Shown here: in pieces, positions 1 through 64,000 of the stretch
Position numbering within the stretch: the first letter of the stretch is position 1
Layout of the letters: every line of letters starts with the position of its first letter
Origin: Cirrosporium novae-zelandiae
Lineage: Eukaryota
Assembly: GCA_026023565.1 (NCBI GenBank)
Contig: JAPETS010000003.1
Span: 1,240,001-1,304,000 of the forward strand
Direction: 5' to 3'
Length of the DNA stretch: 64,000 nt
Position numbers and translations under genes: made by a program
The notes under the pieces: model-generated
Told to the model about the DNA's origin: nothing
What the model saw: only the letters and a program-made list of their open reading frames with translations
Database searches by the model: none

Positions 1-1
1 G

Positions 2-385
2 ATACCGACTCGTGCTCCAGTTTATCGACAGCTTTCTCCAGAAGCTACTTCTCGCCGACATGCAGAAGAATCTATTACATACACACGTGGCCCTCCACCA
101 CCCGAATATGGATATGTCGATGACGCCAGATATTATGACACTTATGGCAGACAGATCGAATATGTGCGATATGCTCCTCACGATCCGCAGCCTCCAGGAA
201 CCTATGTCATTGAACGTCGGTTACCTCAGGATGCCCCCGCAGAGTACGTTACTTATGAAGATGGGTTCAGCAGAGAACGCATTTACGAGCACAACGGCCA
301 ATACTACAAAGCTGAACCAAGATATTATGACGAAAGAGATCCACGATATGCCCCACCATCGGGCAGGCAGGTCAGGTACCAATAG
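2..385 (+). CDS. 3' end of a gene cut by the window edge; Tyr/Pro/Arg-rich low-complexity C-terminus
   Basis: Frame +2 is open from base 2 (IPTRAPVYRQLSPE...YVRYAPHDPQPPG...QVRYQ*) to TAG at 383-385 and is followed by a T-rich 3'UTR-like stretch. Confidence 0.7.
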   Translation: MPTRAPVYRQLSPEATSRRHAEESITYTRGPPPPEYGYVDDARYYDTYGRQIEYVRYAPHDPQPPGTYVIERRLPQDAPAEYVTYEDGFSRERIYEHNGQYYKAEPRYYDERDPRYAPPSGRQVRYQ

Positions 386-1532
386 GCGGAGGTTTTCACG
401 ACTTCTTTCTTTCTGTGACAGCGAAAAGCTGCACCGTTTTGGCTATTGTGTATGAACTTCAGGGCTTTGTATCAAAGTCAAAGGAATCAAGTGTTTCATG
501 TTGTGGCTTGGTTTCGCCATTGCATTATTTCTGGCATATATGACTGACGCTCGGAGCTTTGCTTTGTGCAATACCTTTTTGTTTCATCGATCTCATTTTT
601 TGCCGAGGGCCACCTTAATTACTAGATGGCTTGTCTCTATTAAAAGTTTTATTTATTTCTTTACTTTTTTTTCAATTTTATTCCAAACGGAGGCTTAGGT
701 CTGCTCTGGCTCTGAAGGCTCAGAGTAAATACCCCCGGTTTGATAAAAAAAAAAGGGGGGGTGTTGGGGAACGTTGGCCTGCATCAGAATTTTTTGTACA
801 ACAACTCTCTTGTACACTAGGTTGAATTATATGCCAGAAAGGAGAAGGTCCGTGGGATCATAATCTCAATTTGAAGAAGCTCTATGCCGTACCTCATGAA
901 ACGTTAAAAGGAGTAGAAGGTTTTCATGGGTTAAAAGCAAGCGGCAATGTCTGTAGCGAAAAATGGAGTCGAATGGGGAGGAGTCTTTGTGAAAGTATCT
1001 AGGTAATGCTGCTTTGGAATAGTCTAGATAATGAATGATTTCAGTTTCGTACAAAACAGGCAAAGTGAAAAAAATACGTAGGGTCGAGATAAGGTCAAGC
1101 GAGTTTTGACCTGTCGAGAATTTTTGGAATTTTTTGCTTCGGTAGCTGTTGTCTGTTGTGCAAACTGAGGGTGGCTCGTAAATGGCCATATATTGCTTTT
1201 TGCAACATGTCTGTACAACGAGTTCACCAATATCTATTTAGGTAATGAATGAAACAGTTCAGGTGATAGGGCAATAACTATAAGAAAATAATTTCTTTAA
1301 TAGGCTTGAAAACCCAACCTCGTAATTAGCACTCAACTCTCTTCATCATTACTCACAGCCCAAAGCCCAACAATATTTGCTTAATTGACTCACACAGGTT
1401 TTTAATATTCCCACTCCTTGATTCTATTGTGTCTCATGTGTCTTTCTTAACCCATATTGCTTCGATCAGAGATAGCAAGGCGCCACACACAAAAGCCCAA
1501 AATCCTGATCACACTTAAACAATCAAATCACA

Positions 1533-4500
1533 ATGGCTGGTTGGTGTATAATTTCCTCCAATGTTGGCTCCATTGGCAGATTGATGACCACTTAATCATG
1601 AGGATTTGCTAACGTTTCTCAATGCTTAAGGTGCCGTCACACTTGGCTTAGACTCTACAACACAATCTCCGGAGCTTGGGGCCTCGCGATTCCAGCACGA
1701 CCCGCTCTCAGAAGACGATGGCGACCTGCATGAAGACAGAGATGAGAGGTCGTCTTCTGAGTCACAAACTCAAAATGAAATACCCCCGAATCGACTTGAT
1801 GATACAGACAACCTCAGTGGCAACCAAGAAATAGCAAATGATAGCTCACCTGAAGGCCCTCTTGCTAGAGACAAACAGAGGAAGACTGCATATTATGACT
1901 ACGCATCTGAGAAATCTTTAAGTCATGCTGAGGCCAGACTATTCTACCAGAGGCACCAGATGGAATCGAGAGCTTCTGAATCTGGATCATACAGTCCTTC
2001 CCATGCCAGAGCTCTTACGTCAAATACAGGAATAGATTCAAGGCCCTTAAGCAGGGATACAAGTTTCACATTTCCTCAAACTTCTCGTAGCTATGCCATT
2101 GAATCGGGTGGTTTTCGTCAACCAAGTGATGGGACACAGAACAAATTTATAGGTGGCCACACAATAACACAGTCTTCAAGAGAGGAGACTGTTGGCATGG
2201 ACAGTGGTCCGGTTGAAGCCGATCAATGGGCTCGAGACCATAGCACGCAGCCAGCGATCCCGCATGAAAATAAAACCTTTCTGGCTAATGAAGGACTGCA
2301 TGGAGCAGGGGCTGGGGTTGGTGTTGGAGGAGGTACTGGAGGATTTGCTAGCAGTGATGATAGTATTACTGCTGAACTTTCAGCAATCTACCAGAATATC
2401 CAGAAAGTCCTCGACCTCCGTCATAAATATATCAGACTCTCCCTACAAGGCCCGACTGACAACCCAAAGGACGAACCGGGTTGGAGGATATATCCACCTC
2501 CCGGAGAACCTGTATGGGATGATGATAAAGAACGTGTTAAGGCGAGTGCTTCAGGCAGTGAAAGCATGAACGCTAGCCAAGTTATACAACCTAAACAAGA
2601 CCCGTACTTGAAGATTCCCGACGGGCCTTCGAACTCTACGGGAGTTGATAACTCCCACGAGCAGCCATCCCTTGTCGTCAGGAAGCGCAAACTAGGGCAA
2701 GATATTGGAGAGGATTTTGACCTAAATGACCTTATGCCACTACCTGGCCCTTCTGAGATGATATTTCGCTTGGATGATGCTGGTGTGCATCAAGTTTATG
2801 AAAACTCCAAAAGTGCAGAACTTGAGACACCAATCCTAAACGTTCCAACGATACGTGAGTTCTATATGGATTTGGATGATATTCTTAATGCATCATCTGA
2901 TGGGCCTGGTAAGAGCTTTGCATTTCGACGTCTTCAGTACCTGGAAGGAAAATTTAACCTATACGTCCTATTGAACGAGTATCAGGAAATGGCCGATAGC
3001 AAAAAAGTGCCACATCGGGACTTTTACAACGTTAGGAAAGTCGATACCCATATCCATCATTCAGCTTGCATGAATCAAAAGCATCTCCTTCGCTTCATCA
3101 AAAGTAAAATGAAAAAGTTCCCAGATGAGGTTGTTATGTACCGAGATGGGAAACACTTAACCCTTCGGGAGGTGTTTGAAAGTATCAATTTGACTGCATA
3201 TGATCTTAGTATCGACACCTTGGATATGCATGCTCACAAGGACTCTTTTCATCGATTTGACAAATTCAACCTTAAATATAATCCGGTTGGAGAGTCGAGA
3301 CTACGTACAATTTTTCTGAAGACAGACAACTTCATTCATGGTCGTTATCTAGCAGAAATCACCAAAGAGGTCATTGAAGACCTTGAATCTAGTAAATACC
3401 AGATGGCAGAATGGCGCATCTCGATTTACGGTAGATCGCTCGATGAATGGGACAACCTTGCTGCATGGGTTGTTGACAACAAATTGTATTCGCCTAATGT
3501 GCGGTGGTTAATCCAGATACCGCGACTGTATGATGTCTACAAATCTTCGGGTCTGATGGCGAATTTTGAGCAGGTTATTCGGAATATCTTCGAACCATTG
3601 TTTGAGGCTACACGAGATCCTTCAAGTCACCCGAAGCTTCACGTCTTCCTCCAACGTGTAATTGGCTTTGACAGTGTAGATGATGAAAGTAAAGTCGAAC
3701 GCAGGTTGTACAGAAAGTTTCCTCCTCCACAGAAGTGGGATACCAAACAGAACCCACCATACAGTTATTGGATCTACTACATGTTCGCTAATATTGCCTC
3801 ACTGAACGCATGGAGAAAGCAAAGAGGATTCAATACTTTCGTCCTTCGTCCGCATGCTGGCGAGGCTGGAGATACTGACCATCTTGCTGCCGCTGTGCTT
3901 TGCTGCCATTCCATCAGTCATGGGTTACTGCTCCGAAAAGTACCATTTTTGCAATATATTTTCTACCTCGAACAAATTGGTATTGCTATGTCGCCTCTTA
4001 GTAATAACGCACTGTTCCTAGCTTATGAGCGAAACCCCTTCCTGAACTATTTTAAACGCGGCTTGAACGTTTCTCTTTCTACAGATGACCCCCTTCAGTT
4101 TGCTTTTACGAAGGAACCTCTGATTGAAGAATATTCCGTTGCCGCTCAGATATACAAGCTCAGCGCCGTAGATATGTGTGAATTAGCCAAGAACTCAGTA
4201 GAGCAAAGTGGGTTTGAACATGCATTGAAGCAAAGATGGCTGGGCACAAACTATCACCTACCGGATGTCAAAGGTAACAATATGGCCAAAACGAATGTTC
4301 CTAACATCAGAGAGGCCTTCCGGCACGAGACACTTCTCACTGAATTTGCCATGTAGGTATTTTTTTACATACTTCCTTTATTATTTAGGCTTCAGTCCAG
4401 GTACTAAATATCCACTCAGGATCGAGCGATACACGTCCCCCAAAACCCCTGCGAACCAACTCTCTACCCAAAATCTCCCACCCCCCCCAGCGCGCAATTT

Positions 4501-5092
4501 CCAGTCTCAAGCTCCTCCCTCCCCAACAGCTTCCATGCGCACCAACCCCTCAACTACCATCGCAAACATCGATGCTTCTTTCAACCAACAACAAGCATAC
4601 GGCGCATCCCTCCCACCAGCCCAAGCCGCACGGCTTCCCCCATCTTTTTCCCATAGCAACATGAGCGTTTTATCCATGCAGAACGCCCCAACTCATCACA
4701 ACCCTAACCCCCCACAACGATCCAACTCCACGATCCTTTCACCTGTCATCAACCCCATGGTAACGCCCGTGGGGTCCTGGAATGACAGCTCGTTCGCACA
4801 GATACATCTGGATGGCGAACCACGAATCTTCCCCGGCGTGGTACATGAGCGGGCGAGAAGGAACAGCACCATTCAGAGTCAAAGTGGTGGTAGTCCGATC
4901 AAGGAGCGGGGGAGGGATTGTGAGGGTAGTGAGGTGTTTGGGAGTCCACTTGTCATTGCGAGGACAAAGGAGGGGGGAAAGAGGGATAGCTTTTTGCTGG
5001 ATGGAAACTTGGTTCAAGAAAACGGAGATGAAGAGGACAAAATGGGGAAGAGGGGAAAAGATGCTGAAAGGCAGAGCTATAGTGATAATTGA
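1533..5092 (+). CDS. AMD1: AMP deaminase; exons 1533-1539, 1631-4352, 4420-5092
   Basis: Motifs KVDTHIHHS, LRPHAGEAG and SLSTDDPLQF. Intron 1540-1630 (gttggt...gctaac...ttaag) and intron 4353-4419 (gtaggt...ctcag) both join in frame. Confidence 0.95.
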
Positions 5093-5733
5093 GCGAAACA
5101 ATAGTAGAATTTTATTGATGATGACGAAAAGCGCGAGCATGACCACTAGCTACAGTTTAAGATTCCGAAAAGCGGTGACGATGAGATAGATACCCAAAGA
5201 TGAATTAGATCTCATCTTTCGGCAATAAAAGTGATATATCTTCTTTTCTTGAATAATATCTTTTCAGCAAGCAAATATTAAACTAAGTAACTAGGGAAGT
5301 ACCCCAGTAGTAATATATCGAAATAAAGCACGAGAACATTGAAGTTCTTTTTTTGTCTTTAATTGTTTGTTGACTATGTATTAAAGTATGTGCACTACAT
5401 TATTTTTCAAAATACAATAGTAAAAAAAGGTACCGATGATATATTTTCTGTATTTGATATTCTACGTATACTAAATACAGTTCACTCTCTAATTCAATAA
5501 AATCATTTCAATTTACCATCTTTCAGGCCGTTATAGCACTACAGCTCCAATACTAATAACCTAAACCGAACGCACAATTTCTACTAGGTCCCCGTCATTA
5601 TCACCACTGTTAAAAGTTCGAATGTTACGCGAGAGTCCCTGCTAGAAGAATGAGAAAGAAAAGTCACAATTTTCCCAAATACCTGTCAACCACTGGACAA
5701 TCATTCGTCTGAGGTCCTTATTGCAAAGCACAC

Positions 5734-7269
5734 TTAAAAACCGAAACCAACTTCACCGATACGTGGTGCCCCACCCTTAAAGTCGTGACGTTCATAGTAG
5801 CGGAAAACCAAATCATACCCGTCAAGGTCATGGACAATACGGTCAATGCGACGGTATCCCTTAACATTGTCCATGCGGGCACTGCGTCGAGCAGCCTGTC
5901 GTTCGAGGACTTTGAGTTGATGGATGGTATCTAAGTCCGAGTCAAGAAGGTCCAGAGATGGCTTAGCCTCGAATAGGGTCACGGTAAAGCGGCCGGGCTT
6001 GAAGATGCTGACAACATGTTCAATCACTTCAGCAGTTTGTCGCCCGCATTGATGGCTCGGAACGCTAGTTTCGAAGGAAGCGTACGAACAGTTGGGTTCA
6101 GGGGTCACGTGTACAGTAAAATAATGGGTATCATCCTTTTTGCCTTGTGGAGCTGGCACTACACCGTTGGCAGAGAAACCGCAGGGTGTGAAAAGATAGG
6201 CATCCACACGAGCTTCGGGGTATTGGCTAACCGGATACACGTCTAAGAGGCCACAAGTCTCAGCGACGACCGTTCCTAAGGCATGCCCTTCTGTAGTAAG
6301 TTCTTCGGGGAATGATTCCTCTCCGTCGGATGCAAAGCCCCCGCTATCAGACGAATTGTTGGTGAAGACATCAAACATATCATCATCACAACTGAATGTG
6401 GGAGCTTTCGAGCCACGACGCTGAAAGAATCGACCTTCCGCGACCGCACTCGCGTGGTCAAGGTAGAACTGTCTAGCATTATCAACGTCGAGATCGGTCA
6501 TGAGAATTTCTAAAGTCTCGTCATCTTCTGGGTCTTTGTTGTCGCTCGAAGTTGCTTCTCTATTTGGCGGAACGAGAACTTTGGTTTCGGTCTCGGTCCC
6601 GCCTGGGCTTGAAGGAGGAGTCAGGACAGTATTTGGCTCCGTCAAATACAGGTACCAATGTTCACCATTCATCTTTCCAATCATATAAGCACTCCCCCCA
6701 AGGAAGAGTCTATCCAAGGACTTGACTTCATCTCTCCAGCTACGGTGGGGGCCACGTTGGCGGTCTGGGAAAAGGAAATTCTTCCTGCTGTAGAAGACAC
6801 GGTAAGGTGCAGCAGCAATCATGATACCCCCCGCAGAAGGTGCTGGAGACTGCGGGAAGCCAGCCTCAAGAGCGGCGATTTCCAAAATGCGAGGTAGGCC
6901 GCTCAGCAAAGTTGTAGTTCCGCATGTCTTCAAGATAAGCTTGTGGGGGAAGACAAACATGCTGGACTCAGACAAGAGATAGGCATCAACATCGTCAGAC
7001 TCAACGATGGAAAGAACCTTGCAATTAACCAAATCTAACATGTCCTTCCAGCTTTCGGCGGATACCGCCTTAAGGCCTGTCTTGGCAGCGGATGCAGGAA
7101 GCGCATCTGCCGATGGGCTGAACCAAACCTCTAGAAGCTTCTCAGGGCCCTCAAAGGCATTACTAGAGTCGAGATCGACTGTCGCTTCATGGTTGATCGT
7201 TAAGTGGGGAGTCCCTACAAACGATGACGGTGAGGCCGTATAATTCTGGGGAATATCAATGTTGACCAT
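5734..7269 (-). CDS. SPE2: S-adenosylmethionine decarboxylase proenzyme (AdoMetDC), 511 aa, intronless CDS
   Basis: FEGPEKLLEVWF, YLLSESS (E/S autocleavage and pyruvoyl site), LKTCGTT, TPCGFSANG, HVTPEPNCSYASFE. Confidence 0.97.
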   Translation of the reverse strand: MVNIDIPQNYTASPSSFVGTPHLTINHEATVDLDSSNAFEGPEKLLEVWFSPSADALPASAAKTGLKAVSAESWKDMLDLVNCKVLSIVESDDVDAYLLSESSMFVFPHKLILKTCGTTTLLSGLPRILEIAALEAGFPQSPAPSAGGIMIAAAPYRVFYSRKNFLFPDRQRGPHRSWRDEVKSLDRLFLGGSAYMIGKMNGEHWYLYLTEPNTVLTPPSSPGGTETETKVLVPPNREATSSDNKDPEDDETLEILMTDLDVDNARQFYLDHASAVAEGRFFQRRGSKAPTFSCDDDMFDVFTNNSSDSGGFASDGEESFPEELTTEGHALGTVVAETCGLLDVYPVSQYPEARVDAYLFTPCGFSANGVVPAPQGKKDDTHYFTVHVTPEPNCSYASFETSVPSHQCGRQTAEVIEHVVSIFKPGRFTVTLFEAKPSLDLLDSDLDTIHQLKVLERQAARRSARMDNVKGYRRIDRIVHDLDGYDLVFRYYERHDFKGGAPRIGEVGFGF

Positions 7270-7497
7270 CTCCGTATCTTAAATCAATGTTTTCACTAGA
7301 GGTAAAGGTCTTGAGAATGCTCCACAGCAGAATCAATAAGTTATTGACTTTAGCCGGTAGAGTGAAGCACTATCTGCCACCCAGACGAACAATGCGGTGT
7401 CCGCCCGAGAAGAGAAGGCCCACAGTATGTGGGAGCTTGAGTATGCTGGCTGTTGCCAGCAGCAGAGTAGTAGACTTTATGACGGCCTTGAAGGGCG

Positions 7498-7680
7498 TTA
7501 AGGAGGGCGGCCGTTGGGGGGGACGTAGAAGGCCCTGCGCGCCGGAATTTTGGCGATAGGTTGTTGACCTCGCTCTGACAGATACCGATACCCTTGGGAA
7601 GATACCGGGTCTAGCAGACGAGGATATCTGCTTTGCAGATGATGTAAATATTTATTGTAAGGTGAAAAACGTAGCTCGTG
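7498..7680 (-). promoter_or_regulatory. AUG-less upstream reading frame (uORF2) in the SPE2 leader, ending ...IPARRAFYVPPNGRPP*
   Basis: 60 sense codons with no Met between TAA at 7683-7681 and TAA at 7500-7498. In-frame near-cognate codons: CTG (7638, 7617, 7581) and ATT (7548, context GCCAAA-ATT). Confidence 0.6.
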
Positions 7681-7879
7681 TTATCTGGGCCTAAGATGAA
7701 AGAACGGTGTTAGATTCTAATTCTAGTAAAATCTATGCGACATGGGAAAGAAATATTGAGTCTGAAGACAAGGCATTTTCCATTAGGCAATGTTCGAGAG
7801 CATTCCATAAACACAAGCACAGGGGATTGACTTACTTTGTAGGCTTGGAGAGGAAACGCAGCAAATCTTTGTTGCTCAT
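7681..7879 (-). promoter_or_regulatory. Intron-split AUG uORF (uORF1, MSNKDLLRFLSKPTKPR*) in the SPE2 leader; intron 7835-7691
   Basis: ATG at 7879-7877, donor GTAAGT at 7835, branch CTAAC at about 7713-7709, acceptor CTTAG ending at 7691, stop TAA at 7683-7681. It is the only AUG I found in the predicted spliced leader. Confidence 0.7.
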
Positions 7880-8879
7880 GGAGGAAATGAGCAAGATTGC
7901 AATAGTTGAATCTGTGGCCAGCTAGTGACCAGGTAGTTGCGGTAAAGGCAACTGAGACTTCAGGTTCGCCAGCTTTTAGAGGTGTTGGAAGAGATGAGCT
8001 TAGATATTGCGAAGGTATGATGAAGTGAAAATGAGAAGTGAATGAGAAGTTTTGACAGAGGATAGTGGTGGTTAGGTTTTAAAAAATATCAAGACGGGTC
8101 GTCTAGAGAGATAGGACTGTGATTGATGTCCACCAAGAAATTAGAATTTATTATTGGGCCCCAATCAACCAGGCATGAATGACGCAGTTACTTACAAAAT
8201 TGGCCTTTAACTAAGCCGAAACTTCCCTTTTTCTTCACTTCAAGGGTTTTGTCGCAAGATGGTTTAGATGTCTTGCACTATCAAGTAAAGAGGTTTTTCT
8301 GATCAGATGAGAGACAAAAGGTGAAATTTATTCGAAATAATCACCGAGTCAAAAAGTTTGGTGGGTTGTTTGGTCTTGTGTGCGTTCCTTTTTTTCTTTT
8401 TTTTTTGCGCGGGCGAGACATCAAGACCAACTTGGCAACTGCCCTTGCCCCCCCCCGGCGCTAACTACCCCAGAACGCCAACACAAACAACCCACACCAC
8501 ACAAATGGCTGTCATCGAGATCTTCAAGTACATTAATGTAGGCAGTTCTTTATTAGCCCCAGATGAACCACCAAAAATTAAGATCTCAAATATTTTTCAT
8601 GCCTAACTAATTAATAATTCCTTCATTTTTAACTCATCTACCATACATTTTCATCCCTCACCAATTTCAGGTCGCCAGACAAGATGCTTAATGAAGTTAT
8701 TATCTATACTTCGTATCATTAGTTTATCTTATATACAACCTATTCTCGCCATTTGCTCTGATGAAATCATCATTGACAGATGGCTAGTATGTGCTATCCC
8801 CTAAAGTAAGATCACGGTAGCCACAAAACTCCTCCCAAACCATTCGCCGTTGCTAGCCAAAAAGCCTTTTGTGTGCTTA

Positions 8880-10336
8880 CTATAGTCCTTTTATTTTGTC
8901 TTGACTTGCTAGGATGGCATGAGCTAGTCTGACCCGTTTTGACGATATAATCTTCAAAGTTACAAACCCTCCGATTTTGTCTGCAAGCTTCTTCTTGAGC
9001 TCTTCGTCGAACTCTCCACTGTAGCCATTCGACATGGGCGTGTAGTCCTTCTCCACCGACTTCAGAACCTGAAAAATAGCTTCCAGCACCATCTCTGCAT
9101 CCTTCTTTCGAGGACTATCGTCAGCTATGTTATCTTGCAAGACCTGCTCATACGATTTGAGATTTGGTATGATCAGGGCTCTTGTAACATCGGCTCCTCC
9201 AATAGCATCAAGTCCGAGGATCGCACCATAATGCGTTCCCGAAGACTTGTTTGGATCCAGAAATTGTTTGAGGCACGTTCGTGCAAGACGTGGTTTTAGG
9301 TTGTGAGATGATTCGGCATATTTCTTGCACAATAGGCCAAGTAACGACGCAGAGAAGCTACGAAGATCATAATGCCTCAGAGAGGTATTATTGTCCCCAA
9401 GTCGTCGGCCGATCAGACAAGTTAGTATTGGCGGCACGAGTGCAGCAACCTATCGGATTTATCAGCAAGAATGACAACTATGAGGATCCACATACTTACA
9501 TAGGGATTTAGATATAAACTCTCGTTCTCCAGAAGTGCCTCGGCGATATGCATCATTTGGGTCAAAACGAAAAGGTTTTTGGCATTGTGGGTGACCTTTT
9601 CAGCAACGAATTGCACAAAGTATGGCACCAATTGGTGCAAGCCCGGGTCATTGCGTAGGCTTGCGAGAGAAGAAACCCGATCCTCTTCATTTGCCTCGTT
9701 CAAGATAGCACCACAGATTTGATCAAAGTACAGTTGGAGCTCTTTGGATAATATATGTTTGACCAGAGGCTTCACACTGGCGTTATCAGTCCCTGACATA
9801 GCAGCCAGGTTTGAATTTGCCCCAGGTCCCTTAGCCAGAAGATCCTGGTTTCTCGAATCAGCAGGAGTGGGATTCTGAGGTATGGTTGGCTGGACGCCTT
9901 CAATAGCAAGCCAGTGCGCTAAACTTTGTTAGCTGTGTTACAAGGAAAGAACCGCGACTCGCATACCCGTAAATGAGATTTCTCTAGGAACTTTGGGTAA
10001 AGGAGCATTGATAATTTTCTCAAAATCCACCTCCTCATCTTCGACGTAGAACAGGGGTTGTCCAGGCCCAATTGAAGCTTCGCCAAAGCGTAAGGGGCGA
10101 GTAGACTCATATCCATATAAAGGTTCAATTTCCAGAACCCGAAGTGCGTTGGAAATATCCTGTGTTGAGAGTACTGTCCGGCGGCCATGCCGCATGAACT
10201 GCAGTGCATTTTCGAGAATCTGTGCCAGTCGATAGTCAACATCACGGGCTAGATTTTCGGCCACGTCAGGATTGAGAGAAGCGATGCCAACAGATTCGGC
10301 AACATCTTTGGCATTCTCGGGGTTCCACAGAGACAT
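8880..10336 (-). CDS. TAF6: TFIID/SAGA subunit TAF6; exons 10336-9967, 9918-9500, 9449-8880
   Basis: N-terminal histone fold (DVAESVGI...EPLYGYES), [11 protein letters not shown] across splice 1, [35 protein letters not shown]. Canonical introns at 9966-9919 and 9499-9450. Confidence 0.96.
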
Positions 10337-13300
10337 GTTGACGAATTACTCAGATTTGCAACTTTGAAAGCGGAAAAAAAAGCGAAGTGTGTCTGACAAA
10401 GCTGTCAACTAGTTACTGTGTGGTGGTTTGAGAGCATTCATCCATTTGTCGTTAAGAATATGGCTAGACGAGAATTCTGTAAAGTTGGTGAGCTGTGAAG
10501 TGAGGCGTGTGGTTAAGGGAGAATTGTGAGGTAGATGGATCCTGGCACAATAAGCAAATGCCTTTACCTGTCCACAAAAGCACTGTGCATGCGATGGACC
10601 GATGGCAGTGGAAAACATATGATACTTTTTAAGTTTATAGAAGATATCAACTTTGGTTTCTTTAGCATTTGGAACTTCCGAAAGTTGAATAGTCCGGTGC
10701 GCTTAGACGGCGTTTAATATTTGGTCCAAGCTTATTCCAACGACTAGGCACGCTACTTAGTAGACACGCTAGACAAAGAATAGAAAGTAACAGGCGAGAG
10801 ACTCCAGGTATGTTGGTACCTAAGGCATTAGATATCGAGAGCACACCTCAAGCACCCAAGGTACCCCCAACTTGCAGCGGGATCCTGAGATATTCCCGCT
10901 CCGTCCGTTGTATTTTCCTCTGGGTGTTTGCTACACGGCCTTCAGCGTCAAATGCATTGTCAATCATCAAGATCCAATGGCGCGGGAATCCCGACATGCA
11001 TCCGCGTGTCAGTGTGTCACTATGTCGACGCAGCACCTAATCTCAACATCTGAACGACTTGTAACCGACCTTGGATTCCTAGACAACTTTTATTCTTTTC
11101 ACTCATCTTGGTCTCTTCAGTGGATATATCATTTGATGCAAAGTACCGGATGCATACATAGCCTTCTACTTTCTATGGATTTGATTTTTTTCCAACTTAA
11201 ACAGCTCTTGCATCTGCAGATGGCTGTTTTTCTCCTTGGCGAGTCAAGCTCACCAATCCTGCTCATCTAATTTTGCTTTTTGTTTGCCGTTATTTGTTAC
11301 TCGATGTCCTACAGCCGCAGAACATCTCATCTCATATATCCTCTAATTTCCGTCGGGAGTTTCACCGTTCTAGCTGTCAGAGAATGCCCTCCCCGGTACC
11401 AGGTTACCAGACCTTTTACCAAGCACTCTTTGCTTTGGAACCCCTTGCAAGAAAGCACTGTTTGAGGCTTCGAGCCCATTCCTCCCTACACCCAGACTTA
11501 GGTCTAGCCTTCAACATAGGACTCACGAGTGAGGAGTTACATGTCAAAAGGACTGGATGGTTAAACTTGCCTCACCTCCACTGACCGTTACACTTAGATG
11601 CAAACATCCCCTCGGTTTCTACAATAGCGGTGCATGAGCAATGACGGTGAACCTTTCTTCCATAGCAATCATATCCGATGATCCGGGTCGACCGGAATGC
11701 TCGACACCTTCCCCCCTTGGCCAAAGAATGCTGGGAATCGGCGCCCTTGGCTTGTCGAATACTAAAACCAGGGGATGGTAGCTTGCAGAATAATCATCAC
11801 GGAAGAAAAACCAACTCCACCATACTTTGTCTGTCGTTGGACTTGTTCGGGACCTTGCTGGCTTCGGAAGAGGAGGGAAAGTTGTGAGGGGACTGGTCTT
11901 GGGTGTAGTTTCTAGCCCGATGGAGGATGAAACTCTTGTGTATGAAGGACATACATAAAGGAGCAAGACCTCTGTTCACACTGTTCTTGCAATTTCGAAT
12001 TCAGCGCACTTGGAAGCAAAAATCATCCACGATCTAATTGTTAGCTCTTGTGTGTCTCAAACAATTCCCTGAAGCATTGATTATCTTGATAACGTCGATT
12101 GAACTCCACTTCCCTTCCCATTACTTTTACCGAAAACGTTATCTTCATAAACCAAAATGAGCATCCAGCAGTCCCTATCAACGTGTATCCGCGCGGACTG
12201 TCTCTTCCCCGCTGAACCGACATCTCTCGGCTACAGTGAGTTAGTCTGCTCAAGAGATGATAGCGAACCCAATAATCCTCCTCCACCGCCACCACCAAGC
12301 CCTTCAAAGTGAAGTACCCTCCGTTGTAGGAGGGGAAGCGACTTAGGAATTTCATAACCAGTAGGTCCTTTCGACAGGAGTCATGCTATGCAATGTTCTA
12401 AATGATAGGCTAATCCTGAGCTTGAAAAGGTGTTATTAGTAGGAGGGCAGGTACCTCCAGCTTTACTAGAGGCTCGGGCGATTGGTGTTGCGTTTCCTTT
12501 GTGGGTTTTCCGCGGGCGAACATGGGCAAACGTGGATACATTATTGCCTCGCAGAGCGCCATGCATCTGTCTTGGGGATTTCCACAGTCTTTTTCGCATT
12601 CATATGGTGCTGGCGGCGATCTCTCTTCTCGCAAGGATTTCGACTGTCTTGTTCCTCCTCGGGAACTCGGCTCCGCACTGCGTCTATTTTATGCGTTATC
12701 GATGCGAGGCAATTCTATAAAAAACCGAGGATATTTCTTGCTGGGGACTTGATAAACTAAAGAAGATTGGATGGCGGTCGTTGGGGAGAGAGACATTCTA
12801 TCCTCGCGTTATCTACTCTCTCGGCTCAAACTTTGAGGAATTCGATAGATAAGAGAATAGACTAGATCGTATGATTATTTTATTCTGCTTCCTAATTCTA
12901 GTTATCCTACTGGATAAAAAGGAGGCTAGCACGCACTTCTATTCCCATACAGGTTCACTCCTTTCCCTGAGCTATTTTTTTTAATCCTTGAGACCTCTTT
13001 ACTCAAGCAGCATGAATGCCCACACCTCCTACTTTCATCTATCCGCTAAGAAACCTAAATACCAACAAAGACATAATTCAATAGAAAAAATGAAGAAATA
13101 ACAACTTCCCTATGACATGTTCTGAAAGAAGAAGCTATCACTTTTAGAGATAATAAAAGAAGAAAATAATAGGACTTATACATTAGAGGTAAAGTCTGAA
13201 AGGTCTAAAGCACCATACACATTTAAACAAGTTAGGTAACAAGAAATCAATTCCTTAAGAGCTAGAAATATTTAACCTCTTTTTTAAAAAGAGATAGCAT

Positions 13301-13487
13301 ATGGCATTTATAGCTACTGTAACAAAAAACCCGCAGAGACGCCTAACTAGAGCATTGTCTGCGTGTAAGTGTAGTGCTAGTGCTATGACAAGTTCCAATC
13401 TTCAAAAAAAATTCTATACATGTATTTCATAAGTACATCCACACCATCGTTAATCGCCTTCACCTTTACCATCACCTTCTAGCTCCT

Positions 13488-14227
13488 TTAAATAAATAGC
13501 GCCAATGCTAAGCTAGCGACAACGCTCGCACCCACAGCTGTCCATCCGGTCTGCATCACCATCTTATTGTTGATTGTCTTTCCCATATCCCACATAAGAT
13601 GCCTAAGCCCATTGAAGCTATGGAATGTAAAGGGGAGCGCGAGGCTCATCTTCACAGCTACCTTAGCCAGCAGCGGCCAAGCCCCAAAAGCAGCGGCCAG
13701 AGCAGCAGACTCGAGATGCCAACCAAAGAGGGGAGCGACGAGGTAAGCAGTTGCGAAGACATACATGCCGCCGGAGAGGATGCTGCCAGTGATACGATTG
13801 AACATACTGGGGACCCAGGTTATCTGGGGTTTGTAGACGGTGAGGTGGGGAGAGACAGGACGGTTCTTGCGCTGTTCGACGAGAATGGAGTAGGCTTCAT
13901 CTTCTTTCATGTTTTGGGTAGCGACATATCTAATTAGTGAGAGATATCAGATGATTGCTATGGCGATCATGGGGGAGGAAGAAAAACATGTGAATATCTA
14001 AGAGTCATACCGAGTCTGGACGATGCTCTTCGGAGATGCGGAGATGATGGCAGCAGGTCGAGTAGTGCGGGATATAGCGAGGACGGAGGATTGGGATGCA
14101 GCAACTACAATTCATCTCATTGTCAGCCATTCAATAGTTATATACCATTGAATGGGTTTTAAGATTGAAAGGAATCCAAGAGCTTACGTCTTCTCAGAGA
14201 CCGCTGGACGGTTCGTTGAGCCAACAT
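13488..14227 (-). CDS. SDH3: Succinate dehydrogenase cytochrome b560 subunit; exons 14227-14188, 14104-14011, 13929-13488
   Basis: RPVSPHLTVYKPQ, SMFNRITG, FHSFNGLRHLMWD. Arg/Ser-rich presequence MLAQRTVQRSLRRL. Two canonical introns join in frame. Confidence 0.95.
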
Positions 14228-14524
14228 GATTGTAGATGTTCAGATGTGAGGTATTTCTTCTCTTTTCAGACTTCAATATTAGATATCTGTAAGGACCAAG
14301 CTTATCGATTGCCCTTTCCCGTATTATAAGAATGAAATACAACCAAACACTAGTGAAAAGAAGAGTGGAGAGTGTAATAAAGGAAAGATGATGAGATAGT
14401 ATGAGCAAACCTTCTCAAGTTCTCTCTGATATTATTAGCCGAGCATCGGATATCTACTCTTCGGTCAATCAATTCTTCTCGGGAGCATCGGCTAACGCTA
14501 AAACCCCTCTTCTTCCCTGGGGGG

Positions 14525-14547
14525 CCAATGAGAAGCCCGGTAATTAC
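14525..14547 (+). promoter_or_regulatory. Candidate bipartite CCAAT-binding-complex/HapX element upstream of SDH3
   Basis: CCAAT-gagaagcccggt-AAT-TAC fits CSAAT-N12-RWT with an overlapping TKAN, about 300 bp from the SDH3 ATG. Confidence 0.5.
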
Positions 14548-15070
14548 CTAGGTGCCTTACAATGTATCTCCGGCCTCAGGCTGCCGAAAACTACCCTGCA
14601 CACGGAGGCCAAGGCCCGATAGAGCTTTGTCACCTGCCACGCCACACACAAAAACTCTGCTTCCTTTCTTCTTGCTCTCTTCTTTCTTTTATAATAATCA
14701 AGGACCTTCTCGTCTTAACACCTCTACTTTCGGGTATGATGAGGACAGATCAAGATATTTACTCCTTTTTGACGTCTTGTCGAAATGCATGAGGTAATCT
14801 TCATTAGAAGTTCCTAGAAGGACGGGCCCGTCGTTAATCGCACTTTCCATGAAAATATTCCCGTGGTGGAAGGTGTTTCATAACAGGGCTACAGTTAATA
14901 CCAAGTTAATTATATTGATTCATTAAATCTATATTCCTCACTTTTCGACGACTGTCATCTGTACGCGTCCGCTCATGGGCAGTTTAACAGCTGTACAATA
15001 TTCCGTGCTACTCACCCCTTAAATATTATTTATTAACTTTACCTTCCCATTCCAAGTCCCAACAATTTCG

Positions 15071-18000
15071 TCAACTAACTTTTTCAAAATTACTCCACTG
15101 GCATTTACATCCTCCACTCCCGCCATCAATCCCCCCTGGCCCTCCTTCCGCATATGTCACATTAACATTCCCAAAAGGACCCTGTGCTGGATTCACCAAC
15201 TGACCTCCAAAACCCCGATATTCGAGCTGTATCTTCTTCTCGCTTTTGACTATCTCTTCTTGATTATTCATCCCATAGCAATATATCATCTTCTTGTGGA
15301 TATTGCCGCCGTGGCGGTCAAGTGTAATAGTTACAGGGTATGGAAATGAACCTGGACGAGTAAAGTTGTTGGCCGAGGAGGATAAGATGTCGGAAAATGA
15401 TGTAGAGGTAGACTGGCTTGCAGACGACGTGGCCGTTGACGTCGTGGAGCTTTTTGTGCTTTGAAGCAGCTCGCTAGAGTTTTCAAGATTCGTCCAGATC
15501 TGTACAAGAAATCGTGTCTGCGCCCAGGTACAACGGACATTTGCTTCCGACTTTGTGGAACCACCATTTTCGTCATCCGAAACCTCGCTTGCATCTGAAG
15601 AGTTCAACAGGGCTGTTGACTTGAGAAAAATCGACCGATCGAAATAGTTGTAGAAACCATAATGCTCAGTTGGGAGGCCACGATCGTAAAGTCGTAGTGG
15701 CTGAGAGCTTGGAGTTGGGAGGATATTTGCGGCGGCTGCAGTTCCATCCGAGTCAACGTCTGGAGCTGGGATGGAGTCGGTCAGGTCAGGAAAATCACTA
15801 CTGTTAGACGAACTGTCCCTCTGCTGAAGCCTCTTAGTTAACCGTGACGAGGGAATTTTGGTTGATGATAAAAAGGTGATGTAAAATGGTGTTGCTTCGC
15901 CTTGGAATGGCTCGGTATTGTTATCAGTAGTATTTCCCAAAAACATCTGGTCTTCAAAACTTGGAGCAAGGGGTGATGTGACGAATAACTCATTGGAGAG
16001 AGCATCTCGAGCTCGTACTTTAGTTGAGGTAGTATCGTTCGATGATGTAGTATTCGTGATCGTTTGGTTCTTAAATCTGATTTCTAGCCTAAAATTTGGC
16101 TGGTCTGGCTGATTCGGGGCGATAGAGCCTTGCTGCTCCTTTGGTACCGCACAACTCCAGAGAGTCGCAGGATGAACGCACCCGGTATTTTCAACAAGGG
16201 CTTGAGGTTGGGCGATGGTGGAAATTCCGGTTGGAATAGGTGGAAAACCAGTAATATTCATCCATTCCGATTCAACTGGAGTACCGTCACCTTTCCTAGT
16301 TAACGTCATAACAAGCACTACAATGATAACGATCATTATTAGTAGACCTGTGAAGATTCCCATGTACATAATTTTCTTCTTTCTAGTCTTAGGGGCAGCT
16401 TTTGAAAAACATCCTTTCCTTTTTGGTTTCCGTTCTTCGTCCCATGGATATGGTTCAACAATTTCTCTTGCTGCAGTAGGTTCCTTCTCCGTGTTTGTGT
16501 TGATATTGAATTGGTCATCTTCAATGTCATCGGTTGCGCCAATGAAAGGCATATTTCTTGCAGGAGCTGGCCTTGGGCGTAGATATGTGTGATTAGTATC
16601 TTGGCTTCCTTCAATATCATTCGAGTGGGTAACCTCATTCAGAGGTATATTTCCTCTGGTAGTCATCGCTCGCTGTAATCCCGGAGAAATAGGTTCTGGT
16701 GAAAGTGGTGTAGGAGCTGTACGAGGAGGGGAATAGGGTGGTGGGATGACTACAGTTTGATTCCCTGATTGTGGTTCAGGATCTAGGGACCTTTCACGTA
16801 GCTCTCGATGTTCAGCTCTTGATGGTACTGTGGAAATAGGAGAAGACGCTTGAATAAAAGTCGCCCGTCGCGCTCGACGGACATTCGGTGAAATATCAGG
16901 TTCATCATCAATCTCTGTAGTTGCATCACTGTTTGCTCTTTCTCGAGAGCTAGTAGGCTGCGCAAAGGCCGCAGAAAATCGATTCGATGGTAATTGAGCG
17001 AAGGAAGCTTGCGACTCGTGACTCTTTTTGTGTGAAACATCAATTTCTTCGTTAGTATCAGCTTCCAGCTCACTGGGAGGTTCCGGGTCGGGGCTGTCTT
17101 TATTTCGAACGTCGGTTCCTAGGTTGAGAGCGCCTTTTTCTTTCGGAGAAGCCTCTAAGTTATGATCTTCTTTGGTCGGCCTGTCCATTTCCTTGCCTTC
17201 CACATCAGTTTCTCTGTTAGCTCCGTCAATTTCTTCTTCCGTCTCATCAGCGTCACTACCCGCCCCGTCTATTTCTTCGTCCACATCACCAAGTTCTTTG
17301 TTTAAATCGCCTAGCCCTCCCCTAGTAGTAGGAGATGCCAATTTAGTGAATGAACCACGGTGGTCAGCCACATCAGAATATGAACATGTATGATTCATAC
17401 ACTCAAAATAGGCATAGGGGAAATTTTGATCGTGACGACATGCTGTATAATACTCCACGGCAGCTCCAATTGTGGGGATGCTATCACTTGTCTGTAATGA
17501 CCAAAAGGGACCATTTTCATCATGTATATCACCTTCTTTCTCAAGAACGCTCCGTGATGCTGTGTCACTGGGACCTACCTTTTCTCTATTTCTCTCCCAT
17601 TCACTCATATCGGTCCAGATACTACTACATCTACTTGGGTTTTGTGGGTCCTGGGTCGGCCATTTGGTCAGTCTCTTCTCGTCCTCTGAGAATGGCGTTT
17701 GTAGCCCCTTATCTTGTGGACTTAAAGTGGCTGTGCTCTTTCTAGTCCATCCCGTATTCGATCGGCTAAGGAATGGTGTTGTAATGATATTCCACCAACC
17801 AACACTAGCATGGCTCCTCCGCAGACTTGAGAGGGATTCCAGAGAAAGGGTGCGTCTTCTATTAAAAGTCCAAGAATTATCGTTATTATCAAACAATATT
17901 CCAGTAGAGTAAGTTCTTTTTCGCGATGTTACAGAGTAATCATCATCGATGATGGATGAAGAGATATTGTCATCGGTTACAGACCGAGTAAGCGTGTCCC

Positions 18001-18850
18001 ACCGCCGTTTGACATCTTCAGGTAATTTGGGAACTGGTGGAGTCGTCGATGCGCGCTTTATGCCTACTATTGGTGTGGCTTGGGAGTATATGCTGGACGA
18101 CGGCCTTTGTCGAAGAGTAGTTTTGTCTCTAGACCAGGCAGGTTCCTCGGCTGCAGGTGTGATAAGGATGGATGGAGTGGCAGGAGTGGTGGGATCTTGT
18201 CTTTGTGTATTGAAATCCCCAAAAGTCGAGTCAACAGCCAAGCCGATTGGAATCGGTCTATCTGAAGGGGATAGCTCGTTTATTTTCTCTTGCCCGGTAG
18301 ACGAAGAAGATTTTCTCTTTGTATGCGATTCCAGGGTACTGTTTTGAGGTATTTTGTCCCCCTCAACAGAACTATCTTTTGAGAACCGTTGCCCCTCCCT
18401 AGATTCTTCATCCAACCCTTGGTATAGGGCTCGTCGTGGTTTTGGTTGCTTCTTGGAACGAAAACCTATCCCCCGACCGCTATCCCATAGGCGTAAAGGG
18501 GGACGATTTCGTTGTCTAAATGGGTTTGTTTCTTGTCGTAAGGCTCCATCGCTTTGGCTAGAAGGTTTAGCGTCACCCAGAGCCTTCAGATCTGCCAGAT
18601 CAACAAAACCAGCTGGGTGCATATTTGTCGTTTGATCCTTTTCCGGAGTCTGAACATTTGCTAGATCAAATTCAGTGACTAGGTTTAAACCAGGTCGTCC
18701 GACTTCCTTTCTTCTTCCTTCATTAAGTCTCTGGGCTGTTCCCATCGGCCTGTCGAGACGACTCTTTATATTATCATGGAAGCTCCGGCCAGGCTCATTC
18801 TTTAGCACGCCGTTGTGGGATGTATTTGTGGTCTTATTCAAACGAAGCAT
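15071..18850 (-). CDS. Uncharacterised 1259-aa single-pass membrane protein
   Basis: Long intact ORF. Basic patch KTRKKK precedes a hydrophobic helix (IMYMGIFTGLLIMIVIIVVLVMTL). Cys-containing C-terminal region with N-glycosylation sequons; disordered Ser/acidic N-terminus. Confidence 0.88.
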   Translation of the reverse strand: MLRLNKTTNTSHNGVLKNEPGRSFHDNIKSRLDRPMGTAQRLNEGRRKEVGRPGLNLVTEFDLANVQTPEKDQTTNMHPAGFVDLADLKALGDAKPSSQSDGALRQETNPFRQRNRPPLRLWDSGRGIGFRSKKQPKPRRALYQGLDEESREGQRFSKDSSVEGDKIPQNSTLESHTKRKSSSSTGQEKINELSPSDRPIPIGLAVDSTFGDFNTQRQDPTTPATPSILITPAAEEPAWSRDKTTLRQRPSSSIYSQATPIVGIKRASTTPPVPKLPEDVKRRWDTLTRSVTDDNISSSIIDDDYSVTSRKRTYSTGILFDNNDNSWTFNRRRTLSLESLSSLRRSHASVGWWNIITTPFLSRSNTGWTRKSTATLSPQDKGLQTPFSEDEKRLTKWPTQDPQNPSRCSSIWTDMSEWERNREKVGPSDTASRSVLEKEGDIHDENGPFWSLQTSDSIPTIGAAVEYYTACRHDQNFPYAYFECMNHTCSYSDVADHRGSFTKLASPTTRGGLGDLNKELGDVDEEIDGAGSDADETEEEIDGANRETDVEGKEMDRPTKEDHNLEASPKEKGALNLGTDVRNKDSPDPEPPSELEADTNEEIDVSHKKSHESQASFAQLPSNRFSAAFAQPTSSRERANSDATTEIDDEPDISPNVRRARRATFIQASSPISTVPSRAEHRELRERSLDPEPQSGNQTVVIPPPYSPPRTAPTPLSPEPISPGLQRAMTTRGNIPLNEVTHSNDIEGSQDTNHTYLRPRPAPARNMPFIGATDDIEDDQFNINTNTEKEPTAAREIVEPYPWDEERKPKRKGCFSKAAPKTRKKKIMYMGIFTGLLIMIVIIVVLVMTLTRKGDGTPVESEWMNITGFPPIPTGISTIAQPQALVENTGCVHPATLWSCAVPKEQQGSIAPNQPDQPNFRLEIRFKNQTITNTTSSNDTTSTKVRARDALSNELFVTSPLAPSFEDQMFLGNTTDNNTEPFQGEATPFYITFLSSTKIPSSRLTKRLQQRDSSSNSSDFPDLTDSIPAPDVDSDGTAAAANILPTPSSQPLRLYDRGLPTEHYGFYNYFDRSIFLKSTALLNSSDASEVSDDENGGSTKSEANVRCTWAQTRFLVQIWTNLENSSELLQSTKSSTTSTATSSASQSTSTSFSDILSSSANNFTRPGSFPYPVTITLDRHGGNIHKKMIYCYGMNNQEEIVKSEKKIQLEYRGFGGQLVNPAQGPFGNVNVTYAEGGPGGIDGGSGGCKCQWSNFEKVS

Positions 18851-21338
18851 TGAAGAAGATCCTATCGCAAGATTATCGACCTAAGCTTCCTAGTAATTCG
18901 ATAGAAGATATTTCCTCTTCGAAGTATATGGGCTTCGTAACTTGAAAAATTATATGGGGGATCAATGCCAATAAGACGGCAATCACATAGGAATTCGTTC
19001 TTGAGACTCTAGTAGGTATGTTAGCACCAAAATCGCTACCAGGAAAAACTCAAGTGACATACTCCAGCTGTGTAAAAGATCAAGAGTATCTAAACAACTG
19101 ATTGAGCAATTTAGAAAGTTGGCAAGCATACGTTGCATGTGTTAGTCAAAGGTCTGTTGTTGTGATCTAGAATCCAGCTCTAGAATAGTAAATGAAACGA
19201 AAAAAACAAGACAAAGAAATACTGGTAACACAGCAAGAACATCCAAGGTTAAGTATAGAGAGATAGAAGGAAAGAGCATCTCGAACTTGAATCTTTAGAC
19301 CCGGAAAATTCGAGACACGTAGAAATAAAGTGAGTCAGTTCAAAAGAAGTAGTATGTTCAAAGGTCCATCCTTCGACCTGTGGCCGACAATAGTAGCGGG
19401 AAGCCTCTCCAACTCAACAATCGATCGAATAAAGAGCCTAGATTTAATTGTTTCGATCGTTTGAAAGACGCAAGCGCCGCATCCACACCATAGAACTAGG
19501 AAATGATTGGGCAATGGCAGGTTATTCTGTTACAGATTCCTTGGAGTGGCAGATTCCAGATTTATCTGCAGGGCAAGGAAGGTTAGGCGGCTTTTGCACC
19601 ATGAATCCATAATACAAGATCATGGGCGCTTACAGGAATCAAACATCAAGTTTAAAAGATGAAAGGTTGGCTCTCAAGTCATATTCGCTAAAGGCTGTAA
19701 CATCGCGCCAAATCACCAAGTCATGTGCCTTGTCCTAATAATAGATTAGATGGATTTTTCGACTTCATCTTTCTGATCAGAGGAATAATAAAACTAGAAA
19801 TATATTGTCAGATGTTCGATTCTGTTATCATCTTGTTATATTTTGTTAGATGCGCCCTTGCCAAGTAAAGAGAATACGGGCAGCTACATTAGATGCCTAT
19901 TTAACTAACCTAACTACCTTATTCCTTAGAACGGGGGGATACAAGCAAAAAACCAAGTCTGGTCTTTATTCGGATAATTATTTGAACCAGTCATGACCTT
20001 TAATTAACACTACTTGCCCTTTTTGATTGTTGATGGTTACTCTGTAGAAATTTGAAAATTATTACATTTGTTGTTGTTTCCTTCTTAAGGCCAAGGACCT
20101 TATTCCAGTACTCACTCACCCCCCCCGAATATTTGCCAACGAGAGTCTTGGAACCTTAGGTCTCAGATGAGGTAGGATGGTGGTGTAGGCGTGCGTATGG
20201 CGTACACGGCGTGGTAAGGAGGTGATGGAGGCTGGCGACCGAATAATTAACTGTGTATCCTTTGTAATTGATTAATTATATACTTTGTAGACAATGACTA
20301 TCTAAGTACAGTACATAGATTAAATCTTTCAGGATGAGTGGAATGAATTGAGATAAAAGACTAGGTAGGATATAACTATTTGGGTACTTAGGTAGTTAAA
20401 ATTTATGTAATTTTCTACATTTTTTCTAGAATTGATTGGCTTTTTATTTCTTTTTCTTCTTTCGTTCCGTCCATGTTGCCTTTGATCTCGGATTCCGCTT
20501 TTCGCAGTTTCCCATCACCCTCACAACTCTTTCAGTTTTGGTTCGGCTTTGCACCCTTTGCACCTACCTGGCATGACACCGCCTGGCCCTTGAACCACCG
20601 ACAACCACCACCATCCGGTCTTTCAACCTTTGACTTTCGTTATCAGGGCTCTTTGCTCTCAACCATTTCACAAGGTCCTCTTCGACACCTTCAATGAGTG
20701 CCTGGTCACTCGATTTCAATCTCTGTGTCCCTCTCCTGTCCCTCCTTGCTTCTACGATCGTCGGAGATGAGATTAATGAGTGAATGGCGCTAGCCTACGA
20801 TTGAACAGATAGTGCACATTGAACTCTGGTCAATACCCCCATAGTGATCCAAGATCTTCAAATTACCTTAAGCCCACTTCCTCCCTTTACAACAAGGCCG
20901 GATTTTTCGACACACAAGCCGGCTTAGCTTTCTCTCGCTGATGATAACGGTATCCGTGTGACGTTCACTTGAACATAATTCTTGCCTTAACTTCTTCAGC
21001 ACACGTCTCACTTTGCAGACCGAAACCCTTCCGTCTTCGCCTCCTTACCTCGAACTAACCCTTGGTTACTCGGACTACAACCTTTTCATTGAATTACCGT
21101 TGCTCAAGATATCCCCTATCGCCAACGTGCTACCAAGCTGGCGTCCCAACCATCACCCGCAACTTTCACAAGCTCTCATAGAAGAAGGCAGTCTGCTGTG
21201 CCTTTAAAAGTACGACCAGTAGAGTTTGAGAGAGAGCATCCGCCAGGTTATCAGCTGGGATCCACAACAGGGATAGAGGCAGAGGGTTCTGCACAACCTG
21301 CGCAACCTTTGTCGCCTATCCCTCCTACTCCACAGGAA

Positions 21339-22864
21339 ATGTCTTTATCACGCTCGCCATCGCCGCAAAGAGCAGGTGGATGGTCCACTCCAGGTCTTTC
21401 GCCTCCCTTTGAGAATATGAGCGGATCCTCCACGCCGAGAAAAGGATATGGAGACCTCTACGCAAATGGCAGTGGATCTCATACCGTAACCTGGGCATCG
21501 GCCAAAGCAAAAAGTGATGCAGTGAATGGGTACCCATCATTTTCTACAAGAAACAATGGGTGGTTTTATCGGCATGCAAGACAACTCTCCAGCAGTCTAC
21601 CTAGATTCAATATGAATTACGGAAAAGATTATCGAGAATTGGAGAAAATTAATAGAGGAAGATGGCACCCGAGCAATTCATCCAAGCTTAGCAGGATTAG
21701 AACATGTACTGGGGGTATATTACGGCGGATGAAGTTGAGGTTTCTCTTAATTCTTGCACTCATGGTTGGGATTATCTTGTTCTACGTTACCCGTATGTCT
21801 CTTTGCCACCTTTTCATAATGGCAACTCAACTGATTTTATAACAGCCCTACACCATGTATATCAAAGATCCTCGACCTTTGGAGGAGGTGGTAATAAGTT
21901 CGTTCTGGTATTAGGAGCGAATCCCGGCGGTGGAGTCATGGATTGGAAGGGCCCTCGGGAATGGGCTATTGAACGAGACAGTATTAAGAATAAGAGAAAA
22001 TACGTGAAGCGATGGGGTTATGACCTTGAAATTGTTGACATGATGACAAAAAAGAGATACGCCCACGAGTGGAGAGAAAGTTGGGAGAAGGTCGATGCTG
22101 TTCGCAATGCAATGAGGAAGTATCCCAAAGCTGAATGGTATGTCTGAACATTCTAACTCACAGAAATTTTCCTAACCAAAGTTACTAGGTTCTGGTGGCT
22201 TGACTTGAACACTTTCATTATGGAACATTCATACTCGCTCCAACGGCATATCTTTGATCACTTAAACGATAACGTCTATCGAGATATCGACATTTATAAT
22301 CCTCTCCATATTCAACCATCCCTTAATGATACTTATCTGGACCCTGTGTCGCAATCTCCACTCGGAGACAATACAACCAACTCTCTCAACCTTCTTGTTT
22401 CGCAAGACTGCGGTGGCTTCAACCTTGGATCATTCTTTGTCAAACGCAGTGAATGGTCAGATAAGTTACTAGATGTCTGGTGGGATCCAGTAGCATATGA
22501 GCAGAGACATATGGAATGGGAACACAAAGAGCAAGATGCTTTGGAATACATATACTCGAGCCAACCTTGGATCAGGGCTCATACCGGATTCCTCCCCCAG
22601 AGGAAGATCAATAGTTTTCCTCCGGGTGCTTGTGGTGATAACGGTGATGATTCTCGGATTCACTACAATGAATCCGACAGAGATTTCCTTGTTAACATGG
22701 CTGGTTGCGAATGGGGAAGAGACTGTTGGGCCGAAATGTACAAGTATCGGGAACTCAGCAATTATCTCAACCGAACGCCATGGGAGAAATTCAAAGATGG
22801 AATTTCAGATGCATGGAAAAGCATGACACAACAAAAACCAAAGGAAGAGGAGAAGAAGGGCTGA
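21339..22864 (+). CDS. MNN10: GT34-family alpha-1,6-mannosyltransferase (Mnn10-like); exons 21339-21792, 21846-22137, 22189-22864
   Basis: Type II membrane helix, KRYAHEWRESWEK, WFWWLDLNT, QDCGGFNLGSFF, HMEWEHKEQDAL, DFLVNMAGCEWGRDCW. Introns at 21793-21845 and 22138-22188. Confidence 0.92.
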
Positions 22865-23541
22865 TATTGTGAGGAAAAGGCAGGAGAAGAAAACAACAGG
22901 TCGAGGCTAAGTCGAGGCTGGCAATTGCGCCTCGACACCTTTTTCTCTGATCATAAAATTAGATTTGATATGAAAAGGTCCCCTTTAACGTTCTTCCAGG
23001 TTTGGTACGGGGGGTTGTATTTTGGAGTATACCTGTATCCATATTTGGAGTTTCGTGCGGGTGGGATTCATTCTTCTTGCTATATCTGTTCATACATACG
23101 ATGCCTGAGTTGTTCAGGCGAATGGGGCTGCTTCGCTTTCCAGCGTTGTATTGTTAGTTGGAATGAGTGGGTATGATGGTTGAGTCTCAGAGACAGCCTG
23201 ATATGGGATATATCATGCTCATCGTCTATGTTCTTCATCAGCATCCCACTTTGATCATTTTTTCGGGCGAGAGTGGGTCTCCTAACCCATCAGGTTAACT
23301 TTAGCAGTGCAATCTAAGCATTGTTCTCTTAATTGAAATCCCACTGGACTGGGCCAGGCATTAGGAGGTGGGAGGTAAAGGGTGTTCAACAGATGGATTC
23401 TGAGATGCAATATATTTAGAAAAACTAAAGATCATGTCATTGTCTTCACGTTGTGTTAATTCAGATCAAAATGTGTAAGGTTATGATATTGTTGAGCCCA
23501 ATACTATCACCATGAGGACTTTTAAGGCTATTAGAACCAGT

Positions 23542-23589
23542 CAAAGGACGCGATTTTCGCTTAACAAATTACGCGACAAAGGACGCGAT
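23542..23589 (+). promoter_or_regulatory. Cluster of three MCB-like ACGCGA elements upstream of PSO2
   Basis: ACGCGA at 23548, 23571 and 23583. The 13-nt direct repeat CAAAGGACGCGAT occurs at 23542 and 23577. Confidence 0.6.
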
Positions 23590-23712
23590 CCATGCTCTCA
23601 CTTGCCAATGATCTAAGAACTGTTTCAGTAAGCCGGGGGGGAAACACCGACAATCGTCCAATGATTGCCTAAATACCTCTTGCTAGAGAGGTATTGAACG
23701 AGGGCGTTAGGA

Positions 23713-26541
23713 ATGTTTCGCAAGCCTCGTGAGCATCAGTCCTCTACTCCCTTTAAGCCCTCGACCGGCAGGCCACCAACCCCACCGCGATCTTTCAAAT
23801 CTACTCCGAATTCTTCAAGGCTGACAACATCTTCGAAGCCCGTCATGGCTTTCCGATCATCCGTCTCAAAATCACAAAAGAATAGCACATTAAAAAGTAG
23901 CAGTCTGAATAATGGCAGGAAGACATCAGCCTGGTCAGGTGACAAACCTAAATCAAGACCGAATAAGACTATTCTCAACTTCTTCAAAAGGACAGAGATG
24001 CCGGTGGCTTCAAATAAGGGCCTCTTTCTCCCAGATACTAATTCTGGAAGAAACAACAAAGATCTTTCTACTTCAAGGTCACCAAGCCCAGAGAGCATTT
24101 TTGGGGAGAGTGAAGACCTATTAGAAAATGCCAATGGATACAAAAGACAGGAAGAATATGGCAGCAGATTCAATGAAAATAGGGAAGGGAATAAGAGAAG
24201 ACGCTTAAGTCCGTCAGGGAAACAGCCAATGCTTGATGACGCCCATGGAATAGTTGGGAGTGATACACCCATTCCTACCAAAGTTGCATCCCAAGTTTGC
24301 ACGCCTCTACCCCAAAACATAGAGAATTACAAGGAAAATGTAGCCACCAATCTCCCTACAAAGAAAAAGAACCTACGAAAAACGGGGCCATTCATCCAGG
24401 ATTCTGACAGCGAGGACGAAGAAGCCGACGAAGAGAGAAGTGGGCTTCTACTGCATGAGGTACTTGGAAATATCCACCACGATGATGGACCCATTTTTAC
24501 TGATGCCGCCGCCTCAACTATAGTAACCAAGGAACTAAGGAAAGACCCAGGGCCCCATTTAACTTCACCTATATGGACACCGGCAATTTCACACACAGTT
24601 GAAGATGGGGACTTTAATGGTTGTCTAGATATTGGAGATGATGAAGCGTTACAGTTTTTGGATGAGGCTAAGGATGAAGAACGGAGATGGATGAAAAAGC
24701 AACCGAGTTTGGAGGTTGATGAGGATGATGAAGATATCGACGATAGTGATAGAAATGTTGTTCCAAAAGCTGAAGGTGGTGAGATCTGCCAGGCGCTTGA
24801 GGGGACACCCTCGTGCCCGATATGTAATATAAGCTTGGAAGGAATACCCGATTCCAATGCTTCTATCCATGTCAATAACTGCCTTGATGGAAATCCGTCC
24901 CCATTACCACCAAAATCTATGCCATCCCCACAAAGGGTAGATACACCTACAAAAGCTCGCGGGCTCAGCAATATTATGTCTTCAGAACTAGAAACCAGGG
25001 GACCCCCGAAGCTTTCTCAGGCTGATCGAACTGCCATATCGAGGCTGGGGCAAGCGAATCCCTCCGGCCTTATTACTTCCAAGACTCAGGCTTCATCTGC
25101 TTTCACCAAACTGATGTCTGGACATGCAGAGGATAGTGCCTGGGCAGATGCAGCATCAGCAGAGACAGCATCTCGTGGTAAACCAGCCTATAAACGAACG
25201 TGTCCCTTCTATAAAATTATGCCCGGTCTCTTCATATGTGTGGATGCTTTTAGATATGGGGCTGTACAAGGCTGTAACGCTTATTTCTTAAGTCACTTTC
25301 ACAGCGACCATTACATTGGCCTATCTTCTAAATGGTGTCATGGCTCAATCTACTGCAGCCGAGCGACAGCCAATCTAGTGAAGCAGCAGCTAAAAGTCGA
25401 TCCGAGATGGGTTGTCTCTTTGAATTTTGATGAGACTGTCGATGTTCCTGGAACTGGAGGCGTCAGGGTTACCATGATTCCTGCGAACCACTGTCCCGGC
25501 AGCTCGCTCTATCTATTCGAGAAAGCCATGGGTGAGGGAAAGAATCCCCGCGTTCAACGAGTCCTCCACTGTGGAGACTTCAGAGCTTGTCGAGCACACG
25601 TTAAACATCACCTCCTCGAACCCAATGTCATGGACTCCGTGTCAGGAAAGACTAGGGAACAGAAAATTGACGTCTGTTATCTTGATACAACATATTTGAA
25701 CCCCAAATATGCCTTTCCCAGTCAAGGAGATGTCATCACCTCCTGTGTCGACATGTGTGTTAGTATGAGTAAAGATTGTGTCGACGAGAGCGATAACTGG
25801 GGACAGACAAAACGTGAACGAGCCGGAAACGTCATGACCAGGTTTATTAAAAATAGCTCCGCTCCCATCTTGAAAACCACGTCCAGCTCTTCATCCGCGA
25901 ATAATTCCTGTGGCCGTCTCCTTGTTGTCATAGGCACCTACAGCATTGGCAAAGAGCGCCTATGCATCGGTGTAGCCAAAGCGCTCAACTCCAAAATCTT
26001 CGCCCCAGCCGCCAAGCAGAAGATCTGCGGCTGTCTGGAAGACCCTGAACTCATGTCCCTGTTAACATCGGACCCCCTAGAGGCACAAGTCCACATGCAA
26101 ATGATCATGGAGATCCGGCCCGAGACCCTCCAAGAATACCTCAACGGCTATAAACCCCACTTCAGCAGGATTGTAGGTTTCCGACCATCCGGGTGGAACT
26201 ACCGTCCCCCGAACTCGCGTTCCCTCGAAAGCCCCTCCATCTCTTCCGTTCTGCATGGCGAGAACTGGCGTTCCAAATATACAATCCACAGCCTCAATCC
26301 GCAGCGCGGGTCTACTCGCGAGGCGAGTTGCTTTGGGGTGCCATATAGCGAGCATAGCAGTTTTAGGGAGTTGACTATGTTTTGTTGTGCGCTAAGGATC
26401 GACAAGGTTATTCCGACGGTGAATGTAGGGAGTGCGAAGAGTAGGGAGATGATGAAGGGGTGGATTGATAGGTGGACTATGGAGAGGAGAAAGAATGGGG
26501 TTTTCAGGGTTGGGGAGGGGGAAGGTGAGGGCAAGTGGTAA
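23713..26541 (+). CDS. PSO2: DNA interstrand cross-link repair nuclease Pso2/Snm1 (metallo-beta-lactamase/beta-CASP), 942 aa
   Basis: FLSHFHSDHY, ANHCPGS, LHCGDFR, YLDTTY, VPYSEHSSF, VIPTVN, and a UBZ-like finger CPIC...HVNNC. Confidence 0.96.
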   Translation: MFRKPREHQSSTPFKPSTGRPPTPPRSFKSTPNSSRLTTSSKPVMAFRSSVSKSQKNSTLKSSSLNNGRKTSAWSGDKPKSRPNKTILNFFKRTEMPVASNKGLFLPDTNSGRNNKDLSTSRSPSPESIFGESEDLLENANGYKRQEEYGSRFNENREGNKRRRLSPSGKQPMLDDAHGIVGSDTPIPTKVASQVCTPLPQNIENYKENVATNLPTKKKNLRKTGPFIQDSDSEDEEADEERSGLLLHEVLGNIHHDDGPIFTDAAASTIVTKELRKDPGPHLTSPIWTPAISHTVEDGDFNGCLDIGDDEALQFLDEAKDEERRWMKKQPSLEVDEDDEDIDDSDRNVVPKAEGGEICQALEGTPSCPICNISLEGIPDSNASIHVNNCLDGNPSPLPPKSMPSPQRVDTPTKARGLSNIMSSELETRGPPKLSQADRTAISRLGQANPSGLITSKTQASSAFTKLMSGHAEDSAWADAASAETASRGKPAYKRTCPFYKIMPGLFICVDAFRYGAVQGCNAYFLSHFHSDHYIGLSSKWCHGSIYCSRATANLVKQQLKVDPRWVVSLNFDETVDVPGTGGVRVTMIPANHCPGSSLYLFEKAMGEGKNPRVQRVLHCGDFRACRAHVKHHLLEPNVMDSVSGKTREQKIDVCYLDTTYLNPKYAFPSQGDVITSCVDMCVSMSKDCVDESDNWGQTKRERAGNVMTRFIKNSSAPILKTTSSSSSANNSCGRLLVVIGTYSIGKERLCIGVAKALNSKIFAPAAKQKICGCLEDPELMSLLTSDPLEAQVHMQMIMEIRPETLQEYLNGYKPHFSRIVGFRPSGWNYRPPNSRSLESPSISSVLHGENWRSKYTIHSLNPQRGSTREASCFGVPYSEHSSFRELTMFCCALRIDKVIPTVNVGSAKSREMMKGWIDRWTMERRKNGVFRVGEGEGEGKW

Positions 26542-27045
26542 CGCTAGGGTTTGGGGCAAATGGACTGAAATAGTGCAAACGCTTATTTTTAAAGGGTTTT
26601 CCCCGTTCTGAGAGGCCTTTATATACGGTATCTCCAGTTGACAGCCTATCATAATAGTGCATCAATATATATGTATAATTATATATAAAAGAAAGCCTTG
26701 CGCCATATCCCTGCTCAATTCCGTATGTAGCCGAAGATGGTCTATGACCATCTATCCTTTTATAAGTGCTTAATTACTAGTAACATATCCTCTTAATTGG
26801 AAAACCTAGCTGCCAAACTCATAATCGCATCAGGCACGGAGATATGATTCCCAACCTCGACGTAATTTTACTAGTAAAATATACATGTATGTAATACGAC
26901 GTCTTCCTTTCTTGGTTGTATGGTTGGCAGCATCACCATCTTTTCCAGCCCACATTGCATATAGCTCAATCGTAGTTTGTTTTCTCAAACTCTCTATCCC
27001 TCTTTCTCTACTTCACCAAACAATGTCCTCGATAAACGATGACGT

Positions 27046-27489
27046 TTATTCTTTCGACACGTAATTCTGTTGCTGGAAAATGTATCCCCGGATTTTACTC
27101 TCTTTCAAGAGTTCGAAGTACCGCTCTATAGTAAACAAGCATACACATCAATTAGCAACATACACCTCCAAAAAAAAGGAAACATATTTCTTTCACATTC
27201 CCTCCACATCACACCTCCGGCTCCACAAAGTAATTCCTCCCTCTCCTCAGAAAAAAAACTCACCTCTCAAACGCCCACACTTTTCCAAGTGATTAACCCC
27301 CTCCTTATAATAACATTTCGACAATTCCTCCCGCACCAGTCTCGCCATCATGCTGCGCACCCACTGCTCCCGGATAACAGCATCTCGCGCCTGCGCTAGG
27401 CGCTTGTTGTCGTCGTAGTCGACGCCGTCGAATGTTGGGGGGACAGTTGGTTTTTTGGCCTTGAAGAGATCGGATTCGGGGGTCGGCAT
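27046..27489 (-). CDS. Complex I accessory subunit, NDUFB10-type (12 kDa); exons 27489-27264, 27125-27046
   Basis: MPTPES...REQWVRSMMARLVREELSKCYYKEGVNHLEKC; intron gtgagt...gctaat...tatag; exon 2 ERYFELLKESKIRGY...VSKE*. Confidence 0.9.
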
Positions 27490-28318
27490 TTTGGGTGAGG
27501 TGGGTTGGATATTTCGGTGGGATGGGATTGGGGTGGGTGTAGAAGGCGAGGATTGATATAATAGCGAGGGTGGGGGAGGGGGAAGGGAGTGGGGTTCGTG
27601 GATGCGAGAAGAGAGGAGAGGAGATTTGTGCGTCTATGTGTTGCAAGCAATTGAATTTGTTTGTCGAGCTTGGGTTGCGGTGGTGCCAGGCTTGGTTGAG
27701 TCTACGGAAGTTGAGATTGGTAGTGATGATGTTGATTGCTAACTATCTCCGAGCTTCCTTTGGTGCCAAGACTTTTGGGGGAGTCTTCTCCAAGTAATTA
27801 ACAAAGAGGGATTTCATTAGGATTAATGCGGGTTACTAGATTTGCCCTAGTTTCTACAAAAGCTTGTTCTTTTCTTATTATGTACCTACCTAGGTAGTTT
27901 TATCTTATACTAAATAGGACAAAGAATGATACTGAGGGAGGCTTGATGGGTTTTTGGGATGTCATGTTTTGGGATTTTGTTCATGGGAAATGTGGAATAC
28001 ACACTGCATTCAGACATCATAGATAATGATATATATCTATCTCCATCCACCATAAAGTTTGCGAGAGTCCAGCAGATTAATAGAATATTCCAGTGTTTCT
28101 TAATACTCTACTGCTGATATACTCACAGCATCGAGAATATTTTTGGAAGACATTTACACTGGGGATAGAAGATCACCAAGGCTTCAAGATCTCGAAACAG
28201 TTGCAAATATCCAAACAATAAAATCTTGAATGCAACCGGTGCACCCTATATTGAAATCACTCATTCCCTTAACACTCATATCAAGTATTTAATAATTATC
28301 CATTAAAGTCTTCTCAAT

Positions 28319-28804
28319 ATGTGTTTTCACAAGCGTTATATCTTTACCGTGTGCGGTCATATTGTCTTCGCAAATCCTCCATGTGAAAGCCAGAAGGTCT
28401 GGCCGCCAATTCGAACAAGACTAAGCACTGATGATCCAACTTCCCCCACTTGCATTGGACCCAGGAGGCCACCCCACATTCCAATCATGGAATTGGGCCA
28501 GAGGTGTGATGCGGACGCCATCCAGCACCACGGATATGCAACCACCAAAATTTGCAAGCTCTGCCTTGTCTGCCAGAGAAGGCGGGACGGGATGTTGAAG
28601 CAACTGCAGGAGGAACGGAAAAGGGAAGATATGCCGAGTACAGGACTAGAGGTAACGGAAAAGGAAAGGGTTAGTGCGTTACCGATGCTAAAAGAGGATA
28701 TAAAAAAGACATGGTTAAATCCTGGACAGAAATTGGACTTTGAGGATGAATTTGCTACTTGGAGAGAGGATGAAAAGCACGAAGACAATGTGAGATGGGA
28801 GTGA
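28319..28804 (+). CDS. Hypothetical 161-aa protein with a Cys/His-rich N-terminus and a charged C-terminus
   Basis: Intact ATG ORF with MC...CGH...C...C...C...HH...CKLCLVC spacing, flanked by AT-rich sequence. Confidence 0.65.
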   Translation: MCFHKRYIFTVCGHIVFANPPCESQKVWPPIRTRLSTDDPTSPTCIGPRRPPHIPIMELGQRCDADAIQHHGYATTKICKLCLVCQRRRDGMLKQLQEERKREDMPSTGLEVTEKERVSALPMLKEDIKKTWLNPGQKLDFEDEFATWREDEKHEDNVRWE

Positions 28805-29074
28805 GCGTTGCAATTTTAAACTGTGCGGGGGTTCATGGAATGCTTTGAAGAAATGATACCAGGATATTTTATGGTCACAATACTAATTCTCAATAAGCTT
28901 TCTATGTCATCCTCTCAATGACAGCAATGATTTTTCCTACCACATCAATTTCTCGTAGATGCTATGAAATAATCATTCTCTTTGATTTGAGTCCTTTCTT
29001 GTGGCATTCTTCCCTCCTGGCCCCACCAACGACGTTATAACGGCATCATATATATTGTACCTAGTTCTTTTCCA

Positions 29075-29723
29075 TTACTTCGCTCTCGCGGATTGCTGCT
29101 GGGCTTCTATAGAGTTAACAATACCCAATAATCAGCCTTTATTCTCCATTATTCGGCTCCATGGAGCATTTGAGATAAATATGACTTTAAAGGAACTTGG
29201 GAGAGCAAAAAGTGAAAGGAAGACGCACCTCTTCTTGTAGCATCTTCCAGCAATGCCAAATCTACAGCAGCAGCGGGCAGATGCACATATCTCACAACGC
29301 TACCTCTGATAAAAACATTTTTCACTGAGGACTAATTGTAACAAAGAAAATATCAGCCATAATTCTTCCAATACAATCAAACTTGCTCGTGCAGTTTTCT
29401 TCTTTAGCTCTTGCCAGGAGCTTTGCAATTCCAGATCCCGGCACTTCCAATACCAAATTAAAGGTCGATTTTCCTACGCACCAAATGCGGGTACTTGATC
29501 TCCTCCACCACCTGTATATCTTCGAGTTTAATATTCAAGTACTGGTCAACACTCTTAAGAATTCCGCGGATCGATATATCATTCTTGAGTTCCACAGTAA
29601 CTTCGTGGTCGACAAGGGTCTTAAAGAAACTATGGGTTCAACACAAGTTAGTAAATGAATATGGATATAAATAAGAGGACAATACAAAATCTTCCTAAGG
29701 AGTTGTTACCTGAAGAAGAGCAT
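29075..29723 (-). CDS. LSM2: U6 snRNA-associated Sm-like protein Lsm2; exons 29723-29710, 29629-29482, 29331-29229, 29106-29075 (absent from the ORF track)
   Basis: Spliced product MLFFSFFKTLVDHEVTVELKNDISIRGILKSVDQYLNIKL...KYPHLSSVKNVFIRGSVVRYVHLP...DATRREAQQQSARAK*; three canonical introns. Confidence 0.95.
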
Positions 29724-30162
29724 CTTAGCAGTTAAGATGCATCGATGAGAATGTTGTTGGTCATGAGTTTGGAATTTAGGTCGTGATTGTGGGGTGGAAA
29801 TGCGAGATTAGTGATAGTGGAGGGAGGCGGAATTGTAAAGTAAGGGTGTATTTAAGGCGCATTACAATTTCAAGGAAAGAGAACTTAGAGGCCTTTTTAA
29901 TATTATATTCCCAAGAGAAAATATCGTTTTTAGTGAAAAAGAGTTTCTAATTACCTAACTAAAGTGGCTGAATCAAAATTTCCTAACGTTTCATTTGAGT
30001 ATTTCTTCTTACTCCCAAGTTGTTATCTCATGTGTTCACTATTATGAACTCACTAAGGTAAAAATCATGACCTATTTCTCTAAGCTCCATTATATACCTC
30101 AATAAGAATTCAAAACCAGCCTAAACTTCGCTCTCACTCCAGCTCTCACTCTCACTACCGCT

Positions 30163-30771
30163 CTAGATCCCGCTTTCACTATCACTCTCCAGATTCTCAT
30201 CAATAATGTCCCACCCTATCTCACTTTCCATAGCTACCCCTCCCTCATCCTTACTATCATCCCTTTCTTCATTGTCCTGCTTCACCATTTCCAATAATTT
30301 CAACTTCCTCTCTCTCGCCTCCATGGCCATTCTCCTTACCTCTGTCACATCCTCCCTTATTTTATCGAGTTGATCAACGGTAATATCGCACGGCTTATAC
30401 GATACAGTTTCAACACATCTCGCTATTTTGACAGCGGTATCGATTTTGGTGTAGATTAACCGCTGGAAAAGCATGAACGCAACGGTTAAGCATATGCCGT
30501 TAGCGAGGATGAGGGTGCAATCTTGGGAAATGAATGTCATGTGTCTATAAATAAAGTGAGCCTAGTAAGTATTCTTGGGCTGAGCAGAGAAGATGAAAGG
30601 AAATTGTTTAGAGTTGTAGACGTACTGGAACCACTTTACAGGTTCAGGAGGGGGGGGGGGTAGAGAGGCAACTCCAACTTTGACCGCGAGATAGTGAACT
30701 GTGGTGGTTGCGTTTAACCAGAGAGTGTTGAGGAGAGGGACTATGCTGGAGCTATCTATTTGGACGATCAT
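30163..30771 (-). CDS. Hypothetical small membrane protein; exons 30771-30626, 30544-30163
   Basis: Intron gtacgt (30625) to tatag (30545) joins two ORFs in frame (WFQ|HMTF). Contains a poly-Pro stretch, a hydrophobic segment, a coiled-coil-like region and an acidic tail. Confidence 0.65.
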
Positions 30772-31136
30772 ATTTCCTGTTGACTATGGGGGGATGAGGT
30801 GTTGGAGAAGATTTAAAATATTGATGAGGAAGAGGTTTTATTGACAACAAGTGCGGCTTTATAGGGATACCAGGTGGGCGCTCGAGCTTACTCGTGATAT
30901 CCGACCTATACAACGAACCGAACCGACGAAATTCGGCGCAAGGTTTCGGGGTTTGGAAGACAACTGGTGGCAAATGTCTTTTTGTATTGCTTGAGTCGCT
31001 AATAGTAAATGTACTGACATATTAGGGGCTTGGGTATAGTCATCAAATCAAGAAATTACTCCCATCTCATCACCTCATTCACGCCTCAAACATTCAACAT
31101 AAGAAAAGGTTATGATGTTGATTGTGCTTGATGCTC

Positions 31137-34052
31137 CTACTTCTTCTTCCCCCTCGGCTTCCTAGCCCATCCTTCCAAACACCTCCACCCCGCTCCACAA
31201 TTCCTTCCCTCTTCCACCAGCGCCCCCATATGCTCCAACAAGTGTCCCTCCTCTTTCCCTATCTCCATATGTAACTTCAACATCCACTGTTCCCACATCC
31301 ACCCCCCTACAAGTCCCACCACAGTCGCCGCCGCGGCTGTCGATCCTACAGGTCCTTGGACTGCCTCAACACTGCTTCTAACGCTTCTAGGCTCAGGTTC
31401 GGGTGTTTCACGGAGAGGGGATGGCGTTACTGTCGCTGGAGCACCTACGGGAAGGAATAGCCACGCTCGCTTGACGTTTGAGAAGCCAGATTTTCGTAGC
31501 CTGCTTATCCAGGATTTAGTCGGAGAGTGATCATAACCCATTGTTTTAAGGTTGAACGCAAATTCCACGGAGGCAGCCAGACCCAATGAGCCAGCGCGAA
31601 TTATCTCTGCATCCTGGACAAAATATTCTAAATATCCTCCTGGCTTGAGCACGCGAAAGCATTCTTGAAGACAGAGATCGTATTCGTCAAGAACATTTTC
31701 TCCATCTGGTCTCTGGGACTTGAGGTTCATGTGCAGAGTTCTAGCTGAGATGACATCGAAGTGGCAATCAGGGAAAGGAAGTTTCCAAAAATGAGATACA
31801 GAGACGTGCCGATGGTTATGAGGCCCTTTGATATCGCTGTTGATGACCTGTTGCTTTGTAACGACAGTATAGACTTTGACGTTTCGATAAGCATGAGCAC
31901 AAAACCAACCCCAATCGCATGCTGCCTGCCCTCCCAAATCCAGGGCCCTTGTTCTTTTCATAGGCGCGTTCGGTATCGGTGGAAATAGAGTTCCGGCATT
32001 AGCTAGACGCTTTGTTGCAGGGCTGATGACTAGTTTTCCACTATGATAATATTTCATAGCTTGGACTATCCACATTGAGACGCAAATTTGTTCTAAGGTC
32101 TGCCGCTCTTTCTCTACTCGAGCAAAGACCTTTTGTTCCGGCGTCAGTTCCTGCTCCTCTTTCTTCGTGCCAGGCATCAAGGAGATCGGTCTGGGTGGTG
32201 AAGGACGATCTGGATTACTGATTTCGTATCTTCCATGCAACTGGTCTAGATGAGTGTTACCAAGACAGACACGAGAGGCCTGAACAGCGTCATATCTTGC
32301 TTGGGCATGCACAAACGCATCTCGTTTCTTGGTTGACTCAGAAATATGTTGGAATCCACGCAAGAAGATGGGCTCTTTTTTTTGAGCTTCTGGAGCTCGT
32401 GTTTCCTCAGGAACAGCAGCAGCTTCGCTTTCCAAAAACCTGACAGCTTTTTTCATAGGCGAATCAAGAGAATCATCGCGAACGTGCTTGCTCGAACGTT
32501 TTGATTCTGCGGAGACGGGAGTGGCTGGCTCTGGATCGTTGACTGGATTTGTTTCCTTTAAAGCAGCTAGGTAAGCCTCTTGTTGCGCCAACCACGTGCC
32601 AGTGCGATCAAGGTTCGCAGATCCTAATTGTCGAAGCTCTCGATCGTAATCTTCATCGTACTCTATAACTAACTCAGTGGTTTTGATCTCATCAACATCT
32701 CCATCATCCTGGGCTGAAGCTCTGAACAGGGATGCTTGCCGAGCGGTTGGTGGCCCTTCGGTTTCGTTTTCTGATACTTCAACAATCCGCTCGACTGGAC
32801 GACTTGGTGACGTATTCCATGGGGCGCTGTAGAAACGTTCTGCGGTCGCCGAAGACGGCGGATTATTGCTTGACGGGAAGCTCCAAGTATATCGTGCACC
32901 TTTGCTCAAAGAGGCGAAGAACCCTCCAGGAGAAGGGATACTTATTGGAGCAAGACTACTACTTCCATTCGAAGGCATTGACGCAGGAGTGACATTTCCT
33001 ACACTTGCGGGCCGTCTCCGTGAGAATGGAAGCTCTTGCATTTCTTCCTGGGTTGACTGATCAGTTGAAGCTGACTTTGATCCGAGACCCGGGCTCGTTT
33101 GATCTAAGGTGAGATGTTGTAAGGTTTCCAAGGCCGCGGGAGGAAGAAGCACTCCTCCGTTCTGCATAAGGGAGGCATCAATAATTTGTGCTTCGGGTGG
33201 ATGCGGTGAGAGGGGCAATTCACCGTGTTCAGGGAACACAAATTCCGAATGAGGACGGCTATGTCCGTCCACGGGGTAAACTATCTCGGGTGTTGCAGGC
33301 GTTATTGCACTTGTGATATGATCTACTGAACCAGGATCTCCTCCATGATTAGGATTGTGACTCCATTGAGCTGTTCCATTTCCGCCAAGTTGCATGTCGG
33401 GAGTATCCGGGGCACTGCAATTTGTCACTTGGTCTGATGTCAGGCTTCCGTCTAGGGAAGGTGGCGCATTGGCTGCAGGAACATCTTTGTTTAGCAGTGA
33501 GAGAATTGCAGGTGACACTGGTATTTTTGGAGGAGGTGTTGGAGGTACCGGAGAAGATAGCTTGTGCATGGCGTAGCTGCTCGGCCACTTGTTTGGAGAT
33601 GGTATTGTTAAAGATGGGTACCGATTACGGTGTCCCACTGAACTCGTCATTGAACTTGTCGAAGATCGTTGAGTTGAAAAAGTACTTTCACTCAGGGGAC
33701 GTTCTCGAAATCGAGGGCTAGGGCTTCGACTCGCAGATACCTCTTTCTCATCATCCGTGATATCATAAAGCTCGTTAAAAACTGGTGACTGTTTTCCTTT
33801 ATTTGTCGTGTACAATTGACCGTGTGGGGGAGAGCTCAATTTAGCCTTGCCATTTCTCTGCTTTACGCCAACACCAACGTCCTTCGTCGCCGAGGCACCA
33901 TCAACACTCATCCGGCCGCTTGTACGGGCTCTCCGCCGCAATTCATGGATTGATTCCTGTACATCATCCTCAATTATTGTATTAAGAGCCACATTCTGGA
34001 CCTGCCAAGAAGGGGCCTGGTAAGCTGTCGGTGGCAAGGTATAAAAATCCAT
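31137..34052 (-). CDS. Large Ser/Pro-rich protein with a C-terminal class I SAM-dependent methyltransferase-like domain
   Basis: RALDLGG, LPFPDCHFDVISAR, ECFRVLKPGGYLEY. The first ATG (MDFY) is at 34052; the ORF-track start at 34067 is GTG. Confidence 0.88.
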   Translation of the reverse strand: MDFYTLPPTAYQAPSWQVQNVALNTIIEDDVQESIHELRRRARTSGRMSVDGASATKDVGVGVKQRNGKAKLSSPPHGQLYTTNKGKQSPVFNELYDITDDEKEVSASRSPSPRFRERPLSESTFSTQRSSTSSMTSSVGHRNRYPSLTIPSPNKWPSSYAMHKLSSPVPPTPPPKIPVSPAILSLLNKDVPAANAPPSLDGSLTSDQVTNCSAPDTPDMQLGGNGTAQWSHNPNHGGDPGSVDHITSAITPATPEIVYPVDGHSRPHSEFVFPEHGELPLSPHPPEAQIIDASLMQNGGVLLPPAALETLQHLTLDQTSPGLGSKSASTDQSTQEEMQELPFSRRRPASVGNVTPASMPSNGSSSLAPISIPSPGGFFASLSKGARYTWSFPSSNNPPSSATAERFYSAPWNTSPSRPVERIVEVSENETEGPPTARQASLFRASAQDDGDVDEIKTTELVIEYDEDYDRELRQLGSANLDRTGTWLAQQEAYLAALKETNPVNDPEPATPVSAESKRSSKHVRDDSLDSPMKKAVRFLESEAAAVPEETRAPEAQKKEPIFLRGFQHISESTKKRDAFVHAQARYDAVQASRVCLGNTHLDQLHGRYEISNPDRPSPPRPISLMPGTKKEEQELTPEQKVFARVEKERQTLEQICVSMWIVQAMKYYHSGKLVISPATKRLANAGTLFPPIPNAPMKRTRALDLGGQAACDWGWFCAHAYRNVKVYTVVTKQQVINSDIKGPHNHRHVSVSHFWKLPFPDCHFDVISARTLHMNLKSQRPDGENVLDEYDLCLQECFRVLKPGGYLEYFVQDAEIIRAGSLGLAASVEFAFNLKTMGYDHSPTKSWISRLRKSGFSNVKRAWLFLPVGAPATVTPSPLRETPEPEPRSVRSSVEAVQGPVGSTAAAATVVGLVGGWMWEQWMLKLHMEIGKEEGHLLEHMGALVEEGRNCGAGWRCLEGWARKPRGKKK

Positions 34053-35390
34053 TCGGATTTGAAGCACGTATAAAATTCACCAGTGATATCGTGAAATCCA
34101 GCTCATGATCCGGTATAAAAAATTGACTATAGTAAGCAAGGAAACTATTAGATCCGCCCAGCGGAGATGCATGCAGATGATAAATAAAAGAAACTGGAAA
34201 GCAAAAATGAAAGAAGAGGAAGATAATCAGAAGAGGGATATAGGGAATTGAGAGGCCTAAGTACGACTAGACCGTCACTGTTTAGGAGGGAGATGAATGG
34301 GGGAGGATGCCAGTTGGCGGTCATGATGGTCAGATTGCGGCGCGTTCGGATCTGCAGATTCATGCCAGGGCATCTGTACAAACTGGATTCCTGCCGATTT
34401 CCTGTGAAACATGGCTTATCAAGAGGACAGTCAGAATTCGATTGGACATTGTCTCAAGAACACAGAGAAAAGTGGATTGGGACGAGCGCATCGCTGAAGA
34501 AAGACTACGTAGTTTCTTGATCGCAAAGGTAAAGGAAATGAAGAGAAGTTAGTATGGTATCCAATGAAGCCATTCATGACTAGTTGCTCAGCGAGACGCT
34601 ACTTGATGAATGCAAGAGCTTGAAAGTTGTACCGGTTAATCAAGCAAATTGATTGGAGTTCGGGATCCAAAGAGATGGTGTTGGTGTTAGGATGTGTACC
34701 TCTAAGCGCTGAATTTCTAAATTGAGAACAATAGTCTGGCGCGTGGAAGAAATACTATGTAGATGCTCGGAACCTTATGGTTTGTTAAGGTATTAATTAA
34801 AATTCCTAGGTATCTTCTTTCAGGCTGTCATGTATATATTATATTGCATCGAGACTTTGGACGTCTGATACTTTGGTTAAATGCTTCGTTGTTTACATAG
34901 GTCCTTTCTAGTGGAGGTTGGTCGAAGCACGTGATGCCTGAGGCAGCAATTACCCTACACTAACTAACCCTAAGCTAATTAGCTACAAATTGACAAATAC
35001 CTAAGAGCCAAGAGGCTGAGGAAATGCTACCTTAGGGACCTACTCAAGTTATTATATTTGACTACACTACAAGTATCAATTTCGATTGAGGATTTTAAGT
35101 CAGAATTATCTAATCAAGATTTACTGCGGAATTTCCTCGTCAAATAATTAGTTAATACGGATTCAATTATTGTGTTAATATATGTGGATATTTTCTTTAG
35201 TCTCTGATGTTGCACCCAAGCCGAGTCTCATCGTAGCTTGCCGTCATGGCTCCTCCTCTACTGATCTCACCCCACCATTCTCTCTCTCCATCGTCTAAGC
35301 TACAGTGGCTTCTAGAAGTAGAATTTTTCTCCAAAACTTCTCCATAAAGCAATCCTTTTTCACCACAAAATTATTTACAAATCAATCATC

Positions 35391-36291
35391 ATGGCACCAC
35401 CTTCAATCATAGCCCCTTCGATCCTTTCGGCTGACTTCGCTGCTTTTGGGTCAGCATGTTCCAAAACCATGGACGACGGAGCCGATTGGCTCCACGTCGA
35501 CATCATGGATGGGCATTTTGTGCCAAATATTACTTTTGGAGCACCCGTAGTAACAAAAATCCGTTCACATGTGGCCAGACCAGATGTTGCGTATGGGAGA
35601 GGAACATTTGATTGCCATATGATGATTGCTGAGGTACTTAGATGATTATGTCTACAGCCTATATTGTTCAACTGAATACTGAGAATACTGGATATAGCCA
35701 AAACGCTGGGTCCGGGATTTCCAAAAAGCAGGTTGTGATCTCTATTGCTTCCACTACGAAGCCGCTGTTACATCCACTGCTGCCGACAATCCATTTGACA
35801 CCGTCGAGGCAAAGACAAATCCCAAAGAATTGATTCGATTCATTCATTCCTTGGGCATGCAGGCGGGTATTGCCCTGAAGCCTGAAACTTCTGTTGACGT
35901 ACTTTGGCCAATACTAGAGAATGACGTGAAGGAGGAGTATCCAGACGTGAGTTCCCTGATTTTCCATAACCGGAGATAAGAGGATATGTCATGTACAGAT
36001 AAATGCTAATGTCGTTATTAGATGGTACTTATAATGACAGTCCATCCTGGCTTTGGTGGCCAAAAATTCATGGCCTCGGAACTCCCTAAAGTAACCGCTG
36101 TACGGGAGCGATACCCTGACATGAACATCGAAGTTGATGGTGGGTTGGGTGTGGGAACAATCGACCAGGCAGCAGATGCGGGTGCTAATGTTATCGTGGC
36201 GGGAAGTGCAGTGTTTGGAGCTAAGGATCCCAAGGAAGTTATTGATCGGCTGAGAGAGGCAGTGGAAAAAAGAAGAGGAACAAAAATATAA
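35391..36291 (+). CDS. RPE1: Ribulose-phosphate 3-epimerase; exons 35391-35633, 35698-35946, 36022-36291
   Basis: [60 protein letters not shown]; two phase-0 introns. Confidence 0.97.
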
Positions 36292-36652
36292 ACCTTGGCG
36301 ATTGGAGTATAGGGGTAAATGGGAATTTGGAAATACACGAATATAGATGATGTGAATGAATGAATAGATGGACTAAATAGGGAGCATTTGAAAATGCTAG
36401 ACTTCTAGACCAAGACAAATAAAGGCTCGGGGATATCGTTTACCACCATTTAACGTAGAGTATAATGGACAACAAATTCCAGCAAATATCATGGGGTTCG
36501 TTCATACGACCAGGACCGGCCCTTCCACTGCCGTACAAACGCACCCACAGAATCTTGTCAATGCCTCCATTCGACTCCCGTCTCAAGCATGTAGCCGAAC
36601 ATAAAGATGTTTTTTGTTTTTCAATTCTAGCCTCCATCTAATTGTGAGTTAT

Positions 36653-37824
36653 TTAATCCTCCACATTTTCTGCTTGCTTTTCTGCATTTGCCACTGGTTG
36701 ATCCTGGGTCCTTTCCTTCCCATCGACTGGCTCCTTGAAGTCCTTCTTTGCCTTCTTTTTCTCGCTATCATCTGCAGCTTCATCTACAGCTTCATCAGCC
36801 CCTTCGTCTTCCTCTGGAATTTTATCCTTAGCCTCTACGGCAGCAATCTCCTCTTTGCTTGCGTTCGAAACGCTACTTCCGCGTCGTTCGTACCAACGCT
36901 CTGTTTCGGGGTCTATTTCTGTGGACTTACGTGACGCGGAAGACTGGGGACGTTCAGACGAGGAGGGAGGTTTTGAGGGAACCGGAGAGGACGAAACTAC
37001 GGCTTTTGCTGAGGGTGAAGGGCTTGAGGGGGTATCTTCGGGGGCCTTCCTTGAATCTAGCTCAGCTTTAGGTTTTTCTGTCGTAGTAGACTCCCTAGAT
37101 TTGCTAGGTGGGGATTTGAGAGCTTCCGCGATCTTTATTTTCCCGTCCTTAGCAATCTTCGCCGCTTCCTCGCCTGCCCGGCGGAGTGTGAGAGTTATAG
37201 AGGATTCAGCTGGCTCGGGTTTGGCACCAGACTCCTTCTCTTTTTCCGAAGACTCCCCGGGCGTTGCTTTGACAACTTCCGGGGCTTTTGATTTGGCCGG
37301 TTCTGGAGCTTTTGCAGGATGAGAGATAGTTGGTTTCAAAGGAGCAATCTTAGACGCAGAAGGCAAAGAAACGTCAGGTACAGGGCCAATGTTCTCTTTA
37401 AGTTCGCCATATTCATTCCACTCTTCTATTTGTTCGAGGTCCTATAGAACTAATGAGCAAGTAATAAATTGCAAATATTATTTTCTTCTGAACTCGGCAC
37501 ATGGGGACATCAATTGGAAAAATAAAAGTGAAAGTGAAAAAGAGATTAAGCCCAAAGAAGTTTGTATCCTCGAAGATCACTTACCCCAACAATCATACCC
37601 ATTTTCACCAATCCCGGCAGCTTTCTCTTCCCCGCCCTACGTCCCCACAACATTCTAGCTTTCTCGTCCGTAGCGACATCTATAGCCCGAAACGGAATAC
37701 GATTTGCTTTGAGGATGGTCTCAAGCCGCGAGGTAGCGGTAATGATATGGGAGGAACCCGCGGTTAGGGACGTATATAGATACAACGCCGGGTCTGAAGA
37801 GTATGACTGCGTGGAGGATGCCAT
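36653..37824 (-). CDS. SH3BGR/glutaredoxin-like fold protein with a long acidic, Pro/Ser-rich tail; exons 37824-37585, 37441-36653
   Basis: LYLYTSLTAG...ETILKANRIPFRAIDVATDEKARMLW...KLPGLVK...G|DLEQIEEWNEYGELK; no CxxC motif; intron gtaagt...tatag. Confidence 0.82.
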
Positions 37825-40178
37825 CTTGTAGAGGGGTTGTATGATGGTGGGTAAGACGTTAGGAGTCGCTGTTAAATGCCTTGAAACTTGAAAAAAACAA
37901 AGTTCAGGCCTGTTCTAATCAGCTTAGACCTATAGGAGGCTATGAGAAAGAGTTGAGAGAAGAATATGGCAGGAAAATGATCAATCAATCAATCACATCA
38001 TATTGACAGTTGACAGCGAGGATGTTCCAGTTGTTCAGCCTTAGGAACTAACCCACTGTAGTTAGTGAAGTCATCGTCCTGACGTATCAAAGTTTAGTGT
38101 CAACTCGTTCTTGTCTACGAGACTACTTCCGAGCTTAATCTAACCCATTTCACTAAGTATGACATTTCTCTGTTTAGAAACTGCAGGTACATGATAATGG
38201 GGGAGTTTTTTTTTGAAAAAGTTGTCTTGGTTTAAAGTACCTTCTTATTTATTCAAACTTATCATGATAGCATTAAGGAGGCTTAGCAGTCTCGCAGAAA
38301 GAAGGCTAAGGATAATCCCACATTTAAATTGAATCAGGTTTTGCTTTTTGCTTGCTTGTCGTACTTGTTAGGAAGTCCACCACCTCATTGAATAGCCACG
38401 ATCCTCAAATCTTTTTTTCAAGGTTTGAAGTGGCTGAGTTTGGGAGCATGTTGGTAAGAGGTAGTTAAGCAAATTCCCATCAAGCTCAGTCCTAGACCAT
38501 TTCAAAAAAGCACCCATCCGTTACACCTACCATGTGTAGACCAAAATTGGGTTCCTGGACCACTACATGGTTTTTCAACGGGATGTTGGATCATTCCGGA
38601 CCCTCAGCGCCCTAAGGGAGAAAAGAGGGGAAAGAGAATCTACCCGATGGACACCACGCACTTCTAAACAAAAGCAAATCTGACGAACGCAATCACCAGG
38701 TAAATTGGCGTCATAACTTTTGCTTTTAGGCCCACTCTAGCTATATTTGTAGTGGTTAAACGGTTGACGGTGACCGTTAACATACCTGCTACACCCATCT
38801 AGTATGGTAGCACGTGATGTAATTAGAAAGGGGAGGCATGATACTAGCCAATAACATTCATACGAAGTTGACTCAATATATATCATGAGGAATAATGCCA
38901 TAGAAAAGGGTGAACCCGTGTGTTATGGGCGTTACCACCTTACCTACTACCATCAAGGAGAGACTAATGGTGGTGTAAATGAGGATGGGAATGAGCAATA
39001 GTCTCTATCCACAGCTCTTTGAATTACACCTTCCAAATAAGGCATCATCGAAGATCTGACAGCACACCCGGCACATCCGAGGAGTGAATGAAGAGACGAA
39101 GCAACGACTGGATGGATTTCTACTTCCATGTTTAATAATAAAACTGGACTTCGGATATTTCTCAGAGTAAAACCATAGAAAGTTTTCGTCAAAAGAACCG
39201 AAAAGCCACAATACAGTACCCTCAGTAGTTGGACCTTCTTAGCAGAACAGGAGATCCAGGGAATGAGTTGCGGAGCCCGAGAGAGAACCTGTGGAGCAGG
39301 AACAGCATCCCAGGCCCATGGCAATGGAAAAGGTCAGAATAGAACCTGGTGCTGGCATGACTAAATTGATTAGTACGTATCTCTGTATTCATGGCTGAAG
39401 CTTAGCAACGATGGAAATCACGAGTTGAGGGTAGACCTGTTCTAGTATTTTTTGAGAACAGATTCGGAGAATAAAGTGAAGATAGAGTCCAAGGGTAACT
39501 CTATACCTGTATTCACACGGTACGGGTAACACATGCACGTCAGCGATAGAAAACGGTAGAGTGTGATATCTCACTTTAGTTGCTACCAAGTACACAGTTA
39601 GACTAAGTACTAATTAAGTAAAAAGGTCTAAGCTCTAATATTAAATAGTGACTTACACCTTGGAAGAAGTGGGAAGAGTTAACCAAATAAAGTTGGCTGG
39701 TGAGCAGGAGGGGTCCAAATCCACATGTCAAGAAAAGGTCAAAAAGGCCAAAAAAGAAAAAAAGAAAAAAAGGGCTCCTGATTTGGATCATCTGCATGGA
39801 GGGGCCGTGGAACCTAGACTTTCAAGTCCCTCCACTTCAAGTGCGTTTGTCTCATCTGATAATGAGGGAAATTTAAGCCAAGTCCCCCTGAATCATTAAT
39901 GCAAATAATATCTCAAAGTTTGATATTAGATGCATGAGTTGGGTGAGTGGATGAGAGAAGGTGAATGGATGAATGGAAGAAGTGAGTGCAGGTAAGATAA
40001 AGTAAATAGCTAGGTTTTACCAAGCAGATAGGATGGTGTGGATGGTACCATGGATTAGATTGGGGTAGGTGGATGGATGGATAAGAAGTGGGATAAGAGT
40101 GGATGACTGTTTTCATTTTTCCTCCCTCTACCAAAGAAAGTTATTTCCTTGGCCAAGGTTGCTATCATCTCGCTTACC

Positions 40179-40192
40179 CCTCGGTGACGTCA
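40179..40192. promoter_or_regulatory. Perfect CRE palindrome (TGACGTCA) abutting a CCTCGG motif upstream of GLC8
   Basis: CCTCGG at 40179-40184 and TGACGTCA at 40185-40192, just before the pyrimidine-rich leader. Confidence 0.4.
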
Positions 40193-40327
40193 ATTCTGCT
40201 CAGGGAATTCAACCTTTTTTCCCAGTAGTTTCTTTTAACTGTGAATAGCATTTACAAGCCAACAAACCATTTACCAATAATTTCCCCCACACCAACCCAC
40301 ATCAATCCACGACCCCGAACCTGCAGT

Positions 40328-40351
40328 CTGCATTACTGCATTACTGCATTA
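40328..40351 (+). repeat. Tandem 8-mer (CTGCATTA)x3
   Basis: Three exact copies, preceded by a degenerate CTGCAGT. Confidence 0.85.
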
Positions 40352-41255
40352 CCGTAACACACTTTGCCTTCTTAAGCCATTTTTTGGGATCCCTCTGGTC
40401 CCATCTTGACCCATACTAAACCCTCATCACACCTATCTTCAGTCCTTTCGTCCACGTACATTGTAGTACTCTTGCCTTTATAGCTTTTATCCGTTTATCG
40501 AATCATTAGACTATTAACATCACATTTTTCTCTCAAAGTCACACGCTTCCTCCATTGACTTTATTTATCGCTAAGGAGCGGGAATAAACAGGCCACTGGA
40601 CAGGTTAAAAAGGAAAGTCTAATTATCATCCACAATACACACTGTACTTTAGTAGTTCAACGTACTTGCCCACTTGCCCAGCGAGAAAATCCATTCCGCA
40701 ATCGTTTGTCAATCGTTTGGCAATCTTTGGCCGTGCAGGAAACACAGAGAGAGACGTTTAATGTCGTTAGTTTGCCTTCTTTTCCTCATCGTCATCAAAC
40801 CCCATGGTCACCCTTTTTTTTTATCACCATCACTGTCACCATCATCCCATAACTCTCCCCAAACCAAAATAACCCAATTTTCTTTCTGTATTTCTTCGCA
40901 GCCTTTCGCTTCATAATTCCGAGTCTCTTGTGCACTTCAAAGCTGACCGCCACCCTCCAGAAATCTAGATCATCTGACTGTTCCTTGGGCTCCGGCAATT
41001 CATTCTACGTTGGCTTTCCGAACCTGTTCTTCCACCAGCTTCCAGAACGCAGCTTAATTTAACAGCCAAGCCCAACCTTCTAACCTTCTCTGTCCTTGAA
41101 TATTTTGCTTCCTACCGCTTGTGAATATAATATTACGGGTCGGGACATCGCTAGAACATTGAAAACATTATCTTGAAGTGACAGTAAACTTGCCACGGTT
41201 TTCACGTGCTTCTCCGTAAACTGCCCACCACTTGATTTTGCAAGTATTTGACAAG

Positions 41256-42428
41256 ATGACCCAACACATTCCACCAAAGCTGGGGAATCCCGAAACACCG
41301 AAACGTCCAAAGGGTAAGACCAATTTTTTGTTCAATTACTAACAAATGCTATTTTGAGAAAATTTTGGAAAGTGTGAATTTGATAGATTCGAACAGTTTT
41401 GTAACTCGTGAATGAAACTTGGCACTATTTGCGCTATTTCTAAGTTGTTGGTTACGCAATGTACTAATGATTTGTTATACAGGAATCCTTAAGAATAAGT
41501 CCGAGTCATACATTGCACCTCCTTCGGAAACCATCTCACCAGCGCGAGATGACCCTATTCCTGTTTCGCCTGAACACCATCGGGAACTTTCCGATAAGGA
41601 AATCACTCTACAAAATACCCTTCAGAATGCCGGACGACGTCGTTCATCCTCCAACGCTCGAGCTTCAGTCTCCCGTCGTACATCTAGCACAGCAGGTCTT
41701 ACTCCTCCGGGGGAGGAGGAAATTAATCCTTCCTTGAGATGGGATGAGGCAAATTTATACCTAAATGAACAGGATCGTACTGCAACTATGAAAATCACTG
41801 AACCAAAAACGCCTTACGCTGGACGTTATGATCCCGAAGAGGACGAGGCAGAAATGAGTATGCTCGATGCCCAGGAGCTTGTGGTGGATGAACTTGACAG
41901 AGTTGCTGCTAGCGGCTCACCTCCAAGCCAGGGTCATCGTCATCATAACATCCTCCACCGTCGTCGATCATCTAAAGGGGCTCGTGAAGATGATATCCCA
42001 GGCCTAGACATCGGAGAACCAGAAGAAGCGATACCAGCAATGCACAGACGTGGAAGTAATGATAGTGCCACAAATCGACACATCAGAAGTGGTAGTCTGA
42101 AGGGCGAGAAGGTAGCAACCGTAGAATCACTAGGTTCGGGACATGGCGAAGATGTCAATGTCAGTGCAGAAGAGAAGGAAAAGCATAAGCGATTTGAAGA
42201 GATGAGGAAAAAGCATTATGAAATGAGCAAGATTAGGCCTTTCCTTGGGTTAGTATTCTCCATTGTTTTGCTATCAGACTCATTTTAGGTAAGTAATAAC
42301 GTCGTGACTGATGATACATTGATAATAACAGACACCCTGAAAATATCGATGCCATGGCCGAAGATGAAGAGGAGCCCCCGGCAATGCCACAACTACCGAA
42401 GGGGGTCAATGGATCGAATTTCGCATGA
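41256..42428 (+). CDS. GLC8: Protein phosphatase 1 inhibitor-2 family regulator; exons 41256-41313, 41483-42248, 42332-42428
   Basis: PKG|ILKN formed across intron 1, [30 protein letters not shown]. Confidence 0.92.
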
Positions 42429-43476
42429 ATTAACCTATACTCAAACCCAGGAAACTGGACCGGCCTTCCTAGTCATTATACCCTTTTCAAGGCTGATGCT
42501 GAGATTAAGAAAGCTGACTTGTGCGGTCTGCAACCAATATTCTACTGGTGATTTATATCTAAGTTCCCGCTGCTGTGCATGGATATTTCCTTTCGGTTTC
42601 TGCTCTGCGAAGGGCCTCGGTTTCGTTTAACAGTCCGATCCACCAGGATTCCGTTCTGATTCTTTTTTTCTAAATTCACTACCTCTTTTTGACTAACAGA
42701 ACGAACCGCATTATTCGGGGCATCTGGAGCATCTGGCATACGTAATGCTACTGCGGACCGGGGCGGCAGCTGTCATCCATTTTTTGCAACACTAATTCCC
42801 CTCTTTCTTCTCTCGCCATTAACAGCATTGAGGACTTTCTCGTTTGATGATTTCATGGGTGGATGAAAGCGATGAAAGCGAAGCGAATGATAACGAAATA
42901 TGCTTCGCGGCGAGGGTTATTACTTGAGCAAGACGTAAAGGTTGCGAAATTGATCATAGTTGATGGGTTCTATGTTGGTTGCTTGGTTTAAGACGTTCAC
43001 AATGCAAACTTTGCATATGACAGTGATGAGGCATGCATAACGTATGGTTTTCTACAAGGGAATGCAGAGTGCCAAATTCACGCGCGAGGCAGGCCTCCCT
43101 GATTGTGTATTAGTACACTACTGCACTGGCAATACCAATGATGATTGGATGTGTCATGCGTCTTTAGTATACTATGAATGGAGACTCCTGGTTTCGGATG
43201 ATGCTATTTGCTAGCCGTATCTTATTTAGAACAAGGAAGATATCAAGCGTAAGATATAAACTTGTCAAAATACCTTTTTAGAACTCGACAGCCATGACAG
43301 CATAATACAAAAAAAACCCCCCCATGGTAACATTTGCCAAGGCCGGTGGCTTTTAGGCACCAAGCTGAACAGAAAGCTGAGAGCACTGTAGCCTGGGGAA
43401 GCTGCCATGTATATAATATTCTCGAGTCAGCAGCATCAGAATATTTCTTCTAGATTCAGATTTCATATACGACACC

Positions 43477-44307
43477 ATGGATAGGAAACCATTGAGAGTT
43501 TTGTGCTTACATGGAAGGGGTGGCAATGCTGAAGTGAGTGGCTTCTTGTATAGACAATTATTTGGAATTTTCTGATTATGAGATCATATGTGTAGGCCTT
43601 CGAGATGCAGACAGGACTCCTGAGAAAACGTCTGAGTGACATCGCTGAATTTGACTTTATCAATGGAAGAATGCTATGGCCGCAAGCAAAAGGTATATCC
43701 TAAGAAGGAATTAACCTGAACTGTTTCCAATGGTTTCTTTGTAGAACTCCGTCTATTCTTCTCTCCGGAGATGATCTATTACGCCCATTATGATCCAGGC
43801 GCCCCAGAAACTATCCATGAATCAGAAACACTGATGTTGAATACGGTCAAAGAGAAGGGGCCATATGATGGTGTAATGGCATTTTCTCAAGGGTGTTCAA
43901 TGGCGGCCGCACTGATGTTGAGGTTGTTGGAGAAGTCCATGTTTCGCTTTGCCATTTTTCTATGCGGTAGTGGTGTCGATGGGGTGAAGGATACTCTCAA
44001 GCGGCAGGCCCAGAGAGGAAATGATGACAAGAACAACATTAAGACAGGCGTTAAAGAAGTTGAATCAAAATCACCTGGTTTATGGCCGACACCGAACGAT
44101 TTCCTGTCATCTATCTCCACGATGCATGTTCTGGGGGGTGAACAAGATCCGTGGATTGATGAAGGTCGGGCATTATATGAATTGTGTGGAGGAGAAGCTG
44201 GAAATACAAGAATATGGGATCACGGCCAAGGACATCAAATCCCACTTTCCATGATGGCGACGAGGAAGATGGAGACATTGTTTAGAGAGACTGTAGATAG
44301 AAAGTAG
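43477..44307 (+). CDS. FSH/OVCA2-family serine hydrolase; exons 43477-43533, 43596-43692, 43745-44307
   Basis: LRVLCLHGRG, GPYDGVMAFSQG (nucleophile elbow), TMHVLGGEQD, HGQGHQIP; two introns join in frame. Confidence 0.88.
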
Positions 44308-44361
44308 GCAACGATTAATTAATAATTCCTAATTAGCAAAGGGTAATTGTCGGCTTCTGAG

Positions 44362-44367
44362 CCTCGG
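44362..44367 (+). promoter_or_regulatory. Candidate FarA/FarB fatty-acid response element (CCTCGG) upstream of PEX5
   Basis: Exact CCTCGG about 260 bp upstream of the PEX5 ATG, in a 320-bp intergenic region. Confidence 0.5.
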
Positions 44368-44627
44368 CTGTGGGGGAGCCGGTGAGAGGGTAACGGAAAC
44401 AAACATGTCCATCTCCACGTTGATTTGTGAGATTACTCGAGTACCGTCACGCTGCGCATGAAATCTGCCAGGACAACGCAACACACAAGTTTCAATTCTC
44501 CTTTTTTTTTGTCTCATCGAAGATTATATCGGCCTTCAGCTCTTTCTAGAATATAGTTGACATTAGTTATATATTCCCTTCTCAAACTCGACTCGTACCC
44601 CGCCACACCCCCACCTCATAATTTACG

Positions 44628-46743
44628 ATGTCCTTCCTGGGCGGTGCCGAATGCTCGACAGCGGGCAATCCTTTAACGCAATTTACGAAACATGTTCAAG
44701 ATGATAATTCATTACAGAGGGATCGGCTGGTTGGAAGGGGACCGGGAGGTATACAAGAAGGCATGCGGAGCCAACAATTCATGGGAGGTTCGGACAAGGT
44801 TCGATTTTCGAATTTATGGCCTATATCTGGTTTATTGTCAGAGGAGACTGGTCATAGAATAGCCTCCCTATCCATTAAAATGGCTGGCCGAGAATACCCC
44901 TTAGCTAGAAATTGGCAAATGCATGAGAGCATCGAGCTAATTTGAGTATGTATAGATGATGGACGAATTTATGCAACAGTCAGGACATATACCCCCCGGA
45001 CCTGCACAGCCTTTTGCTATGGAACAAATGCGAAGGGAATTAGAAAATATACATGCAAATGCGCCTCCGCGGACAGGATCGCCTGGATGGGCAGCTGAAT
45101 TCAACCCTGCGGAGCAGGCTAGGATGGAGAATGCCTTTCAGGGACCCCAGATCCAAGGAAATGGTTTCAGTCCATCAGAGTTTGCACAGTTTCAACAAAA
45201 CGGGCGACATGAAGTTGATAGAACGGCGTCTCCTGCGACAAGTACACTAGGCACAATGAGTGGATACCAAAGACCCATGGGAATGGGTTATGGAATGGGA
45301 ATGGGAGGTTACGGGATGATGAGCCAATCTATGTATATGCAACGTCCTATGAATAATATGACACAGCAGGATGTCAAGGGAAAGGGAAAAGAGCGAATGA
45401 TAGAGCTTGACGACGAAAACTGGGAGGCTCAATTTGCTCAGATTGATGCTGCAGGTCAGAAGAACTTGGACGAAGAGGCCAACGCGGCTATGGAGGCAGA
45501 GCTTAATGAATTAGACAGGTCAGTCCCCTCAGGGAAAGATGATTTTGGTGACTTTGAGAGTGTTTGGAAAGGAATACAAGCTGAAATTGCCGCGGAGAAA
45601 AGACAAATGGCAGGCGACCAGCAACAGTTCTCAAACGTTGATCTCGATAACATGCATATGGGGGAACTTGACCAATGGGAAGGGTTTGAAAATTTGCCAA
45701 CCCATGCTAACGTCCGTGATCCCATGCTCGGGGATTATATGTTTGAAGATGAAAACATGTTTAAGAACGTGGATAACCCGTTTGAAGAGGGCATGCATAT
45801 AATGAACACCAATGGAAACCTGTCCCTTGCCGCGCTCGCTTTTGAAGCCGCTGTTCAAAAAGACTCCCAACACGTTGAAGCCTGGACGATGCTTGGAACT
45901 GCCCAAGCACAGAACGAAAAGGAATCACCAGCTATCCGTGCTCTCGAACAAGCTCTTCGCCTCGACCCCTCCAATGCCGAAGCCCTCATGAATCTTGCCG
46001 TCTCGTACACAAACGAAGGTTACGATACTGCTGCCTATCGCACCCTTGAGCGCTGGCTCTCGACGAAATATCCACAGCTCCTCTCCCCAAATAACCTAAC
46101 ACCCGAATCCGACATTGGTTTTACCGACCGCCACAACTTCCACTCCAAAGTAACAGACCTCTTCATCAAAGCCGCGCAGCTCTCCCCCACTGGTGAGCAA
46201 ATGGATCCTGATGTTCAAGTCGGGCTCGGCGTCTTATTCTATGGCGATGAGGAGTACACCAAGGCTGTCGATTGTTTCAACGCTGCTCTTGCATCAACCG
46301 AGCAAGGCATCTCTACAAACCGCCAGCAGCTTCCGCTATTATGGAATCGTCTCGGCGCCACTCTTGCTAACTCCGGACGTAGCGAAGAAGCCATAGCTGC
46401 ATACGAACATGCCCTAACTCTAAACCCCAACTTTGTTCGCGCGCGTTATAACCTCGGTGTCTCATGCATTAACATTGGATGTTATCCCGAAGCAGCACAG
46501 CATCTCCTTGGCGCGTTGGCAATGCATGAAGTTGTTGCACGGGAGGGGATAGAAAAAGTGAAGGGCGTGGTGGGAGATGGGGTTGGAGAAGAACAGCTAG
46601 AGAAAATGGTGGGTCAGAACCAGAGTACGAATTTGTTTGATACATTGCGGAGGGTGTTTGGACATATGGGTAGGAGGGATTTAGCCGATAAGGTGGGAAT
46701 GGGGATGGATGTGGAGAGTTTTAGGGGAGAGTTCGAGTTTTAG
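44628..46743 (+). CDS. PEX5: PTS1 receptor Pex5; exons 44628-44798, 44956-46743
   Basis: MSFLGGAECS with the conserved Cys, WxxxF motifs (WAAEF, WEAQF), TPR motifs QAQNEKE, SYTNEG, LWNRLGATLAN, RARYNLGVSCINIG. Confidence 0.97.
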
Positions 46744-47330
46744 ATGTGTTTGGATGTTAGTAGGTATGATTATTTGGCGTGAATAAATGACACATGACCA
46801 GGGAGGAAATCGGAATCATGGCTTATTTTTTATGAACATAGAGCAAGAACGTATGGCTTCAAGATGATGCCCCACCCAAGCAACTTAGGATTCAATTGAA
46901 TAAGCACTTGATGCATTTAGCCATGTGTATAAGAAGGGATGAAATGGTGCATAGGTTGGTGGCGTTGAGAATGGAGTTGAGATTTCTATCTATAAATATA
47001 CCACCTAAGGAAATTCCATATTGACCTGCATGCGCACCTTCCGTCTCACCCGAAAAACCCACAATTGTTTTTTTTTAAAAAAAGTTGTTTCCTAACATCA
47101 CTATGATACAGCTGTGGGGCATATTTTGCGTAAAAGGACCAATATCCGGTCCAGGACTTTTGAGACAAGACAATAAAAGGAGGAGGATTGGTACAAAAGA
47201 AGATAAAAAGATAATCCAGCTCGCTCCAGTCTTATCCATATATCATCGTCGTGGTTAGTATCAGGATGATCAAATCATTTTACACATTCCATGCCGTTTC
47301 ATAATCTCAGCAACCTTCTCCCACGCAGCA

Positions 47331-48267
47331 TTAGTTGTCGGAACCAAAATCCGAAGATCCGGATCGGTTGAACTTTGGAGGCCTTGGAGTGCTATAGTCA
47401 ACTCTCAATTTTCGTCCATATAACTCCATTCCGTTTAGTTTCTCGAGGGCTTTCGTTGCGCTCTCCTGGTCTACGAAGTCGGCATGTGCAAACCCTCTTG
47501 GTTTTCCCGTTGCCCTATCAACGGATACTCTGACATCGGTAACATTTCCAATTTCTTTGAAGAGGTTGTTGAGATCTTGATCGGTCATGGTCCAGGCGAG
47601 ATTACCAATGAATATGGAATTGGTAGGAGCAGAGCGGGGACCAGTACCTACTTCCGAAGGAGCCTTCTTTATGGCGAAGTTGGTAATGATCGTGCGACCT
47701 AGGAAGTTTGTGTCATGGAATCGTTTGATGGCTTCGGCTGCTTGCTCTGTGGTTTCGAAGCTTACATAGCCAAAGCTGAATAATTGTTAGTATTTGGAGA
47801 GGACGAGGAAGGCAAAAAAAAGACGTACCCTCTGCTTAGGCCTCGGTAATCTCGGAGAATATGACTCTGAGTGACTTCGCCGATATCTGAAAACAACTCC
47901 TTCAGGTCTGCTTCAGTTGCGTCGAAACTGATATTGCCAACATAGACAGTTTCATTTGGGGGGGCAGGGCTTCGTGCACCAGAAAATGGCTTCGTTGAAG
48001 GCGCCGGATCTTCTTGAAGGATAGTATCATCTTGCGCATCATCACTGGCCCATCGTCTTTGCAGAAGAAATGCACCGGGACGTTGAGTATTCCTTAAGGT
48101 AACTAATGAGGAATTGATGGTAGCAAAAGCTCTCTTTGGCACTGGCACATAGCGTCCATACGCTGGACGAGCAGCTAGAACCCTGAGACCAAATTGCCTT
48201 AAACCGTACCTATTTTGTAAAAATTAGCTGGGGACTCGCTTGCTTATTGACTAGTCTCGACTTACAT
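47331..48267 (-). CDS. Two-RRM RNA-binding protein with a mitochondrial-type presequence; exons 48267-48266, 48209-47829, 47775-47331
   Basis: RNP2 motifs VYVGNI and IFIGNL; RNP1 motifs RG|FGYVSF and RGFAHADF. Arg-rich, acid-free N-terminus MYGLRQFGLRVLAARP...RRWAS. Start codon is split AT|G. Confidence 0.88.
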
Positions 48268-49000
48268 GGTGAAGACGATAAAGGTGTGGAAGATTGATGA
48301 AGAGAGTGGATGAGGTAGTAGAGTGGGGATTGTAGTGATGAGGGGATTAAACAATAGATGATCAAAAAGGTCAATCTGTTGTGTGAAGGGTAGTGAAAAA
48401 GGAAGATGGAACTTTTCTCGTCTGTCCCGGATGAAAATGATAATTACTGGGACCAACCATAAAGAGTTAGGTCCAAGGTGTTATCAAAGGGAACTTATTT
48501 TGAATGATGGGTGGTATCGGGGGTATCGGGAATATCAGGAAAGAGCCGTGAGAGAAAAACACAAAGATCGGTCGGTGGTCCTTTCGATTCCTTCCGTCCT
48601 TCGTCCATCTCTTGAAAAGCTTTTAATTACACCCAAGCTCTGGCACTATGGTCGAACAGGGGATCGAGCTCGACAAGGTTTAAAGTTCAAAAGGTCGAAA
48701 AGCCACGAATGCACATCTCTCTTTCAATCGGTTGAGGATTGAAATAGATACATTAACGTCTTATCCCTTACAACTAAATTTATTCTTATTTTCTTCCCTC
48801 TTCGCTCTTCCCTCGAACCTCTTTTACCTCTCACATTATTTCCTCAACTCTCCTTAAAATGCCAGGTTAGGGCCTTTTCCTTCATCATTCATCTGCCCTT
48901 TATCAATTGGAACTATTCCCCCACATTCTATCCTCACTCTTAGTGATTAGCCCTTCCCTTTTTTTCTCAACTGCCTTACTTGGCCTCATTTCATTCAACC

Positions 49001-51514
49001 ATGACCTCCTCCCCTTCAATGCTCCGCTATCGAGGCGGACAGAGCTCCAAGAAGGCTGCAGGTCCCCAAGATGTATTCGATCAGGATCCAATTAAGATTG
49101 GTCCAAGAACCAAAAAGGGCAAATGGCGCATTCAGGATCTGGACTATAAGATCGCACTGACCATTATAACGGTGCTTGCATTCTTAACCAGATTTTGGGG
49201 TATCACACATCCAGACCAGGTTGTGTTTGATGAAGTACACTTTGGCAAGGTTAGTCTCGCCAGAGAATATATCCAACGACTCTTGACTTAGATGGAGTCA
49301 AAAATCCGACAGAGTCAGGCACCCCCTGGAATTATTTGCTAATGTGCGCATATAGTTTGCGTCCTACTATCTTCAACGAACCTATTTTTTCGATGTTCAC
49401 CCACCTTTTGGGAAGCTGCTTTTTGCTTTCGTGGGATGGCTAGTTGGTTATGATGGGTCATTCTTGTTTGAAAATATAGGAGATTCGTACATCGAGAACA
49501 AAGTGCCCTATGTCGCTTATCGTTCCTTGCCTGCCCTTATGGGATCTCTGACAGTCACTATGACCTTCATGATCATGTGGGAATCAGGATATTCACTGCC
49601 TGCATGTGTCGTTGCAGCTGGACTGGTTCTATTTGACAACGCACACGTTGGCCAGACCCGATTGATTTTGCTGGATGCTACGTTGGTTTTCGCCATGTCA
49701 ATCAGCATTTATTGTTATATCCGTTTCTATAAGCTTCGTCATGACCCATTTAGCCGTAAGTGGTGGAAATGGTTGCTGATGACCGGAATCTCTATGAGCT
49801 GTGGAATTTCTACCAAATATGTCGGTGTATTTGTTTTCTTCACCGTCGGATCTGCAGTTCTCCTTGACCTGTGGGGCCTCCTTGACATCAATCGAAAGGA
49901 AGGAGCCTTGTCTCTTGTGGAGTTTGCAAAACATTTCGCTGCTCGTGCTATTGGTCTCATCATTGTGCCGTTTTTCTTCTACCTTTTCTGGTTTCAGGTA
50001 CATTTTGCAATTCTCACGAGATCTGGTCCTGGTGATGATTTTATGTCTCCCCAATTCCAAGAGACACTTAGCGATAACCTCATGGCTCTAAGTTCCGTTG
50101 GCATTGAGTATTATGACTCAATACAGATACGACACAAAGAGACAAAGGTTTATCTACACAGCCACCCAGACAAATATCCCCTACGATACGAAGATGGGAG
50201 AATTTCCAGCCAAGGCCAACAAGTCACCGGATATCCTTATAATGATACAAATAATTACTGGCAAGTTTTGCCAGCACAGGCTTTCCCAGAGGATAAGCTG
50301 CTGGGGCATCCGGTGAAAAACTTCGAAGTGATCAGACTTCGTCATTTGGGAACAGACTCTATGCTACTTACTCACGATGTAGCTTCGCCATATTATCCTA
50401 CCAACGAGGAATTCACCACAGTTCCCATGGAAGAAGCTAACGGGGAACGATTCAACGACACTTTGTTTGAATTGAGAATCGAGCAGGGCAAGCCAAACCT
50501 TCAGTGGAAGACTATGTCTGGACACTTCAAGCTCATTCACGTCCCTACAAAGGTGGCTATGTGGACCCACACCAAGCCACTTCCAGAATGGGCCTACAAA
50601 CAAGCTGAAATCAACGGCAACAAAAACGTTCAACAAAGCAGCAACGTCTGGTATGTTGAAGATATTCCATCCATTCCAGAGGGAAGCAAAAGGTTGGAAA
50701 AACAACCCAGGCAGATTAAGACTTTGCCTTTCTGGAAGAAGTACCTGGAACTACAACGGTTAATGTTCATCCACAACAACGCCCTTACCAGCAGCCATCC
50801 ATATGCCAGTTTTCCATTTCAATGGCCATTCTTACTGCGTGGCGTGAGCTTCTGGACCCAGAACGAGACAAGAGAACAGATTTACTTCCTTGGAAACCCT
50901 ATTGGCTGGTGGCTAGCAAGCAGTTTGCTTGCTGTATTTGCTGGCGTTCTTGGTGCTGATCAACTATCGCTTCGGCGTGGAGTAGACGCCTTGGATCACC
51001 GTATGTCTTTTTATTCCAGTAAAGCAATGCCTAATAAAGTGATGAATCAATGCTGACTATAATTTTTCTAATAGGTACAAGATCTCGTTTATACAATTCT
51101 ACAGGCTTCTTCTTCCTTTGTTGGGCTAATCATTACCTCCCCTTCTATCTCATGGGCCGTCAACTCTTCCTTCATCACTATCTGCCAGCACATTTGTGCT
51201 CTGCACTAGTTACTGGTGCCCTGATTGAATTCATATTCAATTTTGAGCCATTCGCAGATGACCTCGAGACGGACATGGAGGTTGGTAAGGCAGGAAAGAA
51301 AAGGCCTGGGGTCGCTAACCGGAGAAGTTTTCCATCCGCTAAAGGAAGTGCTAAAGTCACCTTGTATACATGGATTGCTGTACTGGTAATCCTGGCTGCT
51401 GTGATATCTGGCTGGTATTTCTTCTTGCCGCTTACCTATGGATACCCTGGTTTGACTGTTGACCAAGTCAATGCTCGGAAATGGCTGGGTTACGATTTAC
51501 ATTTTGCTAAGTAA
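49001..51514 (+). CDS. PMT4: Dolichyl-phosphate-mannose protein O-mannosyltransferase, PMT4 subfamily; exons 49001-49249, 49356-51000, 51075-51514
   Basis: VVFDEVHFGK|FASYYLQRTYFFDVHPP, TRLILLD, MIR-domain region (YLHSHPDKYPLRY...QQVTGY), GRQLFLHHYLPAH. Confidence 0.92.
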
Positions 51515-51871
51515 ACGTCTATGAAAGAGGGGTCACAGGCTTTGGAGAAAAGTGGGAGGCGTTCATGACGTCGATTTATCAGAATCCTGATTGATCAATG
51601 CTTTCCTAAAAATTAAATATGATCTTGTATGATGATACCTCCATTCGAAAAGTTCTAGATTAAGTGTAGAACATTGGTGCGATCCGGAAGCGTACATTGT
51701 ACAGCATATATACAAACGACAGAAAATATCTCGTAGCTTTTCAGCGGAAAAGATCTTGGAGAATTGGGCAATTATGCGCGTGCTCATGGGGTAATGCATG
51801 AGTTCCAAGTTGGTGTTTCTCAAATGACCAGCCTTTCCTTTCCCATTACTTCATCACATAAACTCCAATTT

Positions 51872-52381
51872 CTATTTCTTTGTTTGATCTGCTGCAACCT
51901 GGTTCAAATATGCCTCCAAATCAAACCTCGAGTCATTAGGATCCGTTATAACTGTAATTTTCTATTAGTATATCTGGCTCGTACGGCTTCCCTCGAACCG
52001 GAAGCTTAAGGGATAGCCCGGAGGGAATCATACTATTACCACTAGCAGTCTTCTTCTCAGGCGGCAATTGCTGCTTTGTCCACTCCGCCTTGGCCTGTTG
52101 GATCAGGTCTGCCTTGCGTTTATATTCGGCATCAATTTGAGCCATCTTCGCTTTTGAAGTCAAGGAGCTATGCTTCCTCAGTAAATACTCCGTTTAATTG
52201 TATCAATAATGGTACCTCTGATGCATGAACCCGTAGAAGACTCCGAATCCAAGCGCAGAATATCTAAGAACCTATTAGAAGTTGAAATGCTCGGTCAGTC
52301 AAGAGTATTAGAAGTTGAATTGGCTATTGGTGAGCCCTCCGGAAGAGTGAGGGACCTTACGTTTACCCCCGAAGTTGCCAT
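51872..52381 (-). CDS. ATP21: Mitochondrial ATP synthase subunit e; exons 52381-52361, 52271-52216, 52167-52034, 51951-51872
   Basis: Spliced product MATSGVNVLRYSALGFGVFYGFMHQ...LIQQAKAEW...IITDPNDSRFDLEAYL; GxxxG in the membrane helix. Confidence 0.92.
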
Positions 52382-52835
52382 CTCGTCAGATCTACCTTTT
52401 TTGAAGCATGAAATGACGGGGATATAAGCGAAGGGGTTAATAGAGGGGCGAATAAAGTAACCCGGAAGGAGTGGAGAGGAGGAGAGGAGGCAACTAAGTC
52501 TGGGGTAGAAGTTGGTTTGGTTCGAGATATGATTTTCGCGCTTTCCCGGCTGGAGCTTTGGTTCAGTGTCGAAAGGATGTTTGCCCTGTTTGTTTTGATT
52601 TGAACATCTCCCTTTCTAGCAACAATCGAACACTGATATTAAAGCTGAGATATTTCACTTATTTTACGTCAAAGCATTATTATACCCATTAAGTTGACAG
52701 AGATCACTGCTAGGACTATCTCCTCCACGTCTATGTATATGCTTGAGGCTGTGATCAGTCCATCGCGCTGACCATTACCCCGGTCTTCCGATATTCAGTA
52801 CGAAGTCTCATGAAACACGACCTTGGTCAGTCGCG

Positions 52836-55168
52836 ATGCAAGCCCGAAAAGTAAGAAGCCGAATATATAATAGACATATCCCGTACTGACTGTCCGTTCT
52901 TTCTTAACCAGGATGAAATATTAGCCAAAAAAGCTAAGGCGCGTGTCGCTCCCTTCGCTTCTCCCCATCGAAGGTTATATCTAACAAGATGTTTAGCTCG
53001 CCGAATTAAAGCGCCAACGTGAATTAAGACAGAAGGAGTTCTCAGCGGCACGGCACAGTATATCTACAGAGGGAACGGAGGTTTGATTCCCCCCCATACC
53101 TTTCTCTACCAATCACTGACAACAAATTCCCAGCTAGTTTCTCCGACCCCTCGAAGCGCTGGGAGTAGGCGGGAACTCGATGAATTGATCAATACTTTAG
53201 TTGGTGAAGGAAGGTCCGCCTCTGGATCGGTAACACCAAGAGATATCATTGGATCACCATCGCCTAGACGAGGATTAGGAAGTCGACCGGGCTCTGTCCA
53301 GAGTGCTACACAGCTTAGTGGAGAGAATGCAGACTTAAGCACTGATTCAACAAGGAATTCTACAGGGTCACAAATTCAAATACAGTCACTATCTACGCAA
53401 ACCCTTACCACTGCTCCGCTATCTACGGTATTCGAATTTAAACCCGAACCTGAACCTGAAATCCTAAATTACAGCAAGGCAGTGCAAACCACTGAGCCAT
53501 GGTCACCTCAACGAGGTAGATCAAGAGATGGTGTGTCTGACTCGGAGGATGATCAATCACCTTCCCGGACGTCAAGGGCAAGCAAACGATTGAGTAGAAG
53601 AGAACGAGAAAAGGATGAAGAGCTACGAGAAAACCTGAGAAGAGAAATTGAGGAGGAGCTTAAGGCGGTCCGGGATTCCAACGTGAATGGCGCTGCAGCT
53701 CTAAATGGAAAGCAAAACTTCCCCGCGCGTGCTCTAACGAATGAAGAATTGAATGCTGTTGTCTCATCGAATGAATTCTTAGATTTTGTGGAGAGGTCAA
53801 GCAAAGTCATAGAAAGAGCGCTGGATCAAGAATACGATATATTAGCAGACTATGCACTTGATGGTATACAGGCCGCTGACGAAGAAGATGAAGAGTTTGG
53901 AGGACCAAGGGGTAAGAAGAGGAGGGGTATACGTGAAATCGCCCAATTTTGGGATGAACGTTGGAGCAAGAAAAGAATGATCACAGACATCGGCTTTTCC
54001 CCAAAGGTGATTGGACGTCATTCCCCATTGGAATAACTTATGCTGATCTTTTCCACAGTTTCCTGAGCTTATCCTAGCCTCTTATACAAAAAATCCCACA
54101 GCCCCCCATGATCCTGATGGGCTCGTTCAAATTTGGAATCTTCATCTCCACGATCGTCCGGAGTACACCTTTCATGCCCAGTCTGATATTCTGACTGCAC
54201 AGTTTTCTCCATTCCATCCTAATCTCATTGTGGGGGGTGCCTATAGTGGCCAGGTGCTTTTATGGGACACACGTTCACGTTCCTCCGCTCCCGTTCAGAA
54301 GACCCCCCTTACTGCAACCGGCCACACCCATCCAATATACTCACTTTCGCTCATCGGAACACAGAATGCACACAACATTCTATCATGCTCTACCGATGGC
54401 GTTGTTTGTGGTTGGACCGTCGACATGCTTTCCCAACCCCAAGAATGCCTGGAATTATTAACCCCCCCCCCTTCTAAAACTGATGACCTTGCTCCAACGT
54501 GCATGGCGTTCCCGCACTCAGATCCCACTTACTTTCTAGTAGGCACCGAAGAGGGTACAATATACCCATGTCATCGTTACGATCGAGCTGGTGCAAAAGC
54601 GGGAACAGACACTCGTCTCTCCTATCGTGGTCATGCGGCTCCCATTATGTCTCTTTCATTTCATCCAGCTCGGGGTCCTGTCGATTTGGGTGATCTTGTA
54701 CTCTCATCTTCCCTCGACTGGTCGGTCAAACTCTGGAAGGTTGTGCCTCCTGCCGCTACCTCTACCGCTGCAGGTGGCTCCCAACAAATCGTCCGTCCAC
54801 TTCTTGACTTTGTTCGTGAGGATGTTGTCTATGATGCTCGTTGGAGCCCAACACGGCCAGGGGTTTTCGCTTTAGTGGACGGGGCTGGGAATGTCGAGGT
54901 ATGGGATATTAACAAAGAAACAGAGATACCAATAGCCAAGGAACAGCCGAGTCGTGGGAAAAGTGGACTCGGTCCCCTTGTCAAGAGTTTAAATAAAGTT
55001 GCCTGGGAAGAAAAGGAGGGCAAGAGACTTGCAACTGGTGGGTTAGATGGTGTGCTAACTATTTTTGAAGTGGGAGGAGAGCTAGGCGGAGGTGAGGGGG
55101 TCAAGGCGGATGAGTGGGCAGGGGTTAGAAGATTAGTGAGGAGGCTGGATAAGGAGATGTCAGCATGA
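52836..55168 (+). CDS. Cytoplasmic dynein intermediate chain (WD40); exons 52836-52850, 52912-52938, 52997-53080, 53134-54006, 54059-55168
   Basis: N-terminal MQARKDEILAKKAKLAELKRQRE coil, YSKAVQT light-chain site, FSPK|FPEL, GGAYSGQVLLWD, GHTHPIY, SSSLDWSVKLW. Intron 2 is GC-AG. Confidence 0.93.
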
Positions 55169-55647
55169 TGAATTGTTCGTGTATTTATGAGGGGAATGAA
55201 ATGGGGTCTCGGCGCGATTATGTCCAATAGTTAGGCTAATGGGTCATATATTCCCTGGGTGCTCTTTACTTCTTTGTACACTTTTCTATGGTCGTATGGA
55301 AATTTGCCTACTCTATCCTAGTGATTGAACCCAGACTAGAGGAAGTGAACCATGCGAGAAGAATAATCACGTTTTTCAGGCCTTTGATAAAAATAATAAT
55401 AATTATATTTGTTTCCAATATTTTTATGTCTTTGCTCCTCAGGTGCTCAATGGGTCAAGGGCCAAGGGCTGACGCGGTCGAGTTTTAAGTTATCGGCTAT
55501 GGTGCATTAAACCGCCGAGTGCCAAGTGCCGATTGTGCGATTCAAAGAGAACAACTAGACTACATAGTATCCGGAGAACAGCTTTATGCTCCTCCGTCTC
55601 TAGTATATATCTTTGGCAGCATAGTTCTTCATTTCTAGAGACCAACC

Positions 55648-58243
55648 ATGGCTGCTGATTCTTCAATGGACCCTTTTCTTAAGGGTGAGACCTCACGCAA
55701 TGTTCGAGGCCTATTAAGGCTGGTAATTCTCGTTACAATTGCGGCCGCAGCCATAGCTTCGAGGTTATTCTCAGTGATTCGTAAGTGAAGCCAAGTGTTT
55801 AAACCTCTATTTTTTTTGCAATGCAGTCGCTAACTTGGCTCAATGTAGGGTTTGAGAGCATCATTCACGAATGTACGTCCAGCGATAGCTTCTCCATTTT
55901 ACCCATGGATCATTTATTAACTTTATGATACTTGCGATCTAATATGGGCTGCAGTTGATCCTTGGTTCAATTTCAGAGCTACAAAATATCTTGTGAATAA
56001 CGGCTTTTACAGCTTTTGGGATTGGTTTGATGATCGTATGTTTTTCACCTTCCCAAAGATCTCTCCCCGCAGGTCAATACGTGAAGGCTGGATACTAATA
56101 GTAGCATAGGAACATGGCATCCCTTAGGTCGTGTAACTGGAGGGACATTGTATCCTGGACTTATGGTCACCAGCGGTGTCATATACCATATTCTTCGTTT
56201 CCTTTCGGTCCCAGTTGATATTCGGAACATATGTGTTCTTCTCGCTCCTGGATGCTCAGGCCTTACAGCTTTCGCAACATACTTTTTTACTTCGGAGATG
56301 TCTGATTCCCCCTCTGCGGGTCTTCTTGCAGCGGCTTTCATGGGCATATCTCCTGGTTATATTTCCAGATCTGTCGCTGGAAGCTACGACAACGAGGCCA
56401 TTGCAATTTTCCTCCTTGTCTTCACATTCTACCTTTGGATTAAAGCTTTAAAAAATGGGTCCGCAATGTGGGGTGCTCTGACAGCATTGTTCTATGGCTA
56501 TATGGTTTCGGCATGGGGTGGCTACGTCTTCATCACGAATCTTCTACCCCTTCATGCGTTTGTCCTTATATTAATGGGACGTTTCAGCCCCAGGCTCTAT
56601 GTCAGCTATACCACATGGTATGCCCTCGGGACATTGGCTAGTATGCAAATCCCATTCGTCGGATTTCTACCAATTCGAAGTAGCGAGCACATGTCTGCAT
56701 TAGGTAAGCTTTATAGATTTGGTATGCGAATTTCCTATAATGCTAATCCCAACAGGTGTGTTTGGCCTCCTCCAGATAGTTGCATTTGCGGAATTCCTAC
56801 GACAACAACTACCAGCTGGACACTTTCAAACTCTTATCCGCAGCTTGGTCCTTCTCATTTTCGGTGTATCGTTCCTCGGTCTAGTACTTCTTACTGTCTC
56901 GGGAGTTATTGCTCCCTGGACTGGCCGGTTTTACTCGCTCTGGGATACTGGATATGCTAAGATTCATATCCCCATCATTGCTTCCGTATCAGAGCATCAG
57001 CCAACCGCCTGGCCAGCATTTTTCTTCGATCTAAATTTCCTTATATGGCTATTCCCCGCCGGCGTGTACATTTGTTTCCAGAACCTCAAAGACGAGCAGG
57101 TGTTCATTGTGATCTATGCGGTTCTAGCTAGCTACTTTGCCGGTGTGATGGTCCGTTTAATGCTAACTTTGACGCCGGTTGTCTGTGTGGCTGCTGCGCT
57201 AGCATTGTCTCATATGTTGGATACATATTTGGATGCAAAGACGCCATCATTAGACAAGCTTGCCGGTGGAAATACGAATGTAGCAACCCCTAAGAACTCT
57301 TCGGCATTTTTAACCGACACTTTTCGAGCAGCCTCAAAGCCAATCATTGGAATTTACTCGAACCTCTCGAAGGCTGTTATGGTTGTCTCCCTCACTGTTT
57401 ACCTTCTTCTCTTCGTGCTTCACTGCACGTGGGTGACCTCTAATGCCTATTCTTCACCTTCTGTAGTCCTGGCTAGTAGAATGCCAGATGGAAGTCAACA
57501 TATTATTGATGACTACCGTGAGGCCTATTATTGGCTTCGGCAGAACACTCCAGATAATGCCAAGATTATGTCATGGTGGGATTATGGCTATCAGATTGGG
57601 GGAATGGCTGATCGGCCCACCCTAGTGGATAATAATACTTGGAATAATACTCACATTGCTACTGTTGGCAAAGCAATGAGCTCCCGTGAGGAGGTCAGCT
57701 ACCCAATCCTTCGGCAGCATGATGTCGACTATGTTCTTGTCGTCTTTGGCGGTCTTCTGGGGTATTCGGGAGATGATATCAACAAATTCCTTTGGATGGT
57801 CCGGATTGCACAGGGAATCTGGCCAGATGAGGTCAAAGAGCCTGATTTTTTCACGGCTAGGGGAGAATATAGGGTCGACGACGAGGCGACTCCAACTATG
57901 AAAAATAGTTTGATGTGAGAAATTGTATTTCGCTACGTGTGCTGTTTCTAGAAAGCTAATGTTGTGTGACAGGTATAAAATGTCCTACTACAATTACAAC
58001 AGCCTCTTTCCCAACGGTCAGGCAACTGATCGGGTACGAGGGTCGAGACTTCCTGCTGAAGGCCCCCAGCTGAGTACGCTAGAAGAAGCCTTTACCAGTG
58101 AGAACTGGATCATTAGAATTTACAAGGTCAAAGACCTTGATAATGTTGGGCGAGATCACGCAAGTGCTATGGCGTTTGAAAAAGGACATAAGAAGAAGCG
58201 GGCAGCAAGACGGAGAGGGCCTAGGGTTCTCCGGACGGAGTAG
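55648..58243 (+). CDS. STT3: Oligosaccharyltransferase catalytic subunit STT3; exons 55648-55780, 55849-55872, 55955-56035, 56110-56703, 56756-57914, 57973-58243
   Basis: RLFSVIRFESIIHEFDPWFN across a 24-nt micro-exon, [36 protein letters not shown]. Confidence 0.97.
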
Positions 58244-59774
58244 ATAGTAGAGATGCGGATGAATCGACGGCGTCTTTTTTTATTTTTCAGTTTTTCTTTT
58301 TTTTTTTGGTTTAGGTGGCATGTGTAAGCCGGGAGGGATATGGATGGTTACACGAGAAAAAAAATCAAAAAGAAAAGAATAGCTGTACGCTATGATTGGG
58401 CGCATTTTCCGTGGGATTGCCTAAGATAGAACGTCATGTCAAAAGTGAAAAGCATTTGTTTAGTTGAGGGAGGCTTTTCCAGGCACTGCATAGGGGGGAT
58501 TGATTCTCACTTGTTAAGGTCCTGTCTAGGACTGCCACGTGCAGCAGAGTCAGAAGTACCAAAATAACTGAGCAGTCACAGAGCAGTCACAGCGGCTAAG
58601 AAAAACAAATGGGAGAAGGGCACTATTAGCTACCGTAAGGAATAATAGAAAATCAAATTTTATTATGATTTTGGTGAGTCAAGTGGTCAGAAATGGTACT
58701 TGTCGCCAGTATATTTGTTGTTCATTTGTTCCGAACATGTCCTTGAATCTCAGCCCCATGCCCCATGGCGATGGCGCTGCGGTGCAGCAGTCCAAGACCC
58801 TAAGAGTTTTCGTACTGTAACCTGCAGCAGTTCATGCACCACTTCGAAGATGTTGAATATGCCCTAACAGGCTAACAGTTTTTGGCGCCGAGATGCCCTA
58901 TGTTTGTGATACTAATGGGGCACCATTAGTTTTCCATTATTCCCGAATAGCCCTCGTTTGGTGTTTGTGTGGGCAAGCCGTTTTCTAAAGCGCGCGCATT
59001 GCTGCCCAACTCAATATGACTGAATATCCTTCATCTTCATAGTAATCCTTAGTACTTTATTTTAATCCCTTGTCATTGTTGGGCTCCGGGGCTGATCTTA
59101 AGGAATATGGAAACAGGACTAAAGCGGAATGAAGCGGGTTGTGTACCAGGACATTGCCAGTGGATCCAATCAATATCCCACTATCAATTTTGTAGACGCC
59201 ACAATCCTTTTTCTGTCCAAATGCATATTTTTTTGACGTCTTCCCTACATTGATAATGCTTCTCACTCTTCCAACACTTCCTCTTCATCCAAAATTCAAG
59301 GCCACGATATTCGCAACAACCGCCCATCATCGCTTTTGCTACTTGATTGATTCGCTGACCATCTCTCTGACTATTTCCATGTCTAGCCAAATAAAACAAC
59401 GTCTTACTTCATCTTTTACATCCCATAGGTCTTTCTGCGATTACCACAACCACTACAACCATAGCAATAACCACCATTATTATCCCGCTCACATTTATAG
59501 CAATATCTTTGAATGTCCGTGCTGGTCTTATGTTGTATGCATATACCCTACATGACATGAGCCTCAGACCAAACCTGAGAACATTTCATACATCATATCT
59601 GAGCTAGGCTCGCATGTTTGCATAGATCCACGAGCAGCATACTGCCACGACTCATTCACCACTTGCCTCCTCGATTGCTGAGGTATCGACAATATTAGCA
59701 GCAATCAAGCGTGTTACCGGAGCTCAAATCAATATTAGCATCCTTATCTTCACTAGCTCTGCTTAACCATCGTC

Positions 59775-62700
59775 ATGCCTTCATATTCTTCCTCTTCTGT
59801 CGTTCGCCCCGCCGCATGGGTTAGAGATAAGCACAGCCGGCATTCCCATTCCACCAGCAGGACACGAAGCTCAAGAATTCATTCCCACTCATCGGAAGCT
59901 CGTGTTCATAGCTCTCCTCCCCCAGTTCATAGCTCGGCGCATATCTCTCCGCGTCCAATTCATAGCTCTGTTCATAGCTCAGTGCATATCTCCCCGCGTC
60001 TAGCCCGGAGGTCTCCACCTCCTTTGCCTCCCCTGTATGGGCAACAGAACGTCACTTTAGATGACCTTCCAGCATTACCCGAGTCAACGGCCGCCTCACC
60101 ATCGCCTTCACCAGCCCCAAGTGTGTGGCAATTTGAAGATCGAGGCCCAACACCTTTGAGCTTGAGCCTGTCTATTAGCTCACTTAAAGAGCTTGAGACC
60201 AAACACCGGAGCCTCCAACCTACTGTGGAGGATGACCCTAGTGAACCTCCTACTCCAAAGCCAACTTCGAAACCCGAGTATATTCTAGAAGAGGTTTATC
60301 CAACTTCTGTTCAGAAAGAAGCCAAGCCAAGTCCGGCCCCGAGTCAAAAGGAAGAGAAGTCCCCTGTTCAAAGGAGACCAGACACTTCTCCGACCTTAGA
60401 CGTCACGGGAGAAGTCCCGTCTACTTCAAAAGAGTCGAAGATTCAATCGACATCCAATCACAAACGAGAAATATCCCTTGTTCCAAAAGATAAATCAGGT
60501 TCAAAAGAGCCAAAGCCCTTCGTGTCCCAAAGCATCAAAGGAGACAAATCACCGCTACAGAAAGAAATAAAGCTCGTTAGAGGACCAAGTCGAAAGCGTG
60601 AAAAATCTCCCGTGAAAAGGGAAGCCAAACGCGTTTCAACCCTCGGCCGAAGAGAGGAGAAAGCACCCCCTGCTCTCGAACAGGACATTCCAGACAGACG
60701 CAACACAAGGTCTGCTGAGCTTCCAATTACTCCTACTGAGTCTGAGCTTCCTTCAAGACCATTGTCGTCGGATTTCTCACAACGAGTCAAGTTTGCAAAT
60801 CAAATAGACGAGATTATACCGTCCTATCCTTACCCCTTGTTAGGATCTCCGCAGTTCGATCCCCCTTCGTGTCCACAATCACCAAGCAACCAGCAACTAG
60901 TCACCCTTGCGGACCAAACGATCGCACAATACACCCAAGGCTTTCCTCAGTCACCCGTACTTGGCTATCAACCTCCTCCAGGGTCGCCTAGCTTTATTGG
61001 CCCTATTCCTCCACCTCAGATCTACGGTCCTGCTTATACGGGACCACCTTTCCTGCCTTTTCGACCTCCTCCTCCTCCATATCCAATGGCATCTCCACCG
61101 CCCGTACAACCCCCTCCAATGTTCCAATCTCCTATGGGATACCCTATGTATGGCGGTCCACCGCCAGGGCAATATCCTTTCCGTCCTTTCCCGCACCCAA
61201 CAATGTCGCCTAGTATGCATGCCACTGATAGCTCTCTAGCTACTAGCAGTGAACTGGCAAATAGTTATGAGGCTTCCACCCCTCGTGCTGGTTCTATAGA
61301 TATACCACCATCTCTATCCGGAGTTGAAGACGATGCTGCGGGGCTACTTGAACGCCTGCAGCGAGCTATTCCGGATCTCAACGTTCTTCTTGAGAAGTAT
61401 CGGTTCACGTCTAACCAACTTGGGGTCAAGGAGACTCTAAGTAAAAGAGTCAGTGAACTTGAAGATTTGTTTAACAAGAAAAACAGTTATTGTGATGACT
61501 TGAGAGATGAAAAGGAAAGACTCTCGAAGGAAAGAGATCAATTGGGGAAGGAAAGAGATCAGCTAGAAAGGGAGAGAGACCAGCTGGAAAGGGACAAAAA
61601 CCAGCTTCAAAATAAGACTAGCGAGCAAGCATCCGAGAACAGTAGACTTCGCATGCAATTCGGGAATCTCGAGGAGAAACAAGAAGAGCTGATAGAAAAT
61701 ATCTCCCAGATGGAAAAGAAGCAAGCTGACCTCATGAGTGCTAATGAAGCATTGGAGAAAGACAAACTGGAGACCGAGACACGTCTCAACGGAGAACTTG
61801 AATTGCTGAAGGAAGAGTTTGAAGCCTTTAGGGTATCGGCAAAGGAATCACAAGAGGCTGCCGAGAAGGAACTAGAAGACCTCAAACAACAACACGAAGC
61901 CTCACTGAAAGAATCACAAGAGGCTGCCGAGAAAGAACTGGAAAACCTCAAACAACAACATGAAGCTTCATTAAAAGAATCACAAGAGGCTGCCGAGAAG
62001 GGACTAGAAGACCTCAAACAACAACATGAAGTCTTGCTAAAAGAGGCTCAAGATCAACATGAAGCTTCATTGAAAGAGGCTAAAGACCAACACGAACACC
62101 AAATTGAAGAGATGTCTACCAAATTTCAGGAGGAGAAAGATACTATGCAGATGGACTGGAGCCAACAACGAGAGTCTATGGAAAATGCCTGGTCTGCCCA
62201 GAAAGAGAACATGCAGGCAGAGTTTTCTGCACAATTAGAGTCGAAGGAGGCCGACCTGATAAAGCAGAAAACCGATGCCTTAGCCGAACTGAAAGCTACC
62301 ATGGAGACAGATTTCGCTGGACAGAAGGCTTCAATGGAAGCCAACTTAACCAAGCAAAAAGATGATGCATTGGCTCAACAGAAAGAGTCACTAGAAAGCC
62401 AATGGTCTCAAAAAAGGCAAACCCTCCAAGACGAACACGAACAAGCTTGCAAAGAGCTCGAGGAAAGGGTCGAAGCCATCAAAGAAGAGGCAATCGAAAA
62501 ACTAGAGAAAGGTGGCGAGATTTGGCGAAAGAAGATGTCCGAGCTTGAGCACGAATCTGAAGAAGAGCGAAGGAGGAGCAAGAACCTAGAACATCAAATA
62601 ACAGTACTCAAGAGCCAGCATCGCAAGGATAAGGAGAACCTGAAGCGTGATTATTCGAAGAATCGTCACAAGGATAACGACGAACTACAGAAAGATCTTG

Positions 62701-64000
62701 TTGCGGCTAAGTCGAAATACAAAGGAGAGCTCAGACGGATAGCAGATGTCTTTGACGACGAAAGAAAAAAGCTTTTTCAGAAGATCGAAGCATTAGGAGA
62801 CACAGCTGACCTGAAGAGCAAAGGAGATGCCTACTAGTGAGTCATGCCAGGAGGAGCTATATATCATGAATCTGTACTGCTCACACCTCCTCAAGCAATC
62901 ATCACCATTTTTGACCACCGTCTTGCCACACAGCCATTGTCATCCTTTGACTCGCTGACTGGATTCCAGCATTGATATCATCCAGCGACTTTCACGAGAT
63001 ATCATGAATATGTCTCGAGAGCACTTTCAGAATCTACCTATCACACCTCCCGACGAGGTCCTAAAGAAGATTCCTGCAGGCTTACCGAACTTTGTTGAAA
63101 ATACGCAAGCCTCACGGAATCTTAGATGTGCCTACGTGCAGCATTTAATCTGGAACATCCTTACCTATCGAATTTTCCAGCCATTCCTTTTCACTCTTGG
63201 GTTCCGGTTTGATAATGTAAATACCTTTCTACAAAACATTTCCAAGGAGATGCACAGCAAATCATACCGAAGAGAGGCTGTATGGAGGCAACAAACACTT
63301 CGTGCCGCATATACAGCCTCTAACTCAAAACAGCATGTTAACGTTGTAGCTGCAACCATCAGGGATGAAATTGTCAACGAGATCAAGCATTTTGCGGACC
63401 CCGGTCGGCTAGATTCGATCAGCCAATCAGTCCGTTCAATTGTGAAGATTTCTGCAGAAGTATGGAGATACGCTAAGATCGAAAGAGAACTCATTACTGC
63501 CACGATGCCTGCCGCTGAAGACGAGAGCGAACAGTCTAATACCTTGCTTGAGTTTGTCAACGCATTGTCAGAAACGTACAACCCACCCTCTCCTAGAGAC
63601 CATAGCCGTAAAGTTATTCTTCGATTGGTGCCAACCATTACTCGGGAGTCATTACACCCAGACCCGACAAAAGAAGGAAAGGCCGAGAACATGACCAAAG
63701 ATGATGATCAGAAGCCTTGTGTATTCCTACCTGGAGTTGCGCTATTCTCTGACTCTCCAGCTGTAGTGGCCCGCCAGAAAGAGTTGGAACTGAAGATCTC
63801 CGGGCCCTCTGATTGTCATGTTGGGAGAGAATCAGTGGAAGAAGGTCGGACCATTTTTGAACCAACACCACCGTCAAGCCCTTTAAAGCTGCGAATAAAC
63901 AGCGTGATGAGCCAGAGACCTCTATCTCCTCTTGTTTCAGCAAGTCAAGTAAAGGCAAACGACATTAGCTCACCCCGTACCAGTATTGCAACAGACATTC
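59775..64000 (+). CDS. Large Pro-rich and coiled-coil protein of unknown function, cut by the window edge; exons 59775-62836, 62970->64000
   Basis: The 1020-aa ORF ends at donor gtgagt (62837). Branch gctgac and acceptor ttccag (62969) give an in-frame second exon (YIDIIQRLS...AYVQHLIW...IFQPFLFTLG...EAVWRQQTL...) that stays open to base 64000. Confidence 0.88.
61842..62099 (+). repeat. Coding tandem repeat: three 66-nt units followed by one full and one partial 33-nt unit
   Basis: KESQEAAEKELEDLKQQHEASL-type units start at 61842, 61908 and 61974, followed by KEAQDQHEASL and KEAKDQHEH. Confidence 0.9.

Follow-up and report, generated by a model that had tools for sequence, protein, structure and literature searches.

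A spliced conserved-peptide uORF, an AUG-less frame ending in Pro-Pro-stop and conserved hairpins in the leader of a fungal AdoMetDC gene

The DNA analyzed (hereafter, the window) comprises 64,000 nucleotides of Cirrosporium novae-zelandiae and carries an AdoMetDC (SPE2) gene preceded by a leader with several conserved elements (Table 1). The nearest named relatives of the encoded protein belong to the Pezizomycotina, and 2915 of the 8000 candidates scored were relatives with E <=1e-20. The main ATG at 7269 agrees with the N-termini of the homologues (MVN..P..YTASPSS). [quoted passage not shown] The leader was compared with those of 80 related fungal AdoMetDC loci from metagenomes, with uORF1 tallied in leaders having at least 700 nt upstream (n=62) and the Pro-Pro-stop terminus in those having at least 330 nt (n=66); because the metagenome loci are kin to each other, the counts and p-values below overstate independence.

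Table 1. Features of the AdoMetDC gene and its leader, in window coordinates and in the order of transcription.
Feature	Position	Strand	Description
uORF1 exon 1	7836..7879	(-)	ATG + 14 codons + 2 nt, MSNKDLLRFLSKPT-K
Leader intron	7691..7835	(-)	145 nt, GTAAGT...CTAAC...TTAG; phase 2, within a Lys codon
uORF1 exon 2	7681..7690	(-)	G CCC AGA TAA = ..K-P-R-stop; proline penultimate
Conserved nucleotides after the uORF1 stop	7667..7680	(-)	CAC.AGCTAC..; from comparison of relatives' leaders
Whole AUG-less frame	7498..7680	(-)	60 sense codons without Met + TAA (7500-7498)
Hairpin A, inside the AUG-less frame	7568..7623	(-)	core 7-bp stem 7608-7585
Core coding element	7498..7548	(-)	16 codons, IPARRAFYVPPNGRPP, + TAA
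AUU, candidate near-cognate start	7546..7548	(-)	context GCCAAA-AUU-CC
Small hairpin starting in the stop codon of the Pro-Pro-stop frame	7482..7498	(-)	weak: -3.8 kcal/mol, z -1.4
Hairpin D	7445..7460	(-)	GCUGGC-loop-GCCAGC; 97.5% of cells paired, 47 sequences, almost invariant; folds in window
Hairpin E	7419..7433	(-)	CCCAC-loop-GUGGG; 4-bp helix 85.6% paired, closing pair 67.4%; folds in window
Hairpin B	7380..7409	(-)	11-bp stem + 8-nt loop; 92.4% paired; -17.3 kcal/mol, z -3.5
AdoMetDC (SPE2) CDS	5734..7269	(-)	511 aa, intronless; Pfam PF01536, E 1e-117

uORF1 opens on the minus strand with an ATG at 7879 in the weak context TCCTCCATGA, 610 nt of genomic sequence before the main ATG with the intron counted. 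The spliced frame consists of 17 codons, MSNKDLLRFLSKPTKPR, and terminates with a TAA at 7683-7681. The peptide M-x-x-x-D-L-[LV]-R-F-L-S-K-P-A-K-P-R-stop is encoded in 54/62 leaders, and the exon 2 motif GCCCAGATAACAC, directly after the terminal ag of the intron, is likewise found in 54/62. Among 37 distinct sequences, pN/pS is 0.171 in the uORF1 frame compared with 1.21 and 3.85 in the shifted frames, and the start context displays a pyrimidine at -3 and A or C at +4 in 49/49. A preliminary description of this DNA had placed the uORF1 AUG in a poor context; its coordinates are confirmed and the weak context is conserved in the relatives. Judged by its substitution pattern, uORF1 encodes a conserved peptide, and the weak context of its start is conserved as well. 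The stop codon, as scored in 46 leaders, is UAA in 39, UAG in seven and UGA in none, with C at +4 in 46/46. The conserved nucleotides that lie beyond it are retained in or out of register with the downstream frame and are, therefore, not kept for a coding His; no peptide-level conservation was found directly 3' of the uORF1 stop in the relatives' leaders.

The uORF1 introns of the relatives range from 48 to 265 nt and share the same codon phase, and at seven loci the same peptide is encoded contiguously without an intron. The canonical leader intron proposed earlier at 7835-7691 is thus corroborated at the same coordinates. From this conservation we conclude that the leader intron is genuine, and we infer on the same grounds the 5' end, the splicing and the translation of the Cirrosporium leader. 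Besides that of uORF1, only five ATGs lie between 7879 and 7269, all of them intronic (7808, 7803, 7783, 7776 and 7743), in agreement with the earlier statement that the spliced leader contains no further AUG.

The single uORF1 UAA is followed in the same frame by 60 Met-less codons, as had been described, and the frame ends ...FYVPPNGRPP at a stop located 228 nt before the main ATG (about 230 nt in the preliminary description). A Pro-Pro-stop terminus is present in 65/66 leaders, as [R/W]PP-stop in 63 and LPP-stop in two. The last 11 codons show a pN/pS of 0.372 versus 1.43 and 1.54 in the shifted frames (47 distinct sequences) and vary mostly at third positions (variability 0.369 versus 0.139 and 0.162), with synonymous switches in the C-terminal part such as CGA/AGA and CTC/TTG. 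By these substitution patterns, the C-terminal part of the AUG-less frame is under coding selection. The codon-level conservation of FYVPPNGRPP-stop, proposed as a check in the preliminary description, was found as regards coding selection and the terminus, but the letters of the window are a minority variant of the common form FIPLSARPP; the commonest version of the 16-codon core among the relatives is IP.RK.SFIPLSARPP.

Between the two stop codons, the Pro-Pro-stop frame is free of stops in 33 of the 46 distinct leaders, versus six and seven for the other frames, and is interrupted in 13. Upstream of an ATT triplet discussed below it is open in 29/42 lineages (other frames, 6 and 7), and in the unconserved spacer just past the uORF1 stop it contains one stop as against nine and eight. 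ATGs between the two stops of the 46 leaders number 0, 0 and 1 per frame, over 2698 codons each. One clade (L052-L055 and L060) has no uORF1 AUG and keeps the Pro-Pro-stop frame; in L052 and L060, no ATG occurs for ~790-810 nt before the main ATG, and a 52-codon Pro-Pro-stop frame is still present. When the 411 nt downstream of the uORF1 stop were subjected to 20,000 mononucleotide shuffles, at least 60 open codons were kept in 8.1%, and the stretch was without any ATG in only 0.4%. The window alone thus exceeds chance only partly and would not exclude it. The comparative data rule out pure chance as the origin of the leader elements and confirm their significance, because the relatives keep the two peptides, the phase of the intron, the AUU and the Pro-Pro-stop with coding-type substitution patterns.

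The AUG-less frame raises the question of how ribosomes might enter it. An in-frame ATT, never ATC or ATA, is located 15-17 codons before the stop in 51/51 distinct sequences (16 codons in 44), and is preceded by C at -4 and A at -3 in all 51, though the residues of those codons vary. By contrast, the Ile codon within the same peptide alternates between ATC (20) and ATT (15). The preferred fungal start context is CA(A/C)(A/C). The AUU at 7548, named in the preliminary description as the best candidate for entry, accordingly remains the favored one by its invariance and context. As the sole start, however, the AUU would not explain the long open frame upstream of it. The CUG codons at 7638, 7617 and 7581, put forward as further candidates, did not hold up, for they are not conserved in frame and lie in or beside a hairpin that is read in differing frames; the one at 7638, 15 nt before the stem of hairpin A, is not common to the relatives. 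A near-cognate codon at a fixed distance upstream of hairpin A, as hairpin-assisted initiation would employ, was also sought, and none is conserved in frame among the relatives.

The core stem of hairpin A reads CCGGUAU/GUAUCGG in the window and CCGAUAC/GUAUCGG in most relatives, and the structure has a fold energy of -33.2 kcal/mol with z -5.1 (7640-7565). In the relatives, the core stem is paired in 97.8% and the whole hairpin in 79.2%, versus 29-37% in slid controls. The outer stems (79% paired) and a competing GCAGA/UCUGC stem (74%) both fit the alignment, so that neither is preferred. The reading frame through hairpin A differs among lineages, which indicates that, in its middle portion, the 60-codon frame is conserved at the RNA and not at the peptide level. 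Its TAG falls in the Pro-Pro-stop frame in 5 of the 18 lineages having TAG, approximately the chance rate, and TGG replaces TAG with no clear pattern where that frame crosses the hairpin (TGG in frame in 3/8).

The small hairpin at the stop codon recurs in the relatives with differing stem letters, and z is < -1 in 35/51. Hairpin B consists of 11 contiguous pairs, with compensatory changes at five of the 11, and the covariation score of hairpins D, E and B tested jointly was reached by 0/500 shuffles. RNAalifold, applied to the region 3' of the stop, found hairpin D and, except for two pairs, hairpin B, and missed E altogether; the hand-defined structure was counted. A search of Rfam returned three chance-level matches (E >4), all under the gathering score.

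That related fungal leaders might already be described, as the preliminary description allowed, proved correct on two counts. uORFs with a penultimate proline have been reported in the AdoMetDC leaders of Pezizomycotina (Ivanov, Atkins & Michael 2010, NAR 38:353, PMC2811004). The elements found here occur on the same gene, in the same subphylum and at the same 5'-leader position, and both share the penultimate proline (KPR-stop and RPP-stop). The main text of that paper treats the subject in one sentence, which gives no sequence, intron, second AUG-less frame or AUU (PMC2811004). The SDC motif, a hairpin with an 11-bp stem, has been described upstream of the SAM decarboxylase gene of 26 Pezizomycotina species (Li & Breaker 2017, BMC Genomics 18:785, PMC5640933). 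Reporter output in N. crassa is repressed by the SDC hairpin; it rises with mutations in the stem, and compensatory mutations restore repression. The RNA showed no binding of spermidine or spermine in the hands of the same authors. An intron and two uORFs are present in the N. crassa leader, where 'uORF 2' has its 3' half past the 3' splice site (PMC5640933), as does uORF1 here. The account of the motif takes a structured-RNA view, leaves the uORFs untouched and reports no peptide conservation or non-AUG frame (PMC5640933). Hairpin B, likewise a small 11-bp-stem hairpin upstream of a SAM decarboxylase gene, is by stem length and position the best candidate for the SDC motif. In the literature searched, which did not extend to subscription journals, no paper was found in which these peptides are printed or in which a conserved frame with a non-AUG start is described for the AdoMetDC leader of a fungus. 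Pezizomycotina AdoMetDC uORFs and the SDC hairpin with spliced uORFs are thus already in print, and no description of the AUG-less Pro-Pro-stop element was found.

A close functional parallel is provided by the upstream conserved coding regions (uCCs) of ODC homologues, which start at non-AUG codons and have neighboring prolines close to the C-terminus (PMC2811004); the AZIN1 uCC terminates in a PPW motif, and the stall at this motif is relieved by eIF5A (PMC9788402). As these systems are summarized there (Ivanov 2008, 2018; PMC2811004, PMC9788402), the likeness extends to an AUG-less conserved coding region in a polyamine-pathway leader, a near-cognate start in good context (AUU in AZIN1), C-terminal conservation and adjacent terminal prolines. 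Unlike them, the element described here is on the mRNA of AdoMetDC and not of an ODC homologue, has a conserved core of only 16 codons, ends with Pro-Pro-stop and not PPW-stop or PS-stop, and lies just 3' of an AUG uORF with a conserved peptide. The Pro-Pro-stop element would work like a uCC and is not a member of the ODC/AZIN1 orthologous groups. A short peptide ending in Pro-Pro-stop is also encoded by uORF2 of the human cytomegalovirus UL4 gene, where it arrests the ribosome at termination and blocks the downstream ORF. The UL4 element differs in being viral, with an AUG start, an unrelated sequence and no known polyamine sensing. The tiny/small uORF pair of plant AdoMetDC (Pfam PF08132) and the mammalian MAGDIS uORF encode sequence-dependent inhibitory peptides. 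They resemble the present leader in the two-uORF logic on the mRNA of the same enzyme, the weak first start and the proline near the peptide end, and differ from it in that the uORFs here are non-overlapping, the second lacks an AUG and uORF1 has 17 codons and an intron; the 60-residue frame falls outside PF08132 and, up to E 10, has no match to any Pfam family.

The conserved features are most likely explained by two short coding elements that throttle AdoMetDC synthesis. More specifically, we favor, with moderate confidence, a leader composed of a weak-context spliced 17-codon uORF ending in Lys-Pro-Arg-stop, an AUG-less region with a 16-codon core that runs from the invariant strong-context AUU to Arg-Pro-Pro-stop, and hairpins, in which nascent-peptide arrest would lower AdoMetDC synthesis. 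Scanning ribosomes would partly bypass the weak uORF1 AUG, and some of them would initiate at the AUU or, in many lineages, perhaps farther upstream in the same frame. On reaching Pro-Pro-stop, the ribosome would then be stalled by its nascent peptide and would obstruct those that follow, with less AdoMetDC being made. The strength of the arrest would probably be set by the polyamine level, via eIF5A or termination itself; we infer such polyamine/eIF5A sensing by analogy with the AZIN1/ODC uCCs and the AdoMetDC uORFs of animals and plants.

The sensor might, alternatively, be uORF1, with ribosomes arrested at Lys-Pro-Arg-stop in the manner of MAGDIS or the plant small uORFs, and with the Pro-Pro-stop frame and the hairpins acting as constitutive barriers. 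uORF1 is under the tighter constraint; it starts with an AUG, has proline as its penultimate residue and ends in a conserved stop context, and it is probably the element meant in the sentence of PMC2811004. The Pro-Pro-stop terminus is, however, at least as widespread in the leaders (65/66 versus 54/62) and is kept in the clade devoid of uORF1, and sensor roles of the two elements are compatible with each other. We regard this alternative as unlikely. Far less probable is that the block preceding 7498 is an untranslated RNA- or protein-binding element, with the open frame as a by-product. The leader is dense in conserved RNA structure, and RNA-level conservation holds for the middle of the frame, but the third-position variability and pN/pS of the last 11 codons, together with the fixed stop position and Pro-Pro, argue against this reading.

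A different route into the Pro-Pro-stop frame was proposed in the preliminary description, namely readthrough of the uORF1 UAA, which would generate a 78-residue fusion with the Pro-Pro-stop arrest end at a rate set by polyamines. Of the 46 distinct leaders, 28 have both stops in one frame, 23 of them without an intervening stop; among lineages, the proportion in frame is 25/42 (binomial p 4e-4 versus one third). C at +4 of a stop, invariant here, is a weak termination context, and the near absence of stops from the Pro-Pro-stop frame of the spacer also agrees with readthrough. The frame link that had been expected is thus common but not universal. The stops are out of frame in 17/42 lineages, and L038 and L044, whose coding sequences differ by <10%, disagree in the frame relation; an intervening stop blocks five of the in-frame leaders, and the clade without uORF1 retains the frame. 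For these reasons, readthrough is not the general route. In addition, the uORF1 stop is never UGA and mostly UAA (39/46), the motif after the stop is retained in out-of-frame lineages, and no peptide conservation follows the stop directly. A readthrough relay is, therefore, improbable. A coupled relay, in which uORF1 termination, slow after Lys-Pro-Arg and in the invariant UAA/UAG-C-A-C context, would decide AUG-less entry into the Pro-Pro-stop frame, appears rather doubtful, though a shade less so; in lineages whose frames agree, entry would occur by readthrough, and in the others by reinitiation after termination or by a change of frame, with the conserved ~14-20 nt past the stop as the coupling signal. 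Such coupling, unlike an AUU start alone, would account for the fact that most lineages keep the frame stop-free all the way from the uORF1 stop. Finally, an alternative 3' splice site, CUGCUAG in hairpin A, could link uORF1 exon 1 to the downstream frame and convert it into an ordinary AUG uORF. This acceptor is exactly the one used in the public gene model, and lineages that read the hairpin as ..ARPDT.. would obtain the Pro-Pro-stop frame from it. In the window, however, the junction yields the +1 frame (KPGIFPRV..), eight lineages have TGG for TAG and thus no AG, and N. crassa has a single 3' splice site according to Li & Breaker (PMC5640933), which makes this the most improbable of the readings considered.

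The architecture of uORF1, AUG-less Pro-Pro-stop frame and hairpins is, as far as the leader alignments reach, common to many filamentous ascomycetes. It joins two published and hitherto unconnected observations, the fungal AdoMetDC uORFs mentioned in passing and an unexplained repressive hairpin, in one testable arrangement, and accounts for a recurrent annotation error in which gene predictors join the uORF1 ATG to the AdoMetDC coding sequence. It is present in at least four filamentous ascomycete classes and is, therefore, amenable to testing in Neurospora or Aspergillus nidulans, for which cell-free and reporter systems are already available. The non-AUG uCC principle would be widened beyond ODC homologues to include the pathway's second rate-limiting enzyme. 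AdoMetDC commits S-adenosylmethionine to the synthesis of spermidine, which is the source of the hypusine of eIF5A. If the AdoMetDC mRNA indeed encodes an arrest peptide ending in Pro-Pro-stop, the product of the pathway and the translation factor that resolves proline stalls would thus be linked in a direct feedback loop.

The gene downstream of the leader encodes AdoMetDC, with a match to Pfam PF01536 at an E value of 1e-117 and 2915 relatives with E <= 1e-20 among 8000 scored candidates. Its true start is assigned to position 7269 because the homologues begin with MVN..P..YTASPSS. The public gene model of a database protein that is 100% identical (P0001, 591 aa) starts at the ATG of uORF1, the spliced AUG uORF of the leader, uses an acceptor inside hairpin A (ctgctag/A, about 7612), and then removes a second intron into the coding sequence. 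Since the resulting extension of about 90 residues is shared by none of the homologues compared, we read this start as a gene-prediction artefact. Odd N-terminal extensions are also present in other database homologues (P0014, P0029, P0051).

The anatomy of the leader was reproduced exactly as in the preliminary description, including the uORF1 ATG, the intron, the Met-less 60-codon second frame and the positions of both stops. The stop of the second frame lies 228 nt upstream of the main ATG, and the interval 7879–7269 contains five other ATGs, all intronic (7808, 7803, 7783, 7776, 7743). If the intron were retained, several uORFs would be gained and uORF1 would be cut short after 15 codons, a possible splicing-dependent layer of control. 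When the 411 nt that follow the uORF1 stop were shuffled 20,000 times, 8.1% of the shuffles retained the 60 open codons and 0.4% had no ATG at all; the window sequence alone is weak evidence for the element.

Features of the AdoMetDC leader and its surroundings in the window
Feature	Position	Strand	Details
uORF1 ATG	7879	-	context TCCTCCATGA
Leader intron	7835-7691	-	145 nt; 5' end GTAAGT; CTAAC 21 nt before terminal AG
uORF1 stop	7683-7681	-	TAA; spliced peptide reads MSNKDLLRFLSKPTKPR
Conserved stretch at uORF1 stop	7667-7683	-	UAA-CAC-C.G-CUA-CUU-GC
Second frame	7680-7498	-	in uORF1 frame; 60 sense codons, no Met; TAA 7500-7498; ends ...FYVPPNGRPP
Hairpin A	7568-7623	-	inside second frame
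Candidate AUU start	7546-7548	-	GCCAAA-AUU
Hairpin at second stop	7482-7498	-	-3.8 kcal/mol, weak
Hairpin D	7445-7460	-	GCUGGC/GCCAGC
Hairpin E	7419-7433	-	CCCAC/GUGGG
Hairpin B	7409-7380	-	11 bp
AdoMetDC gene	7269-5734	-
Neighbouring long ORF	1960-4356	+	by eye AMP deaminase-like, 798 aa
Neighbouring long ORF	9422-10336	-	by eye TAF6-like histone-fold protein, intron-split

Related leaders were collected from metagenome contigs, for which an alignment of 22 AdoMetDC proteins (A1) served as the query. Of the 567 matching stretches, 343 code for a relative; the best 80 of the 343 were taken as loci with at most 3 kb upstream of each. An ATG is found at the start of the match in 72 of the 80 loci; of these, 66 extend 330 nt or more upstream and 62 (the long leaders) 700 nt or more. 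Named by the best BLASTP match among named AdoMetDC relatives, L001 is nearest to Elaphomyces (100% identity), and several loci each are nearest to Penicillium and Neophaeococcomyces (85–87%), Zopfia (82–84%), Claussenomyces (73–77%), Alectoria (72–74%), and Neofusicoccum and Cryomyces (68–73%). We take these genera to belong to the Eurotiomycetes, Dothideomycetes, Leotiomycetes and Lecanoromycetes; no Sordariomycetes were found among the best 80 loci.

Among the 62 long leaders, 54 carry the motif ag/GCCCAGATAACAC, about 350–480 nt upstream of the main ATG. For 49 of the 54, rule-based joining of the motif to an upstream ATG via a GT donor of the right phase gave the peptide M-[S/R]-x-x-[D/E]-L-[L/V]-R-F-L-S-K-P-A-K-P-R-stop. 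The first exon is the same in L004, L007, L023 and L071, where the rule missed the donor GTCAGT, and a variant in L040. The introns span 48–265 nt and always split a Lys codon between bases 2 and 3, and seven loci (L001, L024, L042, L049, L051, L057, L063) carry the same peptide contiguously, without an intron. These intronless loci are the comparative equivalent of a cDNA and, together with the same-phase introns of the relatives, support the intron of the preliminary description, which by this comparison is real. The pN/pS ratio of uORF1 is 0.171, versus 1.21 and 3.85 in the other frames (37 distinct spliced sequences). Its AUG has T (46) or C (3) at position -3 and A or C at +4 in all 49, and its stop is UAA in 39 and UAG in 7 of 46 distinct leaders, never UGA, with C always as the next base. 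On these patterns, uORF1 is a conserved-peptide uORF with a weak start; it is absent from 8 of the 62 long leaders (L052–L055, L060, L061, L067, L068). About 14–20 nt 3' of its stop are conserved even where the downstream frame is out of register, and could act as an RNA signal or as a context for termination.

A tblastn search against the upstream regions recovered the C-terminal part of the 60-residue second frame in most loci. In 63 of the 66 leaders that extend at least 330 nt, a frame ending in [R/W]-P-P-stop is found no more than 320 nt from the main ATG, and L-P-P-stop ends the frame in L029 and L039. L066, the only one of the 66 that lacks a Pro-Pro-stop, retains hairpin D and a variant of uORF1 (MRPEDLLEFLSKPKKPR). 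The endings seen most often are ..ASFIPLSARPP, SSFIPLSARPP, DFFIPLSARPP and DFFIPLCTRPP, the AFYVPPNGRPP of the window being a rarer variant. Over the last 11 codons, pN/pS is 0.372 versus 1.43 and 1.54 in the shifted frames, and the mean minor-allele fraction at codon positions 1, 2 and 3 is 0.139, 0.162 and 0.369 (47 distinct sequences), with synonymous variation in Arg (CGA, CGC, AGA, CGG, CGT) and Leu (CTC, CTT, TTG, CTG). Because this substitution and codon-position pattern matches that of a translated peptide, the C-terminus is read as coding sequence and not as an RNA motif.

All 51 distinct sequences have an in-frame ATT, never ATC or ATA, at 15–17 codons upstream of the stop (16 in 44, 17 in 4, 15 in 3), and inside the same peptide Ile is encoded by ATC (20) and ATT (15). 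The flanking C at -4 and A at -3 are likewise invariant (51/51), though the residues of the two preceding codons vary, and conservation of the peptide starts at the AUU Ile. In filamentous fungi, CA(A/C)(A/C) is the preferred start-codon context. The invariant ATT, the fixed flanking bases and this context therefore strongly support the AUU, the best candidate of the preliminary description, as a start site. The CUG starts proposed beside it were not borne out: no other near-cognate codon conserved in frame at a fixed place upstream of the AUU was found in the related leaders.

Readthrough of the uORF1 UAA had also been proposed as a possible route into the second frame. The two stops are in frame in 28 of 46 distinct leaders, versus 8 and 10 in the other registers, 23 of the 28 having no intervening stop and 5 being interrupted; in any register, the Pro-Pro-stop frame is free of stops between the two stop codons in 33, versus 6 and 7 for the other frames. 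When leaders were collapsed into lineages at under 10% difference over the first 330 nt of the coding sequence, the stops are in frame in 25 of 42 (binomial p 4e-4 against one third). The Pro-Pro-stop frame is stop-free upstream of the ATT in 29 of the 42 lineages versus 6 and 7 for the other frames, with 17 stops versus 47 and 50 in 1763 codons, and the unconserved spacer after the uORF1 stop has 1 stop versus 9 and 8 (445 codons, 32 lineages). We conclude that translation in the Pro-Pro-stop frame probably often begins well upstream of the AUU. The shortest stop-to-stop frames have 21 codons (L078), 31 (L001) and 36 (L002, L005, L059, L063). Against a strict link to uORF1, L038 and L044 cluster as a single lineage but do not share the same frame relation; of the 18 lineages with the TAG of hairpin A, 5 have it in the Pro-Pro-stop frame, about the chance rate.

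ATGs between the two stop codons number 0, 0 and 1 in the three frames (46 distinct leaders, 2698 codons each). No ATG occurs within 787 nt upstream of the main ATG in L052, or within 809 nt in L060, and both retain a 52-codon frame ending in IPRRKSSFIPLSARPP-stop. In the related loci L053 and L055, the sole uORF spans 7 codons and lies in another frame. Because L052 and L060 keep the frame while lacking both an AUG and uORF1, it must, as judged from these leaders, be enterable without either. Readthrough thus fails as a general mechanism, given the varying register, the interrupted frames and the clade without uORF1. That clade (L052, L053, L055, L060, also L061, L067, L068; nearest Neofusicoccum or Cryomyces, ~69% identity) has lost the uORF1 AUG and kept the Pro-Pro-stop frame, which in L061, L067 and L068 ends just 69 nt upstream of the matched start.

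In its middle part, the second frame shows conservation at the nucleotide level (..GCAGAT.TCCTCGTCTGCT[A/G]GACCCGATAC..GGGTATCGG.ATCTGTCAG.GCGAGGA..), and the frame in which this part is read differs by lineage; the window gives ..RLLDP...GYRYLS.., for example, and other lineages ..SSARPDT..GYRNLS.. or ..GIGIY... Hairpin A is extended in the window (-33.2 kcal/mol, z -5.1). The core of 7 bp shows pairing in 97.8% of cells, and the full 20-pair model is 79.2% paired versus 29–37% in slid controls; five lineages have the core deleted and the outer CCUCG/CGAGG stem retained. A small hairpin begins in the stop codon of the Pro-Pro-stop frame, and its stem is kept in relatives with different letters (UAACGUCC..GGACGUU in many), with z below -1 in 35 of 51 and a mean z of -1.77. 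Hairpin D is almost invariant, and hairpin B is 92.4% paired with compensatory changes in 5 of its 11 pairs. The joint covariation score of hairpins D, E and B was matched by 0 of 500 shuffles.

Parts of this leader have precedents. The main text of Ivanov, Atkins & Michael (PMC2811004) mentions, without detail, AdoMetDC leader uORFs in Pezizomycotina "always" with a penultimate proline; the same review also describes AUG-less uCCs (upstream conserved coding regions) of ODC homologues. These start at non-AUG codons, carry two neighbouring prolines close to the C-terminus and span about 100 codons in Pezizomycotina. In Li & Breaker (PMC5640933), the SDC motif is described as a hairpin located upstream of the gene, its stem 11 bp long (34 examples, 26 species, including Ajellomyces, Aspergillus and Chaetomium), and a spliced form of the leader retains both uORFs. 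According to the same text, disruption of the stem raised reporter expression and compensatory changes restored repression, no binding of spermidine or spermine was observed, and the function of the uORFs was left open. We infer that the SDC motif of Li & Breaker is hairpin B and, because an intron interrupts their uORF 2 as far as the text describes it, that this is uORF1. Fungal AdoMetDC uORFs, the SDC hairpin and splicing around the uORFs are thus already published. No literature printing either peptide, or a non-AUG conserved frame in fungal AdoMetDC leaders, was found, and within the accessible literature there appears to be no publication of the AUG-less Pro-Pro-stop element and its invariant AUU.

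Conservation across these loci indicates that the regulatory leader is real and deeply conserved, and both elements are very probably translated and functional. Scanning ribosomes would leak past the uORF1 AUG and initiate at the AUU, and in many lineages also somewhere upstream in the same frame; the nascent peptide would arrest the ribosome at the Pro-Pro-stop, and the arrested ribosome would block followers and repress AdoMetDC. This arrest is the somewhat favoured reading; that polyamines modulate it, through eIF5A or termination, is held with less confidence. uORF1 may serve as a second sensor or gate. The proposed control is reminiscent of the AdoMetDC uORFs of animals and plants, and the ending resembles that of cytomegalovirus UL4 uORF2, which is also Pro-Pro-stop. 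The proposed arrest is comparable to that of the AZIN1 uCC, where a stall at PPW is relieved by eIF5A, as described in PMC9788402. The AUG-less element is best placed with the uCC and arrest-peptide kind, on the second key enzyme of the polyamine pathway.
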